64,000 bases of DNA from Coleofasciculus sp. B1-GNL1-01 (lineage in GTDB: Bacteria; Cyanobacteriota; Cyanobacteriia; Cyanobacteriales; Coleofasciculaceae). The notes beneath the pieces were generated by a model that saw nothing but the letters and a program-made list of their open reading frames with translations, was not told the DNA's origin and did not search any database. This document shows, piece after piece, positions 1 to 64,000 of this stretch (position 1 is its first letter; each line of letters opens with the position of its first letter). The translations under genes were made by a program, and so were the position numbers. The stretch is taken from assembly GCA_040220235.1 (NCBI GenBank), contig JAVJTO010000095.1. One strand, written 5' to 3'.

Positions 1-140
1 GAGCTTCCAACTCCTTAAAAACAAGGACGGTCTTATTCGTCTTTGGGATTTCCCGCTTCATTCGCCGATGCCTCCAGAGGTTGCCCTCTATTGGTCTTAC
101 TCCGCGTCCACAGGCAGCCGTCCGCCTTCCGCAGACATTA
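1..140 (-). mobile_element. IS200/IS605-type TnpB 3'-end / omegaRNA-like remnant without a tnpB ORF (runs off the window edge)
   Basis: The minus strand reads TAACGRGVRP..RHRRMKREIP, resembling the TACG..VRP...MKQE.P tail of TnpB. It has a hairpin AGAGG-GCAA-CCTCT and ends in GGAAGCTC at the window edge. No tnpB ORF lies upstream. Confidence 0.5.
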
Positions 141-150
141 ACTGATGTTT

Positions 151-246
151 TCCGTAATTTCACGGTTTCTCTGATCAGTTATCAGATATCATACTGTAGG
201 TAGATGTTAAACACAAAATCCGTAATCATACGTAAAGCTACGGTAA
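151..246. promoter_or_regulatory. Cluster of CCGTA-N4-TACGG-like palindromic sites upstream of the hybrid kinase
   Basis: ccgtaatttcacgg, ccgtaatcatacgt and acgtaaagctacgg lie within 100 bp. The binding factor is unknown. Confidence 0.35.
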
Positions 247-302
247 GCGTATTGATTAAATCAACCCGCCAAGAAATTCTGTAAAAAATAATACATTTCA
301 TC

Positions 303-1433
303 ATGAACATCCCTCAAATCCTTATCGTTGAAGACGAAATCATCTTAGCTCGCACGATTTCCTTAACGATTGAGAACTTAGGATATCAAGTTGCCGGAAT
401 TGCTGATTCAGGCGAAGAGGCGATTCAAATCGTATCTGAAGTGCAGCCTGATTTAGTGTTAATGGATATTGTTTTAGAGGGAGAACTCAGTGGAATTGAA
501 GCCGCCGAACAAATCCGCGATCGCTTAGACATTCCCGTGATTTACCTCACCGCTTATGGCGATCAGGATACCATCAATAAAGCCACTCAAACTGATCCCT
601 TTGGCTACATTATCAAACCCATTGAACCCGACGAACTCAGCGCTACAATTAAAATTGCCCTACGTAAACATGACCTGTTAAAAACCCTTAACCAAGCGAA
701 AATCGAAGCGGAAGAAAACCAGCAAAACAAATCGCAAATGGTGTCCATGGTGTCTCATGAGGGTCGAAATTCCTTAACCGCCATCAAATCTTCCTCAGAC
801 ATCATGGAGCGATATAGTGAACGGTTAAGCGACGCCAAAAAACAAAAGCACATCCAAAAAATCCAACTCGCCGCCGACCAGATGTTGTGCTTGTTAGAAG
901 ATCTGCTATTTCTCAACAAAGCCGAATCTGGTATGTTCACCCTTCATCCCAGTTGGGTTGATTTAGACAACTTTTGTCAAGAGATAGTGGAGTCATTTGA
1001 AACGGGAGATGCTCAACCGACGATCCGGTTTAAATTTGTGGGCGAATCGAACACTTATCTGGATATGAACTTACTCAGACATATCCTGACCAATTTACTC
1101 AGCAATGCGATCAAATACTCTCCTAATAGCGGTGAAGTAAAATTTGAGATCACCTCGGCTCAGAAAACCGTTAGTTTTTGCATTCAAGACTCTGGGATTG
1201 GCATTCCCCCTGAAGACTTACAAAACCTTTTTACTGCCTTTCACCGCGCCCAAAATGTCGGTCAGATCAAGGGAACCGGGTTAGGACTATCCATTGTGAA
1301 ACAGTGTGTTGATTTGCATCAAGGAAGCATTGACGTAGACTCCAAAGTTGGCGCTGGGACTACTTTTACCGTCACCTTACCTGTATTGAATAATGAGACA
1401 GCTTCCTTAGAAAAACAAGCCGAATTTGCCTAA
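303..1433 (+). CDS. Hybrid response regulator / histidine kinase (REC-HisKA-HATPase)
   Basis: ILIVEDE, LVLMDI and YIIKP receiver motifs; SHEGRNSL H-box; NLLSNAIKY, DSGIGI and GTGLGL boxes. Confidence 0.93.
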   Translation: MNIPQILIVEDEIILARTISLTIENLGYQVAGIADSGEEAIQIVSEVQPDLVLMDIVLEGELSGIEAAEQIRDRLDIPVIYLTAYGDQDTINKATQTDPFGYIIKPIEPDELSATIKIALRKHDLLKTLNQAKIEAEENQQNKSQMVSMVSHEGRNSLTAIKSSSDIMERYSERLSDAKKQKHIQKIQLAADQMLCLLEDLLFLNKAESGMFTLHPSWVDLDNFCQEIVESFETGDAQPTIRFKFVGESNTYLDMNLLRHILTNLLSNAIKYSPNSGEVKFEITSAQKTVSFCIQDSGIGIPPEDLQNLFTAFHRAQNVGQIKGTGLGLSIVKQCVDLHQGSIDVDSKVGAGTTFTVTLPVLNNETASLEKQAEFA

Positions 1434-1435
1434 AC

Positions 1436-1730
1436 TAGGGGTTGCTGAATCAGTTTTGTGGTGGGAATAGGCAATAGGCAATGGGCAATGGGCAATGGGT
1501 AATGGGTAATGGGTAATGGGTAATAGCACCATTGTAAGCTGTCATGCATTTAAATTGGGAATGGGTAGCGAGCAAGATGCAAAGCCTGCGGCATGGCTTC
1601 GCTAAACGCACTACAATGATTTCGCCATTATTGATATTAAGGTTTAAATGCCGAACAGCTTAGAGACGCGCCATGGCGCGTCTCTACATAACATAAATGA
1701 TGTGTCCTAACCGTTATGGCGGTTGCTATA
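1436..1730. mobile_element. Nested repeat cluster: IS5-like end with STRR, MITE (1535-1662) inserted in a REP, IS630-like end
   Basis: TAGGGGTTGCTGAAT at 1436; (GGGYAAT)n at 1468-1524; inverted repeats TAAGCTGTCATGCATTTAAA / TTTAAATGCCGAACAGCTTA; REP GAGACGCGCCATGGCGCGTCTCTACA; ...GGTTGCTATA at 1730. Confidence 0.75.
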
Positions 1731-1849
1731 CCTCGATGGTCAGTAAGCTTGGTCGAACTGCGATCAGTACAAGTTGCTTGGTGTTGAGCGATTTTGAATT
1801 TTTCTTAATTTGTCCTAACCTTAGTGCGTACTGCTATATTAATCGTATA

Positions 1850-3766
1850 TTAATCGGGTAGAGTTAAGGTAAATGAAACCATCGCCTGATGTGAATTGTC
1901 TAACGGCTGACTCGCCACCTCAATTGCGCCATTGAGATGATTGACTAAACACTTGACTAATGCTAATCCTAATCCGGTTCCGGGAACAGCCTGCTTAGTA
2001 ATTCCTTGACCGCGCCGAAATTTCTCGAAAATATAGTTAATATCAGTGGGTAATATACCGTCACCGATATTGGTCAAGGTTAACACCAACTGATTGACCG
2101 CAGCATGAATGTGATACTCAACTTTGAGCGAAACCGTTGTATCAGGGTGGGAATATTTGCCAGCATTGGTTAACAATTCCAGCAGGATACGGTTTAAACT
2201 TTCTGGATCAGTGTGAATCATCAACGAGTTTAAGGAGCAATCTAGATTCAATGTCAATGACTTCGACGCCCATTTCTGCTCAAAATCCTGGGCTAATGTC
2301 TGGATTAGCAGGATTACGTCAATAGATCGCTTCTGGATATAAGCGGGATTGGATTCGAGTTGCTGTAAACTAAGTAAATCGTTAATCAGATCGATTTCTT
2401 GATTACACTGTTGCTCAAGAATGTCTAAATACTTTTGCCGACGCTTGGCGGGGAGTTTGGGTTGGCGTAACATACGAATTGCCAGACTCATCGCCGTTAA
2501 CGGGGTTCTCAGCTCATGATTCATGGTACTAATGAATTCTTCTTTAAGCTGATTTAATTCCTGAAGCTGATCCACCTGTTGGCGGATGCTTTGATGTAAC
2601 TGAGCGGGAACGGTTAAACAGGGGGATGGCTGAACCGAGTGATGGTTAAGGCGGGAGGGTTCTGGCTGTTGGTTTTGATGCTCGTGAATCAACTCACTCA
2701 GTTGCGTCGCCACCCATCTGATCCATTCAATGTCATCCCCTTGCCATAAACGGGGCTGATCCTGTTGGACAACCAAAAATCCCAACCGTTTCAGATGTTG
2801 AGAACCATTGCTAAAGGTGTGACACAGGGAAACCATTAACACTCCATGGCTAATCGCCTCCTCAAATAGGGAGATTTCTTGAGTTCTGATTGGAGTATTT
2901 GCCCAATCCGCGATCGCAATCGGTTCAGGTGTTTGTTTCCAAGCTGTTTGGCATAAGTAAGACTCGGATAACCGGAAGGATTGATTGAGTAATCGTTGGG
3001 AGTTTAGCTGAACTGATTGATCAAGCGTAGGGGTACACCATTCAGCGACAACTTTAACCTCAATTGGTGGCTGATGCTTGCCATCGTGATGCGGTTGATC
3101 GAGAGCATGATTATCATTAAACAGCAGTAGCCAACCCCGATCTGCCTGAAGTGCTTGAGTGGTACTAGCAACCACTTTTGCCATTGTCTCATCGAGATTG
3201 CGATCGCTCTGGATAAACTGACTGAATGGGGAAAGCAGCGTCTGGTATCGTTTAGACTGATCTACCTGCTGGGTAAGCTGAACGTGAGCGATGGCAACGG
3301 CTACAGATTCAGCCACCTCACTTAACCGTTGTTTGTCCTGTATTGTCCAATCATAAGGCTGCGATCGCCCTAACACGATCATCCCATTGATCCTGGATTG
3401 ACACCAGGTATAAAGCCTCAACACTGCCCTAACCGGGAGCCAATCCCAACACCGTTGATCGGCTAACTCCAGATCAGACTCCTGAATATCCCGAATTGCC
3501 AAAGGTTTTTCCACCCCAGTCAACCAGAGGTATTGCCCTAGGTTTTGCGGTTGAGGTTGTAGCTTGGAGCCGCCCTCGGCATACCATAATCCCAATTGGG
3601 GGATTGCGGTTTCTGGGGAGGGCGCTGCAATTAAGCAACAATCAACCTGAAACGCCTCACCTAATACCTGGGCAATACTCGCCAATAACGTCTGTGGATT
3701 GGGACTAGCAATGATCCTTGAAATAATCTGTTGTCCCAGTGGACTGGATGAAGGCGGGTAATGCAT
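1850..3766 (-). CDS. GAF-GAF sensor histidine kinase
   Basis: Two GAF-like segments (LGEAFQVDCCLI, ALQADRGWLL); MNHELRTPL H-box; ELLTNAGKY; GTGLGL. Confidence 0.9.
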   Translation of the reverse strand: MHYPPSSSPLGQQIISRIIASPNPQTLLASIAQVLGEAFQVDCCLIAAPSPETAIPQLGLWYAEGGSKLQPQPQNLGQYLWLTGVEKPLAIRDIQESDLELADQRCWDWLPVRAVLRLYTWCQSRINGMIVLGRSQPYDWTIQDKQRLSEVAESVAVAIAHVQLTQQVDQSKRYQTLLSPFSQFIQSDRNLDETMAKVVASTTQALQADRGWLLLFNDNHALDQPHHDGKHQPPIEVKVVAEWCTPTLDQSVQLNSQRLLNQSFRLSESYLCQTAWKQTPEPIAIADWANTPIRTQEISLFEEAISHGVLMVSLCHTFSNGSQHLKRLGFLVVQQDQPRLWQGDDIEWIRWVATQLSELIHEHQNQQPEPSRLNHHSVQPSPCLTVPAQLHQSIRQQVDQLQELNQLKEEFISTMNHELRTPLTAMSLAIRMLRQPKLPAKRRQKYLDILEQQCNQEIDLINDLLSLQQLESNPAYIQKRSIDVILLIQTLAQDFEQKWASKSLTLNLDCSLNSLMIHTDPESLNRILLELLTNAGKYSHPDTTVSLKVEYHIHAAVNQLVLTLTNIGDGILPTDINYIFEKFRRGQGITKQAVPGTGLGLALVKCLVNHLNGAIEVASQPLDNSHQAMVSFTLTLPD

Positions 3767-3967
3767 GAGTGAATACCTCTATGCTCCTAGGTGAGAACGG
3801 CGACAACAGTTTTAGTAGAAGACATATCCGACGTTTCACCTGCTTTCCCCAAGTGCTACAAGGCTTAGGGATTAATTTTCGGATTAGTCTCCAGACATCA
3901 GTCAAAGGATGGATTTTTGAAACGGTTGCTGCTGATACAACTGGCTCAAAGATAGATGGTCGTACTT

Positions 3968-3976
3968 AGTATTCCC
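3968..3976 (-). promoter_or_regulatory. Possible SigJ/SigF-type promoter box GGGAATACT upstream of the GAF kinase
   Basis: Exact GGGAATACT on the coding strand about 200 nt upstream of the start, matching the J-box described for Nostoc SigJ. Confidence 0.35.
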
Positions 3977-4119
3977 GTTCTGACGAGGGATATACCAACA
4001 GAGTTCATATTTTTTGAGAGAAATGTCGCGTCCCCGGAGCAAGGTGGATGAGATCATAAGCTTATGTCTCTTCATTCACACCAATAAACGAAGGACAAAT
4101 GACATAAGACAAATGACCA

Positions 4120-4989
4120 CTACTGCGACTGTCTCTGTTTTGCCTGCTGTTGAGCCAGTTGACTGTTTTGGCGATAAAGGATAACCCGATCTCTAGCGGT
4201 TTCATAACGGGGATGATCCGGGTTAACGCTACTCATCAGAGTTGATGCTTTCTCCCACCTCGCTGCTATATCTAACCACTGAGCGGCTGTATTCGCCGTT
4301 TTTCCCTCAGCATCAGCTTCAATGGCGATCCGAACCGCTTCGGTAAAGGGATCGGAAGGTGTTGCGGTTGTTGAGGGTGTTGGTGGTGAAGGTGAGACAG
4401 GTATGGGGGGAGGAGTTGGTTCTTGAGAAGTGGTGCTGGCGTAAGGAGAGGGAATTAAGCGATCGTAAACCAACCAACCTGCTAAAAGTAGGAGAACAAG
4501 AACGCTAATACCACCAACAAAACGGCGCTGGAAACGAGGGTTTTCCTTAACTTTGCGGGAGGATACCTGGGGAAGCTGAGTTTTCTTCTTTGGTTCAGTT
4601 TTAGAAGATTTGAATGCCTTTATCCCTTGCTGAAGCAGGTTAGGCTTACTCAGTACGATTTCTTGAGACCATAAAAGATGGTCTGGATTACGGCTGATTT
4701 CTTCTAACCATAGCAGTTGTTGCTCTTGCACAATACGACTGTTGATGTTTACCCGGCGAATGTTACGCGGCGCAATATCTTCCAGGATTTTTTGGATGTG
4801 GTTGACGAGAACAGAGCGCTCCAGGGGTTCGGCGACAGGTGCTTCACACAACAGGTGCAACACGCCATCCGCAAAAACCGCTCGGGTTCTGACGCGATCA
4901 TCGGCTAACTGTTGATTCAGAATTTGAATTATCGCCGCCACACTGCCTTGGTGAGCTTGTTTGGCGATATCATCCATCGAATCGTGCAT
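4120..4989 (-). CDS. Conserved cyanobacterial membrane-anchored hypothetical protein
   Basis: 289-aa ORF with an N-terminal AHQGSVAAI domain, one TM segment, a Pro/Thr linker and a helical C-terminal domain. Confidence 0.8.
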   Translation of the reverse strand: MHDSMDDIAKQAHQGSVAAIIQILNQQLADDRVRTRAVFADGVLHLLCEAPVAEPLERSVLVNHIQKILEDIAPRNIRRVNINSRIVQEQQLLWLEEISRNPDHLLWSQEIVLSKPNLLQQGIKAFKSSKTEPKKKTQLPQVSSRKVKENPRFQRRFVGGISVLVLLLLAGWLVYDRLIPSPYASTTSQEPTPPPIPVSPSPPTPSTTATPSDPFTEAVRIAIEADAEGKTANTAAQWLDIAARWEKASTLMSSVNPDHPRYETARDRVILYRQNSQLAQQQAKQRQSQ

Positions 4990-5130
4990 ATTGGGTTAAG
5001 CTATGGATTATGTCGCTAGGGCTGACTGTTATAATTTACCGTCCAGCGCTCTAGGACACAAGAATCCCACCTACTTCAGGGATGACAGGCTACCTGATTG
5101 GTAGATAGGGGGTAGGGGTTAGGGCATATT

Positions 5131-5186
5131 CATTGGTGTCAACTTAAGGTGAAAACCTCGGTTTGTGGCTTAAATTGACACCAATG
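5131..5186. mobile_element. 56-bp MITE, probably IS4-family related, with a 9-bp target duplication
   Basis: 18-bp TIRs CATTGGTGTCAACTTAAG / CTTAAATTGACACCAATG (1 mismatch); GGGCATATT duplicated at 5122-5130 and 5187-5195. Confidence 0.85.
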
Positions 5187-5236
5187 GGGCATATTGAGCC
5201 AATATTCTGGCTTTAAGGAATAATGGGGGCAGTGTA

Positions 5237-5268
5237 TTTACAAAGATTTACAATTATTAAGGTAAAAT
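5237..5268 (+). promoter_or_regulatory. HLR1 (RpaB-type) direct repeat and -10 box of the ndhM promoter
   Basis: TTTACAAA-GA-TTTACAAT fits KTTACAWW-N2-KTTACAWW exactly; TAAAAT at 5263-5268; SD AGGAGG before the ATG. Confidence 0.6.
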
Positions 5269-5292
5269 ATAGCCCAGACTAGGAGGGTTTCC

Positions 5293-5634
5293 ATGCTGCT
5301 TAAATCGACAACTCGTCACATTCGCATCTACGCTGCCGAGGTGCTAAACAGCGAATTAGTTGAGAGTGACAACGTTTTAACACTAGACGTTGACCCCGAT
5401 AATGAATTTAATTGGAGTGAAGATGCCCTGCAAAAAATCTATCGTAAGTTTGATGATTTTGTAGAAGCCTATAGCGGTGAAGATTTGACTGAGTATAATC
5501 TTCGCCGCATCGGCTCGGATTTAGAGCATTACATGCGATCGCTCCTGCAAAATGGTGAAATTAGCTACAACCTGGAGTGTCGGGTAATGAACTATAGCAT
5601 GGGATTGCCCCAGGTCGTGTCTCAGGACTCATAA
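5293..5634 (+). CDS. ndhM: NAD(P)H-quinone oxidoreductase subunit M
   Basis: MLLKSTTRHIRI...LDVDPDNEF...YNLRRIGSDLE...NYSMGLP signature. Confidence 0.95.
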   Translation: MLLKSTTRHIRIYAAEVLNSELVESDNVLTLDVDPDNEFNWSEDALQKIYRKFDDFVEAYSGEDLTEYNLRRIGSDLEHYMRSLLQNGEISYNLECRVMNYSMGLPQVVSQDS

Positions 5635-5642
5635 GTCCAACT

Positions 5643-5915
5643 CTAACGCCAAGTGCGATTGCCTTGTTCATCGGTGCGTGCTTGGCGAATGACATCAGAA
5701 ATTTCTTCAGCATCCTCAACATGGTGTAAGGCTTTTTCTTGCCCATTTTCGTCTTTCACGTTGAAGTAGGTTGGGACTTCAATGTGATCACCGGTAATAT
5801 CAGGAGCATCAACCGCGACTTTCTCAGATTTTTGTTCCAGGGTTTGCTCCTCTGGCGATACCTTATCACCGGGATTGAGCGTATCATGGGTATCTGGGCG
5901 TTCTGGCTTATTCAT
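5643..5915 (-). CDS. Small acidic hypothetical protein
   Basis: 90-aa hydrophilic ORF with SD AAGGAG upstream of the ATG. Confidence 0.75.
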   Translation of the reverse strand: MNKPERPDTHDTLNPGDKVSPEEQTLEQKSEKVAVDAPDITGDHIEVPTYFNVKDENGQEKALHHVEDAEEISDVIRQARTDEQGNRTWR

Positions 5916-5972
5916 AAAAAGCTCCTTGTACTTTGCCTGTCTAGTTTGATCCTAGAAAATCTATGGGGTGAT

Positions 5973-6233
5973 TTACCTCTTTCTAGAGTGAGAATTGTTC
6001 TGCAGGAATTGTTTGAGGGTTAAACGACGATTTTCCAAAAAACGACTCCAAAAACCTGGGATAAACTCATCCATCGTTTCGGCTAATGCCCACATTTCCA
6101 AGTTAATCATTTTGTACAATAGGTCATGGGAGTTCTCAATTTGCTCCATAAGCTGTTTCATTTCAACACTCGCAGGGGAGTTCAGCTCTTCAAAGGAGTG
6201 ATCATCGGAGGTGTCATAATCGGGCTTAGGCAT
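5973..6233 (-). CDS. Hypothetical protein (probable start MPKPDY; the ORF track extends it to 6341)
   Basis: Conserved-looking core LEMWALAETMDEFIPGFWSRF; the upstream extension looks like promoter sequence. Confidence 0.6.
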   Translation of the reverse strand: MPKPDYDTSDDHSFEELNSPASVEMKQLMEQIENSHDLLYKMINLEMWALAETMDEFIPGFWSRFLENRRLTLKQFLQNNSHSRKR

Positions 6234-6344
6234 ATTGTCTAAGATAATGATGGGCGTTTGGGGGAGGAACCATAAGTCCCACGCTATATCTAAGTCCAAA
6301 AAAAGTAGTATAAATAAAGTTATTTTTTCCCCTAGAGGCAACTA

Positions 6345-6623
6345 TTGTCTGTCAAAGATCCCTTGAATCCTTGGAATTATAAACCGTGGTGGTGTCAACC
6401 GTGGTCGATTCTCCTGACCGGAATCGTAATCATCGCGGGGAGTTGGATGCTAGCCAAAACGCCCTGGATAACCCTGATAGTGGCTACCCCCATTTTGGTT
6501 TGGTGGTTTTACTTTTTATGGCTGTGGCCCCGTCTCTTGCGGCAGAGTTACCTTGAGTTGAAAAATCGCCAACCCGATCAAGAATCCGAGTCGGTTGCCA
6601 CCATTTATCCCTCCAATGAGTGA
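6345..6623 (+). CDS. Small two-TM membrane protein (DUF6737-like)
   Basis: WNYKPWWCQPWSILLTG motif followed by two hydrophobic segments. Confidence 0.8.
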   Translation: MSVKDPLNPWNYKPWWCQPWSILLTGIVIIAGSWMLAKTPWITLIVATPILVWWFYFLWLWPRLLRQSYLELKNRQPDQESESVATIYPSNE

Positions 6624-6763
6624 ACGGCTTCTCAAATCAGACGCTAGAATTTGTAATCAGTAGGCTTATTTCAATGATCCCATAATGGATATGCATTGCG
6701 ATCGCGGCAGTGCGACTTCAACCGCCCAATTACCCCTAGCTAGATGTAGCCAAGAGTTTTTCC

Positions 6764-9124
6764 ATGGACAATCCTGCAGCAACCCTTCACTGCCCTAACT
6801 ACCGCTGTCAGGCTGCCAATCCCCCTGTCAATAAGTTTTGTCAGAACTGTCGCACGCCCTTGAAGCGGCGTTATCTGTGGGCGCTAGGATCGGGGATAGA
6901 AGCTTATCAGCCCGAATCGCTAATTGCCAACCGTTATGTGTTGGTCAGGGAACGGATTGTACTGGATACAAAACCAGCAACACCACCGGATACCCCTCAA
7001 GAGATTCCGGAGGAGTTGTTGCCCTATTTAAGACTCTCTCCCTATCGCTTACATATTCCCCAAGTCTATGGGCGACTGACAGGCGGTGAAAGACGCCAAG
7101 ATTCAGAAATCTGGCTCTTGGAAGATGCGCCGATTCTGGAAACCGATACGGCTGGGACTCAAGGAGAACTCTTTCCTCCCCTGAGAACCGTTTGGCAAGA
7201 GGCGACAGCAATACGCCAACTCAACTGGTTGTGGCAAATCGCGAACCTGTGGCAACCCTTAAGCAGTGAACGAGTGGCGACAAGTTTACTCAATCTCGAT
7301 TGGCTGCGTCCAGAATCCTCTATTCTGCATCTACTGGAACTTCAGAGAGATGAACCCGCCGCACCAACGCTTAAACAACTGGGTCAGTGCTGGTCTCAAC
7401 TCCAACCTGACGCCTCCTCGGTCATAAAAAAGTTTTTCGGGCAACTCTGTGATCAATTGACCCAAGGAAAAATTCGCACCGCCGAACAACTGGTGGGACT
7501 GCTTGATCAGGGAATCAAAGACTGTGGGCAAGGGCAATCGCGTCATTATCAGATTTTTACAGGTACGGATTCGGGTCCAGTTCGCCGCCACAATGAAGAT
7601 GCTTGTTACCCACCCATTGGACAACTATGGAGTCGCTCAACCGATGAAAATGCCTTAGCGATCGTCTGTGATGGGATTGGCGGACATGAAGGGGGGGAAG
7701 TAGCTTCGGGATTAGCCATCAATGTTTTGCGAGAGCAAGTGGAACGCCTCCATTTTGATCGCGACCATTGGAACCCAACCCATCTGACGCTACAACTTGA
7801 ACAAGCCGCCTGTGCCGCTAATGACGCCATCAGCCAGCAAAATGATAGCGAACATCGCTCTGAGCGACAGCGGATGGGTACAACCCTGGTCATGGCTCAA
7901 ACCAGCGCCCATGAAATATATATCACCCATGTCGGGGACAGTCGCGTCTACTGGGTAACGCGCCAAGGATGCCATCAAATTACCCAAGATGATGATCTAG
8001 CCTCCCGTGAAGTGCGATTGGGTTACACCTTGTATCGGTATGCTGTGCAACAGCCGACTTCTGGCTCATTAATCCAGGCTTTGGGCATGGCATCGTCTAA
8101 CACATTACATCCAACCACCCAGCGATTTATCCTGGACGAAGATAGTGTGTTTCTTCTCTGTTCCGATGGTCTCAGTGACCATGACCGAGTGGAACAATAC
8201 TGGCAAACCGAAATTCTGCCGATTCTGGACGGACAGCGTGATGTGCAAACCGCCGCTGACCATCTCATCGAAATAGCAAATCGGCAAAATGGTCATGATA
8301 ATGTTACGTTGGCGCTGCTCTATTGTCAGGTAACGGCATCAGCGGAAACAGCACCAACAGAACTTGCGCCGCCTCAGCCGGAATCGTTGCCTTTACCGAC
8401 AACGGAAACGCCATCGGAAACCCCAGCGACGACCACCATTGTCCCTTCCAAAATGAAAACCCAACCCTTGACCCGACCCAAACGGCGTCCTTGGGGACTT
8501 ATGTTGGCAATTGTTGTACTTTTGGTCGTGGGTGCAGGACTAGCTTACCTATTATTGCCTCGGCGTTGGCTTCAAGGATTTGTGAGGCAGAGTTCTAATT
8601 CTGATGCCCCAGTATCCGTGTCGGGGACGCCATCTCCAACCGCTAGTCCAACGCCAACGCCGGAAACGGTTTCGTCCTTGGAAAACTTGGCGCTGATGCG
8701 GGTGACTCGCTCAACGATTACGAATTCCCAAGGACAAGATGTTCCGTTGCTACTCCGATTAAATCCTCCGGAGGAAAATCTCTCACCCATTCGGTTAGTT
8801 CCCAGAGGGAGTGTCTTGCAAGTGATTCGGCAATCGTCCGATTCTGGGGAAGAGGATTGGCTGAAATTGAGAGTGTGTTCGACGGGGACGGAAAACGCCG
8901 AGACGCAATCGATACAGACCGCTCCAGCATCCCCTACCCTAGCGGACGCCAAACGGCGCCGCAACATTTATCCTCAGGTGCAGCCAGGAGAGAGGGGTTG
9001 GATAAAAGTTGTTAATATTCGCTCAAATGTTGACTTAAATGTTAACCCAACATTGGCACAAAAAGGCGTATGTGCAACGGCGCCTGAATCTGATGCTTTA
9101 ACGCCTTCCCTCAGTTCTCCGTAG
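6764..9124 (+). CDS. Membrane-anchored PP2C Ser/Thr phosphatase with N-terminal zinc ribbon and degenerate kinase-like domain (PrpJ-like)
   Basis: CPNYRC...CQNC; RRHNEDA, VCDGIGGH, MGTTL, HVGDSR, LCSDGL and GHDNVT PP2C motifs; TM LAIVVLLVVGAGLAYLLL. Confidence 0.9.
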   Translation: MDNPAATLHCPNYRCQAANPPVNKFCQNCRTPLKRRYLWALGSGIEAYQPESLIANRYVLVRERIVLDTKPATPPDTPQEIPEELLPYLRLSPYRLHIPQVYGRLTGGERRQDSEIWLLEDAPILETDTAGTQGELFPPLRTVWQEATAIRQLNWLWQIANLWQPLSSERVATSLLNLDWLRPESSILHLLELQRDEPAAPTLKQLGQCWSQLQPDASSVIKKFFGQLCDQLTQGKIRTAEQLVGLLDQGIKDCGQGQSRHYQIFTGTDSGPVRRHNEDACYPPIGQLWSRSTDENALAIVCDGIGGHEGGEVASGLAINVLREQVERLHFDRDHWNPTHLTLQLEQAACAANDAISQQNDSEHRSERQRMGTTLVMAQTSAHEIYITHVGDSRVYWVTRQGCHQITQDDDLASREVRLGYTLYRYAVQQPTSGSLIQALGMASSNTLHPTTQRFILDEDSVFLLCSDGLSDHDRVEQYWQTEILPILDGQRDVQTAADHLIEIANRQNGHDNVTLALLYCQVTASAETAPTELAPPQPESLPLPTTETPSETPATTTIVPSKMKTQPLTRPKRRPWGLMLAIVVLLVVGAGLAYLLLPRRWLQGFVRQSSNSDAPVSVSGTPSPTASPTPTPETVSSLENLALMRVTRSTITNSQGQDVPLLLRLNPPEENLSPIRLVPRGSVLQVIRQSSDSGEEDWLKLRVCSTGTENAETQSIQTAPASPTLADAKRRRNIYPQVQPGERGWIKVVNIRSNVDLNVNPTLAQKGVCATAPESDALTPSLSSP

Positions 9125-9168
9125 GAACACGACATATCTGTAGGAACACGACATGTCGTACCCCTACG
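9121..9168. repeat. GTAG-type REP with a duplicated left arm
   Basis: gtaggaacacgacat twice, then gtcgtacccctac; a related copy tagggacacgacatgtcgtgtcccta lies at 42820-42846. Confidence 0.7.
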
Positions 9169-9248
9169 GACATTTTGTGCTTTCCCTAACATGCTCCCAA
9201 GTGTAAGTCCTAGTCATGATAATATAAAATTTAAAATGGTTTTATTTT

Positions 9249-9920
9249 ATGACAGTAGCAATCAGCGAAATCATCATAAATGGAATTTTATTCGACCTAA
9301 AAAACTGGCATCAAGGAATGTCTAATTTAGAGAACTTTGAGCAGATCATCGACAACTTATTCAATACTTTGTCTGAGCGAAACATTAACTATTTGTTAGT
9401 TGGGGGAGTGGCATTATTAAGTTATGTGGAGGGACGAAATACCCAAGATATTGATTTAATTCTCTCCCGTTCTGAGTTAGAAGCATTACCTGAGGTTGCT
9501 ATTGCTGAAGAAAACAAAGATTTTATTAGAGGAAGGTTTCAGCAGTTAATTGTTGATATTTTATTAACGCATAATCAACTGTTTTCTCAAATTAGTCAGC
9601 AATTTGCCACAGTTAGACAGTTTGGCGATCGCTGGATTCGTTGTGTCGATGTGGAAGGGTTAGTTATTCTCAAATTTTATGCGTTGCCTTCTCTTTATCG
9701 ACAAGGTAAGTTCGACCGAGTGAGTATTTATGAAAATGATATTCTCTTACTTTTGCTCAATTACGATGTAGATTTAGAACAGGTATTCCAAGTTTTGTCT
9801 AACCATTTACTTCCTAGCGATCTAGAAGAAGTCAAAGGTATTTGTGCTGATTTAGAAGCTCGGCTTAAACGGTTTCAGATTCAGCAGCAAAGGTTAGAAT
9901 CGGAATCGGAGAACGATTGA
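9249..9920 (+). CDS. Pol-beta-superfamily nucleotidyltransferase (AbiEii/MenT/DUF6036-like)
   Basis: YLLVGGVALL...RNTQDIDLIL catalytic motif; LVILKFYA; visibly AT-richer than its neighbours. Confidence 0.75.
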   Translation: MTVAISEIIINGILFDLKNWHQGMSNLENFEQIIDNLFNTLSERNINYLLVGGVALLSYVEGRNTQDIDLILSRSELEALPEVAIAEENKDFIRGRFQQLIVDILLTHNQLFSQISQQFATVRQFGDRWIRCVDVEGLVILKFYALPSLYRQGKFDRVSIYENDILLLLLNYDVDLEQVFQVLSNHLLPSDLEEVKGICADLEARLKRFQIQQQRLESESEND

Positions 9921-10446
9921 GACGCAAGGCGGAGTCTGAGCAAGGTTCTGGAAACCGTGCTGTTGACGCCAATAGAACAGCTAATGGTTAGGATTAATTC
10001 AATTTCGCCACCAAAGAATATTTCTTAGTTGTAAACTCTATCATATTTTTTTTGAGCAACATTTAAAACATACCCAAAATACACATATTGTCTGAATTAT
10101 CAAGGCATCATTCAATCCCGCTCCCCTACACCCTACTCCCACATCCTACTTGGCGACGTCCCAGGCAAAGTCATCAGAGCAACGATTAGACCAGACTATT
10201 GACAAATCCACGGCTGAAACGAGCATGGGCTTTCAACCATCGTGATCCGTGTACCATATTGTATAAGGATCAACTTGGCTACTCCCCAACTCCTGACGAC
10301 TCTCCTGTGCTGTCTGAGTTTGAACTGACCCTAAGACCTAAAATAGGGATCGCAGAGGACAGGGGACAACAGTCGAGTCTGATTGATTCTGATTTGGTCT
10401 GTCACTTATCACAAACTGATAATGTTGCTCTACATCTGGGCGTTGA

Positions 10447-12078
10447 ATGTCTGATATCGAAACTCCTTGCCTCAGTTTAGCGATCGCACGTCTGTCTACG
10501 GCTGGGGCAGATAACTTTGCCGTGTGGGTCATTGAAGCTCCTTATCCTGGGGGTTATGTTCATCATGACTCGATTTGGTCTCCCACTTTGACTCAGACTT
10601 GGTTGGCTTGGCAACAAATGTTTTCTACGGGTAATTTGCCCCCCTTATTACCCCTACCTAATCCCTTGACGCCTACGCCTACACCAACCCCAACCCTATC
10701 CCCCCAAAGCGAAAACGCTACACCGCAGACGACTAGCTACGGGGGACGGCTGATGCAGCAGTTGGGCATAGACTTGTGGAATTGGCTGTTTGCGGGTTCC
10801 ATTCAAACAACGTTGGCAGAAAGTCGGGGCATTGCCCGGGGACAAAATAAATCTCTGCGCGTGCGCTTGGAAATTCGACATCCTGACTTGATTCCCCTCC
10901 CCTGGGAAATTATGCAAGAAATGGCAGGCAAACCCGCGATTTCTCTGTCTACTCAACTACTGTTTAGCCGCACGACGAGTAATGTTGACTCTCTCAAACC
11001 GCTGATCCGCCATGATCAAGCCCTGAATATCCTGCTCGTATTTGGACAAGATGTCCACCGTTCCGGGGGTGATCAGTCAGCGGCTCGCTTACAGCTTGAA
11101 CAAGAGGCAACGGTTCTAGAAAATGCCTTCCAATCGTGTCAAAAGTTCAACCCCACAGCCGTTCCCTGTTTTGTGGAAAAGCTGCTACAGCCAACACCCG
11201 CTGACTTAATTGCCGCTTTAGACACAGGAGGTTACAATATCCTTTTCTATGCGGGTCATGGTGAACCTGCTCCAGATGGGGGTTTATTATTTCTCAGTCC
11301 GGATGCACCAATTAACGGTACGGAACTCGCTCAAGTCTTAGTTCGGAATCAGGTAACCTTGGCGGTATTCAATACCTGTTGGGGCGCTCAACCGGATCAG
11401 GTGGAAGGTCAAACCATTCCCCGGAGTAGTTTAGCGGAAGTGTTAATTCAACATGGTGTCCCCGCTGTTTTGGGTATGCGTGACTCGATCGCGGATCACG
11501 AAGCCTTGAGTTTTATCCAAAGTCTTGCCCAAGCCCTAGCTGCCCGGATGCCGATTGACCAAGCTGTCGCTGTTGCCAGACAACAATTGCTCACGCTTTA
11601 TAAGTTCAACCAACCAGCTTGGACGTTACCTGTGCTGTATATGCATCCGGAGTTTCAAGGACAGTTAATTGCTTTCTTAGAAGAAGGGATTACTGAGCTT
11701 CCGCCTATGCCGAGCAACTGGAATGGCGAACAAACGCCCACCGCTTGCTTACGCTCCTTAAACTCGATGGGTAAAGTTTGGCGAATTCGCGGCGCACTGA
11801 TGCGGGTGGGACGCGGGCAGGAGAATGATTTGGTTTTGGATGAGGAAATGTGGGTGAGCTATAAACATGCAGAAATTATCTGTCGCGATACCTTCACTCA
11901 TCCCGGACAAATCCCGACTTACTTCCTGCGTGATTTTTCTCGCAACGGCACTCATATTTTACGAGCAGATGGGTGGCATAAAATCCACCATCAGGAAGTG
12001 CCATTGGAGTCGGGTAGTCAGTTAAAATTTGGCAGTACTCAGAGTCAAACCCTGGAGTTTATTATTGAAAACCTTTAA
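10447..12078 (+). CDS. CHAT (caspase/HetF-like) protease with C-terminal FHA domain
   Basis: LPWEIM; catalytic FYAGHG and VFNTCWG; VLGMRD; FHA motifs VGRG..ND, VSYKHA and DFSRNGT. Confidence 0.9.
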   Translation: MSDIETPCLSLAIARLSTAGADNFAVWVIEAPYPGGYVHHDSIWSPTLTQTWLAWQQMFSTGNLPPLLPLPNPLTPTPTPTPTLSPQSENATPQTTSYGGRLMQQLGIDLWNWLFAGSIQTTLAESRGIARGQNKSLRVRLEIRHPDLIPLPWEIMQEMAGKPAISLSTQLLFSRTTSNVDSLKPLIRHDQALNILLVFGQDVHRSGGDQSAARLQLEQEATVLENAFQSCQKFNPTAVPCFVEKLLQPTPADLIAALDTGGYNILFYAGHGEPAPDGGLLFLSPDAPINGTELAQVLVRNQVTLAVFNTCWGAQPDQVEGQTIPRSSLAEVLIQHGVPAVLGMRDSIADHEALSFIQSLAQALAARMPIDQAVAVARQQLLTLYKFNQPAWTLPVLYMHPEFQGQLIAFLEEGITELPPMPSNWNGEQTPTACLRSLNSMGKVWRIRGALMRVGRGQENDLVLDEEMWVSYKHAEIICRDTFTHPGQIPTYFLRDFSRNGTHILRADGWHKIHHQEVPLESGSQLKFGSTQSQTLEFIIENL

Positions 12079-12271
12079 GCCAAAAATTTAACAAATCTTA
12101 GACTCAGAGAGAATTGAGTCGCGAGGAACATAGCTCAATTCAATGGTTCTAGAGTTCTGCCAATTATTGGCACTAACCTTTATTTTCGGAATGATTACGG
12201 AACCTTCGAGAGTGCTGATGTAGCTATTCCTATCAATTTTCATCACCACCAACGATCACATAAGGGGTATT

Positions 12272-12880
12272 ATGACCAGTCAACATAAACCATACCAAAA
12301 TTATCAGGATGCTTTGAGTCAAGCCCAAGGAGAACTCCTGGAGGCACTCTGGCAAACTGAAGACGATTGTTATCCCTGGAATCCCGCTGAACCTGAAGCC
12401 CAAGACTATTTGGCAGATCTGGAAGCGGGATTTTCTCTAGATGCTTGTCAAACCGAGGCAGAAATTACATCGGGATCACAAACCCTATTCAATCGCTTGC
12501 ACCAGTGCTGGACATCGCTAACGCCCTCAGATTCTTCCGGTTCCGCCTCGCTAAAGCGGTCATTGGCTGAACGATTTTCTGGGGTGCCGTCGTCTTGGTT
12601 GGACGCGATCGCCAATCAAGCTCAACAAGCGTTATCCATGAATATATCACTTGCCGATCAGCTTGTTTTATGCGTTAGACCCTTATTACCCAACTGGACG
12701 GAAGATGATTTATTCGTTTTTGCACGTCCGTGGGCTTACGCCATGCGAGGTAATCAAGACTTTGGCACTATTGGCTCAGTCGAATGGTCTGAATTATCAC
12801 CCATTGAGCAGGTGCGCTTAAGTTTGGCTATTGCCCATTATACTCTCACCCAACTTGAGGAAGCTTCTGAGGACAACTAA
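12272..12880 (+). CDS. Conserved hypothetical protein, possibly PatU3-like
   Basis: 202 aa; YPWNPA..., LADQLVLCV..LLPNW and ARPWAYAMRG motifs. PatU3 similarity is from recall and was not searched. Confidence 0.7.
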   Translation: MTSQHKPYQNYQDALSQAQGELLEALWQTEDDCYPWNPAEPEAQDYLADLEAGFSLDACQTEAEITSGSQTLFNRLHQCWTSLTPSDSSGSASLKRSLAERFSGVPSSWLDAIANQAQQALSMNISLADQLVLCVRPLLPNWTEDDLFVFARPWAYAMRGNQDFGTIGSVEWSELSPIEQVRLSLAIAHYTLTQLEEASEDN

Positions 12881-12994
12881 TTGCCGAATTAATTCGTTTT
12901 ATGGTATTGGGGCGGGTAAGAGTTACTTAGGTAAGCTCATCAGATGATAACTTATCAACAAAACCCGCCCAAGAGTCCAATTACTGGGGGGAAG

Positions 12995-13043
12995 CTGTTC
13001 CCTGTTCCCTACCCTCACCACAAGACTTATTCAGCAAGCCCTA
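12995..13043 (-). mobile_element. IS5-like terminal repeat with STRR (solo MITE end), overlapping the cdsA stop codon
   Basis: Reverse complement TAGGGCTTGCTGAATAAGTCTTGTGGTGAGGGTAGGGAACAGGGAACAG; matches the IS end at 40150. Confidence 0.65.
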
Positions 13044-13946
13044 ACTAAAAGGTGGTAAAAGAGGCAGCAAAAGTGTAATGAAATAGTAAACTAATGGAGC
13101 AGTAAAAACGTAGCTGTCTGTGCGGTCTAAAATACCGCCATGACCTGGAATTAATTGTCCTGAATCCTTGACCCCAGCATCTCGTTTCATCATTGATTCG
13201 GTTAAATCTCCCAAAAGGCTAGCCACTCCAATTAACGTACCGAAAACAAATCCACTGAGTTGCCAGTTTGACCATTGCAGATACCAAGCCCCAAGCATAG
13301 CAACTGCCCCACTGCCACAAATTCCAAAAATTGCCCCTTCTACTGTCTTTTTAGGACTAATATTCGATAAGGGAGTGCGACCAAAAAACTTGCCAAAACT
13401 ATACGCACCAATATCGGCTGCCCAAATACAGGCAAACGCGAGTAGAGTTACGGTTAAGCCTTGGGACAGAATCGTTAGATTAGTCCAAGGGTGAAGCCAA
13501 GAGTCATTGAACGAGAAACTATTGAGGCTCGCTGTAGCATTCAAGGGTAATGAAACCCCTCCATCTAAACCAACGCGCAATCGTATCCAGTAGCTAGGCA
13601 GATAACCGCCATAGAGTAATCCCAAAATCGAAGCGGCAATATCCGCAATCGTTGCCATCTTGGGTTGAAAGAGCAGGTAAAAACAAATCAGGGTTCCAGC
13701 AATGGGAAAGGCGGCATCCGTCAGATTAGAGTTAAGGGCGGCTGTCACCAATAAAAGTTGACTCACAACTAACGTGGTTTTAGCCGCAGGCGCAATTCCT
13801 TTTGCCTGAACCAGTTGAAAATATTCCAGTTGACCCAAATAGACGATGACACAGAGACCGAGGGTAAAATACCATCCTCCAGCCACAATCATCCCCATCG
13901 CTAGGGTAATCGCTACAATTCCACTAAAAATCCGAGACCAGGGCAT
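13041..13946 (-). CDS. cdsA: Phosphatidate cytidylyltransferase
   Basis: ISPKKTVEG, GDLTESMMKRDAGVKDSG.LIPGHGGILDR.DS; multiple TM segments. Confidence 0.96.
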   Translation of the reverse strand: MPWSRIFSGIVAITLAMGMIVAGGWYFTLGLCVIVYLGQLEYFQLVQAKGIAPAAKTTLVVSQLLLVTAALNSNLTDAAFPIAGTLICFYLLFQPKMATIADIAASILGLLYGGYLPSYWIRLRVGLDGGVSLPLNATASLNSFSFNDSWLHPWTNLTILSQGLTVTLLAFACIWAADIGAYSFGKFFGRTPLSNISPKKTVEGAIFGICGSGAVAMLGAWYLQWSNWQLSGFVFGTLIGVASLLGDLTESMMKRDAGVKDSGQLIPGHGGILDRTDSYVFTAPLVYYFITLLLPLLPPFS

Positions 13947-14122
13947 AGAACTTTATTTGACACAAGACAGTCGAAATTAACTGTCTGAATAAAACTATTA
14001 CATTAAGATTAACAATCGGGCAGCATTCGCCGTTAGTCAATTTGAGGATGGGTAGCAGGGGTTTGGTTACCAAACCCGTACTAACTGGTGGGGAATCACC
14101 GCCTACAAGGACGGTGAGGATG

Positions 14123-14728
14123 TCAAGAATCCAGCTTCTCCCCACTGAGGATAAACATAGGATTCACAGCGGCAAAGATTTGATGAGTCCCTCGGGTTTC
14201 CAAGCGATTGATTGAGGATTGCACAACCTCGATATTACGGGCTTGTAACTCAGCCAATCCTTCGGAGAGGGTATAAAGACTCTCTAAATTACTAGCTGTG
14301 GCAACAATCCGACCTTGGGGTTCTAAGTAATGCCAGACTGCCTTAAGAATTTCTTTAATCGGGCGTCCTCCCTCAATACAGGCTCTATGGGGTTTTCCCG
14401 GTAGATCTTGGAGACATTCAGGTGCAGATCCTTCGATAACGTCAACATTCTCAACACCGAAGCGGGAGCAGTTGCGTCGAATCAGGTTCGCCACCTCTTC
14501 ATCCCGTTCTACCGCCACAATTTTACCGTGAGGAGAAAGTAATCCGGTTTCTACGGCAATCGTACCTGTCCCTGCACCGATATCCCAGAGCAAGGAATGG
14601 GATTCTAGGCGCAATGCGGAAATAATCAGTAACCTTACTTCTCGCTTACTCAGCGGAATACCAGGCAAGCGCTCGAATAAATCATCGGGAATACCAGGAG
14701 TGGTATAGTTCCACAGGGGAGAAGACAT
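14123..14728 (-). CDS. cbiT: Precorrin-6Y C5,15-methyltransferase subunit CbiT
   Basis: PGIPDDLF...PLSKREVR; WDIGAGTGT SAM-binding motif. Confidence 0.93.
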   Translation of the reverse strand: MSSPLWNYTTPGIPDDLFERLPGIPLSKREVRLLIISALRLESHSLLWDIGAGTGTIAVETGLLSPHGKIVAVERDEEVANLIRRNCSRFGVENVDVIEGSAPECLQDLPGKPHRACIEGGRPIKEILKAVWHYLEPQGRIVATASNLESLYTLSEGLAELQARNIEVVQSSINRLETRGTHQIFAAVNPMFILSGEKLDS

Positions 14729-14753
14729 TCTGTTCGTCCTTGGTCATTAGTCC

Positions 14754-16229
14754 TTACTGTATAACAACGTTGACGCTGTTTAAGCTAGGGTCACTACACC
14801 CAGTAATATAGCCGCCCAAGTGCTGAACCTGTCGCAGATAATCCACTGTAGTTGACGCGATCGCACATCCTGGTATTAAAACGGGAATCCCCGGAGGATA
14901 GGGACAAATCCATTCAGCACTAATGTGACCAACACTTTGGTCTAGAGTCAACCGTTCTTTCGGGGCAAAAAAGGCATCGCGAGGAGACATGGATGGTTCC
15001 AGGATTAATCCTGATGTCATTCCCGGTTGGTATAAATTTTGCCTAAAGGAAGCATCAGGACGAGAATAGCGCTGTTGTAAGTCGGTAAAGGCTTGGACTA
15101 ATGGCTGAATATCTTCCGCCGTGTTTCCTAAACTCAGAATAAACGTCAGATGTTGGAATGTCGGCAACTCGGCAATTACACCCAACTGCTCACAAAAAAT
15201 TTCATCGGCTGCAAACCCACTCAACCCTAACTCTGTGACTCTCACCGTCAACCGGGTCGGATCTAGGGTAAAACAGCCCGGAGTATTTGTGGCATCTAAC
15301 ACCGATAATCCTGGAATTTGCTGAATCTGTTCCCTCGCCGCCTCAGCCAGTCTTAGAGTGCGGCTAATCAGCGTTTTCCCATACAACATCATTTGTTGTC
15401 GTGCGGCGTCTAGAGAGGCTAAGAGGAGGGCGCTGGGACTGGTAGACTGGACAAGCTGTAAAGCTTGACTCAATCGTTCCGGATCAAGGCGATGACCTTT
15501 AATGTGCAGCATTGAGGCTTGGGTCATCGCCGTCAAAACCTTATGGGTGGACTGTATGGTTAAATCAGCCCCAGCTGACATTGCACTTGGCGGCAAATCC
15601 GGGTGAAAGGTCAGGTGCGCCCCGTGTGCCTCATCAACCAGCAAAGGAATATTGTAATGATGTACCCGTTGGGCAATCGCCTGAATATCGCCGCACACGC
15701 CATGATAGGTCGGATACAGTAGCATCACCGCCTTAGCATCCGGATGTTGCTTGAGCGCTTGGCTAACGGCGTCTGGGGTAATACTGTGTGCCAAATCACC
15801 AGAGGGATCGGATTCTGGGGTAATAAAAATCGGACTCGCACCAGAAAGAACCAAACCTGCGATCGCGGATTGATGACTATTCCGAGGCAAAATCAGCTTA
15901 TCTCCTGTACCGCAAGTGGCTAAAATTGCCGCGATTACGCCACAGGTTGAGCCATTTACCAGAAACCAGGTTTTATCGGCATCAAACGCCTCCGCTGCTA
16001 ACGCTTGCGCCTCTTGAATCCCTCCTGAAGGGGCAAATAAGCTATCAAAATCTGGTAATTCGGGGAGATCATGCTCAAAGACTGATTTTCCCCATAGGTT
16101 CGCCAGTCTGTCAGATATACCCTTTCCTCGCTTGTGACCTGGGGCGTAGAACGGCGCGTGGGGGCTTCCAGCACAGGCTTGTAAAGCATCAAGTATCGGG
16201 ATAATCCTTTGTCCTTCGTCATTTGTCAT
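14754..16229 (-). CDS. PLP-dependent Orn/Lys/Arg decarboxylase
   Basis: FYAPGHKRG, LVNGSTCG, VDEAHGAH, QSTHK (PLP lysine), STSPS, PYPPGIP. Confidence 0.92.
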   Translation of the reverse strand: MTNDEGQRIIPILDALQACAGSPHAPFYAPGHKRGKGISDRLANLWGKSVFEHDLPELPDFDSLFAPSGGIQEAQALAAEAFDADKTWFLVNGSTCGVIAAILATCGTGDKLILPRNSHQSAIAGLVLSGASPIFITPESDPSGDLAHSITPDAVSQALKQHPDAKAVMLLYPTYHGVCGDIQAIAQRVHHYNIPLLVDEAHGAHLTFHPDLPPSAMSAGADLTIQSTHKVLTAMTQASMLHIKGHRLDPERLSQALQLVQSTSPSALLLASLDAARQQMMLYGKTLISRTLRLAEAAREQIQQIPGLSVLDATNTPGCFTLDPTRLTVRVTELGLSGFAADEIFCEQLGVIAELPTFQHLTFILSLGNTAEDIQPLVQAFTDLQQRYSRPDASFRQNLYQPGMTSGLILEPSMSPRDAFFAPKERLTLDQSVGHISAEWICPYPPGIPVLIPGCAIASTTVDYLRQVQHLGGYITGCSDPSLNSVNVVIQ

Positions 16230-16270
16230 TCGTCATTTGTCATTCGTCATTTGTCATTTGTCATTCGTCA
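16210..16270. repeat. STRR heptamer run (TTYGTCA) overlapping the decarboxylase start
   Basis: tgtccttcgtcatttgtcattcgtca... tandem heptamers. Confidence 0.9.
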
Positions 16271-16324
16271 GTTGTACTATAAAGTATTTGGGTAAAAAAT
16301 TAGTTAGGTACACAAGGAAGTTCT

Positions 16325-16933
16325 ATGTCGCGATATCGAGGTCCGCGCCTGCGGGTTGTCCGTCGTCTAGGCGATCTACCCGGTTTGACTCGCAAATCTC
16401 CCCGTCGTTCATATCCACCCGGTCAACATGGTCAAGCTCGCCGGAAGCGGTCAGAATATGCGATTCGATTGGAAGAAAAACAGAAACTCCGCTACAACTA
16501 CGGAGTCACGGAAAAGCAATTGCTTCGCTATGTTCGCAAAGCACGTCGGGCAACGGGTTCCACGGGTCAAGCCTTGCTAGAACTGCTAGAAATGCGACTG
16601 GATAACACCGTATTTCGGTTAGGCATGGCAGGTACTATTCCGGGTGCGCGTCAACTTGTGAATCATGGTCATGTGATGGTCAATGGTAGGGAAGTAAATA
16701 TCGCTAGCTATCAATGCCGTCCCGGTGATGTGATCATGGTTAAAGATAATGATCGTTCTCGGCGTTTGGTGGAAAAAAATCTGGAATACCCCGGATTGGC
16801 AAATCTACCGAGCCATTTAGAGTTTGACAAGAAAACATTCACGGGTAAGGTCAATGGTGTGATTGAGCGTGAGTGGGTTGCTCTGCAAATTAACGAACTG
16901 CTGGTGGTTGAGTTCTATTCACGGAAAGCGTAG
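16325..16933 (+). CDS. rpsD: 30S ribosomal protein S4
   Basis: [10 protein letters not shown]...[13 protein letters not shown]...ARQLVNHGH...VVEFYSR. Confidence 0.98.
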
Positions 16934-16934
16934 A

Positions 16935-17065
16935 TTGGTCATTGGTCATTGGTCATTGGTCATTGGTCATTGGTCATTGGTCATTGGTCATTGGTCATTG
17001 GTCATTGGTCATTGGTCATTGGTCATTGGTCATTGGTCATTGGTCATTGGTCATTGGTCATTGGT
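16935..17065. repeat. Perfect STRR array (TTGGTCA) of about 18 units
   Basis: Uninterrupted heptamer tandem repeat directly after the rpsD stop. Confidence 0.97.
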
Positions 17066-17133
17066 TGATGGTTCATGAGTCCATCGGTAAAACAAGTTTG
17101 TCATATTGGGTACTGGAAAAAACGATTCAATAA

Positions 17134-17160
17134 CCCCAACTTACTTCGTTGGAGTTGGGG
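17134..17160. terminator. Hairpin between the convergent rpsD and moaA genes
   Basis: CCCCAACTT-loop-GAGTTGGGG. Confidence 0.45.
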
Positions 17161-17218
17161 ATTGCTGGACAAACAGCAAATGACAAAGAACGAATGACAA
17201 ATGACAAATGACAAATGA

Positions 17219-18205
17219 CTATCCACCAATTTGGGACATGGTGCGAGTGTAGTAACCATCAGTACCAGAGTCTCGCTGCTTAAAGTTGATATCTGGTTTA
17301 ATCGCGAGTAACTGCTGCACTCGCGCTCTCAATTGGGCGAGATCAACGCCGCTGCGGAGAGCGCTTTTTAAGTCAATCTGACCCGTTTCATTGAGTAAAC
17401 AGGGACGCAACCAGCCATCGGCAGATAGGCGCATCCGGTTACAGCGATCGCAAAAACATTCGGACATTTGACTGATAAAGCCGAGAGTCCCTAAAGCATC
17501 GGGAATCTGGAAGACGTCAGCCGGTCCATTCCCGCGCACATTCGACTCAACTAAGCCCCAGCGATCGCGGATTTGCTGGCGGAGTTCCTCAGAAGGAATC
17601 CAGGCGCGATCGCTAAATAATTCAGGATTGCCAATGGGCATAAACTCAATAAAACGAATGTGCCAATGGCGATCCAGGGTAAGGGCAGCTAAATCCAGCA
17701 CTTCTGCATCATTCACCCCAGGAATCACGACGATATTCAATTTCAGGGGATCAAACCCTACCCGATGTGCGGCTTGAATTCCGTTCCAGGTTTGTTGCCA
17801 GCGCGATCGTCCGCGATTCCCGATAATTTTGTCAAAGGTGTCAGGATTGAGGGAATCTAAGCTAATATTAATCCGCCGCAATCCCGCATCATACAAGTCT
17901 TGTGCCATGCCTGCGAGTAAAAAGGCATTCGTCGTCATGGCTAAATCTTCGGTTTGATCCAGGGCGGCAATTTCTCTCACCAAGTCCACTACCCCTGGAC
18001 GCAGTAGCGGTTCTCCACCTGTCAGGCGAAACTTTTTAAACCCGACTGGGATAAAAACTTCTTTCAATAGCGTCAGCAGTTCCTCATGGGTGAGGAGTTC
18101 CTGTTGCAGGATATAGTCAAGTTCTGACCCTTCCGGCATACAGTAGTGACAGCGGAAGTTGCAACGGTCAATTAGGCTAATCCGGAGATAATCGACTGTG
18201 TTCAT
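17219..18205 (-). CDS. moaA: GTP 3',8-cyclase (molybdenum cofactor biosynthesis)
   Basis: [19 protein letters not shown] radical-SAM motif; [10 protein letters not shown]...PCL; MSQIGG C-terminus. Confidence 0.97.
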
Positions 18206-18380
18206 ATTAATTCGCGGCTATCCCCCATCTCTAGGCGGCTACTGTTTCATAATAAGAATCTTTAACTCATCGGAGAGTAAGGATTATGTATTCAATGCAT
18301 AGATATATAGCTGTTGCTACAACGGTTAGGATGAATGTCACGCTCATTAAGGCTGGTGGGCAATGCCCACCCTACTGAAT

Positions 18381-18497
18381 TAAGTAAATAGTCCCCAAAC
18401 CCTTACAAAGGACGTAGCTTGCTTCTCAAGGGTAGCGAGTATGACGAATGACGAATGACGATCACCACCGTTAACTTTAACTGTCCCTACCTACTTA
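18381..18497 (-). mobile_element. STRR-carrying MITE copy (TAAGTAGG end family)
   Basis: Ends ...TGTCCCTACCTACTTA, has internal ATGACGA repeats and a GCTTC..GAAGC insert. Related pieces lie at 22741-22874, 36068-36134, 37499-37590 and 51380-51459. Confidence 0.65.
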
Positions 18498-18591
18498 TGA
18501 GAGCAAAACCTAAATTGGCACAATCCTGGCACACATGTCCCGTCAGTGTATGTAACTATTAACAATGTGAACGTTGAGGCGCATCACTTTT

Positions 18592-20433
18592 ATGTTAGGC
18601 AAGTTACTGGATGGTCGTTACCAAGTCAACCAAGTCCTCGGTGCAGGAGGATTTGGTCGCACCTACCTGGCACAAGATACCCGTCGTCCAGGTAGCCCGA
18701 TTTGTGTGGTCAAACACCTTCAGCCAGCAAATCGTGACCCCAATTTCTTAGAAACCGCCCGACGCCTGTTCAACAGCGAAGCGGAAACCCTAGAGGTGCT
18801 GGGCAATCACGACCAAATCCCACGCCTGCTTGCCTACTTTGAAGAAGACCAAGAATTTTATCTGGTTCAGGAATATATCGAAGGGCATCCCCTCAGCAAA
18901 GAGTTGATACCCGGTCAACCGTGGGATCAGACGCGAGTTGTTGACCTGCTGCAAGAACTCTTAGAGCTTTTAGACTTTGTTCACAACCACGGCGTCATTC
19001 ACCGGGATATTAAGCCAGATAACCTGATTCGACGGAATTTAGATAAAAAGTTAGTCTTATTAGACTTTGGGGCGGTGAAGCAAATCCGGACTCAATTGGC
19101 AAGTCCTCAGGGGCAAATGAGCAATACGGTGGCAGTAGGGACTCCGGGTTATATGTCCAGTGAACAGGCTTTGGGTCAACCGCGTCCCACCAGCGATATT
19201 TACGCTTTAGGAATTATCGCTATCCAAGCCATTACAGGTCGTATGCCTGCTGAATTACAAGAAGATTTAAATACGGGCGAACTGATCTGGCAACATCTTG
19301 CCCCTGTGAGTCCAGGGCTAAAACATATTTTGACCCGGATGGTACGCTATCATTTCAAAGACCGCTACCAGTCAGTCGGAGAAGCGTTACAAGCCGTGCG
19401 ATCGCTCATCACCGCTTCTTCGGGTCAGTCTGTTTCACCGTCTCAACCAACCCCTCACCCCCAGCCCCTATCCCAACAGGGCACCCTGGCAGTTTCCCCC
19501 GCCGCACCCCCTCGAAGACCAACTCCTCCGACTCCTCCTCCGCCCCCTGAACCCGAACCTGCATCTGAACCGAATCGCGCACCATTAATCATTGGTGTGG
19601 GTTTAGCCGTGGCTATGGCAGCCGCAGGCATGGCGTATGGCATTCGTCAGGGGATGTCCGGTGGAATGGCACGAGGGACTTGTACAGTAACGGCTCAAGG
19701 CTTGAACGTGCGCTCAAATCCCAACGCAGCGATTGTTGGCACAGTTAATAAAGGCACAAAGTTAACCTTAACGGGAACTAAGCAAGGGGATTGGGTGGAA
19801 ATTCGTTCACCTAAAGCAGGGTGGGTTTTTGGCAAGTATGTCGATTGTTCTACCGTAGATACCATTGCGGAACAACCCGCTAGCCCTACCCCAGTAGAAA
19901 CTCAACCGAGTCCCACCCCAGTTGAGACAAAACCCAGTCCCAGCCCAGAACCAACCCCAACGCCGGAAAAATCCCCCGTTCAGCCCAAAGATAATGGGGC
20001 AGAGGTCTTGACAGAAGCGGCAGAAGAGTATCAACAGGGTAACTTAGATAAAGCGATCGCGGCGGCTCAATCGGTTCTCCCCAGTAGTCCAGCCTTTGAG
20101 GATGCTCAAAAGAAAATCGAGACCTGGCAAAAGGAATGGTCAGAAGCAAAAACCAAATTCGATAAGATTCAGCAAGCCTACAATGAAGGTCGCTATGTTG
20201 ATGTGATCATTTATGCCGCAGACAGCGATTTTCCGGAACAGCGCTATTGGCGAGAAAAGTTGAATGACTTAGTTCGCAAAGCCACCCAACGTAAAAATCA
20301 AGGGGATACGAATCAGGAAACCCCGCCGTCATCTGAACAGTCAAATCCCCAAAACGCTAAACCTGAAACAAAAGAACCCACTGGAGACAATTCAGTACCA
20401 GTTTGTGAACCGGAAACCGAAGAAGCCTGTTGA
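18592..20433 (+). CDS. Hanks-type Ser/Thr protein kinase with TM segment, SH3b domain and helical C-terminal domain
   Basis: LGAGGFG, VVK, HRDIKPDN, DFG and GTPGY motifs; TM; GLNVRSNP...GWV SH3b. ATG at 18592 is preferred over TTG at 18574. Confidence 0.93.
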   Translation: MLGKLLDGRYQVNQVLGAGGFGRTYLAQDTRRPGSPICVVKHLQPANRDPNFLETARRLFNSEAETLEVLGNHDQIPRLLAYFEEDQEFYLVQEYIEGHPLSKELIPGQPWDQTRVVDLLQELLELLDFVHNHGVIHRDIKPDNLIRRNLDKKLVLLDFGAVKQIRTQLASPQGQMSNTVAVGTPGYMSSEQALGQPRPTSDIYALGIIAIQAITGRMPAELQEDLNTGELIWQHLAPVSPGLKHILTRMVRYHFKDRYQSVGEALQAVRSLITASSGQSVSPSQPTPHPQPLSQQGTLAVSPAAPPRRPTPPTPPPPPEPEPASEPNRAPLIIGVGLAVAMAAAGMAYGIRQGMSGGMARGTCTVTAQGLNVRSNPNAAIVGTVNKGTKLTLTGTKQGDWVEIRSPKAGWVFGKYVDCSTVDTIAEQPASPTPVETQPSPTPVETKPSPSPEPTPTPEKSPVQPKDNGAEVLTEAAEEYQQGNLDKAIAAAQSVLPSSPAFEDAQKKIETWQKEWSEAKTKFDKIQQAYNEGRYVDVIIYAADSDFPEQRYWREKLNDLVRKATQRKNQGDTNQETPPSSEQSNPQNAKPETKEPTGDNSVPVCEPETEEAC

Positions 20434-20656
20434 TTTCCGCGATTTCCAATTGCTCTTGTCAGGTGCAAGAATTGAGTTGTAGTGGCGTGGCACACCTTAT
20501 TTGATTGGATGAATTAGAATTACGCCCCGAAACCGTAGGGGCGCAAAGACTTGCGCCCGATTCAACGTGTTCGCGAGAGTCCTCGGCTTCAACGAAGTCA
20601 GCCGAGCAGGGATAGCGGGATGCCGGAAGAATGGAGGCATCCATTCCGGCAACGTT

Positions 20657-22627
20657 TTAAGCGCCGCCTCTTAATTTATCTAATACGCTGCGATCTTCCA
20701 ATGTAGACGTATCTCCAGCCACTTCCTGACCGGCTGCTAAATTCCGCAACAAACGCCGCATAATTTTACCCGATCGCGTTTTGGGCATTCCCTCTGTAAA
20801 GCGAATCTCACCGGGACGGGCAATGGCACCAATTTCGTTAACTACATGTGCCTTGAGTTCGTTTGCCAATTCCTCCGTTGGACTGTAGTCATTCTCCAAC
20901 ATGACAAAGGCAAAAACATTTTCCCCTTTCACCTCATCCGGTTGTCCAACCACAGCCGCTTCTGCTACGGCGGGATGGGAGACTAACGCCGATTCAATTT
21001 CCATAGTACCTAGGCGATGTCCAGAGGTATTAATCACATCATCTACACGCCCCATCACCCAGAAATAGCCATCTTCATCTCGACGCGCACCATCTCCAGC
21101 AAAGTAGAGATACTGCCCGTCTTTGGGTGCAATATGTTCCCAATAGGTGCGGCGGAAGCGATCCGGATCACCATAAACGGTTCGCATCATTCCGGGCCAC
21201 GGGTGCTTAATCACCAGATATCCTCCCTGATTAGCGGAAACCGGATTGCCTTCTAAATCGACAATATCTGCCAGAATACCTGGAAACGGTAACGTAGCTG
21301 AACCCGGTTTGGTGGGAATCGCACCGGGTAGGGGCGTAATCATAAATCCCCCGGTTTCTGTTTGCCACCAGGTATCGACAATTGGACAACGTTGTCCGCC
21401 AATAATTCGGTGATACCACATCCAGGCTTCTGGATTAATCGGTTCACCGACGGTTCCCAAAATTCGTAAAGATGACAAGTCGCGGGCTTTGGGATGGTGT
21501 TCGCCCATCTTAATTAATGCCCGAATTGCCGTGGGTGCGGTATAGAAAATAGTGACGCCATATTTTTCCACCATATCCCACAAACAGCCTGGATTCGAGG
21601 GACGAGGTGCGCCTTCATACATGACGGTAGTGGCACCATTGGACAGCGGACCATAAACAATGTAACTGTGACCCGTAATCCAACCCACGTCAGCGGTACA
21701 CCAGTAAACATCAGTGTCTTTAAGATCAAACGTCCATTTCAGGGTGATATGGGTGTAAAGGTTATAGCCAGCGGTAGTGTGAACAACGCCTTTGGGTTTC
21801 CCGGTTGTGCCAGAGGTGTAGAGAATGAACAGCATATCCTCACTATCCATGGGTTCAGCGGGACAATTCCCTGATACCCCGGCTTGTAAATCATGCCACC
21901 AATGATCGCGCCCCGGTTCCATCTGGATTTTCTGCTGGGTACGTTGAACCACGAGAACGTTTTCTACCGTGGGGGCGCCGTTATTGGCGAGGGCTTTATC
22001 GACTTCGGGTTTCAGGGGAACAATCTTATCTTTACGCCAGCCGCCATCAGCGGTGACGACTACTTTCGCTTGGGCGTCTACTAATCGGTCTTTTAACGCT
22101 TCGGAACTAAACCCGCCAAATACCACTGTATGCGGCGCACCAATCCTGGCACAAGCTAACATGGCGATCGCGGCTTCTGGAATCATGGGCATATAAATCC
22201 CCACGCGATCGCCTTTTTTCACGCCTAATTGCTTGAGGACATTAGCAAACTGGCAAACTTCCCGGTGCAGTTGGGCATAGGTGAGGGTGCGAGAATCCCC
22301 TGGTTCTCCTTCCCAAATCAAAGCGGCTTTATTCCGTCGCCAGGTGGTTAGGTGTCGGTCTAGACAATTGTAGGCAATATTCGTTTTGCCTCCGACAAAC
22401 CATTTAGCGAAGGGAGGTTGCCAATCGAGGACTGTATCCCATTTCTGGAACCAGTGCAACTCTTGTTCGGCTAACTCCGCCCAAAATTTTAACGGGTCAG
22501 CTTTTGCCTTGTCATAGAGGCGCTGATAGTCCTCCAGACTCTGAATGTGGGCAGTCTGGGAAAATTCAGCCGGGGGTTGGAATAGGCGTTTTTCTTGCAG
22601 AACTGATTCAATCGTTGATTCAGGCAT
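20657..22627 (-). CDS. acsA: Acetyl-coenzyme A synthetase
   Basis: [20 protein letters not shown] and [11 protein letters not shown]; probable start [10 protein letters not shown]. Confidence 0.96.
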
Positions 22628-22740
22628 CGTTTGTAGTTGTAATCTGTTGCTGTACTCAAACCATTTTGAAGGCAGATTTGCCTGAATGAGCAATTTTGAC
22701 GTTTTGTAAAGCTTACCGACTCCTCGATAGGGGCGGCATC

Positions 22741-22874
22741 ATTCGTCATACTCGCTTCCTTGAGAAGCAAGCTACGTCATTTGTCATTTGTCATTTGTCA
22801 TTTGTCATTTGTAAGGGTTTGAAATCTATTTACATAACTTAATATATTTGAGTTGATTTCCACTAACCTACTTA
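22741..22874 (+). mobile_element. STRR-carrying MITE, right part
   Basis: STRR run with a 25-bp insert, then GTAAGGGTTT..TATTTAC, ending in CCTACTTA. Confidence 0.6.
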
Positions 22875-22906
22875 TACAAAATACCTCCTTTTTTGACGCA
22901 TGAATA

Positions 22907-22971
22907 AGGGCGGGTTTTGTTTAGCCGTTATTGGTGATTAAGCTAGCGTTAGTTCCTAAACCCGCCCCTAC
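22907..22971. repeat. REP-like element GGGCGGGTTT...AAACCCGCCCCTAC
   Basis: Inverted arms ending in CTAC; relatives at 12909-12970, 32580-32642 and 51146-51376. Confidence 0.75.
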
Positions 22972-23110
22972 AATTGATGCTTTTGCTAGGTTCAGGGCAG
23001 GCTTTTTATTCCCTGTTCCCTGTTCCCTGTGACACACCGAGCGAAGTCGAGGTGTTCACTGTTCCCTATCTCTACCCTCATGAGTGCCACATCTAAACTA
23101 AAAACATGAC

Positions 23111-23554
23111 ATGAAAGTCGTTCAACAAACGGTGACATTACTGACGCTGAAAGAACGCCCAATTGGGGTTTGGATATTGAGTGGCTTAACAGCCGCGATC
23201 GGATTGCTGATTTTTCTTTCTTCTAATTCATCGATTGATTGGTTCGGATTGGTTTGTATTGGGTTAGCGAATGGGATGATGTTCGGCAGTCCAGTGAAGG
23301 CGTGCCAATTCGACAAACAGAGCAATTTGGTAATGTTTAAGCAACAAGGTTGGTTAGGAAGCAAGGTGATCCGCCGTCCAATTGACCAGGTGACTGAGGT
23401 ACAAGTTGAACAGCTTAACCTATTCGGGCTTAAGTTATATCGGCTCAGGTTGGTTCTTTTCTCTGGAGCGCTATTCTATTTGACTCCAATTCCTTCTACA
23501 GATTGTAGACTACAGCAACATTTAGCCAGAACGATTAAACAGTTTCTTGCCTGA
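23111..23554 (+). CDS. Hypothetical membrane protein (2 TM plus a PH-like beta domain)
   Basis: 147-aa ORF with two hydrophobic segments. Confidence 0.75.
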   Translation: MKVVQQTVTLLTLKERPIGVWILSGLTAAIGLLIFLSSNSSIDWFGLVCIGLANGMMFGSPVKACQFDKQSNLVMFKQQGWLGSKVIRRPIDQVTEVQVEQLNLFGLKLYRLRLVLFSGALFYLTPIPSTDCRLQQHLARTIKQFLA

Positions 23555-23642
23555 CCAATCAATTCTAAGTGGGGTTGGCAGTCCCCTGTGTTCTGTTCCC
23601 TATCCTCACCACAATATTTATTCAGCAATCCCTAAGTAATAC

Positions 23643-23885
23643 TCACGTTTCACGTTTAGCGGATAACTGACAACCAATAGGTTGACCAACTGTCTTTTGC
23701 ACATAGTCTAAAATTTCTTGATAAGCGTCTGGATTGGTTTTAGGATGGATAATGAGTCGCACCTTACCATCCGGTAACCAAACTATCAACCGACCGTTCT
23801 TCGCCCAAACAAAGGTGCTGATACGATTGAGATCAATCAGATACGTATCGCGCTCATAACTTAATTTAATCCAATGCTGATCCAT
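23643..23885 (-). CDS. Conserved small hypothetical protein
   Basis: WIKLSYERDTYLIDLNRISTF...PDAYQEILDY; probable start MDQHW. Confidence 0.7.
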   Translation of the reverse strand: MDQHWIKLSYERDTYLIDLNRISTFVWAKNGRLIVWLPDGKVRLIIHPKTNPDAYQEILDYVQKTVGQPIGCQLSAKRET

Positions 23886-24120
23886 AGTGGACGGTGGCAA
23901 CTCTTAGCTGAGTCAGTCACGGTGGGGTGTTCTGAGTCAACACACCAATAGGGAACAAGACAGAGTGTGACAGTGAGATAGGCGATCGCTAACGGTTAAA
24001 AGGATACACCAGATGGTCATTGAGTATCTTTTTCAGGTAGAATTTTGATAAAAAAATGGTCATTAGTTCTCATTGCGGAACTAATGACACCTCGTATTGA
24101 GCGATCAATTGTTTTGCTAG

Positions 24121-24429
24121 TTACATTTTGCGTTGAAACTCTTCGAGTAAATCCAGCAGATTAACCTGACACTGCATCGGTAGTAAATCCGCTAGGGGAA
24201 CTTCCCGTTTGCCACCCCCCAGTTTAATCGGAATACTTTGCAAGATTTGCACCACTTGGTCTTCGGAGAGGTTATCCTCTGTCAGCAGGGGATAGAGGCG
24301 TTCAGCTAAAGGGGTGTGTAAATGGGCATCCTGTAAGTAAAGATGCCATTTGGCAACATCGATGTATATATTCTCACCAATTTCAGCCGCCAAGGTTTCG
24401 ATCGCTTCGCTGGTATTCGGGTTAGCCAT
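24121..24429 (-). CDS. DUF3181-family protein
   Basis: LAAEIGENIYIDVAKWHLYL.DA...LGGGK..PL.DLLP. Confidence 0.85.
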   Translation of the reverse strand: MANPNTSEAIETLAAEIGENIYIDVAKWHLYLQDAHLHTPLAERLYPLLTEDNLSEDQVVQILQSIPIKLGGGKREVPLADLLPMQCQVNLLDLLEEFQRKM

Positions 24430-24464
24430 AATAAATTGAGTAGGACGAACTGGACATTCTCAGT

Positions 24465-24743
24465 TTATCCTTGAGCAGAGTTAGCCGAATTATCTTGACC
24501 CGGTAAAGGAGTATAATCCGCGATCGCAAAGATATAGACGGCGTGTCCGACTAAGATTAATCCCCAGATACCCGTTACCCAATACGTCCAAGTCCAATTG
24601 GCATACTGGATAGTACGGACGAACCATAGACCCGAATTACACGCCGCAAACACAGCGACATGGACAGCAAAGTTCATTCGGTCATCTAGGCGTCGATACG
24701 CCGCATCGCGACGATCAGGTTTGCGGGACCAACGAGGAGGCAT
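24465..24743 (-). CDS. 2TM-domain protein
   Basis: MPPRWSRKPDR..YRRLDDRMNFAVHVA.F...NSGLWF; the ORF-track extension to 24884 is unlikely. Confidence 0.85.
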   Translation of the reverse strand: MPPRWSRKPDRRDAAYRRLDDRMNFAVHVAVFAACNSGLWFVRTIQYANWTWTYWVTGIWGLILVGHAVYIFAIADYTPLPGQDNSANSAQG

Positions 24744-25214
24744 AGCAGTTCGTAAGATAGACGTATGAGAATAGGTTATACTATCTAGTATTTTTTTGAT
24801 AAGGCAATTTTCGAGTATTCCGGTCTCAAGGGATGGCAACAAGGGTGGGATGCGGGATGCCAGCCTGACTGGAAACGTTGTCAACTAGCGCGATCGCACC
24901 GATTTTACGCTTACCGCCTCAAGCGTTGATGCCTTTGCTGTCATTTGTTCTGGTGAGGAGTAATCAGAGTAGTTTTAGGGGTGATAAAAACAACCAATGA
25001 ATTAGGAATTGGGGTTTATTAATTTGAATTTCATCGTGTTCCCTTCCTCCGATAAGATGAGTTGACGTGAATGTTGCTCAGAAATTCTCTGATGCGATCG
25101 CACATATAGCACTAAGTAAATGGACACAATTAAAGTTAACCGTGGAGATTAGGCAACAGGCAACAGGCAACAGGGAACAGTAAGGATTTGAGAGTGATTT
25201 ACAAAAAATGACCA

Positions 25215-26321
25215 ATGACACGACAACCCCACGACCAATTTGCCAAACAGTATCTGGAAGAATTATTAGCACCTCTGGGTACAGTAGAAACCAGCCGCGA
25301 TGTACTCAGCGAAGTTCGCCAGGTTGATGTTTGGTTTGTACCTGCGCCTTCACCCTCCCCAGAATCCGAGACTCTAGGATTACTAAGTAAAATGGCAGCA
25401 ACCACTTGTTTATTTGAACCGTTTCGCAATGCTCCTACCCCAGTAGAAGTGCGAAGTTGCATGTTGAAATTGTATTCTGTGGAAGCTGAACTTTTACGCA
25501 AGGCGCGACGGGAGAGACGTTCTCTATCAGAAGATGAGTCACCCCGTTTATGGATTCTGTCCCCCTCTTGTTCTCAACGGTTACTCAACGGGTTTGGTGC
25601 CAAGTTGAATCAGGAGGAGAATTGGGGAGAAGGGGTTTACTTCTTACCGGAGTTTCAGAGAACCGTACTGGTGTCGATCAACCAATTACCCGTAAGTCAA
25701 GATACACTTTGGTTAAGAGTATTAGGAAAAAGGAGAACGCAGCAACAGGCAATTGATGAGTTAGTCGGATTACCCCAAGAGAACCCATTCCGGCGCAATA
25801 TCCTGGAAATACTAGCCAATTGGCGCATCAATGTGGGCAGTAGTGAAACGTTAAGTAATGCAGATCGGGAGTTGATCATGAACTTATCACCAGCGTATTT
25901 TAAATGGCGGGAAGAGGCTGTATCAGAAGGCAGACAAGAAGGCAGACAAGAAGGCAGGCTGGAAGAACGGCGGCAAATGGTGGAAAACTTTCTCAGAGTA
26001 AGGTTTGGGGAACTGGATGAAGAATTAGAAGCGATCATCTCACCGATATTACAGTTACCGCCAGATGTGTTGACTCGTCTACTGTTGAACTTTTCCCCCG
26101 AAGAGTTATTACTGTGGTTTGGTGAGAGTTCTGGGCAAGATTTGAGATTAGGCGAAGAAGGGCGAGAAAAAGTGGAGAACCTGCTGAGAGTGCGGTTTGG
26201 TGAAGTTGATCAGGAATTAGCCGACAAAATCGCATCCATGTTAGAGTTACCCCATCAAGAGTTGACTCCTTTGCTGTTGACTCGTTCTCGTCAGGAATTA
26301 TTAGAACGGTTTGCTAGGTAG
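25215..26321 (+). CDS. Rpn/PD-(D/E)XK-like nuclease-family protein with a duplicated DUF4351-like C-terminal domain
   Basis: HDQFAKQYLEELL, QVDVWF.P and LFEPFRN; EGRQEGRQEGR linker; two ENxLRVRFGExD units. Confidence 0.8.
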   Translation: MTRQPHDQFAKQYLEELLAPLGTVETSRDVLSEVRQVDVWFVPAPSPSPESETLGLLSKMAATTCLFEPFRNAPTPVEVRSCMLKLYSVEAELLRKARRERRSLSEDESPRLWILSPSCSQRLLNGFGAKLNQEENWGEGVYFLPEFQRTVLVSINQLPVSQDTLWLRVLGKRRTQQQAIDELVGLPQENPFRRNILEILANWRINVGSSETLSNADRELIMNLSPAYFKWREEAVSEGRQEGRQEGRLEERRQMVENFLRVRFGELDEELEAIISPILQLPPDVLTRLLLNFSPEELLLWFGESSGQDLRLGEEGREKVENLLRVRFGEVDQELADKIASMLELPHQELTPLLLTRSRQELLERFAR

Positions 26322-26470
26322 GGATAAATCCTTGGGTAGGTGAAAATGGGGACAATGAGAGACGTAGCATGAGGAGTCTCTACATAATTGCATAACCTCA
26401 ACCTGTCCAGACATAAAGGGTGGTAAGGGGCAAATGTCTCAAAACTCGATCTTAAACTGAAGGTAAACGG

Positions 26471-29400
26471 ATGCATTACCAACAACAACAGCCAACAGAA
26501 AAACGTCAAACCTATTTTCTCAAGCCAACCTCTTGGCAATGGTTGGTTTATTCCTGCCATGCTGTAATCACCATCTTCAGCAGCGTTTTTATTGTAGCTG
26601 TGGAACAAGATCAGGTGTTGTCCCTACCAAAACGCGCTGGAGAGATAGCGCCGATAAGGATCGCCCAAACCGACAAACGCGCTGAAGCCGAAAGACTGTA
26701 TGAAGAGGGATTGCAACTGTTTCGACAAAGGACAGCCGAATCACTGCAACAAGCGATCGAAAAATGGCAAACAGCGCTTCCTCTGTGGCGTGAGGTGGGA
26801 GATCAATCAAAAGAGGCTTTTATTAATCTGGCACTGGGTAGCACTCATGATTCACTAGGATTCAAGCAAAAAGCGCTGGATTATTATAATCAAGCCTTAC
26901 CTCTTTATCGAAAACTCGAAGATCGCGCCCTTGAAGCAGTCACCCTGAATAATATTGGTAGTGTCTATGATGACTTAGGAGAAAAACAACAGGCATTAGA
27001 GTACTACCAACAGGCTTTACCCTTATCTCAGGCTGTGGGCGATCGCGCCAGGGAAGCAACAACCCTGAATAATATTGGTGATGTCTATTCTGATTTAGGA
27101 GAAAAACAACGGGCATTAGAGTACTTCCAACAGGCTTTACCCTTATTCCAGGCTGTAAGCAATCGCGAAGGAGAAGCAGCCACTCTGAATAATATTGGTC
27201 TTGTTTATTCCGACTTAGGAGAAAAACAACAGGCATTAGAGTACTACCAACAGGCTTTACTCTTATCCCAGGCTGTGGGCAATCGTGAAGGGGAAGCAAT
27301 AACCCTGAATAATATTGGTGATATCTATGATAACTTAGGGGAAAAACAACAGGCATTAGAGTATTACCAACAGGCTTTATCCCTATTTCAGGCTGTAGGT
27401 GATCGCGCCGGGGAAGCAGCCACCCTCTCTAATATTGGTTTGGTCTATCGTGAGTTAGGAGAAAAACAACAGGCATTAGAGTACTACCAACAGGCTTTAC
27501 TCTTATCCCAGGCTGTGGGCGATCGCGCCAAGGAAGCAACAACCTTGACTAATATTGGTGCTGTCTATCATGCCTTAGGAGAAAAACAACAGGCATTAGA
27601 GTACTACCAACAGGCTTTACCCTTAATCCAGGCGGTGGGCGATCGCGCCGGAGAAGCAACAATCTTGACTAATATTGGTGTTGTTTATCGTGAGTTAGGA
27701 GAAAAACAACAGGCATTAGAGTACTACCAACAAGCTTTACCCTTATCTCAGGCTGTGGGCGATCGCGCCCAAGAAGCAGCAACCCTCTCTAATATTGGTA
27801 CTGTCTATCATGCCTTAGGAGAAAAACAACAGGCATTAGAGTACTACCAACAGGCTTTACCTTTATCCCAGGCTGTAGAAGATCGCGCCCTTAAAGCAAC
27901 AACTCTCTCCAATATCGCCTACGCAGAAAGAAGTCGAGGCAATTTCCAACAAGCGTTGATTCAAATGCAAGCTTCGATTGAGATTATCGAAGACTTGCGG
28001 ACTAAAGTAGCTAGTCCAGAATTACGTCAAACCTATTTTGCAACTGTACAACATTATTACCAATTCTACATCGACCTGCTGATGCAACTGCATCAACAAA
28101 ATCCTAATCAAGGCTACGATAAACTAGCCTTTCACATCAGTGAACGTTCTCGCGCCAGAACTCTATTAGAATTACTCACCGAAGCCAATGCCAATATTCG
28201 AGAAGGTGTAGATCCTGACTTACTGCAACAAGAACAAACCTTAAACGCTAAACTTGATGCAACGGAAAAACAACGGATTGAAATATATAGCAATCCTGCA
28301 TCCACCCCAGCCCAGAAAACCGCCATTGAACAACAACGGCAACAACTTTTAGAGGACTATCAACAACTGCAAGACCAAATCCGGGCGACAAGTCCTAAGT
28401 ATGCCGCGCTGAAATATCCCCAACCCCTCACCTTAGAACAAGTTCAACAACAGATTCTGGATGAAGACACTCTTCTATTACAGTATTCCTTGGGAAGAGA
28501 CAATAGTTATCTGTGGGCAGTAACCAAAGATAGCTTTACCAGTTATCAACTCCCTCCCAGAGACGAAATCGAAACCCTAGCCCGCCGATTTTATCGCCTC
28601 TTACAAATTCCCGGTTATGAAATTGGTAATCCCAGAGGCATTGCTAAAGTTGTCCCCCGTGATAATTTAAATTCCGTAGCACAACTGAGTGAACTCCTCT
28701 TCGGACAAGTGGCTGAACAATTAACCAAAAAACGCATCGTCGTTGTTGCAGATGGGGCATTACAATACATTCCTTTTGCCGCTTTAGCCACTCCCGAAAC
28801 TGCTGATACCGATACTCCTATCCCCCTAATCAATCAATACGAACTGGTCAACTTACCCTCCAGTTCCACTTTAGGGATTATTCGTGACCAAATTAACGGA
28901 CGCCAGGAAGCGCCCCAACAATTAGCAATTCTGGCTGACCCGGTTTTCACGGATAATGATAACCGCCTCAAAAATGTCCCCAGCCGAGAGATGAAAGTCA
29001 ACTTAAACCAAGCTTCACTCAACCGTTCTATTCGCGTGTCCGAGATTAACTTAAATCGCCTCCCCGGAACTCGCACTGAAGCCGAAGCGATTCTCAATTT
29101 AGTGTCACCAGAGACACAAACCAATGCGTTTGATTTTGAGGCTAATCGTGATTTTATCAACAATCCGCAACTGAGAAATTATCAAATTATTCATTTAGCC
29201 ACTCACGGCATTCTCAATAGTGAAGCGCCCGAATTATCGGGTGTGGTGTTATCCTTAGTGGATAAACAAGGGAATCCAAAAAGTGGCTTCTTACGTCTCC
29301 ATGATATCTTTAACCTGAATCTGCCAGCGGAATTAGTCGTATTAAGTGCTTGTCAAACGGGATTAGGAGAAGAAATTCGAGGCGAAGGATTAGTGGGTTT

Positions 29401-29629
29401 AACGCGAGGGTTTATGTATGCAGGTGCGCCGCGTTTAGTGGTGAGTTTGTGGAATGTGGATGATGCAGCAACGGCGGAGTTTATGACTCGATTTTATCAG
29501 TTAATGTTGAATGAGGGGTTAAAGCCTGCCCAAGCGTTGCGGGAAACGCAGTTACAAATGCAGCAGGAAACCCAATGGAAATCCCCCTATTATTGGGCGG
29601 CGTTTACATTACAAGGTGAATGGAATTAA
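26471..29629 (+). CDS. TPR-repeat CHAT (caspase-like) protease
   Basis: Eight 40-aa TPR repeats; SERSRARTL; ADGALQYIPFAAL; catalytic HLATHG and LSACQTG; PYYWAAF. Confidence 0.93.
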   Translation: MHYQQQQPTEKRQTYFLKPTSWQWLVYSCHAVITIFSSVFIVAVEQDQVLSLPKRAGEIAPIRIAQTDKRAEAERLYEEGLQLFRQRTAESLQQAIEKWQTALPLWREVGDQSKEAFINLALGSTHDSLGFKQKALDYYNQALPLYRKLEDRALEAVTLNNIGSVYDDLGEKQQALEYYQQALPLSQAVGDRAREATTLNNIGDVYSDLGEKQRALEYFQQALPLFQAVSNREGEAATLNNIGLVYSDLGEKQQALEYYQQALLLSQAVGNREGEAITLNNIGDIYDNLGEKQQALEYYQQALSLFQAVGDRAGEAATLSNIGLVYRELGEKQQALEYYQQALLLSQAVGDRAKEATTLTNIGAVYHALGEKQQALEYYQQALPLIQAVGDRAGEATILTNIGVVYRELGEKQQALEYYQQALPLSQAVGDRAQEAATLSNIGTVYHALGEKQQALEYYQQALPLSQAVEDRALKATTLSNIAYAERSRGNFQQALIQMQASIEIIEDLRTKVASPELRQTYFATVQHYYQFYIDLLMQLHQQNPNQGYDKLAFHISERSRARTLLELLTEANANIREGVDPDLLQQEQTLNAKLDATEKQRIEIYSNPASTPAQKTAIEQQRQQLLEDYQQLQDQIRATSPKYAALKYPQPLTLEQVQQQILDEDTLLLQYSLGRDNSYLWAVTKDSFTSYQLPPRDEIETLARRFYRLLQIPGYEIGNPRGIAKVVPRDNLNSVAQLSELLFGQVAEQLTKKRIVVVADGALQYIPFAALATPETADTDTPIPLINQYELVNLPSSSTLGIIRDQINGRQEAPQQLAILADPVFTDNDNRLKNVPSREMKVNLNQASLNRSIRVSEINLNRLPGTRTEAEAILNLVSPETQTNAFDFEANRDFINNPQLRNYQIIHLATHGILNSEAPELSGVVLSLVDKQGNPKSGFLRLHDIFNLNLPAELVVLSACQTGLGEEIRGEGLVGLTRGFMYAGAPRLVVSLWNVDDAATAEFMTRFYQLMLNEGLKPAQALRETQLQMQQETQWKSPYYWAAFTLQGEWN
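26921..27880 (+). repeat. 8 x 120-bp near-identical intragenic tandem repeat
   Basis: aatattggt...ttaggagaaaaacaacaggcattagagtactaccaacaggcttta recurs every 120 nt. Confidence 0.97.
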
Positions 29630-29659
29630 GTTTCAAAACCGTCATGGCATGATACCGGA

Positions 29660-29860
29660 AACCGTAGGGGCGCACCGACGTGCGCCCGATTCAATGGTCA
29701 AATCTAATCCACAATGTTAGCTGTGCCACGCCGCCATCGTGCGTTAGCGCAGCTTAACGCACCGAAATATTGCCATACCGAACCGCAACATGGTGCGTTA
29801 CGGCGCTTATGTATTGAGATAATCAAAGTTAATCCTCCAATGCGCCTAACGCACCCTACG
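29660..29860. repeat. REP cluster (GTAGGGGCGCA.. and TAACGCACC..GGTGCGTTA..TAACGCACCCTAC types)
   Basis: Similar units at 20531-20565, 32481-32505 and 37598-37690. Confidence 0.7.
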
Positions 29861-30125
29861 AATACTACCAACGAACGGGCGTTACGGCGATCGCACTCCT
29901 TAAGCAACCTGAATTTAGCATCATTTCGATGCAATCTGAACAACTGAACCCTCCCATCCAGCCGAAAAAGATGTCAAAATTCCTCTAAAGTGAGACGCTT
30001 GTTGGTCAATGCCTCTCTAAGATAGGGAGTAAAGTGGAAAAGACTACCATGCCAGGATTGGTATCAGGGCTTCTTGACGATGTACCCTCGCTTACCAACA
30101 GCGTGACCGATAAGGAGGAAAGAAT

Positions 30126-31190
30126 ATGGCAGATGTCGAGCGGTCTCTAGTGGAAGAGCATTCTCTGGATCGGGATTGTACCACGCTATCCCGTCACGTT
30201 CTGCAACAACTGAAGAGTTTTAGTGCTGACGCCCAAGATCTCAGTGCCTTAATGAATCGTATAGCCTTAGCCGCCAAAATTATTTCCCGACGGTTGAGTC
30301 GCGCTGATTTGGTCGAAGGTGCGTTGGGATTTACCGGGAATGTGAATGTGCAGGGCGAATCCGTCAAAAAGATGGATGCTTATGCTAATGATGTATTTAT
30401 CTCGGTGTTTAAACAAAGTGGACTCGTTTGCCGCTTGGCATCCGAGGAAATGGAAAAACCCTACTACATTCCCGAAAACTGCCCGATTGGTCGGTATTCC
30501 CTGATCTATGATCCGATTGACGGCTCCTCGAATGTTGATATTAACTTGAATATCGGCTCAATTTTTGCAATTCGTCGGCAACAAGGCGAAGATATGGACG
30601 GCGAAGCCACGGATCTGTTGCAGGATGGACACCAACAAATCGCGGCTGGATACGTGATCTATGGACCGAGTACAATGCTGGTTTACTCCATTGGCACGGG
30701 GGTTCATGCGTTTACCCTTGATCCCAGCTTGGGTGAGTTTATTCTGTCCCAGGAAAACATGCAAGTGCCGGAGCATGGACCGGTTTATAGTGTCAATGAA
30801 GGGAACTTCTGGCAATGGGATGAATCGATTCGCGACTATATTCGCTACGTCCATCGCCATGAAGGGTATACGGCTCGCTATAGTGGAGCTTTAGTGGGAG
30901 ACTTCCATCGCATCTTGTGTCAAGGGGGCGTATTCATTTATCCCGGTACCGTGAAAAAACCGGAAGGGAAGCTGCGTCTACTCTATGAAACCGCACCCTT
31001 AGCCTTTTTAATAGAACAAGCTGGGGGTCGAGCCAGTACCGGTACCGAAAACCTGATGGATGTGGTGCCAGAAAAACTCCATACGCGCACACCATTGGTT
31101 ATCGGGAGTAAAGAGGATGTGGCGTTAGTGGAGTCCTTTATTCAAGAACGAGCGCGAGAATCCAAAGAAGCGATCGCGTCTCGTTCTTAG
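30126..31190 (+). CDS. fbp: Class I fructose-1,6-bisphosphatase
   Basis: [34 protein letters not shown] and GKLRLLYE; strong SD. Confidence 0.97.
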
Positions 31191-31292
31191 CCTAGTATCA
31201 ATCGTAACGAATGATTCAGGGTTCCTTTACCCAGGGACATGCCCTTGAATCCAGACGAATAGTAATCTATACCCTAACTTAGGAGTTTAAGC

Positions 31293-32450
31293 ATGACAGC
31301 AACAGCCAATAATCCTATCTTCCAAATCGAAAACAATTACGGTCAGAGTATCTGGATGGATAATCTTAGCCGTACTATTATCGAATCCGGTGAACTTAAG
31401 CAGTTAATTGAAAGTCGCGGCGTTCACGGGATTACCTCCAACCCAGCGATTTTTGAAAAAGCGATCGCTGGGAATGCCATTTACGACGCCGATATCGAAG
31501 CTGGGATTAAGGCAAAAAAATCGGTGCAGGAGATTTATGAATCCCTAATCTTTGACGATATTCGCAATGCTTGTGATATTCTCAAGCCGATTTATGACCA
31601 AACGGATGGACTTGATGGTTACGTCAGTATCGAAGTTCCTCCTACCATCGCCAAAGATACCGAAAGCACGATTAATGAAGCCCGTCGGTATTACCAAGAG
31701 ATTGGTCGGGAAAATGTAATGATTAAAATTCCCGGCACTTCTGAAGGCTTACCTGCGTTTGAACAAGTGATTAGTGAAGGGATTAACGTCAATGTTACCT
31801 TACTCTTCTCGGTACAAAGTTACGTGGACACCATTTGGGCGTATATCCGAGGCTTAGAAAAACGGGCAGAAAAAGGAGAAGACATTAGCAAGATAGCCTC
31901 GGTTGCCAGTTTCTTCCTCAGCCGGATTGACAGTAAGATTGACGATCGCATTGACGAAAAACTCCATGCTGGGGTTGACCGGATCGAGAAAGATGCAAAG
32001 CTGGAAGATGTTAAAGGCAAAGTCGCGATCGCCAATGCCAAAATCGCTTATCAGAAGTTCAAAGAGATTATCCAAAGCGATCGCTGGAAAGCCTTATCTG
32101 CTAAAGGTGCAAATGTACAACGCCTTCTGTGGGCAAGTACCAGCACCAAAAATCCCGACTACAGCGATGTCATGTACGTGGATGAGTTGATCGGTCCAAA
32201 CACTGTCAACACCCTACCACCGAATACTATCGAAGCCTGTGCCGATCACTGTTCTCCGGACAATCGAATTGAAACCGGGGTTCAAGAAGCCTATCAGTTA
32301 ATGGAAAACCTCAAAGATCCCGATATCGCGATCGATCTGGATCAAGTGATGGATGAACTACTTGAGGAAGGCATTGACAAATTTGTCAAGCCCTTTGAGT
32401 CCTTAATGTCCTCCCTGGATAGCAAAGTCAAAGACTTGGCAACGGTATAG
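31293..32450 (+). CDS. tal: Transaldolase
   Basis: GQSIWMDNLSR, GITSNPAIF, MIKIP, NVTLLFS, ASFFLSRID and RLLWAST. Confidence 0.97.
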   Translation: MTATANNPIFQIENNYGQSIWMDNLSRTIIESGELKQLIESRGVHGITSNPAIFEKAIAGNAIYDADIEAGIKAKKSVQEIYESLIFDDIRNACDILKPIYDQTDGLDGYVSIEVPPTIAKDTESTINEARRYYQEIGRENVMIKIPGTSEGLPAFEQVISEGINVNVTLLFSVQSYVDTIWAYIRGLEKRAEKGEDISKIASVASFFLSRIDSKIDDRIDEKLHAGVDRIEKDAKLEDVKGKVAIANAKIAYQKFKEIIQSDRWKALSAKGANVQRLLWASTSTKNPDYSDVMYVDELIGPNTVNTLPPNTIEACADHCSPDNRIETGVQEAYQLMENLKDPDIAIDLDQVMDELLEEGIDKFVKPFESLMSSLDSKVKDLATV

Positions 32451-32699
32451 CGATACCTTAAGGCGTGAGGTATACCCTACTGTAGGGGCGCAAGCCTTGC
32501 GCCCTCACCGGGGTAGCGTGTGAAACGGGAAATTGCCGATGAGCCGTGTAAACAAATAACCCATGGTATAAACTTGGTCGGGGCGGGTTGAGTCACATCC
32601 GGGTGAGGTCTAGAAACGAGATATAGTAAAACCTGCCCCTACACACTCAAAACCCAAGACGCGCCATGGCGCGTCTCTACACTCAACTCAAAACTCGAA

Positions 32700-34229
32700 A
32701 TGGTGACATTTACAGAAAATCCCCTGCGCGTTGGTTTACAACAGGAACGGAGTCCAGAACCGCTGATCTTAGTGATTTTTGGTGCATCTGGAGACCTGAC
32801 CCAACGTAAGCTAGTTCCCTCCCTGTATCAGCTTAAACGCCAACGACGGCTTCCCGCAGAAATAACGATTGTTGGGGTAGCTCGTCGCGAATGGAGTCAT
32901 GACTATTTTCGCGAACAGATGCGGGAAGGGATTGAGGAGTTTTCTGACGGAATTCACTCCGAAGACTTATGGAATGATTTTGCCGAAGGGCTATTCTATT
33001 GTCCCGGCAATATCGATAAACCAGAAAGCTATCAGAAATTGAAAGCATTTTTGGCAGAACTGGATGGTAAACGAGGAACCCGGGGAAATCGAGTATTTTA
33101 CCTCGCCGTAGCACCCAAGTTTTTCCCTGAAGCTATCCGCCAACTGGGAACAGCCGGAATGCTGGATGATCCGATGAAGCATCGCCTGGTGATTGAAAAA
33201 CCCTTTGGTCGAGATTTGAGTTCAGCGCAAATTCTCAACCGCGTCGTGCAGCAAGTGTGTCGTGAGGAACAGGTTTATCGCATTGATCACTACTTGGGCA
33301 AAGAAACCGTTCAGAACCTGCTAGTCTTCCGCTTTGCTAACGCCATCTTTGAACCCCTGTGGAATCGCCAGTTTGTGGATCACGTTCAGATTACCGTAGC
33401 CGAAACCGTGGGCGTCGAAGATCGAGCAGGTTACTATGAAACATCGGGTGCGCTGCGGGATATGGTGCAGAACCATTTGATGCAACTCTTTTGCTTAACC
33501 GCAATGGAGCCACCCAATTCCCTCGATGCAGATAGTATCCGGACTGAAAAAGTAAAAGTAGTTCAGGCAACACATTTAGCCGATATTAATAATTTAGAAT
33601 GTTCAGCGGTTCGCGGTCAGTACAAGGCAGGCTGGATGAAAGGAGAGCCAGTACCAGGCTATCGAGAAGAAGAAGGCATTGATCCCAAGTCGATCACACC
33701 TACTTACGTGGCGATGAAACTCATGATCGATAACTGGCGTTGGCAAGGTGTTCCCTTCTACCTGCGAACTGGGAAGCGGTTACCGAAGAAAATCAGTGAG
33801 ATTGCGATTCAGTTTCGCGATGTCCCCTTACTGATTTTCCAATCCGCCGCCCAACAAACTACTCCCAACGTGCTAACCATGCGAATTCAACCCAATGAAG
33901 GCATTTCCCTACGATTTGAGGCGAAAATGCCGGGTCCCCAGCTTCGTACTCGCACCGTGGATATGGATTTTAGCTATGGCTCATCCTTTGGTATGGCAAC
34001 ATCTGATGCCTACAATCGATTATTACTCGATTGTATGTTGGGAGATCAAACGCTATTTACCCGCGCAGATGAAGTGGAAGAAGCATGGCGGGTGATCACC
34101 CCAGCCTTATCCGCTTGGGAAGCGCCCACTGACCCCGACACGATTCCCCAATACGAAGCCGGAACATGGGAACCCACAGAGGCGGAAAACCTGATTAATC
34201 GGGATGGACGACGCTGGCGTAGACCCTAG
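32700..34229 (+). CDS. zwf: Glucose-6-phosphate 1-dehydrogenase
   Basis: [21 protein letters not shown] and RDMVQNH. Confidence 0.98.
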
Positions 34230-34237
34230 TTTTGGAG

Positions 34238-34325
34238 AGCAGAGGGAGCAGGGGGAGTAGGGGGAGGAGGGGGAGCAAGGGAAGCAGGGGAAGCAAGGGA
34301 AGCAGGGGAAGCAGGGGGAGTAGGG
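34238..34325. repeat. G-rich short tandem repeat (GAAGCAGGG-like)
   Basis: agcagggggagtagggggagg...gaagcagggg units after zwf; similar run at 36030-36060. Confidence 0.8.
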
Positions 34326-34372
34326 GCGGTTTTTACCAAGGTTTTCACTCGGATGTCACTCAATAATCAGTG

Positions 34373-34477
34373 TATAGCAGTTCGCTCTGGTGTATTTACA
34401 ACTCCCTTACCTGAAGCTGAGTCCAGATGAGATGTTCGTACAAACAAAGTGTAACTAGACCAGCGCGAAGCGCTATA
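34373..34477. mobile_element. 105-bp MITE with TATAGC ends (IS630-like)
   Basis: TATAGCAGTTCGCTCTGGTGTATTTACA versus reverse-complemented right end TATAGCGCTTCGCGCTGGTCTAGTTACA (23/28 identical). Confidence 0.7.
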
Positions 34478-34601
34478 ACTAACCTCTCACTTCCTTACCC
34501 CACTCTCTCCAATCAATCCGTGAAATCAGTGTTTTGACGAGTGACGAATGACGAATGACGAATGACGAATAACCAAAAACAAATAACGAAGGATAATAAC
34601 G

Positions 34602-35969
34602 ATGGTACAATCTCCTCCAATCCTATCTCTACAATCACCTAAAGACGTTTCCTTAAGTGAAATTGAGGAAGAACTGCGTCATATCTGGCAAAACTACAGT
34701 ACGGCAGATGACAACACGGATATTCCTAATGCTGTACGGGCAACTACTTTTACGTTGGTGGTTTACGAACCTGAAGAAACTCAACTGCTTTTAAGTGCAT
34801 TGGGATATTATTCGGGTCCCATTGACGGAATTATTGGACCGCGCATGTTTGCGGCGATCAAAGCTGCCCAGAAAACTTATGGATTGCCGAGAACAGGTAA
34901 GGCAGACGACAAAACTAAGGAAAAACTGCGCGAAGAGTATAATGAACGGCATCAGCAAGAGGTGAATGGGAATGGGGAAACCAGACGGCAACCCTATTCG
35001 GCTGATATAGAAGGTTCGGGAATTGCTGATGCGATCGCGGCGGCGAATCCTTGTCGAATTATCGCCCTGTGTCCGATTGTCGGTGAAGATGAAGGGGTAA
35101 CGGCACAAGTTTCTGCCTCTTGTCCGATGCAAAAGCACAGTCAAAGTACCCTGGTTTGCTGTGAATACATTACCTTGAGTGGTACACCAGCAGCTTTAGA
35201 GCGCATCGGAGGTCTGATCTGTGAACTGATGATTAGTGATCTACCCCGATTTATCTGGTGGAAAGGAAGCCCTGATCCAGATTATGGGTTGTTCAAACGA
35301 CTGGCTGGAATTAGCAATAACGTGATTGTGGATTCTAGTGCCTTCCAAACACCCGAAGAGGGGTTGGCGCGACTAGAGGAGTTCATCACCCAGGACATCC
35401 CCATGGCTGATCTCAACTGGCAACGGTTAGCCTCATGGCAAGAATTGGCGGCTGAGGCATTTGATCCGCCAGAACGCCGCTCTGCGCTCAAAGAGGTTGA
35501 CCAAGTTACCATCGATTATGAACAAGGTAATCCTACTCAAGCGTTAATGTTTCTGGGGTGGTTAGCCTCTCGCCTTCAGTGGCGTCCGGTTTCCTACGAG
35601 AAAGAGGGTGGAGAATATGATATCCGACGGGTTAAATTTACGACTCCTGAACATCGCCCAGTCGAAGCTGAATTAGCTGGGATTCCTACGGCTGATGTGG
35701 GAGAAGTGCCGGGAGATTTGATTAGCCTGCGCTTGGGTTCAACAAACATGGATGCAGACTGCTGCACTGTGTTGTGTTCCCAAACCACGGGTTGTATGCG
35801 GATGGAGGCACATGGCGGAGCGCAAGCGTGCCGGATTCAGCAGGTTACGCCGATGTTTGACCAAAAAACGGAGCAGTTGTTGAGTCAGCAGTTGCAGCGT
35901 TGGAGTCGCGATTTGCTCTATGAAGAAAGTCTGGCGGTGACTGGGCAGATCATGAAAGCCAAGAGTTAG
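34602..35969 (+). CDS. opcA: Glucose-6-phosphate dehydrogenase assembly/activator protein OpcA
   Basis: Follows zwf; LSLQSPKDVSL, RATTFTLVVYEPE, CCEYITL and DLNWQRL. Confidence 0.95.
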   Translation: MVQSPPILSLQSPKDVSLSEIEEELRHIWQNYSTADDNTDIPNAVRATTFTLVVYEPEETQLLLSALGYYSGPIDGIIGPRMFAAIKAAQKTYGLPRTGKADDKTKEKLREEYNERHQQEVNGNGETRRQPYSADIEGSGIADAIAAANPCRIIALCPIVGEDEGVTAQVSASCPMQKHSQSTLVCCEYITLSGTPAALERIGGLICELMISDLPRFIWWKGSPDPDYGLFKRLAGISNNVIVDSSAFQTPEEGLARLEEFITQDIPMADLNWQRLASWQELAAEAFDPPERRSALKEVDQVTIDYEQGNPTQALMFLGWLASRLQWRPVSYEKEGGEYDIRRVKFTTPEHRPVEAELAGIPTADVGEVPGDLISLRLGSTNMDADCCTVLCSQTTGCMRMEAHGGAQACRIQQVTPMFDQKTEQLLSQQLQRWSRDLLYEESLAVTGQIMKAKS

Positions 35970-36133
35970 GGATTCGGTGATGGGGGAGTTATCAGTGAAC
36001 AGTTATCAGTGAGCAGTTATCAGTTATCAGGAGTAGGGGGAGATGGGGAAGATGGGGAAGAATTTACAAATGACAAATGACAAATGACGAATGACGAACT
36101 TCACCGTTCACGGTTAATGGTGTCCACCTACTT

Positions 36134-37501
36134 ATGGCTTTAATTATTGCTGGTGAACGGAGTGGGGTAGGCAAAACAACGGTGACACTTGCCCTACTTT
36201 CGTGTTTATCGCGGCGGTATAGCCGAGTGCAATCGTTTAAAGTGGGTCCAGATTACATTGACCCGATGTTTCATCAACGGGTAACGGGACGTCCCTGTCG
36301 CAATTTAGATCCGGTGTTAACGTCGGAAACTTATGTTCAAGCCTGTTTTAAGCGTCATCTGAATGGGGTAGACTATGCTCTGATTGAAGGGGTGATGGGG
36401 TTGTTTGATGGGGCATCAGGACGCGATGATGTTGCCAGTACAGCGCATATTGCCCGACTGTTAAATGTTCCGGTGCTGTTGGTTTTAGATTGTAGTCGCT
36501 TATCCCGTTCCGTCGCCGCGATCGCACAGGGGTATCGTTGCTTTGATCAGAGCATCCAAGTGGCTGGGGTGGTGTTGAATCGAGTGGGGAGCGATCGCCA
36601 TTTAGAATTGCTTCAAGATGCCCTAGAACCCCTACAATTACCTATACTCGGTGTACTCCGGCGTCAGGATAGTTTAACCATTCCCGATCGCCATCTGGGA
36701 TTAGTTCCCACCGATGAACTGACATTTCTGGATCAGCTAATTGATCAACTGGCTGATATTGGCGAAACCTGCTTTAACTGGGAGCGTTTGTTGCCTTTGT
36801 TGAGGGCAGAAATTCACGATTTAACCGTCACCAATCAACCGTTAAATACCTCTGTAACTCAATCCGTTACCCGAATTGCCATCGCTCGCGATCGCGCCTT
36901 TAGTTTCTACTATCAAGATAATCTGGATGTATTGCAACAGTTGGGAGCGGAATTAGTTCCCTGGAGTCCCCTAGCGGATACCACGTTACCAGAAGGCGTG
37001 CAGGGACTTTTTTTTGGTGGGGGATTCCCCGAAGTGTTTGCTCAGGAATTGGCACATAATATCGAGGCGCGTCAGGCGGTATTGAATGCCATTGTTCAGG
37101 GAATGCCTACCTATGCTGAATGTGGTGGGTTAATGTATTTATGTCAACAGGTGACAGATTTTGAGGAAAAATGTTGGTCGATGGTAGGGATATTGCCCAC
37201 AAAGGCGGTAATGGGCAAACGTTTAACCCTGGGATATCGTCAAGCAACGGCATTACAACATACGCCATTGGTATTAGTGGGTGAAAGGGTTTGGGGACAT
37301 GAATTTCATCGTTCCCAGTTAACAGCAAGTCCTGAACATCCTTTGTTTGAAACAAGAGGTTTTGATCCGAAGGGAAAAGTTGGAATTGAGGGGTGGCGAA
37401 TGCATCAATTACATGCGTCCTATATTCATCTGCATTGGGGTGGAACAGCAGATATTCCTCAGCGTTTTTTGAAATGTTGTCAACAATTTAATCCAAATTA
37501 A
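36134..37501 (+). CDS. cobB: Cobyrinate a,c-diamide synthase
   Basis: SGVGKTT, FKVGPDYIDP, IEGVMGLFDG, YAECGGLMYL and GHEFH. Confidence 0.95.
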   Translation: MALIIAGERSGVGKTTVTLALLSCLSRRYSRVQSFKVGPDYIDPMFHQRVTGRPCRNLDPVLTSETYVQACFKRHLNGVDYALIEGVMGLFDGASGRDDVASTAHIARLLNVPVLLVLDCSRLSRSVAAIAQGYRCFDQSIQVAGVVLNRVGSDRHLELLQDALEPLQLPILGVLRRQDSLTIPDRHLGLVPTDELTFLDQLIDQLADIGETCFNWERLLPLLRAEIHDLTVTNQPLNTSVTQSVTRIAIARDRAFSFYYQDNLDVLQQLGAELVPWSPLADTTLPEGVQGLFFGGGFPEVFAQELAHNIEARQAVLNAIVQGMPTYAECGGLMYLCQQVTDFEEKCWSMVGILPTKAVMGKRLTLGYRQATALQHTPLVLVGERVWGHEFHRSQLTASPEHPLFETRGFDPKGKVGIEGWRMHQLHASYIHLHWGGTADIPQRFLKCCQQFNPN

Positions 37502-37712
37502 GTAGGTGGGGACAATTAAAGATCGTCATTCGTCATTTGTCATTTGTCATTCGTCATACTCGCTTCGCCAGAAGCAAGCTACGTCCTTTGTTAAAAGTAA
37601 CGCACCATATACCTGAGAACGGTGCGTTACGGCGCAAAAGCGCAAATTATTCGTGATGTTAATCCAAGTAAGCGCCTAACGCACCCTACGACTGATTCGG
37701 TGTAGGAGGATG

Positions 37713-39398
37713 TCACCGATTATAGGAAACCGTTGCTACCGATGGTTCCTTAATTTGAGGAACTACGACGTTCTGAGCATAAATCTGGGGCTTATCTTGG
37801 GCGACTTGGAAATACGCTTCCCGTAGCTGCGTGTTAACCGCTACTGTCTTGGCATCATAAAGCTGGGTGGCGAGTTTGGGATAGAATCCAATCCCTAGAA
37901 TCAGCACTAAAAAGCAAGCCGCAATAAACACTTCCCGTGGTTGAGCATCGGTGTAAACGGCATTAGCGGGTAACACACAATCCGTGCCAAAACAAACCGC
38001 GCCTTCTTCATCCTTATTCTCGAAGTTAGCATTATCAAGTTCACAGGCTGGTGCAACGCCTGCTCCGTAAAATACTTGTCTGAGTAGAGAGAGAAGATAG
38101 ATGGGTGTGAGAATCAGTCCCAATGCTGAGAGAAAGACTGTTACTGTGCGGAAGGTTGAACTATAAATATCGCTAGTTGTTACGCCAACAAAGACAGAGA
38201 GTTCACTGGCAAACCCACTCATCCCCGGAAGGGCGACTGATGCCATCGCAGCAGCAGTAAACAGGGCGAATACTTTGGGCATAACCTGACCAATACCCCC
38301 CATATTATTTAAGGCTAAGGTGTGGGTGCGATCATAAGTAACTCCAGCCAGGAAGAATAGCACGGCGGCAATTAAACCGTGGGAAATCATTTGCAGCATT
38401 GCGCCACTGATGCCTAAATCCGTGAATGAGGCTATCCCTAATAGGACAAACCCCATGTGAGAGACTGAGGAAAAGGCAAGACGACGCTTCATATTCGGCT
38501 GGGCAAAGGAGTTGAGTCCGCCATAGATAATGTTGATCACCCCTAGCATCGCCAGAATTGGGGCAAAGTAAACGTGAGCATCGGAGAGTATCTCTAGATT
38601 CAGGCGAATTAATCCATATCCGCCCATTTTCAGGAGTACCCCGGCTAAAATCATCGAGACAGGCGCAGAGGCTTCACCATGAGCATCAGGAAGCCAGGTG
38701 TGTAAGGGGAAAACCGCTAATTTAACCCCAAAGGCAATTAATAATCCGGCATACAGCAACAGTTCTAACGCCAAGGGGTAATCCTTGATGCCGAGTTCCA
38801 CCATATCGAAGCTAATTGTACCTTCGCCATAGAGTGCCATGGCTAACCCAGCTACCAAAATAAATATAGAGGCGGCGGCAGTATAGAGTAAGAATTTGGT
38901 CGCGGCGTATTGACGCTTCTGTCCTCCCCAAATCGAGACGAGGAGATAAACGGGAACCAGTTCCAGTTCCCACATAATAAATAGGAGCAGAATGTCTTGG
39001 GCGATGAAGACGCCAATTTGTGCCGAATACAGCACCAGCATCAGAAAGTAGAAGAGGCGAGGCTTGTGGTCAACTTGCCAAGCGGCGAAAATGGAGAGCG
39101 TTGTCACTAATCCAGCTAGAAGTACCAGGGGAAGTGACAGTCCATCCACAGACACTGCCCAACTGAGACCTAATTGAGGTATCCAGGTATACTTTTCGGT
39201 GAGTTGGAATGTGGCGCTGCTGGAATCGTAATTCTGCCAAAAGGCGTAAACCATCAACAGAAAATCCGCGATCGCGACACCTAGGGCGTACCATCGCACT
39301 GTCTTACCCTTCTTATCTGGCAGGAAGGGAATGGCAAGAGAGGCGACGAGTGGTAATAGGACGATCGCACTCAGCCAGGGAAATGAATCGGCTATCAT
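37713..39398 (-). CDS. ndhD: NAD(P)H-quinone oxidoreductase subunit 4 (NdhD, probably D2-type)
   Basis: [39 protein letters not shown]; many TM segments. Confidence 0.93.
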
Positions 39399-39574
39399 AA
39401 ACGATGAGAAAAAATACTTAGTTAACAGATGATGTTATTTTACTAAGCTTTGTAACATTTTTCTCATAAATATTTATCTTGGATCACTATAGGGTATCCC
39501 CGTAGAGGATGTAGACCACCGTTTTCATAGTTTTGGGGCGGGGAGAGAAAGAATCTACATTGGGTAATCACAGC

Positions 39575-40162
39575 ATGTCCCACAACCACCATCACCATCA
39601 CCATCACGACCACCACGCCTTCAACTACAATCGCGCTTTTGCCATTGGTCTGATTCTCAATGGCGGGTTCGTCGTGGTTGAAGCGGCTTCGGGTATTGTC
39701 TACAATTCCCTAGCATTACTGGCGGATGCGGGTCACAATCTCAGTGATGTCTTGGGCTTGGTTCTGGCTTGGGGAGCGAGTATGTTGTCCCAACATTCTC
39801 CAACGAAGCGCTATACCTACGGCTTCCGTCGTTCCTCGATTTTGGCAGCTCTTTTAAATGCTACCCTGGTTCTCATGGCTATGGGTGTGGTGGCGTGGGA
39901 AGCGGTGAGAAAGTTCGTTAATCCTCAATCTGTACCCGGTGGTGTTGTGATTGGGGTTGCCTTGGTTGGGGTGGTGATTAATACCATTACCGCACTTTTG
40001 TTCATGTCAGGTCGTAAAGAGGATATGAACATTCGCGGTGCATTTCTGCACATGGCGGCGGATGCGCTGGTTTCTGTGGGGGTAGTGCTGGCGGGTATTG
40101 CGATCGCGGTGACAGGGTGGCTATGGTTTGACCCGGCTGTCAGTTTAATTAGGGTCTGCTGA
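39575..40162 (+). pseudogene. Cation diffusion facilitator (CzcD/ZitB-like), 3'-truncated by the IS
   Basis: His-rich N-terminus; LLADAGHNLSD; NIRGAFLHMAAD; stops in TM6 (DPAVSLI) exactly at the IS end and lacks the C-terminal domain. Confidence 0.88.
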
Positions 40163-41828
40163 ATAAGTCGGAAAAACACAACTGATGGATTAAGTAGTTA
40201 TATAATACGACAGTAAATATGAGCATTTATTGTTAACAATTCGGCTAATGATAAGCTTTGATAATAAAATGACTCCGAAAAAGACCTGATTGTTTTTGAA
40301 ACATAAAAAAAGACAAAAAACCTGCCTGAGCAGGGCAGACAGATTCATGACGAGAAAAGTAATAGCAATGGCTGTTTCTGAAGTATGAGGCAGTTTAGCC
40401 ATGACGCGACTTAAACTGTATCCACGTTTTGAGATACCAAATTTTCCTTCAATATTATTGCGAATTCTCTCGTCTTCTTGAGCTTGTTTCTTTAATTCTT
40501 GACTGACATTGGCTTTTGGTCTTCCTAAGGGCGGTCTACTGATTCTAATTCCTTTTTCTTTGCAGAAGGAACCCGTTGGCTCGACTGCGATAGATTTTAT
40601 CTACATGAACTGATTCTGGATAGGTTCCTGTGTAGTTATAATAAGCTTCTATTTGAGCTTTGAAATCTGCCGATTCATTAAAGTTATCCCAACTGACACG
40701 GTCTAAAAACACGTATCCATCTCTTACACTTGCCGATATTTTAGCTCCAAATTCTACGGGAACTCCCGCTTTGCCTCTAACTATTGGACGGATATGAGGT
40801 TGACTTAAACTTACTATTCTATGCTCAATTCTATGAACTTTATTATTATACATCCATTCTTGCTGACGGTAGACTTCGCTAACCACCAACAGGCTCTTAT
40901 AGTCAGTAAGAATCAACGCCTCAAGACTAGACCCTGCCTTGATTAGCTCGTCTATACTTCCCAAGTTTCTCTTTATGTATTGTAGTTGTTTTTTTATGGC
41001 TTTTCTTATTTCTTTCCTTGTTTGTTTCTTTTTATTAGCTACTTTCAAGTATTCCTTTCTGGCTCGGTTTCTATAGCTTTTGGGTTTTTTCTCTATTTGA
41101 CCCGGACGGGACTCATATAAACTGTCTATTATTTTTTCTGTTTTTATCCCAATGATTTAATATCCCTAAATCATTGGGATAACTTATATCTCCTGGCACG
41201 CAACTTGCATCTAATATTAATTTCCCTTTATTCGCTGACCCGCTTTTTGAAAGCTTTTCTGTTTCTGGACTTTTTTTTTCGGCTCTGACTGACTCTCTGC
41301 CTGAGGATGAATCACCATTCTTTCGTTTATTCGGTTGACTAGATTCACATTTATCCTTTCCCGAAATCTTGCTAATAGTGATGGGTCATAAGGGGCTGAG
41401 CTGCTGTAATGGGTTTTTCCGATAAAATACTGTAAGTAAGGGTTCTCTTTGATTTGTTCGACTGTCTCTCGATCACTTATCCCTAGTTTCTCTTTGATTA
41501 TTAATGACCCCAAGGCTACCCTAAATGGTAGGGCTGGCGCACCCAATAAGCGAGAGAAATTTTGGGCATATTCCTCTTCAAATTCCTCCCAGGGTACTAA
41601 AGAAGCCATGATTACCCAACGATTATCCTGTGATAACTTTCACGCCATAGGGAGTTCAAAATCTTCGGCTTCCCTGGGGGCATTCTCAACTTTTCGGTAC
41701 ATCTACCTGACCTGATCATGATGCAAGGATTTTGAGCGATATTACCAGATTCAGGAGCACCAAGTCAACTGTCAATACGGCTCAAAGCATTGATGGGCTT
41801 TGCGGTTTCGACCTTGTGCAGCAAACCC
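40152..41828 (-). mobile_element. IS5-family insertion sequence with frameshifted transposase
   Basis: Imperfect TIRs GGGTCTGCTGAATAAG / CTTGTGCAGCAAACCC. Transposase motifs occur in separate frames (MYRK..FELP from 41702, ISDRETVEQI.ENPY.QYF, HIRPIVRGKA..VEFGAK, IEGKFG, MAKL..TSET.I). Confidence 0.9.
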
Positions 41829-41829
41829 T

Positions 41830-41972
41830 AAATAAGGGTTGGGTGAGGGTATTGTACCATTGATAGAGTTGATTATCTCCCACCAGCGCAAATTTAGCAA
41901 TTTTATTGATATATTGAATATCAAACTGTAAATCCTCAAAAATTGCGGGAATTTCCCATCCCTGGAAATTTT
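41830..41972 (-). pseudogene. Internal fragment of a SpoIIAA-like (STAS/SEC14) protein gene
   Basis: Open frame NFQGWEIPAIFEDLQFDIQYINKIAKFALVGDNQLYQWYNTLTQPLF with no start or stop, bounded by the two elements. Confidence 0.65.
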
Positions 41973-42157
41973 GGGTCTTCCGGACTTAGTGTGCTAAACT
42001 ATCAGATTTAATAAACCAGGAAGCTTGCCACACAAGGGCCGTAGCTTTTGATCGCCTCAAAATAAATTGAAATTCGGGTAAAAACGGTTAAAGCTATTGC
42101 TGTCCAATACTTGGGCAAATCCAACTAACAATTTAGCACACTAACTACGGAAGACCC
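41973..42157. mobile_element. 185-bp MITE with 27-bp TIRs
   Basis: GGGTCTTCCGGACTTAGTGTGCTAAAC versus reverse-complemented GGGTCTTCCGTAGTTAGTGTGCTAAAT; no target duplication. Confidence 0.85.
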
Positions 42158-42687
42158 GCTTTTTTTGCATCGGTTTCTTGTCCCAGGGCTTGATTCACCT
42201 GTTCAATCGCAATACTACTGGTGAATACGGAATCTACAACTAAGAGGGGAAAAACCAGAATTTTATTAAATCCTTTGTCTTTAATCTCAGCCAAAACGTC
42301 TTCGACAAAGGGTTCACAAAAGTAGAAGCCCGTGAAGACTTGCACTCCCTCACCCCACTGTTCCTGTAAATGCTGTTCAATTCCACGCCGTTGGTTTTCA
42401 AAGATATCATTTTGGGGAGAGGTAAAATGCTCATGTTTATATCCCCATTTGAATAAATCCCGTAAGGTTAAAATCCGCGCTACGGGAGAGTAAAGCCAAG
42501 AGGGAATCGGGGCAAACTTGGCGGCAATATACTCGCTAGTGCGTTTATTGTATTGGGTGAATTGGTCATAGGTTTGCACGCCACCATAGCTGGTTAATAA
42601 TACCGCTATCTGCTCAGGATGGTTTACCGACATTTGATTGGGATGCTGGGATGGGTTGGCAGCGTTCTGAATTGTCGTGCTTGTCAT
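42145..42687 (-). pseudogene. hemH: Ferrochelatase paralogue, 3'-truncated by the MITE
   Basis: IAVLL.SYG.V, SPQN.IFE.Q, FYFCEPF and ILVFPLLVVDSVFTS; only 180 aa, and the last residues GLP* come from the MITE. Confidence 0.75.
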
Positions 42688-42905
42688 AAGTTTTTTATAA
42701 ATATCACCATTGATTAAAATAAAATTGAGTATTTATAAATGATCAAAACTATCAAAATTGATCATCGCTCTCTTGGCAGATATTTCGATGGGATTAATTT
42801 TGACAGATAAGCATTAGGATAGGGACACGACATGTCGTGTCCCTACAGATGGTGGTTCAAGTTGATATGACAGAGAACCGCCCTTAGACAAGGATGCGCT
42901 GTTGG

Positions 42906-45900
42906 CTACGGCTGAGAGCCAATTCCGTCACAAAGACTGCGATCGCGTTTGTCCAAACTAGGGTTATTCTGGAGATAATCCCGTAGGCGATCGCAGCTAC
43001 GTTCGATGAGCTGATTTGCCGACAAAAGAGTCACATCCCACAGAATCAGGCTCTTATCATTAATTGCCGAGGCAATGAGTTCATTCTCAGATTTGAATCT
43101 CACCTGCCAATCCAAATCCCTTGGTCCCGACAGAGTATGGAGTAACTCACCGTCTCGATTCCAGAGTCTGACGGTCTTATCTTTACTCATTGTGGCAATT
43201 TTCTCACCCTTTGGACTAAACACGACTCCGTTAACCTCATCGGTATGACCTTCTAAGGTTTCTAGCAACTCGCCGTTTCGATTCCAGAGTCTGGCGATTT
43301 TGTCTGCACCCACTGTGGCAATAACTTGACTATCTGGGCTAAATGCTACTCCAAACACTTCCTTATCATTAGGTTTTTGGTTATCATCAATCAGAGTATT
43401 TATCTCTTTGCCGTCTTTAGCATTCCACAGTTTGACCGTTCCATCCCAACTTGCCGTAGCAATCATCTGACCGTCTGGGCTGAACGCAATTCCCCGAACT
43501 TGCTCCTCATGTCCTTCCAAGGTTTTTTCTGGGGTGTCATCGAGTGTCCAGAGTTTGACCGTCTTGTCCTTATTCGCCGTGGCGAGGATTTGGTTATCGG
43601 GGCTAAAAGCTAGGCTGTTAATCTCCTCAGCCTGACCGAATAGAGTTGCGACAAGAGTGCCGTCAGCCTGCCAAATTTTTACAGTATTGTCCCGACTCGC
43701 CGTAGCAATAAGTGTACCGTCTGGGCTGAAAACAACGTTGTAGACGCCAGACTGATGCCCTTCTAGGGTTTTGATTAAAGTACCATCAGTCTTCCAGAGA
43801 TTGACGGTGCTGTCTTCACTCGCTGTAGCAATCTTCTGACCCTTTAGATTGAAGTCTATACTATGGATCTCCTGAGCATGCTTTTTAAGGATTCTTTTGT
43901 TCAAGCTTTGATCTCGCTTCCAGAGTTTGACTGTGTTGTCTTGACTTGCTGTTGCGAGCATCTCACCATCAGGGCTAAACTCTATGCCAAAAACACCGTC
44001 GGTATGCCCTTCCAGGGTTTCGAGTAAAGTGCCATCTGTTGTCCTCCAGACTTTAATCGTCTTATCCCAACTTGTCGTCGCAATTCTCTTGCCATCGGGA
44101 CTGAAATCAACTCGGATCACCCGATCCGTATGACCGTTGAGCGTATGGCGTAACGTACCATTAATTTCCCAAAGTTTAGCTGTATTATCTCGACTCACAG
44201 AGGCAATCATCTGACCATCAGGGCTAAATGCCACTCCGAAAACGCGATTACTATGGCTCTTGTCTCCTTCTAAGGTTTCGTCTTTTAGGGTACGAAATGA
44301 TTTGTCATCCGTAGTTTTCCAGAGTTTGACTGTCCCATCCCAACTCGCTGAAGCAATTATCTGACTATCGGGGCTGAACGCTATTGTGTCAATCACATCT
44401 TCGTGTCCTTTCAGGGTGTTTAGCAATTTGCCATCCCTAGTTCTCCAGAGTTTTATGGTTTTATCCCCACTTGCCGTAGCAATGAGCTTGCCATCCGGGC
44501 TAAAAGCTACACCAAAAACTCTATCCTTATGCCCTTCTAAGGTACGTACTGGTATTATACCTATCTTGTTATCTAGCTTTTTTTCTAGCTTCCACAGTTT
44601 TACCGTCTGGTCGAAACTTGCTGTGGCAATCATTTTACCATCAGGGCTGAAATCTAAGCTATTAACTTTATCCTCATGCCCTTTTAGGGTATGAATCAAC
44701 TTACCATCAGGCTGCCAAAGTTTGACCGTATAGTCAAAACTTGCTGTGGCAATGGTCTGTTCATCTGGGCTGAAAGCCATTTGGATGACCGCATCCTTGT
44801 GACCTTCGTCACCTTCAAGGCTGTTATACTCTTGATACTCTTTAAATCCGGAAACGCCTCGCTGTAGCATCCGTTCTACTTTAGGCTTTATTTCAGCTTT
44901 GAAATCACCTATTTTTTGCAGTTCCTTCCAGGCAACTACTGTTTTTTTAAGTGCATCTAATTCTTGATTCTCTGCAAAAAGTCTTTCAGATTCAGCAATA
45001 GTTTTTGTTATGACTTGCATATTCCGATTTTGGATTAGCCATCCTACCATTGGCGTAGCGAAAACTATAAACATAAAGCCAGCCACTGTTACGGTTTGGA
45101 AAATTCGCAGTTGTCGCCGCAAAAGCTGATCAAGCTGCACTTGACTCTGCTGGAGCCTTTCTAAAGTGTCATCTCCAATTTTTTGGCGAATAAAAGTCAC
45201 CAAATAATCATGAACTAACTGATAATGATTATCAGGAATACTTTGCCAAAGAAAGACTAAACCTGATTCTTGGAGAATTTGTAATACAACTTTAAGTGTT
45301 TTATCTAATCTCAAATCATTGCTTTTTGATTTTGTCGTCAAATCAAGAGTAAATATATACCTCCAGAAATTATTCCTGAATCCTTCTAATAATTTAGATT
45401 TTCGGGAAATTTCCAGAAGTTCCAGGATCTCTTTTTTCAAATCATTATGGGTTTTCAACGGACGAGTTTTATTTTCATCCGTCAATAAAAACAAAACTAA
45501 CCAGGCAATTTCTTCATTCTCTCTGCCACAGTCTTGAACAACAGATTCCAAATAGCGTTGGACTAATTGTTGTTTAGCTTGAAAACCAAGCTGCTTATAC
45601 TGTGCCAAGGTAGTAATTCCTTCGGCTTGCAATTGTGCGCCAACAATCTGTAACTCAATGGGACGGACTTCTCCCTGATTTTTGGATAGTTCTCGTACTA
45701 TTTCATCGATCAAAGCTGACTCCAAAGAAAATGCCGAGTTCTCAGTTAAACTGTGGATTACATTTTTGGCATCTTCTGGTGATAAATTTCCTAATGTATA
45801 GAGACAGGTTTTACCGAGAACATCCTTGTTTACAATTGCCATTGCCTTGAGACGATTGCAAGGCAGCAAATAATGGATAAAATCTTCTCGTATTGACAGA

Positions 45901-47837
45901 ATAACTTTAACAAAACTCATCCTTAAGCATTCAGCGATAAACTCAAAGAAGATTTGCCGTTGCTTCCATTCTGTGCTAGCAAAGAAAAACTCTTCAAACT
46001 GGTCAAAAATTAAAACCGTAAATAAATTATCCTCTTCATTACGTTGTAACGCCTCAAGCAAAGACACAGTGGAATCCGGTGGATTCGGTAAGCTTATTCC
46101 TCGTTGATCAAGTGCCTTGGCTAAGGATTGACCTAACTCCCGACACCAGTCGGTGTAAACTCGTAGGAGAACGGGTAAACTATCGCGAATACCGATACTG
46201 CGACGCTTGAGTTCAGGGATTAAACCCGCATTCACCAGAGAACTTTTACCGACACCGGAAGGTCCACAAATCACCGTCAGTTGGTGCTGATTGTTACCCA
46301 TGCGGGCAATCAAATGCCGCACATCCCGTTCTCTTCCTGAAGCAATAATCTCTGGGGCAATTGTTTTTTGCAATCTGGTAACTTCAGATTTCGGCTGTCG
46401 CTGGGGTTGTAAATTCCCAGCACCAATAAATGCCCGAAAACCAAACTGTTGCTCGATTGAGCGTTGATATTGTTTAACCTCAAAAGCCTGGAGATAATCC
46501 TGTTGCTCAAAATACAGCGATCGCAATTCCTCAAGAATCTGAATGTAAAGCTGCGGATTGTCCTCTGGATCACCATTTTTTGCCGCTTCTAGTGTCTCAA
46601 ACGCCTCCTGAATCTGCCCTACTTGTCGTAAGCTTTGTGCTAATACCAGCAGATGTAACCCCCGATATTGCTGTTGTTCACTGGGAAGACGATTGACAAT
46701 TTCCAGGGCTTTTTCCGCCAGTTCTTTCGCCTCAGTCGGGTTGGGCGGCTTCTGGTTGAGTGCGACTTCTGCCAAAAAGCTGTAATCTTGAGCCAATTCT
46801 ACACTCATCCCATACCTTTCGTGCAGTGGTTTGAATTGATTTGCCAGCTTCTGTAATTCGTGCCAATCCTTAAGTTGTCGCAGTACTTTGCCCAATTCGT
46901 TGCTAAACTTAGCCACTAAATCCTGCCGCTGTGCCTGTTTAAACCGTTCCAGACATTGTTGTAAATAAGGCAGAGATTCTTCACAGAAAAAGCAGTTGTC
47001 TGAGCGACACAGTTTTCCGGTGCGGGAATAACACAAGCCAATATGGAACAGTAGCACTCCTTGTCGTTCTAATAAGCAGGGGGTAGGATTATCCTGAGTT
47101 GTGGACTCCCAAAAGTCTAGACTGTTTTGGTAATAGGTTAATGCTTGTTCCAGTTGACCGACGACAAACGCATCTCGCCCCTGAACAAATTGCCAGCAGG
47201 CTTCGAGTTCTGGTGTCAATGGCAGATTATAGCGCTTCAAATCGGCGATCGCACATTTAATTTCTGAGAGATAGCGCCAGCCAAAGATAGCTTCATTGGA
47301 GAGGAAGCGATTCGCCCCTGCATTTAAAACCGCTTTAAAGAGTTGCCTCACCCGCTTGTGGAGAATGTCTTGCAACTCTTGCGGCGTAATCATCAATTCA
47401 GTCAGGGTTCCCCAATTTTTTAAATCAGGGGCAATCCGTGTCAGTTGCTGGGAAATGGAATCATTAATCCATATCAATACTGGGAAGGGGCAATGCTGGC
47501 GAAACTCCTCTCGCACCGAATTCATTGAACTCAGCAATTGCTTAATCTCCCGCACTGACTCTATGCCTAAAACCATTAAAGCTGAAGGCTGTTCATGTCC
47601 TAATTGCTCACGAATTGTAGCGTAGATCCTGGTTACTGATGGTTCGAGGACAATTGTTCGCATCTCTGGGTAACGTTGGCGTAATCGCCGCACCATCTGC
47701 TGCTGTAAGAGTGCGTAGTTACAGTGAACCCAAATTAGGGAAAATTCCCCTTCAGACATGGAAATTGCCCAAGCCAAATCTTCTAACGACTGTTCGCTAG
47801 GGGAAAGATTTTTCCGAGAGGAGTAAGATTCCATCAT
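42906..47837 (-). CDS. STAND-type NTPase with TPR-like region, TM segment and 14 WD40 repeats
   Basis: Degenerate P-loop-like N-terminus; TPR-like helices; GPSGVGKS and VLIFDQFEE (nSTAND1-like); YQLVHDYL; TM; 14 GH..SPDG..W units. Confidence 0.9.
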   Translation of the reverse strand: MMESYSSRKNLSPSEQSLEDLAWAISMSEGEFSLIWVHCNYALLQQQMVRRLRQRYPEMRTIVLEPSVTRIYATIREQLGHEQPSALMVLGIESVREIKQLLSSMNSVREEFRQHCPFPVLIWINDSISQQLTRIAPDLKNWGTLTELMITPQELQDILHKRVRQLFKAVLNAGANRFLSNEAIFGWRYLSEIKCAIADLKRYNLPLTPELEACWQFVQGRDAFVVGQLEQALTYYQNSLDFWESTTQDNPTPCLLERQGVLLFHIGLCYSRTGKLCRSDNCFFCEESLPYLQQCLERFKQAQRQDLVAKFSNELGKVLRQLKDWHELQKLANQFKPLHERYGMSVELAQDYSFLAEVALNQKPPNPTEAKELAEKALEIVNRLPSEQQQYRGLHLLVLAQSLRQVGQIQEAFETLEAAKNGDPEDNPQLYIQILEELRSLYFEQQDYLQAFEVKQYQRSIEQQFGFRAFIGAGNLQPQRQPKSEVTRLQKTIAPEIIASGRERDVRHLIARMGNNQHQLTVICGPSGVGKSSLVNAGLIPELKRRSIGIRDSLPVLLRVYTDWCRELGQSLAKALDQRGISLPNPPDSTVSLLEALQRNEEDNLFTVLIFDQFEEFFFASTEWKQRQIFFEFIAECLRMSFVKVILSIREDFIHYLLPCNRLKAMAIVNKDVLGKTCLYTLGNLSPEDAKNVIHSLTENSAFSLESALIDEIVRELSKNQGEVRPIELQIVGAQLQAEGITTLAQYKQLGFQAKQQLVQRYLESVVQDCGRENEEIAWLVLFLLTDENKTRPLKTHNDLKKEILELLEISRKSKLLEGFRNNFWRYIFTLDLTTKSKSNDLRLDKTLKVVLQILQESGLVFLWQSIPDNHYQLVHDYLVTFIRQKIGDDTLERLQQSQVQLDQLLRRQLRIFQTVTVAGFMFIVFATPMVGWLIQNRNMQVITKTIAESERLFAENQELDALKKTVVAWKELQKIGDFKAEIKPKVERMLQRGVSGFKEYQEYNSLEGDEGHKDAVIQMAFSPDEQTIATASFDYTVKLWQPDGKLIHTLKGHEDKVNSLDFSPDGKMIATASFDQTVKLWKLEKKLDNKIGIIPVRTLEGHKDRVFGVAFSPDGKLIATASGDKTIKLWRTRDGKLLNTLKGHEDVIDTIAFSPDSQIIASASWDGTVKLWKTTDDKSFRTLKDETLEGDKSHSNRVFGVAFSPDGQMIASVSRDNTAKLWEINGTLRHTLNGHTDRVIRVDFSPDGKRIATTSWDKTIKVWRTTDGTLLETLEGHTDGVFGIEFSPDGEMLATASQDNTVKLWKRDQSLNKRILKKHAQEIHSIDFNLKGQKIATASEDSTVNLWKTDGTLIKTLEGHQSGVYNVVFSPDGTLIATASRDNTVKIWQADGTLVATLFGQAEEINSLAFSPDNQILATANKDKTVKLWTLDDTPEKTLEGHEEQVRGIAFSPDGQMIATASWDGTVKLWNAKDGKEINTLIDDNQKPNDKEVFGVAFSPDSQVIATVGADKIARLWNRNGELLETLEGHTDEVNGVVFSPKGEKIATMSKDKTVRLWNRDGELLHTLSGPRDLDWQVRFKSENELIASAINDKSLILWDVTLLSANQLIERSCDRLRDYLQNNPSLDKRDRSLCDGIGSQP

Positions 47838-49252
47838 GACTTTAATTCCTTTGCCTCTGCCAAAATTGGATTAATATCAAACCAATACCCATCGTCATCC
47901 CGATACTCATAGACAAACAGGCTGCGGATTAGAGTTTTATAGTCTTGAGCGCCCGCCACCTTTTTGTGTTGGGCAACTTGTCGCAGTAATTGCCATTCGG
48001 TATCACTAACAGCTAAAACCGCATCATTGCGATGTTCTCGAATTACATCTTCTAGACAGTCGCGACAAATGGGTAATCCTTTTTGTTTTTTAATCGAGTC
48101 ATTTAATAGCCGCAGTAAATTCCGCACATGACCGCCACTAATTTGACACAAACGATCTAATGTTGCAGGATGATCAAAAACCTCGGTTATCCGATGGAGA
48201 CGATCTGGCTCATTCAAATCAGGAAATGCTCTTGCCAGCACCATTTGTCGCAGTCGCTTCATTCCTTCAGCACATTCTGTTCCATCCCGCGATCGCACGG
48301 GGATCATCGGTAACACTTGGGGATTGACCAAAAATCGCTCCACTAAAGTACCAAAGTCCTTGGAGAACCGTAACGCCAAGGGCATGGTATAAATAACATG
48401 ACAATTCAGTTGACGTAACTGTTGACCTCGGTCTACAAATAAATATTCTTGTTGCGGTCGTCCGAAGGGTTTGGGAGTATTACTGATGCGGTCAAGATTA
48501 TCGACGATTACCACCAGTCCCTTTTTACCCTGGACTCTCAGTTGTTCCTGTCCCGGTTCTAATAATTCAGAGTTAATTGCCTCTAAAATTCCCTTAGTTT
48601 GCGGTTCCAGATAACTTCTTAACTTATTCCGTAACTCAGGAGACGCCTTCGCCTTGGCTGAAATCTTACCAATTAAGGGGGCAATTAGGGAAAGTCCTTC
48701 CTCAGAGGATAGGCTGACTTTGCCAATTCCAGGAATACCAACATCAACAGAGAACTCTTCCTCGATTTTCCCTGTAATCTTACCCATTCCCAGGACTGAG
48801 GCTTCGGCAGATAATTCAATCTCCGTTTGCAACAGTTTACTGACTTGCTTTAGCCTGGTCTTGAGACTGGTTGATTCTTCAAGTTTCAGGGTATCGAGAC
48901 TATTACTCACCTGACGGGCGATGGCTAGCAAAATATCGCTAATATCGACATCTTCAAACTCTAGGTCTTGATCGGACACAAAGTAAACTACATGAAACCC
49001 ACGATATTCTAACTCCGCCTTCAGGCGTAACAATTCCGTAGACTTGCCACAACCAATATGTCCAGTGAATAGCTGACAGGTTGGTGTATCCGGTGACCAT
49101 AAGGTGATATTTTCACGTAACTCTTCGATCACCTGACCACCACGCACCACAGAAAAATCAATGTAATACTTATAGTCTGTTTCTGCGTTGTTCAAAAACA
49201 GCGTTTTGCCGGGATTCGTGGCTTGAAAAAAACTCCGTAAATCCAGCTTCAT
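47834..49252 (-). CDS. P-loop (AAA/KAP-like) ATPase, translationally coupled to the STAND-WD40 gene
   Basis: FTGHIGCGKST Walker A; VVIVDNLD Walker B; SGGHVR; ATGA overlap at 47834-47837. Confidence 0.9.
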   Translation of the reverse strand: MKLDLRSFFQATNPGKTLFLNNAETDYKYYIDFSVVRGGQVIEELRENITLWSPDTPTCQLFTGHIGCGKSTELLRLKAELEYRGFHVVYFVSDQDLEFEDVDISDILLAIARQVSNSLDTLKLEESTSLKTRLKQVSKLLQTEIELSAEASVLGMGKITGKIEEEFSVDVGIPGIGKVSLSSEEGLSLIAPLIGKISAKAKASPELRNKLRSYLEPQTKGILEAINSELLEPGQEQLRVQGKKGLVVIVDNLDRISNTPKPFGRPQQEYLFVDRGQQLRQLNCHVIYTMPLALRFSKDFGTLVERFLVNPQVLPMIPVRSRDGTECAEGMKRLRQMVLARAFPDLNEPDRLHRITEVFDHPATLDRLCQISGGHVRNLLRLLNDSIKKQKGLPICRDCLEDVIREHRNDAVLAVSDTEWQLLRQVAQHKKVAGAQDYKTLIRSLFVYEYRDDDGYWFDINPILAEAKELKS

Positions 49253-49616
49253 AGCAATCTTAATTCAATTGTATGGAGGCATGTCAGTGTAGTTGTAATA
49301 CACTGAAATACCACTTTGGAATTTAGCACGGCTTAGGTAGGATGTGCAAACATTTTTATGAAACTATAATTTTCCTTAAAAAATATTGGGCTTGTTGTTA
49401 TCGTTAGTGTGGTGACAAGAAGCTTACAACAGCGTAAGGTAAATCATTTCGTCCTTTATCTGAGGACAGGACGGATGAGGGAAAAATGAGTTTCTAATTC
49501 ATCTTTCTTAAAACAAATATAGCCCTTGCCCGACTTGGCGAGTTTGCGTTTGGTCTGATCTACATCGGCTTTAACTCGTTCATACCTTGTCAGTAAGTAA
49601 GCCCAAACACCTGATC

Positions 49617-49668
49617 CAGTCGTCTAAAGACGACTTAAGCTTTTAGCCAGTGGTTTAAACCACTGGCT
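49617..49668. repeat. Double-hairpin REP-like element
   Basis: AGTCGTCT-AA-AGACGACT followed by AGCCAGTGGTTTAAACCACTGGCT. Confidence 0.65.
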
Positions 49669-49712
49669 GGTTAACTGCCTTTTGCCTTATCTGTCCCGAC
49701 AACCGGCTAAAA

Positions 49713-51053
49713 TTACACGCCCATGGGGAAGGTTTCGGGTGCTTCACCTCGATCCCATTGAGGAGTGCGTTCTAAGGGTTCAACAGCGCGAGTCTCGTCA
49801 AAATGGATAATCGCATCAAACTGTTCCGGTAATCGCGCCTGGAAATAATGGCTGACGCGCTCGGTTTGGGGCAGATAAATCACACCGATCGCACGTTCTA
49901 AACGCGGCTTGTGTAAGCCTTGCACGGCGGGGTTTTGCTCCTGTAAGTTTAGCCAAAAGTTCGGCTGTCCCGTCTGATGAAACAAGGCTTCATAACTTTC
50001 CGGTAATGCCCGACGCACTTGCTTGCGTTCTGCTGATGCACCCCAGTTGGATGCAGCGGTAACGGTTCCGGTGTAGGTACTAAAGCCAATCAGGAAGGCA
50101 TCATCCTGGTATTGCTGACGCACCAGTTGACCGACATTCAGTTCCCCCGCCGCGCCCATATCAGTGGCTCTAGCGTCGCCGAGGTGGGAGTTATGTTCCC
50201 AAACCACAACCTTCGTGGGTTGACCCTGTTGCTCAAAGTGAGTCACTAATTGGTTGAGGGTTTCCGCCATGTGGCGATCGCGTAAATTCCAGGAGGAAAT
50301 TCGACCCCGAAACATGGAACGATAGTATTCTTCGGCATTCTTAATCAGTCTGGCATTCTGTTCGGCATAGAAGAACTCATCTTCAGGAATCCGCCCATCT
50401 CGTTGGGCATAATCCGCCGCACGGCGTCGTAAATCCACCAGTTGATCGACTACCTCATCTTCACAGGGTTGATTCATGCCAATGCTGGTGGCGTATCCAT
50501 AGGTTTGGGTATCTTCGCCAAAGTGATCGAAACAGGAGTAACGGTAACGCGCATGGGCGGCGGCTTCTGGATCAATGGTCTCCAGATACTTGAGAACGGC
50601 TTCGATTGAGGTATAGAGGCTGTAGAGATCTAACCCATAAAACCCGGCTTTCGTGGCATCCTGCGGTAAGGCGTCATTGTACTCTCGCAGCCAACCGACA
50701 AAATTTAATACATCGGCGTTGCGCCACATCCAAGTGGGGAAGCGTTGGAAATCTGCCAAGGCGTGGATACTGTCCGGATCATCACTAACACCTCGAACGT
50801 AGCGATTAATCCGATAAGCATCGGGCCAATCGGCTTCAACGGCGACGGCGGTGAATCCTTTTTCTTGAATGAGCCGTTTGGTGATTTCTGCCCGTTGTTG
50901 ATAGAATTCGTGGGTGCCGTGGGAGGCTTCGCCGATGAGGACAAAACGAGCATCTCCGATTTGATCGAGTAGGGCATCATAGTCGGATGATGTCCCGGAA
51001 ATAGGATGTGCGGCTTGACGTACAGCATCGGTAAGTTTAGTTTTTGTAGGCAT
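49713..51053 (-). CDS. Erythromycin-esterase-family protein
   Basis: IGEASHGTHEFY, AVEADWPD, WNLRD.HM and WEHNSHLGDA; probable start MPTKTK, since the ORF-track extension is REP-derived. Confidence 0.92.
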   Translation of the reverse strand: MPTKTKLTDAVRQAAHPISGTSSDYDALLDQIGDARFVLIGEASHGTHEFYQQRAEITKRLIQEKGFTAVAVEADWPDAYRINRYVRGVSDDPDSIHALADFQRFPTWMWRNADVLNFVGWLREYNDALPQDATKAGFYGLDLYSLYTSIEAVLKYLETIDPEAAAHARYRYSCFDHFGEDTQTYGYATSIGMNQPCEDEVVDQLVDLRRRAADYAQRDGRIPEDEFFYAEQNARLIKNAEEYYRSMFRGRISSWNLRDRHMAETLNQLVTHFEQQGQPTKVVVWEHNSHLGDARATDMGAAGELNVGQLVRQQYQDDAFLIGFSTYTGTVTAASNWGASAERKQVRRALPESYEALFHQTGQPNFWLNLQEQNPAVQGLHKPRLERAIGVIYLPQTERVSHYFQARLPEQFDAIIHFDETRAVEPLERTPQWDRGEAPETFPMGV

Positions 51054-51145
51054 GATAATTTTATAATCTATAACGTCTGAGCAATTGATCGGATTTTGTG
51101 GATCACGTATTTGTAGGTTGGGTTGAGGTACGAAACCCAACGATT

Positions 51146-51376
51146 GTGAGGCAGGGCGGGTTTTGTTGTTCCGTTATTGGTGAGACAGGGCGGGTTTTGT
51201 TGTTCCCTTATTGGTGAGACAGGGCGGGTTTTGTTGTTCCCTTATTGGTGGGTAAGGGCGGGTTTTGTTGTTCCCTTATTGGTGGGTAAGGGCGGGTTTT
51301 GTTGTTCCCTTATTGGTAGAATATCTAATTTAGTCCCTAAACCCGCCCCTACAATGTCCCTAAACCCGCCCCTACA
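51146..51376. repeat. 5 x 34-bp tandem repeat followed by 2-3 copies of the complementary REP arm
   Basis: GTGRGNNAGGGCGGGTTTTGTTGTTCCCTTATTG five times without spacers, then TCCCTAAACCCGCCCCTACAA twice plus a partial copy. Confidence 0.93.
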
Positions 51377-51456
51377 ATTGTCCCTAAACCCTTACATAAT
51401 GACGAATGACGAATGACGAATGACGAATGACGATCCCTTTAATTGTCCCCACCTAC

Positions 51457-52113
51457 TTATGCTCTAGCTGGTTGTTGACTGGCTGCACGCTGCATCAAGT
51501 CACGTACTTCTTGGTCGGTGGTTTGGTCAAATTTGTCGTACCACAAACCGACGGCGTAGAACGGTTGGGGCGTTTCACTACAGATGATTTTGTCTACCTT
51601 GATTTTAAACTCCTGGCAGGTTTCGGGGGCGGCAACGGGGACAGCGGCAACGATTTCCTTGGGGTCATGCTGTCGCAAGGCAACGGCAGCGGCGTGCATT
51701 GATGCCCCTGTCGCTAAACCGTCATCTACTAAAAGTACGGTGCGATCGCGCAATTCCAGAGGCGGAAGATCCCCTCGGTAAGCTTTTTCCCGCCGTTCTA
51801 ATTCTTGTTGCTCTTTGGCTGCTACTTTGTCGATCGCTTGCTTGGATACATCCAGCGATCGCACCACGTCTTTGTTTAATATGCGCGTATCACCACTGGC
51901 GATCGCACCCATGGCTAATTCTTCGTGACCCGGTGCGCCTAATTTGCGAACCAGCCACACATCTAGAGGCGCATTGAGTCCTCTCGCTACTTCATACGCC
52001 ACTGGTACACCTCCACGGGGTAATCCCAAGACAATCACATCGGGGCGGTTGGCATACTCTTTCAGGTCGCTGGTGAGTCTTTGACCTGCTTCTTTTCTAG
52101 TTTTGAAAATCAT
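51457..52113 (-). CDS. Phosphoribosyltransferase-family protein
   Basis: LGLPRGGVPV, VRKLG.PG.EELAMGA and VLLVDDGLATG PRPP-binding loop. Confidence 0.93.
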   Translation of the reverse strand: MIFKTRKEAGQRLTSDLKEYANRPDVIVLGLPRGGVPVAYEVARGLNAPLDVWLVRKLGAPGHEELAMGAIASGDTRILNKDVVRSLDVSKQAIDKVAAKEQQELERREKAYRGDLPPLELRDRTVLLVDDGLATGASMHAAAVALRQHDPKEIVAAVPVAAPETCQEFKIKVDKIICSETPQPFYAVGLWYDKFDQTTDQEVRDLMQRAASQQPARA

Positions 52114-52294
52114 AATTATCCTAAGTTGTCAACAAAGTTTAGATCCCTAATTTCAGTCAGGGAATATAAGTGGATTAAGTCAGGTGAGGACGGTAATAGA
52201 CGGTTTAACTATAGGTTTAAGCTTCTATTAGATTAGATCGCTAGGTGCCAGAAATTCGTCAACCTACAGATAGATACCTGAACCACTCAAAACC

Positions 52295-54898
52295 CTAGCT
52301 GATTTCTTTCGCCAGATCCATGCCATTTAAGGGGATTTCTCTTGGCTGTTGCGATCGCGGGTTGATCGGCATCTCGATGATGAACGTTGTCCCTTCTCCT
52401 GGAGTGGACAGGCAACTGAGTTGTCCCTGGTGTTTCTCAACGATAATTTGGTAGCAAATTGATAAGCCCAAACCTGTACCACTGCCCACAGGTTTTGTGG
52501 TAAAAAATGGATCAAAGATTTGCGGTTGCACTTCCTCAGAAATGCCGATTCCATTGTCAGTAATGCGGATGATCACAACGTCGGTCTGCTGGTTTCCATT
52601 GTTTGGGGGGGGTTGTCGGTGAGCATCAGCGACTTCGGTGCTGATCGTAATTATTCCAGGTGACGAGCGACTTTCTATGGCATCGAGAGCATTAACAAGT
52701 ATATTCATAAACACCTGATTTAATTGATTGGCATAACAAGTCACTTGGGGGAGTTGACTATACTCTTTAATCACCTGAATTTCCTGCCGATTTCCGGGGC
52801 TTTTGAGGCGATGCTGTAAAATGAACAGCGTACTGTCTATCCCTTGATGAATATCCACCGACTTCAGGTCAGCTTCATCGAGTCGAGAAAAGTTCTTTAG
52901 GGAAAGAATAATCTGATGAATTCGCTCTGCCCCTTCGTGGATAGAATTGAGCAGTTTATGCCAATCTTCCTGGATAAACTGTAAATCAATGGCTTCCGCT
53001 ATATCTTGAATAGATGAAGGGGGATTAGGATAAGTTTCGTAATAGATATTAATTAGCCGCAGCAAATCATTAAAGTATTGACGACCAATGGTGAGATTGC
53101 CCAAAATAAAAGAAACGGGATTATTAATTTCGTGAGTTATTCCCGCAATCATTTGCCCCAGACTGGACATTTTTGCCGTTTGTACAAGCTGGGATTGGGT
53201 GCGTTTTAATTCTTCGAGCGTGCGTTGGAGTTGATGCGCTCGTTCTCGTTCGCGTGCTTCCGATTGTCGCAGGGCGGTTTCGGCTTTTTTGCGTTGGGTG
53301 ATATCTAAGGCGGTGCCGAAGAGTTTAATTACCTGATAATGTTGATCAAAAATGGGTTCAATTCTCACCTCAAGATGCCGAACGCTTGTGCGATTCTTGG
53401 GTAAAATTTGAAACTCTAATTCGTAGCAGAGTCCTTGAGCAATGGCTTCCTTGACTGTTTGCTCAAATTCCGAGCAGTCATCGGGATGAATGAAGTCTAG
53501 GAGTTGTTGATAGGTGGGTTCCGTTTGATTGGGTTCCAAACCAAAAATGCGAAACAGTTCCGCTGACCAAATAATTTGATTCGTGATTACATCAAATTCC
53601 CAATTGCCAATATGAGCAATTCGTTGAGCTTGAGCCAGATTTTCTTCTGAGAGGCGCAGTTTTTCTTCCGCCTGCTTGCGCGTGGTAATATCAATGCCAA
53701 AGGATTGAACTTCTAGAATTTGTCCTTCTGTATTCCGAATCGGTTGATCTGTCCATTTAAACCAATGGAGTTCCCCCTGATCAGAAATCATGATATGTTC
53801 GGAGGTTTCTGGACATTCGTGGTTGACGAGGGATTTGGCAAAATCCCTGATTTGGTCTTGAATAAAATCAGGCAGTAAATCTACATATTTAGTACCAATC
53901 AGTTCAGTTTGAGATTTAGCAAAAAAACGACAGTAAGACTGATTGACAAACGTGAGGGTGGTATCCGGTTTCCAGCGACAGACGAGGACTTGTTCCTGAA
54001 ATTCTACCAGTTCTCGATAGCGGATTTCGCTTAAACGCAATGCCTCTTGTGCTTGTTGACGTTCTGTGATATCACTGGCTGTACCTGTTACACCGACAAC
54101 CTGACCCTGGTCATCAACTACTGCGATCGCGTTGAGTAATAATTGAATGGGTTCCCCAGCTTTAGTGAGATGGGTGGTTTCATATTGGAACACCGATTGT
54201 CCCTGAAGTAAACGCTCAAAAAGATTGACATCCGCTTCCAGACGTTCCGGTGACAGAAACTCGGTAAACGAACGTCCCAGCATTTCCTCTGGAGAGTAGC
54301 CATAAAGGTGGTGTACAATCGGATTAACAAAGGTGTAAGTTCCATCCCGATTAATCGACCAAATCAAGTCTTGTGACGCTTCAACCAGATGGCGATATTT
54401 TTTTTCACTCTCACTCAGGGCAATTTCTACCTGCTGACGTTCCTGAATTTCTTGTTGCAGTTGGATATTTTGTTCGGTTAGCTGCTTTTGTAACCGTTGC
54501 AGACGCAATTGACTCTCCACCCGCGCTAAAACTTCTTGCACTTGAAACGGTTTAGTAATATAATCGACGCCACCAACCTCAAAGGCTTTCACCTTATCAA
54601 AGGTTTCATTCAACCCACTTAAAAAAATGACTGGAATATTCTGGGTTTTCGGAGAAGCTTTCAACTGTTGGCAAACTTGATAGCCATCCATATCCGGCAT
54701 GACAATATCCAGTAAAATTAAATCGGGGGGATTGTTCGCAATAGATTTCAGCGCCAGTCTACCAGTGGGAATGATCCGGATTTTGTACCCTTGTTCGCTT
54801 AACATCTCGGTTAACAGGTGCAAATTCTCCGGGGTATCATCAATCGTTAGTATTGTCCCTTTGTACAGAGGAATTGACTCCAGCGTCATCGTCTTCAT
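52295..54898 (-). CDS. REC-PASx3 histidine kinase
   Basis: IDDTPEN, LLDIVMP and YITKPF; three PAS/PAC domains; THEINNP; DPFFTTK; GTGLGL. Confidence 0.93.
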   Translation of the reverse strand: MKTMTLESIPLYKGTILTIDDTPENLHLLTEMLSEQGYKIRIIPTGRLALKSIANNPPDLILLDIVMPDMDGYQVCQQLKASPKTQNIPVIFLSGLNETFDKVKAFEVGGVDYITKPFQVQEVLARVESQLRLQRLQKQLTEQNIQLQQEIQERQQVEIALSESEKKYRHLVEASQDLIWSINRDGTYTFVNPIVHHLYGYSPEEMLGRSFTEFLSPERLEADVNLFERLLQGQSVFQYETTHLTKAGEPIQLLLNAIAVVDDQGQVVGVTGTASDITERQQAQEALRLSEIRYRELVEFQEQVLVCRWKPDTTLTFVNQSYCRFFAKSQTELIGTKYVDLLPDFIQDQIRDFAKSLVNHECPETSEHIMISDQGELHWFKWTDQPIRNTEGQILEVQSFGIDITTRKQAEEKLRLSEENLAQAQRIAHIGNWEFDVITNQIIWSAELFRIFGLEPNQTEPTYQQLLDFIHPDDCSEFEQTVKEAIAQGLCYELEFQILPKNRTSVRHLEVRIEPIFDQHYQVIKLFGTALDITQRKKAETALRQSEARERERAHQLQRTLEELKRTQSQLVQTAKMSSLGQMIAGITHEINNPVSFILGNLTIGRQYFNDLLRLINIYYETYPNPPSSIQDIAEAIDLQFIQEDWHKLLNSIHEGAERIHQIILSLKNFSRLDEADLKSVDIHQGIDSTLFILQHRLKSPGNRQEIQVIKEYSQLPQVTCYANQLNQVFMNILVNALDAIESRSSPGIITISTEVADAHRQPPPNNGNQQTDVVIIRITDNGIGISEEVQPQIFDPFFTTKPVGSGTGLGLSICYQIIVEKHQGQLSCLSTPGEGTTFIIEMPINPRSQQPREIPLNGMDLAKEIS

Positions 54899-56345
54899 CA
54901 GTAGGTGGTTTGGTCAAGGCTAATAGGTACTCGAATTGAAATTCATGAGTTAAAGTACAGAGAGAATTGGCTAAGGATTCACCGCGATCGCGAATTTCCT
55001 CAATCAGGCTCAACATCTTATCAAAATCCCCTTCAATTGTGGCTTGATGGAGCGATATTCGCCACTCCCTCGGTAAATCAGCCAAATCCGTTGGCGTCAA
55101 GGTAATGGTTATCGGGGATTCGGGACTCTTGGGTAGCATGTCAGACAGCTCAAAATTTGCAGTATCCCCAATGTGAGTAGACTGGCTTTTGGTTAATTCC
55201 AACAGGTTTTCCAGCAGTTCGAGCAAATGCTTACCCGCACTATAGATAATCCCTACATTTTTCTGATCCTCGGATGAGAGGGATTTAGAATGGTTCATCA
55301 GTTGAGCAAACCCGAGAATCGCATGGAGTGGTGTTCTAAATTCATGGTTTAAATTAGCTAAGAAGGCACGTTTAACTTGGTTAGCGGCGGCGGCTTCGTC
55401 TTTGACTTGTTGCAGTTGTGCTTCTAACTTGGCATATTGGCTGAGGTTTTGCTGCAATTGCTCATTGATTTGACTTAACTCCTGGGTTCGCTCATCCACT
55501 TGTTGACGCAAAAGTTCAACGGTGGCATACATTTCTATGGGATTCAGCGCTTCTAGGATCGTACTTTGGGTAATGATTCCGGCGAGTCTTCCCGCTTCGT
55601 CTACAACCACTAAACGACGAATTTTATGGCGTTTCATCATTTCATTCGCCAGCATCATTGAATCATCGATTTTAATCGGAAGCAGTGGGGTACTCATCAC
55701 GGTTTCCGCCGACGTTATCGCGAAATTAATCCCCATTTTTTGGGACTGAATAATATCGCGTTCGGTAATAATTCCCTGGGGAATAATATCTGCGTTATTT
55801 TGGGTTTCAGTAATCACGATGCAGCTTTTTTTATGGGTCACCATTTGCTGAGTAATTTCTAGCAGGGATGCCGTGACAGAATTCTGAATCACCTGAGACG
55901 TCATCACATCTCCCACTCGTTTAAACTTTAATAAGTCAGTCGGTTGAACAACCTCTCGAATGGTTTTAGGCGTAATCACTCCAATAATTTCACCCCCTTT
56001 ATCGATGACAGGTAAATGACGAATATGATGCTGGCGTAGCAGGTGAAGAATGGCAAAAATGCCTTGATCTTGGTCAACGGAAACGGTAATCGGATCAGGC
56101 GTCATCACCGATTGAATGCTTAAATTTTCCAGGGATAGCTGATGGGCAGCGATGCCGACAAAATCCCGTTCTGTGAAAATACCCACTAACCGTTTTTCTT
56201 TGACGACTAATGCATAACTACTCTGGTGTTCATTAAGCCAATTAATAACCGTTGTTACCCGAATCTGGGGAGTAACAATTAGGGGATGGCGATCAATAGA
56301 TTTTGATTGCGATAATTGTTCCAAGAGAGGACTGCAAGATAACAT
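54840..56345 (-). CDS. CBSx4-HisKA protein lacking the HATPase domain
   Basis: Two CBS pairs (GIFTERD, GIITERD); LNHEFRTPLHAILG; no N/G boxes; C-terminal helical tail shared with the upstream kinase. Confidence 0.85.
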   Translation of the reverse strand: MLSCSPLLEQLSQSKSIDRHPLIVTPQIRVTTVINWLNEHQSSYALVVKEKRLVGIFTERDFVGIAAHQLSLENLSIQSVMTPDPITVSVDQDQGIFAILHLLRQHHIRHLPVIDKGGEIIGVITPKTIREVVQPTDLLKFKRVGDVMTSQVIQNSVTASLLEITQQMVTHKKSCIVITETQNNADIIPQGIITERDIIQSQKMGINFAITSAETVMSTPLLPIKIDDSMMLANEMMKRHKIRRLVVVDEAGRLAGIITQSTILEALNPIEMYATVELLRQQVDERTQELSQINEQLQQNLSQYAKLEAQLQQVKDEAAAANQVKRAFLANLNHEFRTPLHAILGFAQLMNHSKSLSSEDQKNVGIIYSAGKHLLELLENLLELTKSQSTHIGDTANFELSDMLPKSPESPITITLTPTDLADLPREWRISLHQATIEGDFDKMLSLIEEIRDRGESLANSLCTLTHEFQFEYLLALTKPPTDEDDDAGVNSSVQRDNTND

Positions 56346-56559
56346 TTTTAGGTTTTCAAAACTTAATGAGATTAGTTAGTATAATGATACTTGATGTTTG
56401 GCAAGGCTTGTAGTTTGTTTGTCCCTCTTGTATCTATCTCCTTGTTTTTTGGGAGTCCCTTGAGTTGTACAATTCAAATAGACCGACTATATAACCTGTC
56501 GCTCAGTCAAGGTATTAGGTTGGGAGTTGTTCACGACTGATTTAGACGAGATCAGGGTT

Positions 56560-59500
56560 TCACATTTCATTATTATTGCATAATTCAGACTCCCTACTTA
56601 TCCAAGGTTCGGTGATATCGAGTAATCGTTCAAACTGGAAATCATGAGCCAAGTCGGTTAGAGTCTTGGCTAAGATTTTATCCTGATCCTGGATTTGACG
56701 GATTAAGCTTAACATCTCCTCAAAATCTCCTTCCAGAGTAGCTTGGTAAAATGATGACAGCCAATCCGTAGGTAGGATAGCCAAATCATCAGAGGTTAAG
56801 GTGATTGTCTCCGGTGGCGCAGGAGTTTCCTCTAGTTCATCATAGATAAAGCTGACTCCCAGATGTTGGGTTATGGCTGCCAACAAATCAGATTCGTGAA
56901 ACGGCTTAGTGATGAAATCCGCGCAACCCACCTCTAAGGCTTTTAACCGTTCTTCTTCTATTACACTAGCACTTAGGGCAATGATTATTGGTGATGTAGA
57001 GACGCGCCATGGCGCGTCTCTACACTGTCGAATGTGTTGGGTAACAGCGTAGCCATCCATTCTCGGCATTCGCAAATCCATTAAAATTAAATCAGGTTGC
57101 CAATTCTGCCAAATCTCAATCGCCTCTTCACCATTACTCGCCTCTTGGAGTTCAAACCCCAAGGGATTCAGCAGTTGCATTAATAGTTGACGGTTTTCCC
57201 CTTGATCATCCACAATTAAAATTCGATAGTGGGGTTGATTTGGGGCAAGGGCAATAACGCGACGTGAAGTCGTTTGAGGTGTGCTAGAAGTCACCTGGGT
57301 TTCCTTTGCCTGAATATCAAACGTAAAGGTTGTTCCCTGGCTAACTTGGCTTTCAACTGTGATTTCCCCACCCATCAGTTGGATAAACTTGCGCGTAATC
57401 GGCAATCCTAAACCCGTTCCACTCTGGGATTGTACTCCGCTTTGGCTTTGCACAAACGCTTCAAAAATACTCTCTAATTCATCCGCCGCAATACCGCATC
57501 CGGTATCTTTAATTTCAAAATAAAGCGTCATTCGTCCGTCGTCATTTGTCCGTTGTTGTGCAACATTCATAACCACACTCCCGGTTGAGGTAAATTTAAC
57601 CGCATTACTCAGGAGATTAATTAAGACTTGACGTAACTTAATTTCATCGGTTTGGATTGTCGGAGGAACATCCGCCGCCCAGTTAAACCGTAATTGTAAC
57701 CCTTTCTCATTTACTTTGAGTCGAAACATATCTTCAACTTCACGCAAAAGATGATGCAGGTTAAACGTAGTTTCATTCAAAGTAATACGTCCCGCCTCAA
57801 TTTTGGATAAATCTAAAACTTGGTTAATTAGCGTCAGTAAATGTTCTCCACTATGGTGAATAATCCGTAGATTGTCTTGGTATTGGCGGGGAAGAGTGAC
57901 ACTATTGCTCATCAGTTGAGCAAATCCCAAAATGGCATTGAGAGGACTTCGCAATTCATGACTCATATTTGCCAGGAATGTGCTTTTTGCCCGATTCGCA
58001 GCATCGGCGGCTTCTTTTGCCTCTTGTAAGGCAATTTCAGCTAACTTGCGTTCGGTAATATCGGTATTCGTGCCAATCATGCGGATACCCTTCCCTTGGA
58101 CATCTCGGATGGCTTGTCCCCGGACGACAATCCAACGAATTGAACCGTCTTTGTGCATTATCCGATGTTCAACCCGGTACTCTGAGGTTTCTCCGGCTAA
58201 ATGTGCCTGGGTTGCGGCTAGTAATGTGGACTGATCATCGGGATGAATCAAGATAATCCAATCGTTAAAATTATTAGCAATTTCTGTTTCTGTGTAACCG
58301 AGAATTGCTTGAATTGTGGGGTCAATATAAAATTCATTCGTCTCTACATTCCATTCCCAAACCCCTACCTTTGCCGCACGAGTAGCTAACTCATAGCGCT
58401 GTTCACTCTCTTGTAAGGCGGCTTCCATCTGTTGGCGTTCAGTGATGTCTGTGGCGGTACCGAGAAGCTGGGTAACCCTACCGTCAGCGGTTCTAGCAAA
58501 GGGAGTTTCTCGACCCAAAAGTGTGCGCCATTCTCCATTGGCATCTCTGACGCGGTACTCGATTTCAAAGATTTCTTCATCCGCCGCGTTTTGGACTTGT
58601 TGAAAATAGGCGGGTAATCGGGCTAAATCCTCTGGATGAATCAGAGTTGGCAGGACATTTGCACCCATAGCTTGAATTTGTTCTGTAGTATAGCCCAAAA
58701 ACACTGCTATCTCCCGGTTGGTGTAGATATTGCGTTGTTCATTCAGGTCAAAAATATATAAAAGATTGGGAGAGGCTTCTGCAATTCGTTGCACAAAATG
58801 CTGACTTTCCCGTAGTGCAGCTTCGGCTTGCTTGCGTTCAGTAATATCGCGAACAATGCCAATTCTTTCTCCTCCGGGTAATAATGTAACCGAGACTTCA
58901 TGGGGAAATGTGCTACCATCACGGCGTAAACCTTGGGCTTCGGTGCGGCAATATCCCTGCTCTAACAATAAGGGTATAGATTCCGCCAGCAGCCGTTGAT
59001 ATTCGCTAATATCGTACAGCGTCTGCCAATTTTGACCGAGGAGTTGGGCAGCACTATCATAACCAAATATTTGGGCGTATGCTTGGTTAAGAGAGACATA
59101 TTCTCCCTGCTGATTCATAATTGCAATCCCATCGGTAGCGGCTGACATCGCGGCGGCTTGCAACTGTAAGGTTTTCTCAACCTGTTTGCGATCGCTAATA
59201 TTAAAGCTAGTACCAATCAGTCGATAAATTCGCGAGTTGCTATCCCGTAGAGGGGTTAAATTGGTAATCCACCAGGTTTCTTGTTCTTGAATCTGTAGGC
59301 ATTCTTCATAACTCATTCGTTCCCCGGCTGCAACACAGGCATGATACCGTTGAGACACCGCCTGTGCCGTTTCTGGAGTTAATGCTTCTTGCGGAGTCTT
59401 ACCGCTTAGTTCTGAGGAGAGAAGACCAGACATCCGTTCATGGGTGGGATTAATACTAACATAACAGAATTCGCCATTTTCGAGAACATCCACGATAAAA

Positions 59501-61584
59501 ACAGCCGCTTCAATCCCGTCATAGATACTGCGTAAAAAGACTTCTCGTTCTCTGAGGGATTCCTCGGCTTGCTTGCGTTCGGTGATATCCTGAACGACAA
59601 CCATACCCGCTATAATTTCTCCAGCATCATTTTGCACTGCCCGAGTTTGTACCAGATGAATGCAATTGAGATAGGGAATTTCCAGGGTTTGTTCTATCCC
59701 CGCCAAAGCATCACGATACAGCGGTTCAACCAGCGCACATTCTGGTTCGGATAAAGCCTCCCAAATTGTTTGTCCTTCTAATAGATTCCGACTATATCCT
59801 GAACCTGACTTGCCTAAACTTTGACCATCGGCAACTAAATAACGTAAATTATGATCAAACAAAAAAATTGCCCCATTAGGAAAATGTTTTGCCATGGTAC
59901 GATACAGTTGTTCGCTGTTGCGTAATTCAACTTCTGCTTGCTTGCGATCGCTGATATCAATTGCCGTACCAATTACCTGCTTGACTGTACCCTCTGGAGT
60001 TCGGGCGAATACCGTTTCTCGACCAAATAAGGTATGCCATTTCCCGTGGATATCCTGCATCCGGTACTCTATCTCTAAAATTTCTCCATCCGCCGCCGTC
60101 GCCAGCTTTTGTAACTGTTCTGAGACGATAGTGACATCATCGGGGTGCAACAAGCCGGAGATAAAATTATCGCCCATGGCTTGAATTTCTGCGGGTGTAT
60201 AACCCAGAATTGTGGTAATTTCTTGGTTGCTGTAGATATTCCGATTTTCAATCAGATCATAAATATATAAGCAATAGGGTGAAGCCGCTGCAATTTGTTC
60301 AATAAAATGTTTACTTTGGCGCAGTTGTTCCTCGGCTTGTTTTTGAGCGCTACTATCAATACTTACACCCACATAGCCGATGGGATTTCCTTGGTGATCT
60401 CGAATTAGGGTATTGGTGGCATAAACGGGGAAGGTGCTACCATCTTGGCGTTGAACAGTAAATTCTCCCTGCCAACAGCCGTTTGCTTGAACGCTGGCTA
60501 AAATGTCCTGGGCTAGGACTTTATCTTGGGGGAGTACGGTAACATTAAGAATGGATTGACCGAGTATGGTTTCGGGATTGAGTTGATATAAACGCTGAGC
60601 AAATTGATTGGTGTAGATAATGGTTCCAGCTAAATCGGTGGCAATCACAGCGTTATTGACTTGATCCAGTAGAGAGGCTTGAAAAGCAATTTGGGCTTCC
60701 GCTTGTTTGCGATCGCTAATATCGCGGACGATGGAAAGGATCTCCTGGTTACAACAGGGAACAATACGGGCTTCATAATCCCGCCATTGATTCTCGATCT
60801 GGAGTTGATAGTCGAGTTGTTGCACCTCACCCGATACCAAGCTTTCCTGATAAGCCGCCCTAATTTTCTGGGCTAAGTCTGGGGGTAAAACCTCTTCTAG
60901 TTTTTTGCCTAAAAAATCCTGGGCTGGGGCGAATGTGGGGATAGTCGGCGCGGGTTTAAAATCGATAAACGTACCATCCGCCTGGGAACAGAAAATCATA
61001 TCCGGAATCGCCGCCAGTAGCGCCTGATTTCGGGCTTGGCTATGGCGTAATTCTTCGGTTTGTTCCGCCACCTGTTGCTCTAATTTCTGATGATAATCGG
61101 CTGAAATCCGCTCAGGCGGCTGACGTTCACTGATATCAACAAACGCCGCGATCGCATGAGTCAGATTTCCCTGACAATCATAGATAGGGGCACCCCAAGC
61201 TTCGACGGGAATTGTGCGATCGGGGCGACGGATTTCCATATCATCAACCCGTACCCGTTTTCCTTGTAACGCTTGCCATAGGGGATGGCGATTCTGGGGA
61301 TACAATTCATCGGTTCCCGCCCGATAAATCCGATAGGTTTCAATGAATTGATCCGCCGTCACTGATTCAACCCCTCCTTGACCCAAAATTTGCTCACCGA
61401 TTTGATTTACATAGTCAGGTTTCCCATCAGCTTCTAACACAAAAATTCCCACAGGTACAGCATCAAGAAGCTGTTTGAGGCGATGTTCCCTCTCTTGGAG
61501 TTGGGCAATTAATACGGCTTGGTCTCGATTGGCTTGGTTGAATCCCTGATTCATTTGATGCAGTTGCGCTGTTTTTTGAGTCAA
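56560..61584 (-). CDS. Multi-PAS (about 9) hybrid histidine kinase with REC domain and helical tail; start uncertain
   Basis: Repeated DIS/TERKQAE PAC ends; MSHELRSPL; NLLSNAVKF; ILIVDD, LMDLRMP and ITKPF. Confidence 0.92.
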   Translation of the reverse strand: MTQKTAQLHQMNQGFNQANRDQAVLIAQLQEREHRLKQLLDAVPVGIFVLEADGKPDYVNQIGEQILGQGGVESVTADQFIETYRIYRAGTDELYPQNRHPLWQALQGKRVRVDDMEIRRPDRTIPVEAWGAPIYDCQGNLTHAIAAFVDISERQPPERISADYHQKLEQQVAEQTEELRHSQARNQALLAAIPDMIFCSQADGTFIDFKPAPTIPTFAPAQDFLGKKLEEVLPPDLAQKIRAAYQESLVSGEVQQLDYQLQIENQWRDYEARIVPCCNQEILSIVRDISDRKQAEAQIAFQASLLDQVNNAVIATDLAGTIIYTNQFAQRLYQLNPETILGQSILNVTVLPQDKVLAQDILASVQANGCWQGEFTVQRQDGSTFPVYATNTLIRDHQGNPIGYVGVSIDSSAQKQAEEQLRQSKHFIEQIAAASPYCLYIYDLIENRNIYSNQEITTILGYTPAEIQAMGDNFISGLLHPDDVTIVSEQLQKLATAADGEILEIEYRMQDIHGKWHTLFGRETVFARTPEGTVKQVIGTAIDISDRKQAEVELRNSEQLYRTMAKHFPNGAIFLFDHNLRYLVADGQSLGKSGSGYSRNLLEGQTIWEALSEPECALVEPLYRDALAGIEQTLEIPYLNCIHLVQTRAVQNDAGEIIAGMVVVQDITERKQAEESLREREVFLRSIYDGIEAAVFIVDVLENGEFCYVSINPTHERMSGLLSSELSGKTPQEALTPETAQAVSQRYHACVAAGERMSYEECLQIQEQETWWITNLTPLRDSNSRIYRLIGTSFNISDRKQVEKTLQLQAAAMSAATDGIAIMNQQGEYVSLNQAYAQIFGYDSAAQLLGQNWQTLYDISEYQRLLAESIPLLLEQGYCRTEAQGLRRDGSTFPHEVSVTLLPGGERIGIVRDITERKQAEAALRESQHFVQRIAEASPNLLYIFDLNEQRNIYTNREIAVFLGYTTEQIQAMGANVLPTLIHPEDLARLPAYFQQVQNAADEEIFEIEYRVRDANGEWRTLLGRETPFARTADGRVTQLLGTATDITERQQMEAALQESEQRYELATRAAKVGVWEWNVETNEFYIDPTIQAILGYTETEIANNFNDWIILIHPDDQSTLLAATQAHLAGETSEYRVEHRIMHKDGSIRWIVVRGQAIRDVQGKGIRMIGTNTDITERKLAEIALQEAKEAADAANRAKSTFLANMSHELRSPLNAILGFAQLMSNSVTLPRQYQDNLRIIHHSGEHLLTLINQVLDLSKIEAGRITLNETTFNLHHLLREVEDMFRLKVNEKGLQLRFNWAADVPPTIQTDEIKLRQVLINLLSNAVKFTSTGSVVMNVAQQRTNDDGRMTLYFEIKDTGCGIAADELESIFEAFVQSQSGVQSQSGTGLGLPITRKFIQLMGGEITVESQVSQGTTFTFDIQAKETQVTSSTPQTTSRRVIALAPNQPHYRILIVDDQGENRQLLMQLLNPLGFELQEASNGEEAIEIWQNWQPDLILMDLRMPRMDGYAVTQHIRQCRDAPWRVSTSPIIIALSASVIEEERLKALEVGCADFITKPFHESDLLAAITQHLGVSFIYDELEETPAPPETITLTSDDLAILPTDWLSSFYQATLEGDFEEMLSLIRQIQDQDKILAKTLTDLAHDFQFERLLDITEPWISRESELCNNNEM
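56995..57024. repeat. Perfect 30-bp REP palindrome inside the kinase CDS
   Basis: TGTAGAGACGCGCCATGGCGCGTCTCTACA; intergenic copies at 1661-1688 and 32657-32681. Confidence 0.95.
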
Positions 61585-61613
61585 TTCTTGGTCTTGATTA
61601 TAGCGCTTCCTTC

Positions 61614-61646
61614 AGATCCCCGGCTTCTTAAAGAAGTCGGGGATCT
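61614..61646. repeat. Palindromic dispersed repeat / possible terminator
   Basis: AGATCCCCGGCTTCTTAAAGAAGTCGGGGATCT. Confidence 0.7.
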
Positions 61647-61663
61647 CGTCTTCAAGTTTAATC

Positions 61664-62722
61664 CTATTTTTGTTTTTTGTCTAACCCCATTTTCCGGGCT
61701 GCATCATGGTAGGTTTTCAACGCTTTAGCCCCTACATTACCGGACTGTTTTTGCTTCGGTGATTTTTTTGAACCCTCTGAATCTGAATCGCCTGTCGCTT
61801 CTTTCAGGGCTTCGGTATGAGCAATTCCTTGTTTTGCCCGATCTGCTTCAGTCAGTTGAATCGCATGTTTATCGGGAACAATGTTTGAGCCAAACTTACT
61901 GGCATAAACTTGGGTAAATTCTGCGCCGATAAACAGAATTTGAGCTGAATAGTAAACCCAAGCCAGAAAAATCACTAATGACCCCGCCGCGCCGTATGTT
62001 GAGGCAAAACTCCCCCGCCCTAAATACATGCCAATTAAAGTTTTACCAATGGTAAAAAGTATGGCAGTAATACTCGCCCCAATCCAGACATCACTCCAGC
62101 TAATTTTAACATCTGGAAGGAACTTGTACATCATCGCAAATAATAGCGTAATTACGCCCAGGGAAAGCACCCAATTTAACAGTGACCAGAGGAATCCTAC
62201 TCCAAAAAGTAGATCACTGGCATAATTACTCAACGCCGATAACGCTGCACTGACAATCAGAGACACTAAGAGTAAAAAGCCAATCCCCAGCACAACCGAA
62301 AAGGACAGTAACCGTTTCTGTAAAAAACCTTTAACGGGTCGTCCTGGTTTGGGTTGTACTCCCCAAACGGTATTCAAAGCGTCTTGCAGTTGAGCGAAGA
62401 CTCCCGATGCACCAAACAGCAGTACAATGATACTGATAATTGAGGCAATATTGCTAATATTTGGTCGATTGGCATTTTGAATCGCCGTTTCAATCACCTT
62501 AGCCCCCTCAGTACCTACCAGCCCTTGAATTTGCTCGACAATCTCCCCTCGTGCGGCTTCCGGACCAAAAATTGAACCCGCGATCGCGATCGCGATAATC
62601 AACAACGGTGCGAGGGAAAACACCGTGTAATAGGCTAAGGCGGCGGCTAACCGTGACGCTTTATCCTCTTGCCATTCTTGAATCGTTTCCTTAAATAGTT
62701 CTCCAACAACCTTAAAATTCAT
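61664..62722 (-). CDS. YihY / virulence factor BrkB family membrane protein
   Basis: WQEDKASRLAAALAYY..FSLAP, LQDALN.VW and YGAAGS....L.WVYYSAQI..GAE. Confidence 0.93.
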   Translation of the reverse strand: MNFKVVGELFKETIQEWQEDKASRLAAALAYYTVFSLAPLLIIAIAIAGSIFGPEAARGEIVEQIQGLVGTEGAKVIETAIQNANRPNISNIASIISIIVLLFGASGVFAQLQDALNTVWGVQPKPGRPVKGFLQKRLLSFSVVLGIGFLLLVSLIVSAALSALSNYASDLLFGVGFLWSLLNWVLSLGVITLLFAMMYKFLPDVKISWSDVWIGASITAILFTIGKTLIGMYLGRGSFASTYGAAGSLVIFLAWVYYSAQILFIGAEFTQVYASKFGSNIVPDKHAIQLTEADRAKQGIAHTEALKEATGDSDSEGSKKSPKQKQSGNVGAKALKTYHDAARKMGLDKKQK

Positions 62723-62878
62723 CACCAACCACTCCACGCAGGATTTTCGATATCATATTGTTTTCACCATTTATAAAATTTCACGAGTTTCAGCGCAACC
62801 CTCTAAAGTTAGAAGTTTAGCCTTATACTAGATGCCATCCTCCCTCTCTTCTCACATTCCCAATCGCCCTGCTCAATC

Positions 62879-64000
62879 ATGGATTTCAGTCAAGAGTTAC
62901 TCAAGAAACTAGACTCTATCGTCAACAACTGGGTGGAAGTCGTTCGCCAAGATGGGGAACTGGAGAGTAGCCGTGAACTCACCTATAAGGCGGTGCTAGA
63001 TGGTTTACCCTCAGTGCTGCGGGCGATCGCCAAAATCCTGTCTGACTCAGAAAACGGCGCACATCAAACAATTGTCGAGAAAAGTTTAGAACATGGGATA
63101 ATCCGAGCCAAACAAGGCTACGATCCCAGCGAAGTTGCCCGAGAATATCGAATTCTGCGCCAGATTATCTTTGCTCATTTAGAATCAGATCTATTGCAAG
63201 GTTCAACCGCTCAGATTTTGCAAGCCACCCGGCTCATTGATATGGCACTCGATGAAGTGATTGGTCGTTGTTTCAACAGTTATACTGAAGAACGATTACA
63301 GGAGTTAGAAAAACTGCAAAGTCAAGTCAACCTCACCAATCACGAACTGACCCGCTTAGTGGACACTCATCGAGATAATTTAGCCCATTTAGCCCATGAT
63401 TTGAAAAATCCGCTACAGTCAATTCTCCTATCCTCTGATCTATTTCTACGTCAACACAACACCCAAGACACTGTTATCAGTCTGGATCACATTGAGCGGG
63501 TACTCAGAAATGGGCGACAAATTTTACACCTGATCAACGATGCTTTAGAAGTCTCTCGTCATGAGGCGGGACAGGTAACATTGCAGCCAGAGGTAATTGA
63601 TGTCTGCACGTTGATCGACAATGTGGTCGATACGTTAACACCCTCAGCCAGTGAAAAAGACCTGACAATAACCGTAGATTACGAACTAGCGCCGAGGCAA
63701 GTCACGACTGATCCCTTGCGACTCGAACAGATTATCACCAATTTGGTCAGTAATGCGATTCGTTACACGGAAACAGGAAGCATTACCATCACCTGCCTAG
63801 TTGAGTGTAATAATCAACCTAATCAAAATGATCATTTTGAGCATTTTGTGATTGTGATTACCGATACCGGGATTGGTATTGCTCCAGAAGACCAAGCTAA
63901 AATTTTTGACCCGTATTTTCGCGGCGGTTCCCGTGCTAAACGTTTACCGGATAGTACCGGATTGGGGCTGGCGATTGTTGGGCGGCTGGTGCAACTTTTG
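62879..64000 (+). CDS. Histidine kinase with RsbRD-N-like N-terminal domain (runs off the window; absent from the ORF track)
   Basis: My translation from the ATG at 62879: MDFSQELLKK..W...EHG..RA.QGY...EVAREY..LR; LAHDLKNPL; NLVSNAIRY; DTGIGI; STGLGLAIV. Confidence 0.9.
   Translation, partial: MDFSQELLKKLDSIVNNWVEVVRQDGELESSRELTYKAVLDGLPSVLRAIAKILSDSENGAHQTIVEKSLEHGIIRAKQGYDPSEVAREYRILRQIIFAHLESDLLQGSTAQILQATRLIDMALDEVIGRCFNSYTEERLQELEKLQSQVNLTNHELTRLVDTHRDNLAHLAHDLKNPLQSILLSSDLFLRQHNTQDTVISLDHIERVLRNGRQILHLINDALEVSRHEAGQVTLQPEVIDVCTLIDNVVDTLTPSASEKDLTITVDYELAPRQVTTDPLRLEQIITNLVSNAIRYTETGSITITCLVECNNQPNQNDHFEHFVIVITDTGIGIAPEDQAKIFDPYFRGGSRAKRLPDSTGLGLAIVGRLVQLL

What the first reader, a model, noticed from the sequence alone, without database searches (positions are those of the whole stretch)
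26921..27880. TPR-CHAT protease with near-identical repeats that are hypervariable at fixed positions (immune-receptor-like code)
Seen: eight 120-bp units almost identical even at synonymous sites, but variable after NIG (S,D,L,D,L,A,V,T), after VY/IY (DD,SD,SD,DN,RE,HA,RE,HA) and in EAxxLx. Variants are shared mosaically: units 5/7 share RE, 6/8 share HA, 5/8 share ATLS and 6/7 share LT. The catalytic His/Cys dyad is intact. Known: helix-A residues line the TPR binding groove, and fungal NLRs diversify through similarly conserved repeats. Inference: a recombination-diversified sensor that activates a caspase-like protease, located 150 bp downstream of the Rpn-like toxin gene and possibly forming one defence or allorecognition locus.
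Basis: partly seen in the sequence, partly recalled or inferred. Interest (0 to 1): 0.7.

Follow-up and report, generated by a model that had tools for sequence, protein, structure and literature searches.

The report
Shuffled-repeat exported caspase-like sensor protease
A mat-forming cyanobacterium carries a caspase-like protease gene whose near-identical repeats differ in number and order between related genomes and vary mainly at residues predicted to line a peptide-binding groove; the protein is likely exported and would probably switch on a second exported protease that often sits beside such genes, which would make it a variable cell-envelope sensor.

Summary
In detail: eight 120-bp units (85% DNA identity, 17 of 40 codons invariant) precede a CHAT domain with an intact His/Cys dyad. 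Across nine genomes of the genus, 126 units form arrays of 0 to 26. Six positions show dN/dS above 1; four of them are known TPR ligand-contact positions (2, 9, 12, 13), beside a conserved Asn at TPR 6. Recombination-diversified sensing is therefore well supported. The Rpn link is weak as function: the genes travel together inside the genus only (0 of 76 loci outside), break independently, and the protease has a signal-peptide-like N-terminus while the Rpn-like nuclease has none. A better partner emerged: a twin-arginine orthocaspase lies near 8 of 15 high-identity arrays but 1 of 41 others, and 24 of 40 caspase regions hold a CHAT gene (0 of 18 control windows). It is not next to this copy, but is next to five copies in relatives. 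Likely mechanism: an exported sensor protease that activates an exported caspase. Ligand, export and cleavage are untested. Each part has a precedent; I did not find the combination in print. An earlier scan note saw exported CHAT and caspase genes together in other bacteria.

The parts
26471..29629 (+). TPR-CHAT protein, 1052 aa
   Evidence: ORF; Pfam TPR and CHAT; AF2 model of residues from 26663 on, mean pLDDT 82; Foldseek matches separase, DdvA, LGN
26534..26602 (+). Hydrophobic N-terminal segment, likely signal peptide or anchor (hydropathy only; no signal-peptide predictor was available)
   Evidence: KD window 2.1; 66 of 81 full-length homologues have one against 35% of control ORFs and 6 of 120 Rpn-like homologues
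26681..26920 (+). Two divergent N-terminal capping TPR-like repeats
   Evidence: translation; helices in the model
26921..27880 (+). Eight 120-bp (40-aa) near-identical TPR units; variable at unit positions 4, 7, 10, 14, 17, 18, 36; Asn at position 11 conserved
27881..28660 (+). Last degenerate repeat and helical linker, under purifying selection (pN/pS 0.24)
28679..29620 (+). CHAT caspase-like domain; His912 (codon at 29204) and Cys961 (codon at 29351); pN/pS 0.15 across 11 genus copies
25215..26321 (+). Rpn-like gene: PD-(D/E)XK-type N-terminal fold plus two DUF4351-like C-terminal modules; linked to the protease gene within the genus only
   Evidence: linkage
25867..25880 (+). Conserved internal GGAG plus ATG (Met222) in the Rpn-like gene, candidate start of a small C-terminal protein
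   Evidence: same arrangement in 3 own-genome genes and 17 places in other loci, one with GTG; Met222 nearly invariant in 87 homologues

Best explanation
This gene encodes a TPR-CHAT protein whose repeat array is reshuffled and diversified at predicted peptide-groove positions, and it is likely an exported sensor protease that, on binding a foreign peptide, would cleave and activate a twin-arginine orthocaspase in the cell envelope. Shown: array, variable positions, variation in repeat number and order, recombination signal, dN/dS above 1 at six codons, intact dyad, gene association of the family with the caspase. Inferred: (1) export through the signal-like N-terminus; (2) a conserved Asn ladder holds an extended peptide backbone while the variable residues read its side chains, as in LGN and HOP; (3) binding aligns the dyad, as described for Craspase; (4) the substrate is the exported caspase, as SAVED-CHAT does to PCaspase; (5) the pressure is a biological conflict (phage, predator or neighbouring filament). 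This copy lies away from any caspase gene and would act in trans. Confidence is about 0.8 for steps up to 'diversified, exported sensor-protease' and about 0.4 for the whole chain.
For: Register: Pfam TPR_1 position 1 equals unit position 6, so unit positions 7, 10, 14, 17, 18 are TPR 2, 5, 9, 12, 13 and Asn11 is TPR 6, the ligand-contact positions in PMC1261162 (passages). Positions 4, 7, 10, 11, 14, 17, 18 span one 140-degree face of helix A. Best natural solved relatives are the 40-aa TPRs of LGN/Pins, which bind extended peptides through Asn residues (PMC3438535, passages). On 117 distinct units a population codon model gives omega 3-13 at positions 4, 7, 14, 17, 18, 36; 1 of 400 neutral simulations reached the likelihood ratio of 17 seen at five of them. 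73-86% of site pairs fail the four-gamete test and linkage decays with distance (p 0.0015). 99 distinct six-position codes among 120 units. The same positions vary in 34 proteins ranked below the closest genus hits and in most of 19 other arrays. Caspase link: 8 of 15 high-identity arrays against 1 of 41 others (Fisher p 4e-5); 24 of 40 caspase-centred regions hold a CHAT domain against 0 of 18 control windows and 11% of random own-genome windows; 18 of 24 motif-defined pairs are direct neighbours, 20 of 24 on one strand; 42 of 43 caspases carry a twin-arginine-like motif and the catalytic His and Cys are invariant in 32 aligned. Five genus copies of this very gene end tail-to-tail with such a caspase, and a paralogue in the own genome follows one directly.
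Against: No caspase gene lies near this copy, nor near 7 of 15 high-identity arrays; 16 of 40 caspase regions show no CHAT domain (some are short contigs). Kin are not independent, and the caspase query was itself taken from a CHAT-linked locus, so the p-values overstate. Whole-array pN/pS is below 1 (0.55-0.57). With a free mutation rate per codon only position 14 stays clearly significant (p 0.0005); 7, 10 and 17 are marginal (p 0.01-0.03) and 4, 18, 36 are not; a three-fold local mutation rate mimics the signal in 13% of simulations. The codon model is my own implementation from recall and assumes one mixed pool of units. Export rests on hydropathy alone. 74 ORFs in this genome carry high-identity arrays and 57 carry CHAT, so the trait is common here. 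Four of twelve genus copies are broken (one by deletion, three by stops), which may reflect turnover or assembly error. No ligand, activity or phenotype is known.
Confidence: 0.4

Rival explanations
1. Diversified exported sensor-protease with another output: it cleaves itself, an envelope or sheath protein, or the bound foreign protein directly. The caspase is a co-clustered, parallel effector rather than its substrate.
For: All array evidence above. This copy and 7 of 15 high-identity arrays have no caspase nearby. Low-identity family members sit beside DUF928 and other genes instead. For DdvA self-cleavage was proposed (PMC11506125, passages).
Against: The caspase association is specific to high-identity arrays (8 of 15 against 1 of 41), often with gaps under 350 bp on one strand, and both proteins look exported. 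A CHAT-to-caspase cleavage has a tested precedent (10.1101/2023.06.23.546230, passages).
Confidence: 0.33
2. One reading: the sensor controls the adjacent Rpn-like toxin, for example by cleaving its small C-terminal antitoxin, as one defence locus.
For: An Rpn-like gene or its 3' part lies about 130-150 bp upstream of all 11 genus copies whose upstream DNA was assembled, at both chromosomal sites (with the window). The gene has a PD-(D/E)XK-type fold and a conserved internal start.
Against: 0 of 76 loci from other genera and 0 of 40 caspase regions carry it. The family is scattered, up to 15 matches per genome, and the other four own-genome copies have no TPR-CHAT within 3 kb. Rpn is truncated beside open CHAT genes (G002 site A, G005) and whole beside broken ones (G001, G002 site B, G006); it also stands alone (G001 site B). 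The two proteins likely sit on opposite sides of the membrane.
Confidence: 0.07
3. Neutral array dynamics: unequal crossing-over homogenises and resizes the array, and groove positions vary only because they tolerate change or mutate faster. The protein is an ordinary cyanobacterial signalling protease.
For: Whole-array pN/pS 0.55; results weaken with free per-codon mutation rates; high-identity arrays are common in this genome; TPR groove positions are variable across all TPRs (PMC1261162).
Against: First and second codon positions at sites 4, 7, 14, 17, 36 have heterozygosity 0.51-0.68, above all 13 fourfold-degenerate framework sites (mean 0.22, maximum 0.50); at site 14 the third base stays low (0.22). 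Polar helix-B positions 23, 30, 31 are nearly invariant. The same sites vary in many separate lineages.
Confidence: 0.17
4. Assembly artefact: the array is a chimera of two gene copies collapsed by a short-read assembler.
For: The own assembly lacks the far side of the second site; several relatives' contigs break inside the array; the source reads were not available.
Against: The same pattern holds in ten other genus arrays and in arrays on multi-megabase contigs of other genera (L072, L144). All eight units are in frame, without indels. An artefact could alter this allele's order but not the family pattern.
Confidence: 0.03

Closest known systems
Fungal NLRs with high-internal-conservation TPR/WD40/ANK repeats (Podospora; PMC4986451 and PMC13449251, passages; section 12 of the latter read whole)
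   Same: Near-identical repeats, repeat-number polymorphism, positive selection at binding-surface positions, exchange between loci, frequent gene loss.
   Different: No NACHT/NB-ARC ATPase; effector is C-terminal and fused directly; likely exported rather than intracellular. High-identity repeats were noted for bacterial NLRs (10.1101/2020.01.06.895854, passages), with diversification only suggested.
SAVED-CHAT and PCaspase of Haliangium ochraceum (10.1101/2023.06.23.546230, abstract and passages)
   Same: A sensor-fused CHAT protease genetically linked to a prokaryotic caspase; tested initiator-to-executioner cleavage is the model for step 4.
   Different: Sensor there is SAVED reading cyclic oligoadenylate from type III CRISPR; here a variable TPR array, and both proteases look exported.
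DdvA of Myxococcus xanthus (PMC11506125, passages; PDB 8rw5/8rot matched)
   Same: Extracytoplasmic TPR-CHAT with a resting His/Cys dyad, proposed to sense an unknown signal.
   Different: DdvA is a membrane anti-sigma factor with a cytoplasmic zinc domain; no such domain or sigma gene here. No repeat shuffling was seen in the passages read.
LGN/Pins 40-residue TPR domain (PDB 5a7d, 3sf4; PMC3438535, passages)
   Same: Same repeat length and Asn motif; binds extended peptides in the groove.
   Different: Eukaryotic adaptor, no protease, degenerate fixed repeats.
Coral TPR-CHAT (TTC28-like) gene expansions (PMC12314368, passages)
   Same: Same domain order; hundreds of copies with variable TPR length, discussed beside immune families.
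   Different: Diversified by gene duplication in animals; function untested; no caspase linkage in the passages read.
Rpn/RpnS toxin-antitoxin genes (10.1101/2023.05.02.539157, abstract and passages), for the upstream gene
   Same: Nuclease-type fold, DUF4351-like tail, internal ribosome-binding site and start codon.
   Different: Below the cut-off of the Rpn model; toxicity untested; no protease is mentioned in that paper's text.

Membership tests
TPR-CHAT proteases (PF12770) | CHAT domain C-terminal to TPRs | tested here: met
   PF12770 E 5e-71, TPR_12 E 2e-91; fold matches separase, DdvA and a CRISPR caspase regulator complex
TPR-CHAT proteases (PF12770) | His/Cys catalytic dyad | tested here: met
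   His912, Cys961; present in 11 of 11 genus copies and invariant in 83 aligned homologues
TPR-CHAT proteases (PF12770) | Signal-dependent proteolytic activity | not testable with these tools
   needs biochemistry
High-internal-conservation NLRs | Central NACHT or NB-ARC ATPase | tested here: not met
   No such Pfam hit; no P-loop motif flagged
High-internal-conservation NLRs | Near-identical repeats | tested here: met
   79% amino-acid identity between units: above the 0.7 threshold of PMC13449251, below the 85% of PMC4986451; T-REKS itself was not run
High-internal-conservation NLRs | Repeat-number polymorphism and shuffling | tested here: met
   0, 2, 4, 7, 8, 9, 13, 15 and 26 units in complete copies, at least 13 and 16 in split ones; compared between species-level genomes, not strains
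High-internal-conservation NLRs | Positive selection at binding-surface codons | tested here: met
   omega above 1 at six codons with a shared mutation rate; only position 14 robust with free rates
SAVED-CHAT/PCaspase cascade | SAVED sensor domain | tested here: not met
   No SAVED hit
SAVED-CHAT/PCaspase cascade | CHAT gene linked to a caspase gene | tested here: met
   For the family and five genus copies; not for the copy in this window
SAVED-CHAT/PCaspase cascade | CHAT cleaves and activates the caspase | not testable with these tools
   needs biochemistry
DdvA-type anti-sigma | Extracytoplasmic TPR-CHAT | tested here: inconclusive
   Hydrophobic N-terminus conserved in 66 of 81 homologues; localisation not shown
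DdvA-type anti-sigma | Cytoplasmic zinc anti-sigma domain and linked ECF sigma | tested here: not met
   Only about 21 residues precede the hydrophobic segment; flanking genes are the Rpn-like gene and an ORF resembling fructose-1,6-bisphosphatase (name recalled from sequence)
DGR-diversified proteins | Template repeat and adenine-specific mutation | tested here: not met
   No second match of 75% identity or more to the array in the assembly (assembly has gaps); adenine-rich codons such as GAA, AAA, CAA, AAT stay fixed
Rpn/RpnS toxin-antitoxin (upstream gene) | PD-(D/E)XK nuclease domain | tested here: met
   Model pLDDT 86; best matches NucS/EndoMS Z 9.4, rmsd 3.0, 104 aligned, then AF1548, McrC, Can2; Foldseek alone gave E 0.45
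Rpn/RpnS toxin-antitoxin (upstream gene) | Match to Rpn (TIGR01784) and DUF4351 models | tested here: inconclusive
   15.8 bits against cut-off 52.1; 22.8 against 25; no PADLOC hit
Rpn/RpnS toxin-antitoxin (upstream gene) | Internal ribosome-binding site and start codon | tested here: met
   (sequence pattern only; translation not shown)
Rpn/RpnS toxin-antitoxin (upstream gene) | Toxicity blocked by the small protein; phage defence | not testable with these tools
   needs experiments

The most novel reading that the evidence does not exclude
Filamentous cyanobacteria run a receptor-protease cascade outside the cytoplasm: Sec-exported TPR-CHAT proteins with a recombining, positively selected peptide-reading array recognise non-self proteins in the envelope and activate Tat-exported orthocaspases, giving a variable innate-immune or kin-recognition system without an NLR ATPase, nucleotide messenger or retroelement.
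Probability: 0.3. Interest if true: 0.85.

Novelty: new variant of a known kind. Interest (0 to 1): 0.62.

Why it matters
Cyanobacterial CHAT proteases and orthocaspases are numerous and mostly without known activators or substrates. This finding names a testable pair (a high-identity TPR-CHAT and a twin-arginine orthocaspase) and a six-position residue code. It would extend the repeat-shuffling strategy of fungal NLRs to a bacterial protein that lacks the ATPase and likely works in the envelope, and would place a CHAT-to-caspase cascade outside the cytoplasm. The 117 natural units on one scaffold are also a ready library for reading TPR-peptide specificity.

Tried and rejected
Complex prediction of the linker plus CHAT region with the own-genome caspase gave no verdict (score 0.00); it is no evidence either way. 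HIP1 palindromes at unit junctions as recombination sites: present in 60 of 88 Gly-Asp-Arg junctions (68%) against 464 of 619 (75%) genome-wide, so no special role. DGR: rejected. Concerted evolution within genes: units of one gene are hardly closer (19.9 differences) than units of different genomes (20.6), so a shared pool fits better than gene-specific homogenisation. A recalled cleavage-site number for PCaspase was not found in the preprint and is not used; the Arg seven residues after the catalytic Cys is invariant in 32 aligned caspases, but its role is untested. Public runs: none held more than 25% of the words; only contigs of other strains. Joints that fit whole-unit steps (120, 600, 840 bases) and one that skips the protease gene were seen, but at 85% likeness, two of them with under 30 bases on the short side, so they are hints only; the RNA run does not show transcription. 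Promoter and terminator scan: fewer sites than shuffles. PADLOC: generic TPR hits only. Plasmids: 13 records hold a relative; none of the three opened had an annotated caspase beside it. Own-genome notes of this scan: none fitted.

Full report
1. Observation. The window comes from a filamentous cyanobacterium; the nearest named proteins are Coleofasciculus at 90-92% identity. ORF 26471-29629 encodes 1052 residues with TPR repeats and a CHAT domain. Units differ at 13-27 bases (84.7% mean identity; 17 of 40 codons invariant), so 'almost identical at synonymous sites' is too strong: pS is 0.23 and whole-array pN/pS 0.57.

2. Where the variable residues lie. Pfam's register puts TPR position 1 at unit position 6. 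Unit positions 7, 10, 14, 17, 18 are therefore TPR 2, 5, 9, 12, 13, and the conserved Asn11 (112 of 117 units) is TPR 6. PMC1261162 (passages) names 2, 5, 9, 12, 13, 33, 34 as the variable concave-face positions and Asn6 as a backbone contact. The AlphaFold model (pLDDT 82) places unit positions 2-18 in helix A, and positions 4, 7, 10, 11, 14, 17, 18 share one face. Position 36 at the end of helix B is also variable; its location relative to the groove was not determined. The closest natural solved structures are the 40-residue TPRs of LGN/Pins, which hold extended peptides through Asn residues (PMC3438535, passages).

3. Variation across the genus. Of eight other genomes of the genus, 20 regions were fetched. 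The gene occurs at two chromosomal sites. Complete copies carry 0, 2, 4, 7, 8, 9, 13, 15 or 26 units; three more break at contig ends with at least 13, 13 and 16. Of 126 units, 6 were dropped (3 with stops, 3 poor or chimeric-looking at ends) and 3 duplicates collapsed, leaving 117. There are 99 distinct six-position codes among 120 units, and units are about as distant within a gene as between genomes. Two site-B alleles (G002, G005) share identical or nearly identical units at both ends and differ in the middle. CHAT-region DNA is 88-96% identical among 11 copies, against 93-98% for a flanking gene; copies from the two sites are intermixed in the tree, and the two G005 copies share a tract with no differences. 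Four of twelve copies are broken.

4. Selection and recombination. A per-codon population model (my implementation, from recall of the Dirichlet-multinomial approach) gives omega 5.0, 12.6, 8.0, 6.3, 3.2 and 8.0 at positions 4, 7, 14, 17, 18, 36. One of 400 neutral simulations reached a likelihood ratio of 17. Without a model, first and second bases of five of these codons are more diverse (0.51-0.68) than any of 13 fourfold-degenerate framework sites (mean 0.22). Against this: with a free rate per codon only position 14 is clearly significant, and a three-fold mutation hot spot mimics the result in 13% of 150 simulations. Among 54 informative sites, 73-86% of pairs fail the four-gamete test and linkage falls within about 10 bases (p 0.0015); recurrent mutation contributes too. 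Linker and CHAT are under purifying selection (0.24, 0.15). The same positions vary in 34 homologues ranked below the closest genus hits and in most of 19 further arrays. A retroelement and a special role for HIP1 were rejected.

5. The protein is probably exported. A hydrophobic segment at residues 22-44 has counterparts in 66 of 81 full-length homologues, against 35% of 1175 control ORFs and 6 of 120 Rpn-like proteins; 39 of 57 CHAT ORFs in this genome have one. This is hydropathy only.

6. The Rpn-like neighbour. It has a PD-(D/E)XK-type fold, a weak DUF4351 match and a conserved internal GGAG-ATG, so it is built like Rpn/RpnS (10.1101/2023.05.02.539157, passages), though below the Rpn model's cut-off. 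It precedes all 11 genus copies with assembled upstream DNA, so the two were duplicated together. But it is absent from 76 of 76 loci outside the genus (20 of them have under 7 kb upstream), such a TPR-CHAT is absent beside 29 Rpn-like genes elsewhere and the 4 own paralogues, and either gene is found broken beside an open partner. The family is scattered in many copies. I read the link as a passenger.

7. A better partner. Among 56 of 76 family loci with at least 7 kb upstream, a Peptidase_C14 gene lies within the locus for 8 of 15 high-identity arrays and 1 of 41 others (Pfam). The reciprocal search found this caspase in 33 of 301 cyanobacterial genomes; 43 of the 49 places outside the own genome were fetched in 40 regions. 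A CHAT domain lies in 24 of 40 regions, two more end in a TPR array at the contig edge, and 19 hold a high-identity array. Eighteen windows I picked arbitrarily on long contigs of 13 of these genomes had none, and 11% of random own-genome windows have one. Eighteen of 24 motif-defined pairs are direct neighbours, 20 on one strand; 42 of 43 caspases have a twin-arginine-like motif and an intact dyad where aligned. Five genus copies of this gene end tail-to-tail with such a caspase. In the own genome one of four such caspases directly precedes a 15-unit paralogue, one ends 327 bp from a contig end at the second site, whose far side is missing from the assembly, and two have no CHAT neighbour. 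The copy in this window has no caspase nearby. Relatedness among genomes and the choice of query inflate the statistics.

8. Mechanism. Most likely the exported protein binds an extended foreign peptide through an Asn ladder and variable side-chain readers; recombination among units and between gene copies, with selection, renews the code; binding activates CHAT; and CHAT cleaves the exported caspase. The last step borrows from SAVED-CHAT/PCaspase (passages) and the resting-dyad logic from DdvA and Craspase (passages). I give 0.8 to the diversified exported sensor-protease and 0.4 to the full chain. The nature of the ligand (phage, predator, neighbouring filament) is open.

9. Novelty. Not an NLR, not DdvA, not SAVED-CHAT, not DGR-driven (membership table). 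High-identity diversifying TPRs are known in fungal NLRs (PMC4986451, PMC13449251), and noted in bacterial NLRs (10.1101/2020.01.06.895854). In ten full-text searches and passages of 15 papers, including two surveys of cyanobacterial or prokaryotic caspases (PMC8283722, PMC3501461), I found no description of shuffled exported TPR-CHAT arrays or of their linkage to twin-arginine orthocaspases. The library lacks most subscription papers and I read no supplements; operon tables there could list the pair. The family itself is large (7987 of 8000 scored candidates) and high-identity arrays are common in this genome (74 ORFs), which lowers the surprise of this single gene. An unchecked scan note (e1-6540042) reports exported CHAT and caspase genes together in other bacteria, without the variable array. 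Verdict: real, a new variant of a known kind, interest 0.62.

Noticed in passing
G000, whole genome: 74 ORFs carry high-identity coding repeat arrays (TPR, WD40, HEAT-like, LRR), many with a P-loop motif and 12 with CHAT: an NLR-like repertoire that may diversify in the same way.
   Followed up: partly
G000:C17:60317-66201: Twin-arginine caspase (C14, weak DUF4384) directly followed by a signal-peptide TPR-CHAT with 15 high-identity 40-aa units; the cleanest example of the pair in this genome.
   Followed up: partly
G000, about 20 of the 57 CHAT ORFs (e.g. C7:32083-39090, C97:13438-21723): A second large class of CHAT proteins with a signal-like start and an N-terminus resembling filamentous-haemagglutinin secretion domains (recalled resemblance, not scanned).
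   Followed up: no
window 10447-12075 (+): Second CHAT protein in the window, with a C-terminal FHA domain.
   Followed up: no
window 42909-49264 (-): nSTAND1-WD40 protein (1654 aa) downstream of a 476-aa ORF with no Pfam hit; looks like a two-gene STAND module.
   Followed up: no
L024 and L028 (G002:C156, G003:C26): Several orphan 3' fragments of the Rpn-like gene, some keeping the internal start, lie upstream of the full gene at the second site, like stand-alone RpnS copies.
   Followed up: partly
L064, L088, L091, L093, L097, L099, L101, L112: A family of about 250 aa with no Pfam hit lies divergently beside low-identity TPR-CHAT genes in 8 of 76 loci; DUF928 genes lie near 9 loci.
   Followed up: no
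L049, L059, L094, L117 and seven loci such as L051, L057, L060: Fic/Doc genes (4 loci) and Uma2 genes (7 loci) lie near family members, so small scattered toxin-like genes other than Rpn also settle next to these proteases.
   Followed up: no
window 51146-51317: Five 34-bp tandem repeats at the start of an ORF, with no spacers.
   Followed up: no
L209 (NC_019700.1) and L211 (NC_010631.1): Plasmid-borne family members: beside an AbiEi/AbiEii pair and an integrase in one, in a run of two CHAT genes and a TPR gene in the other.
   Followed up: no
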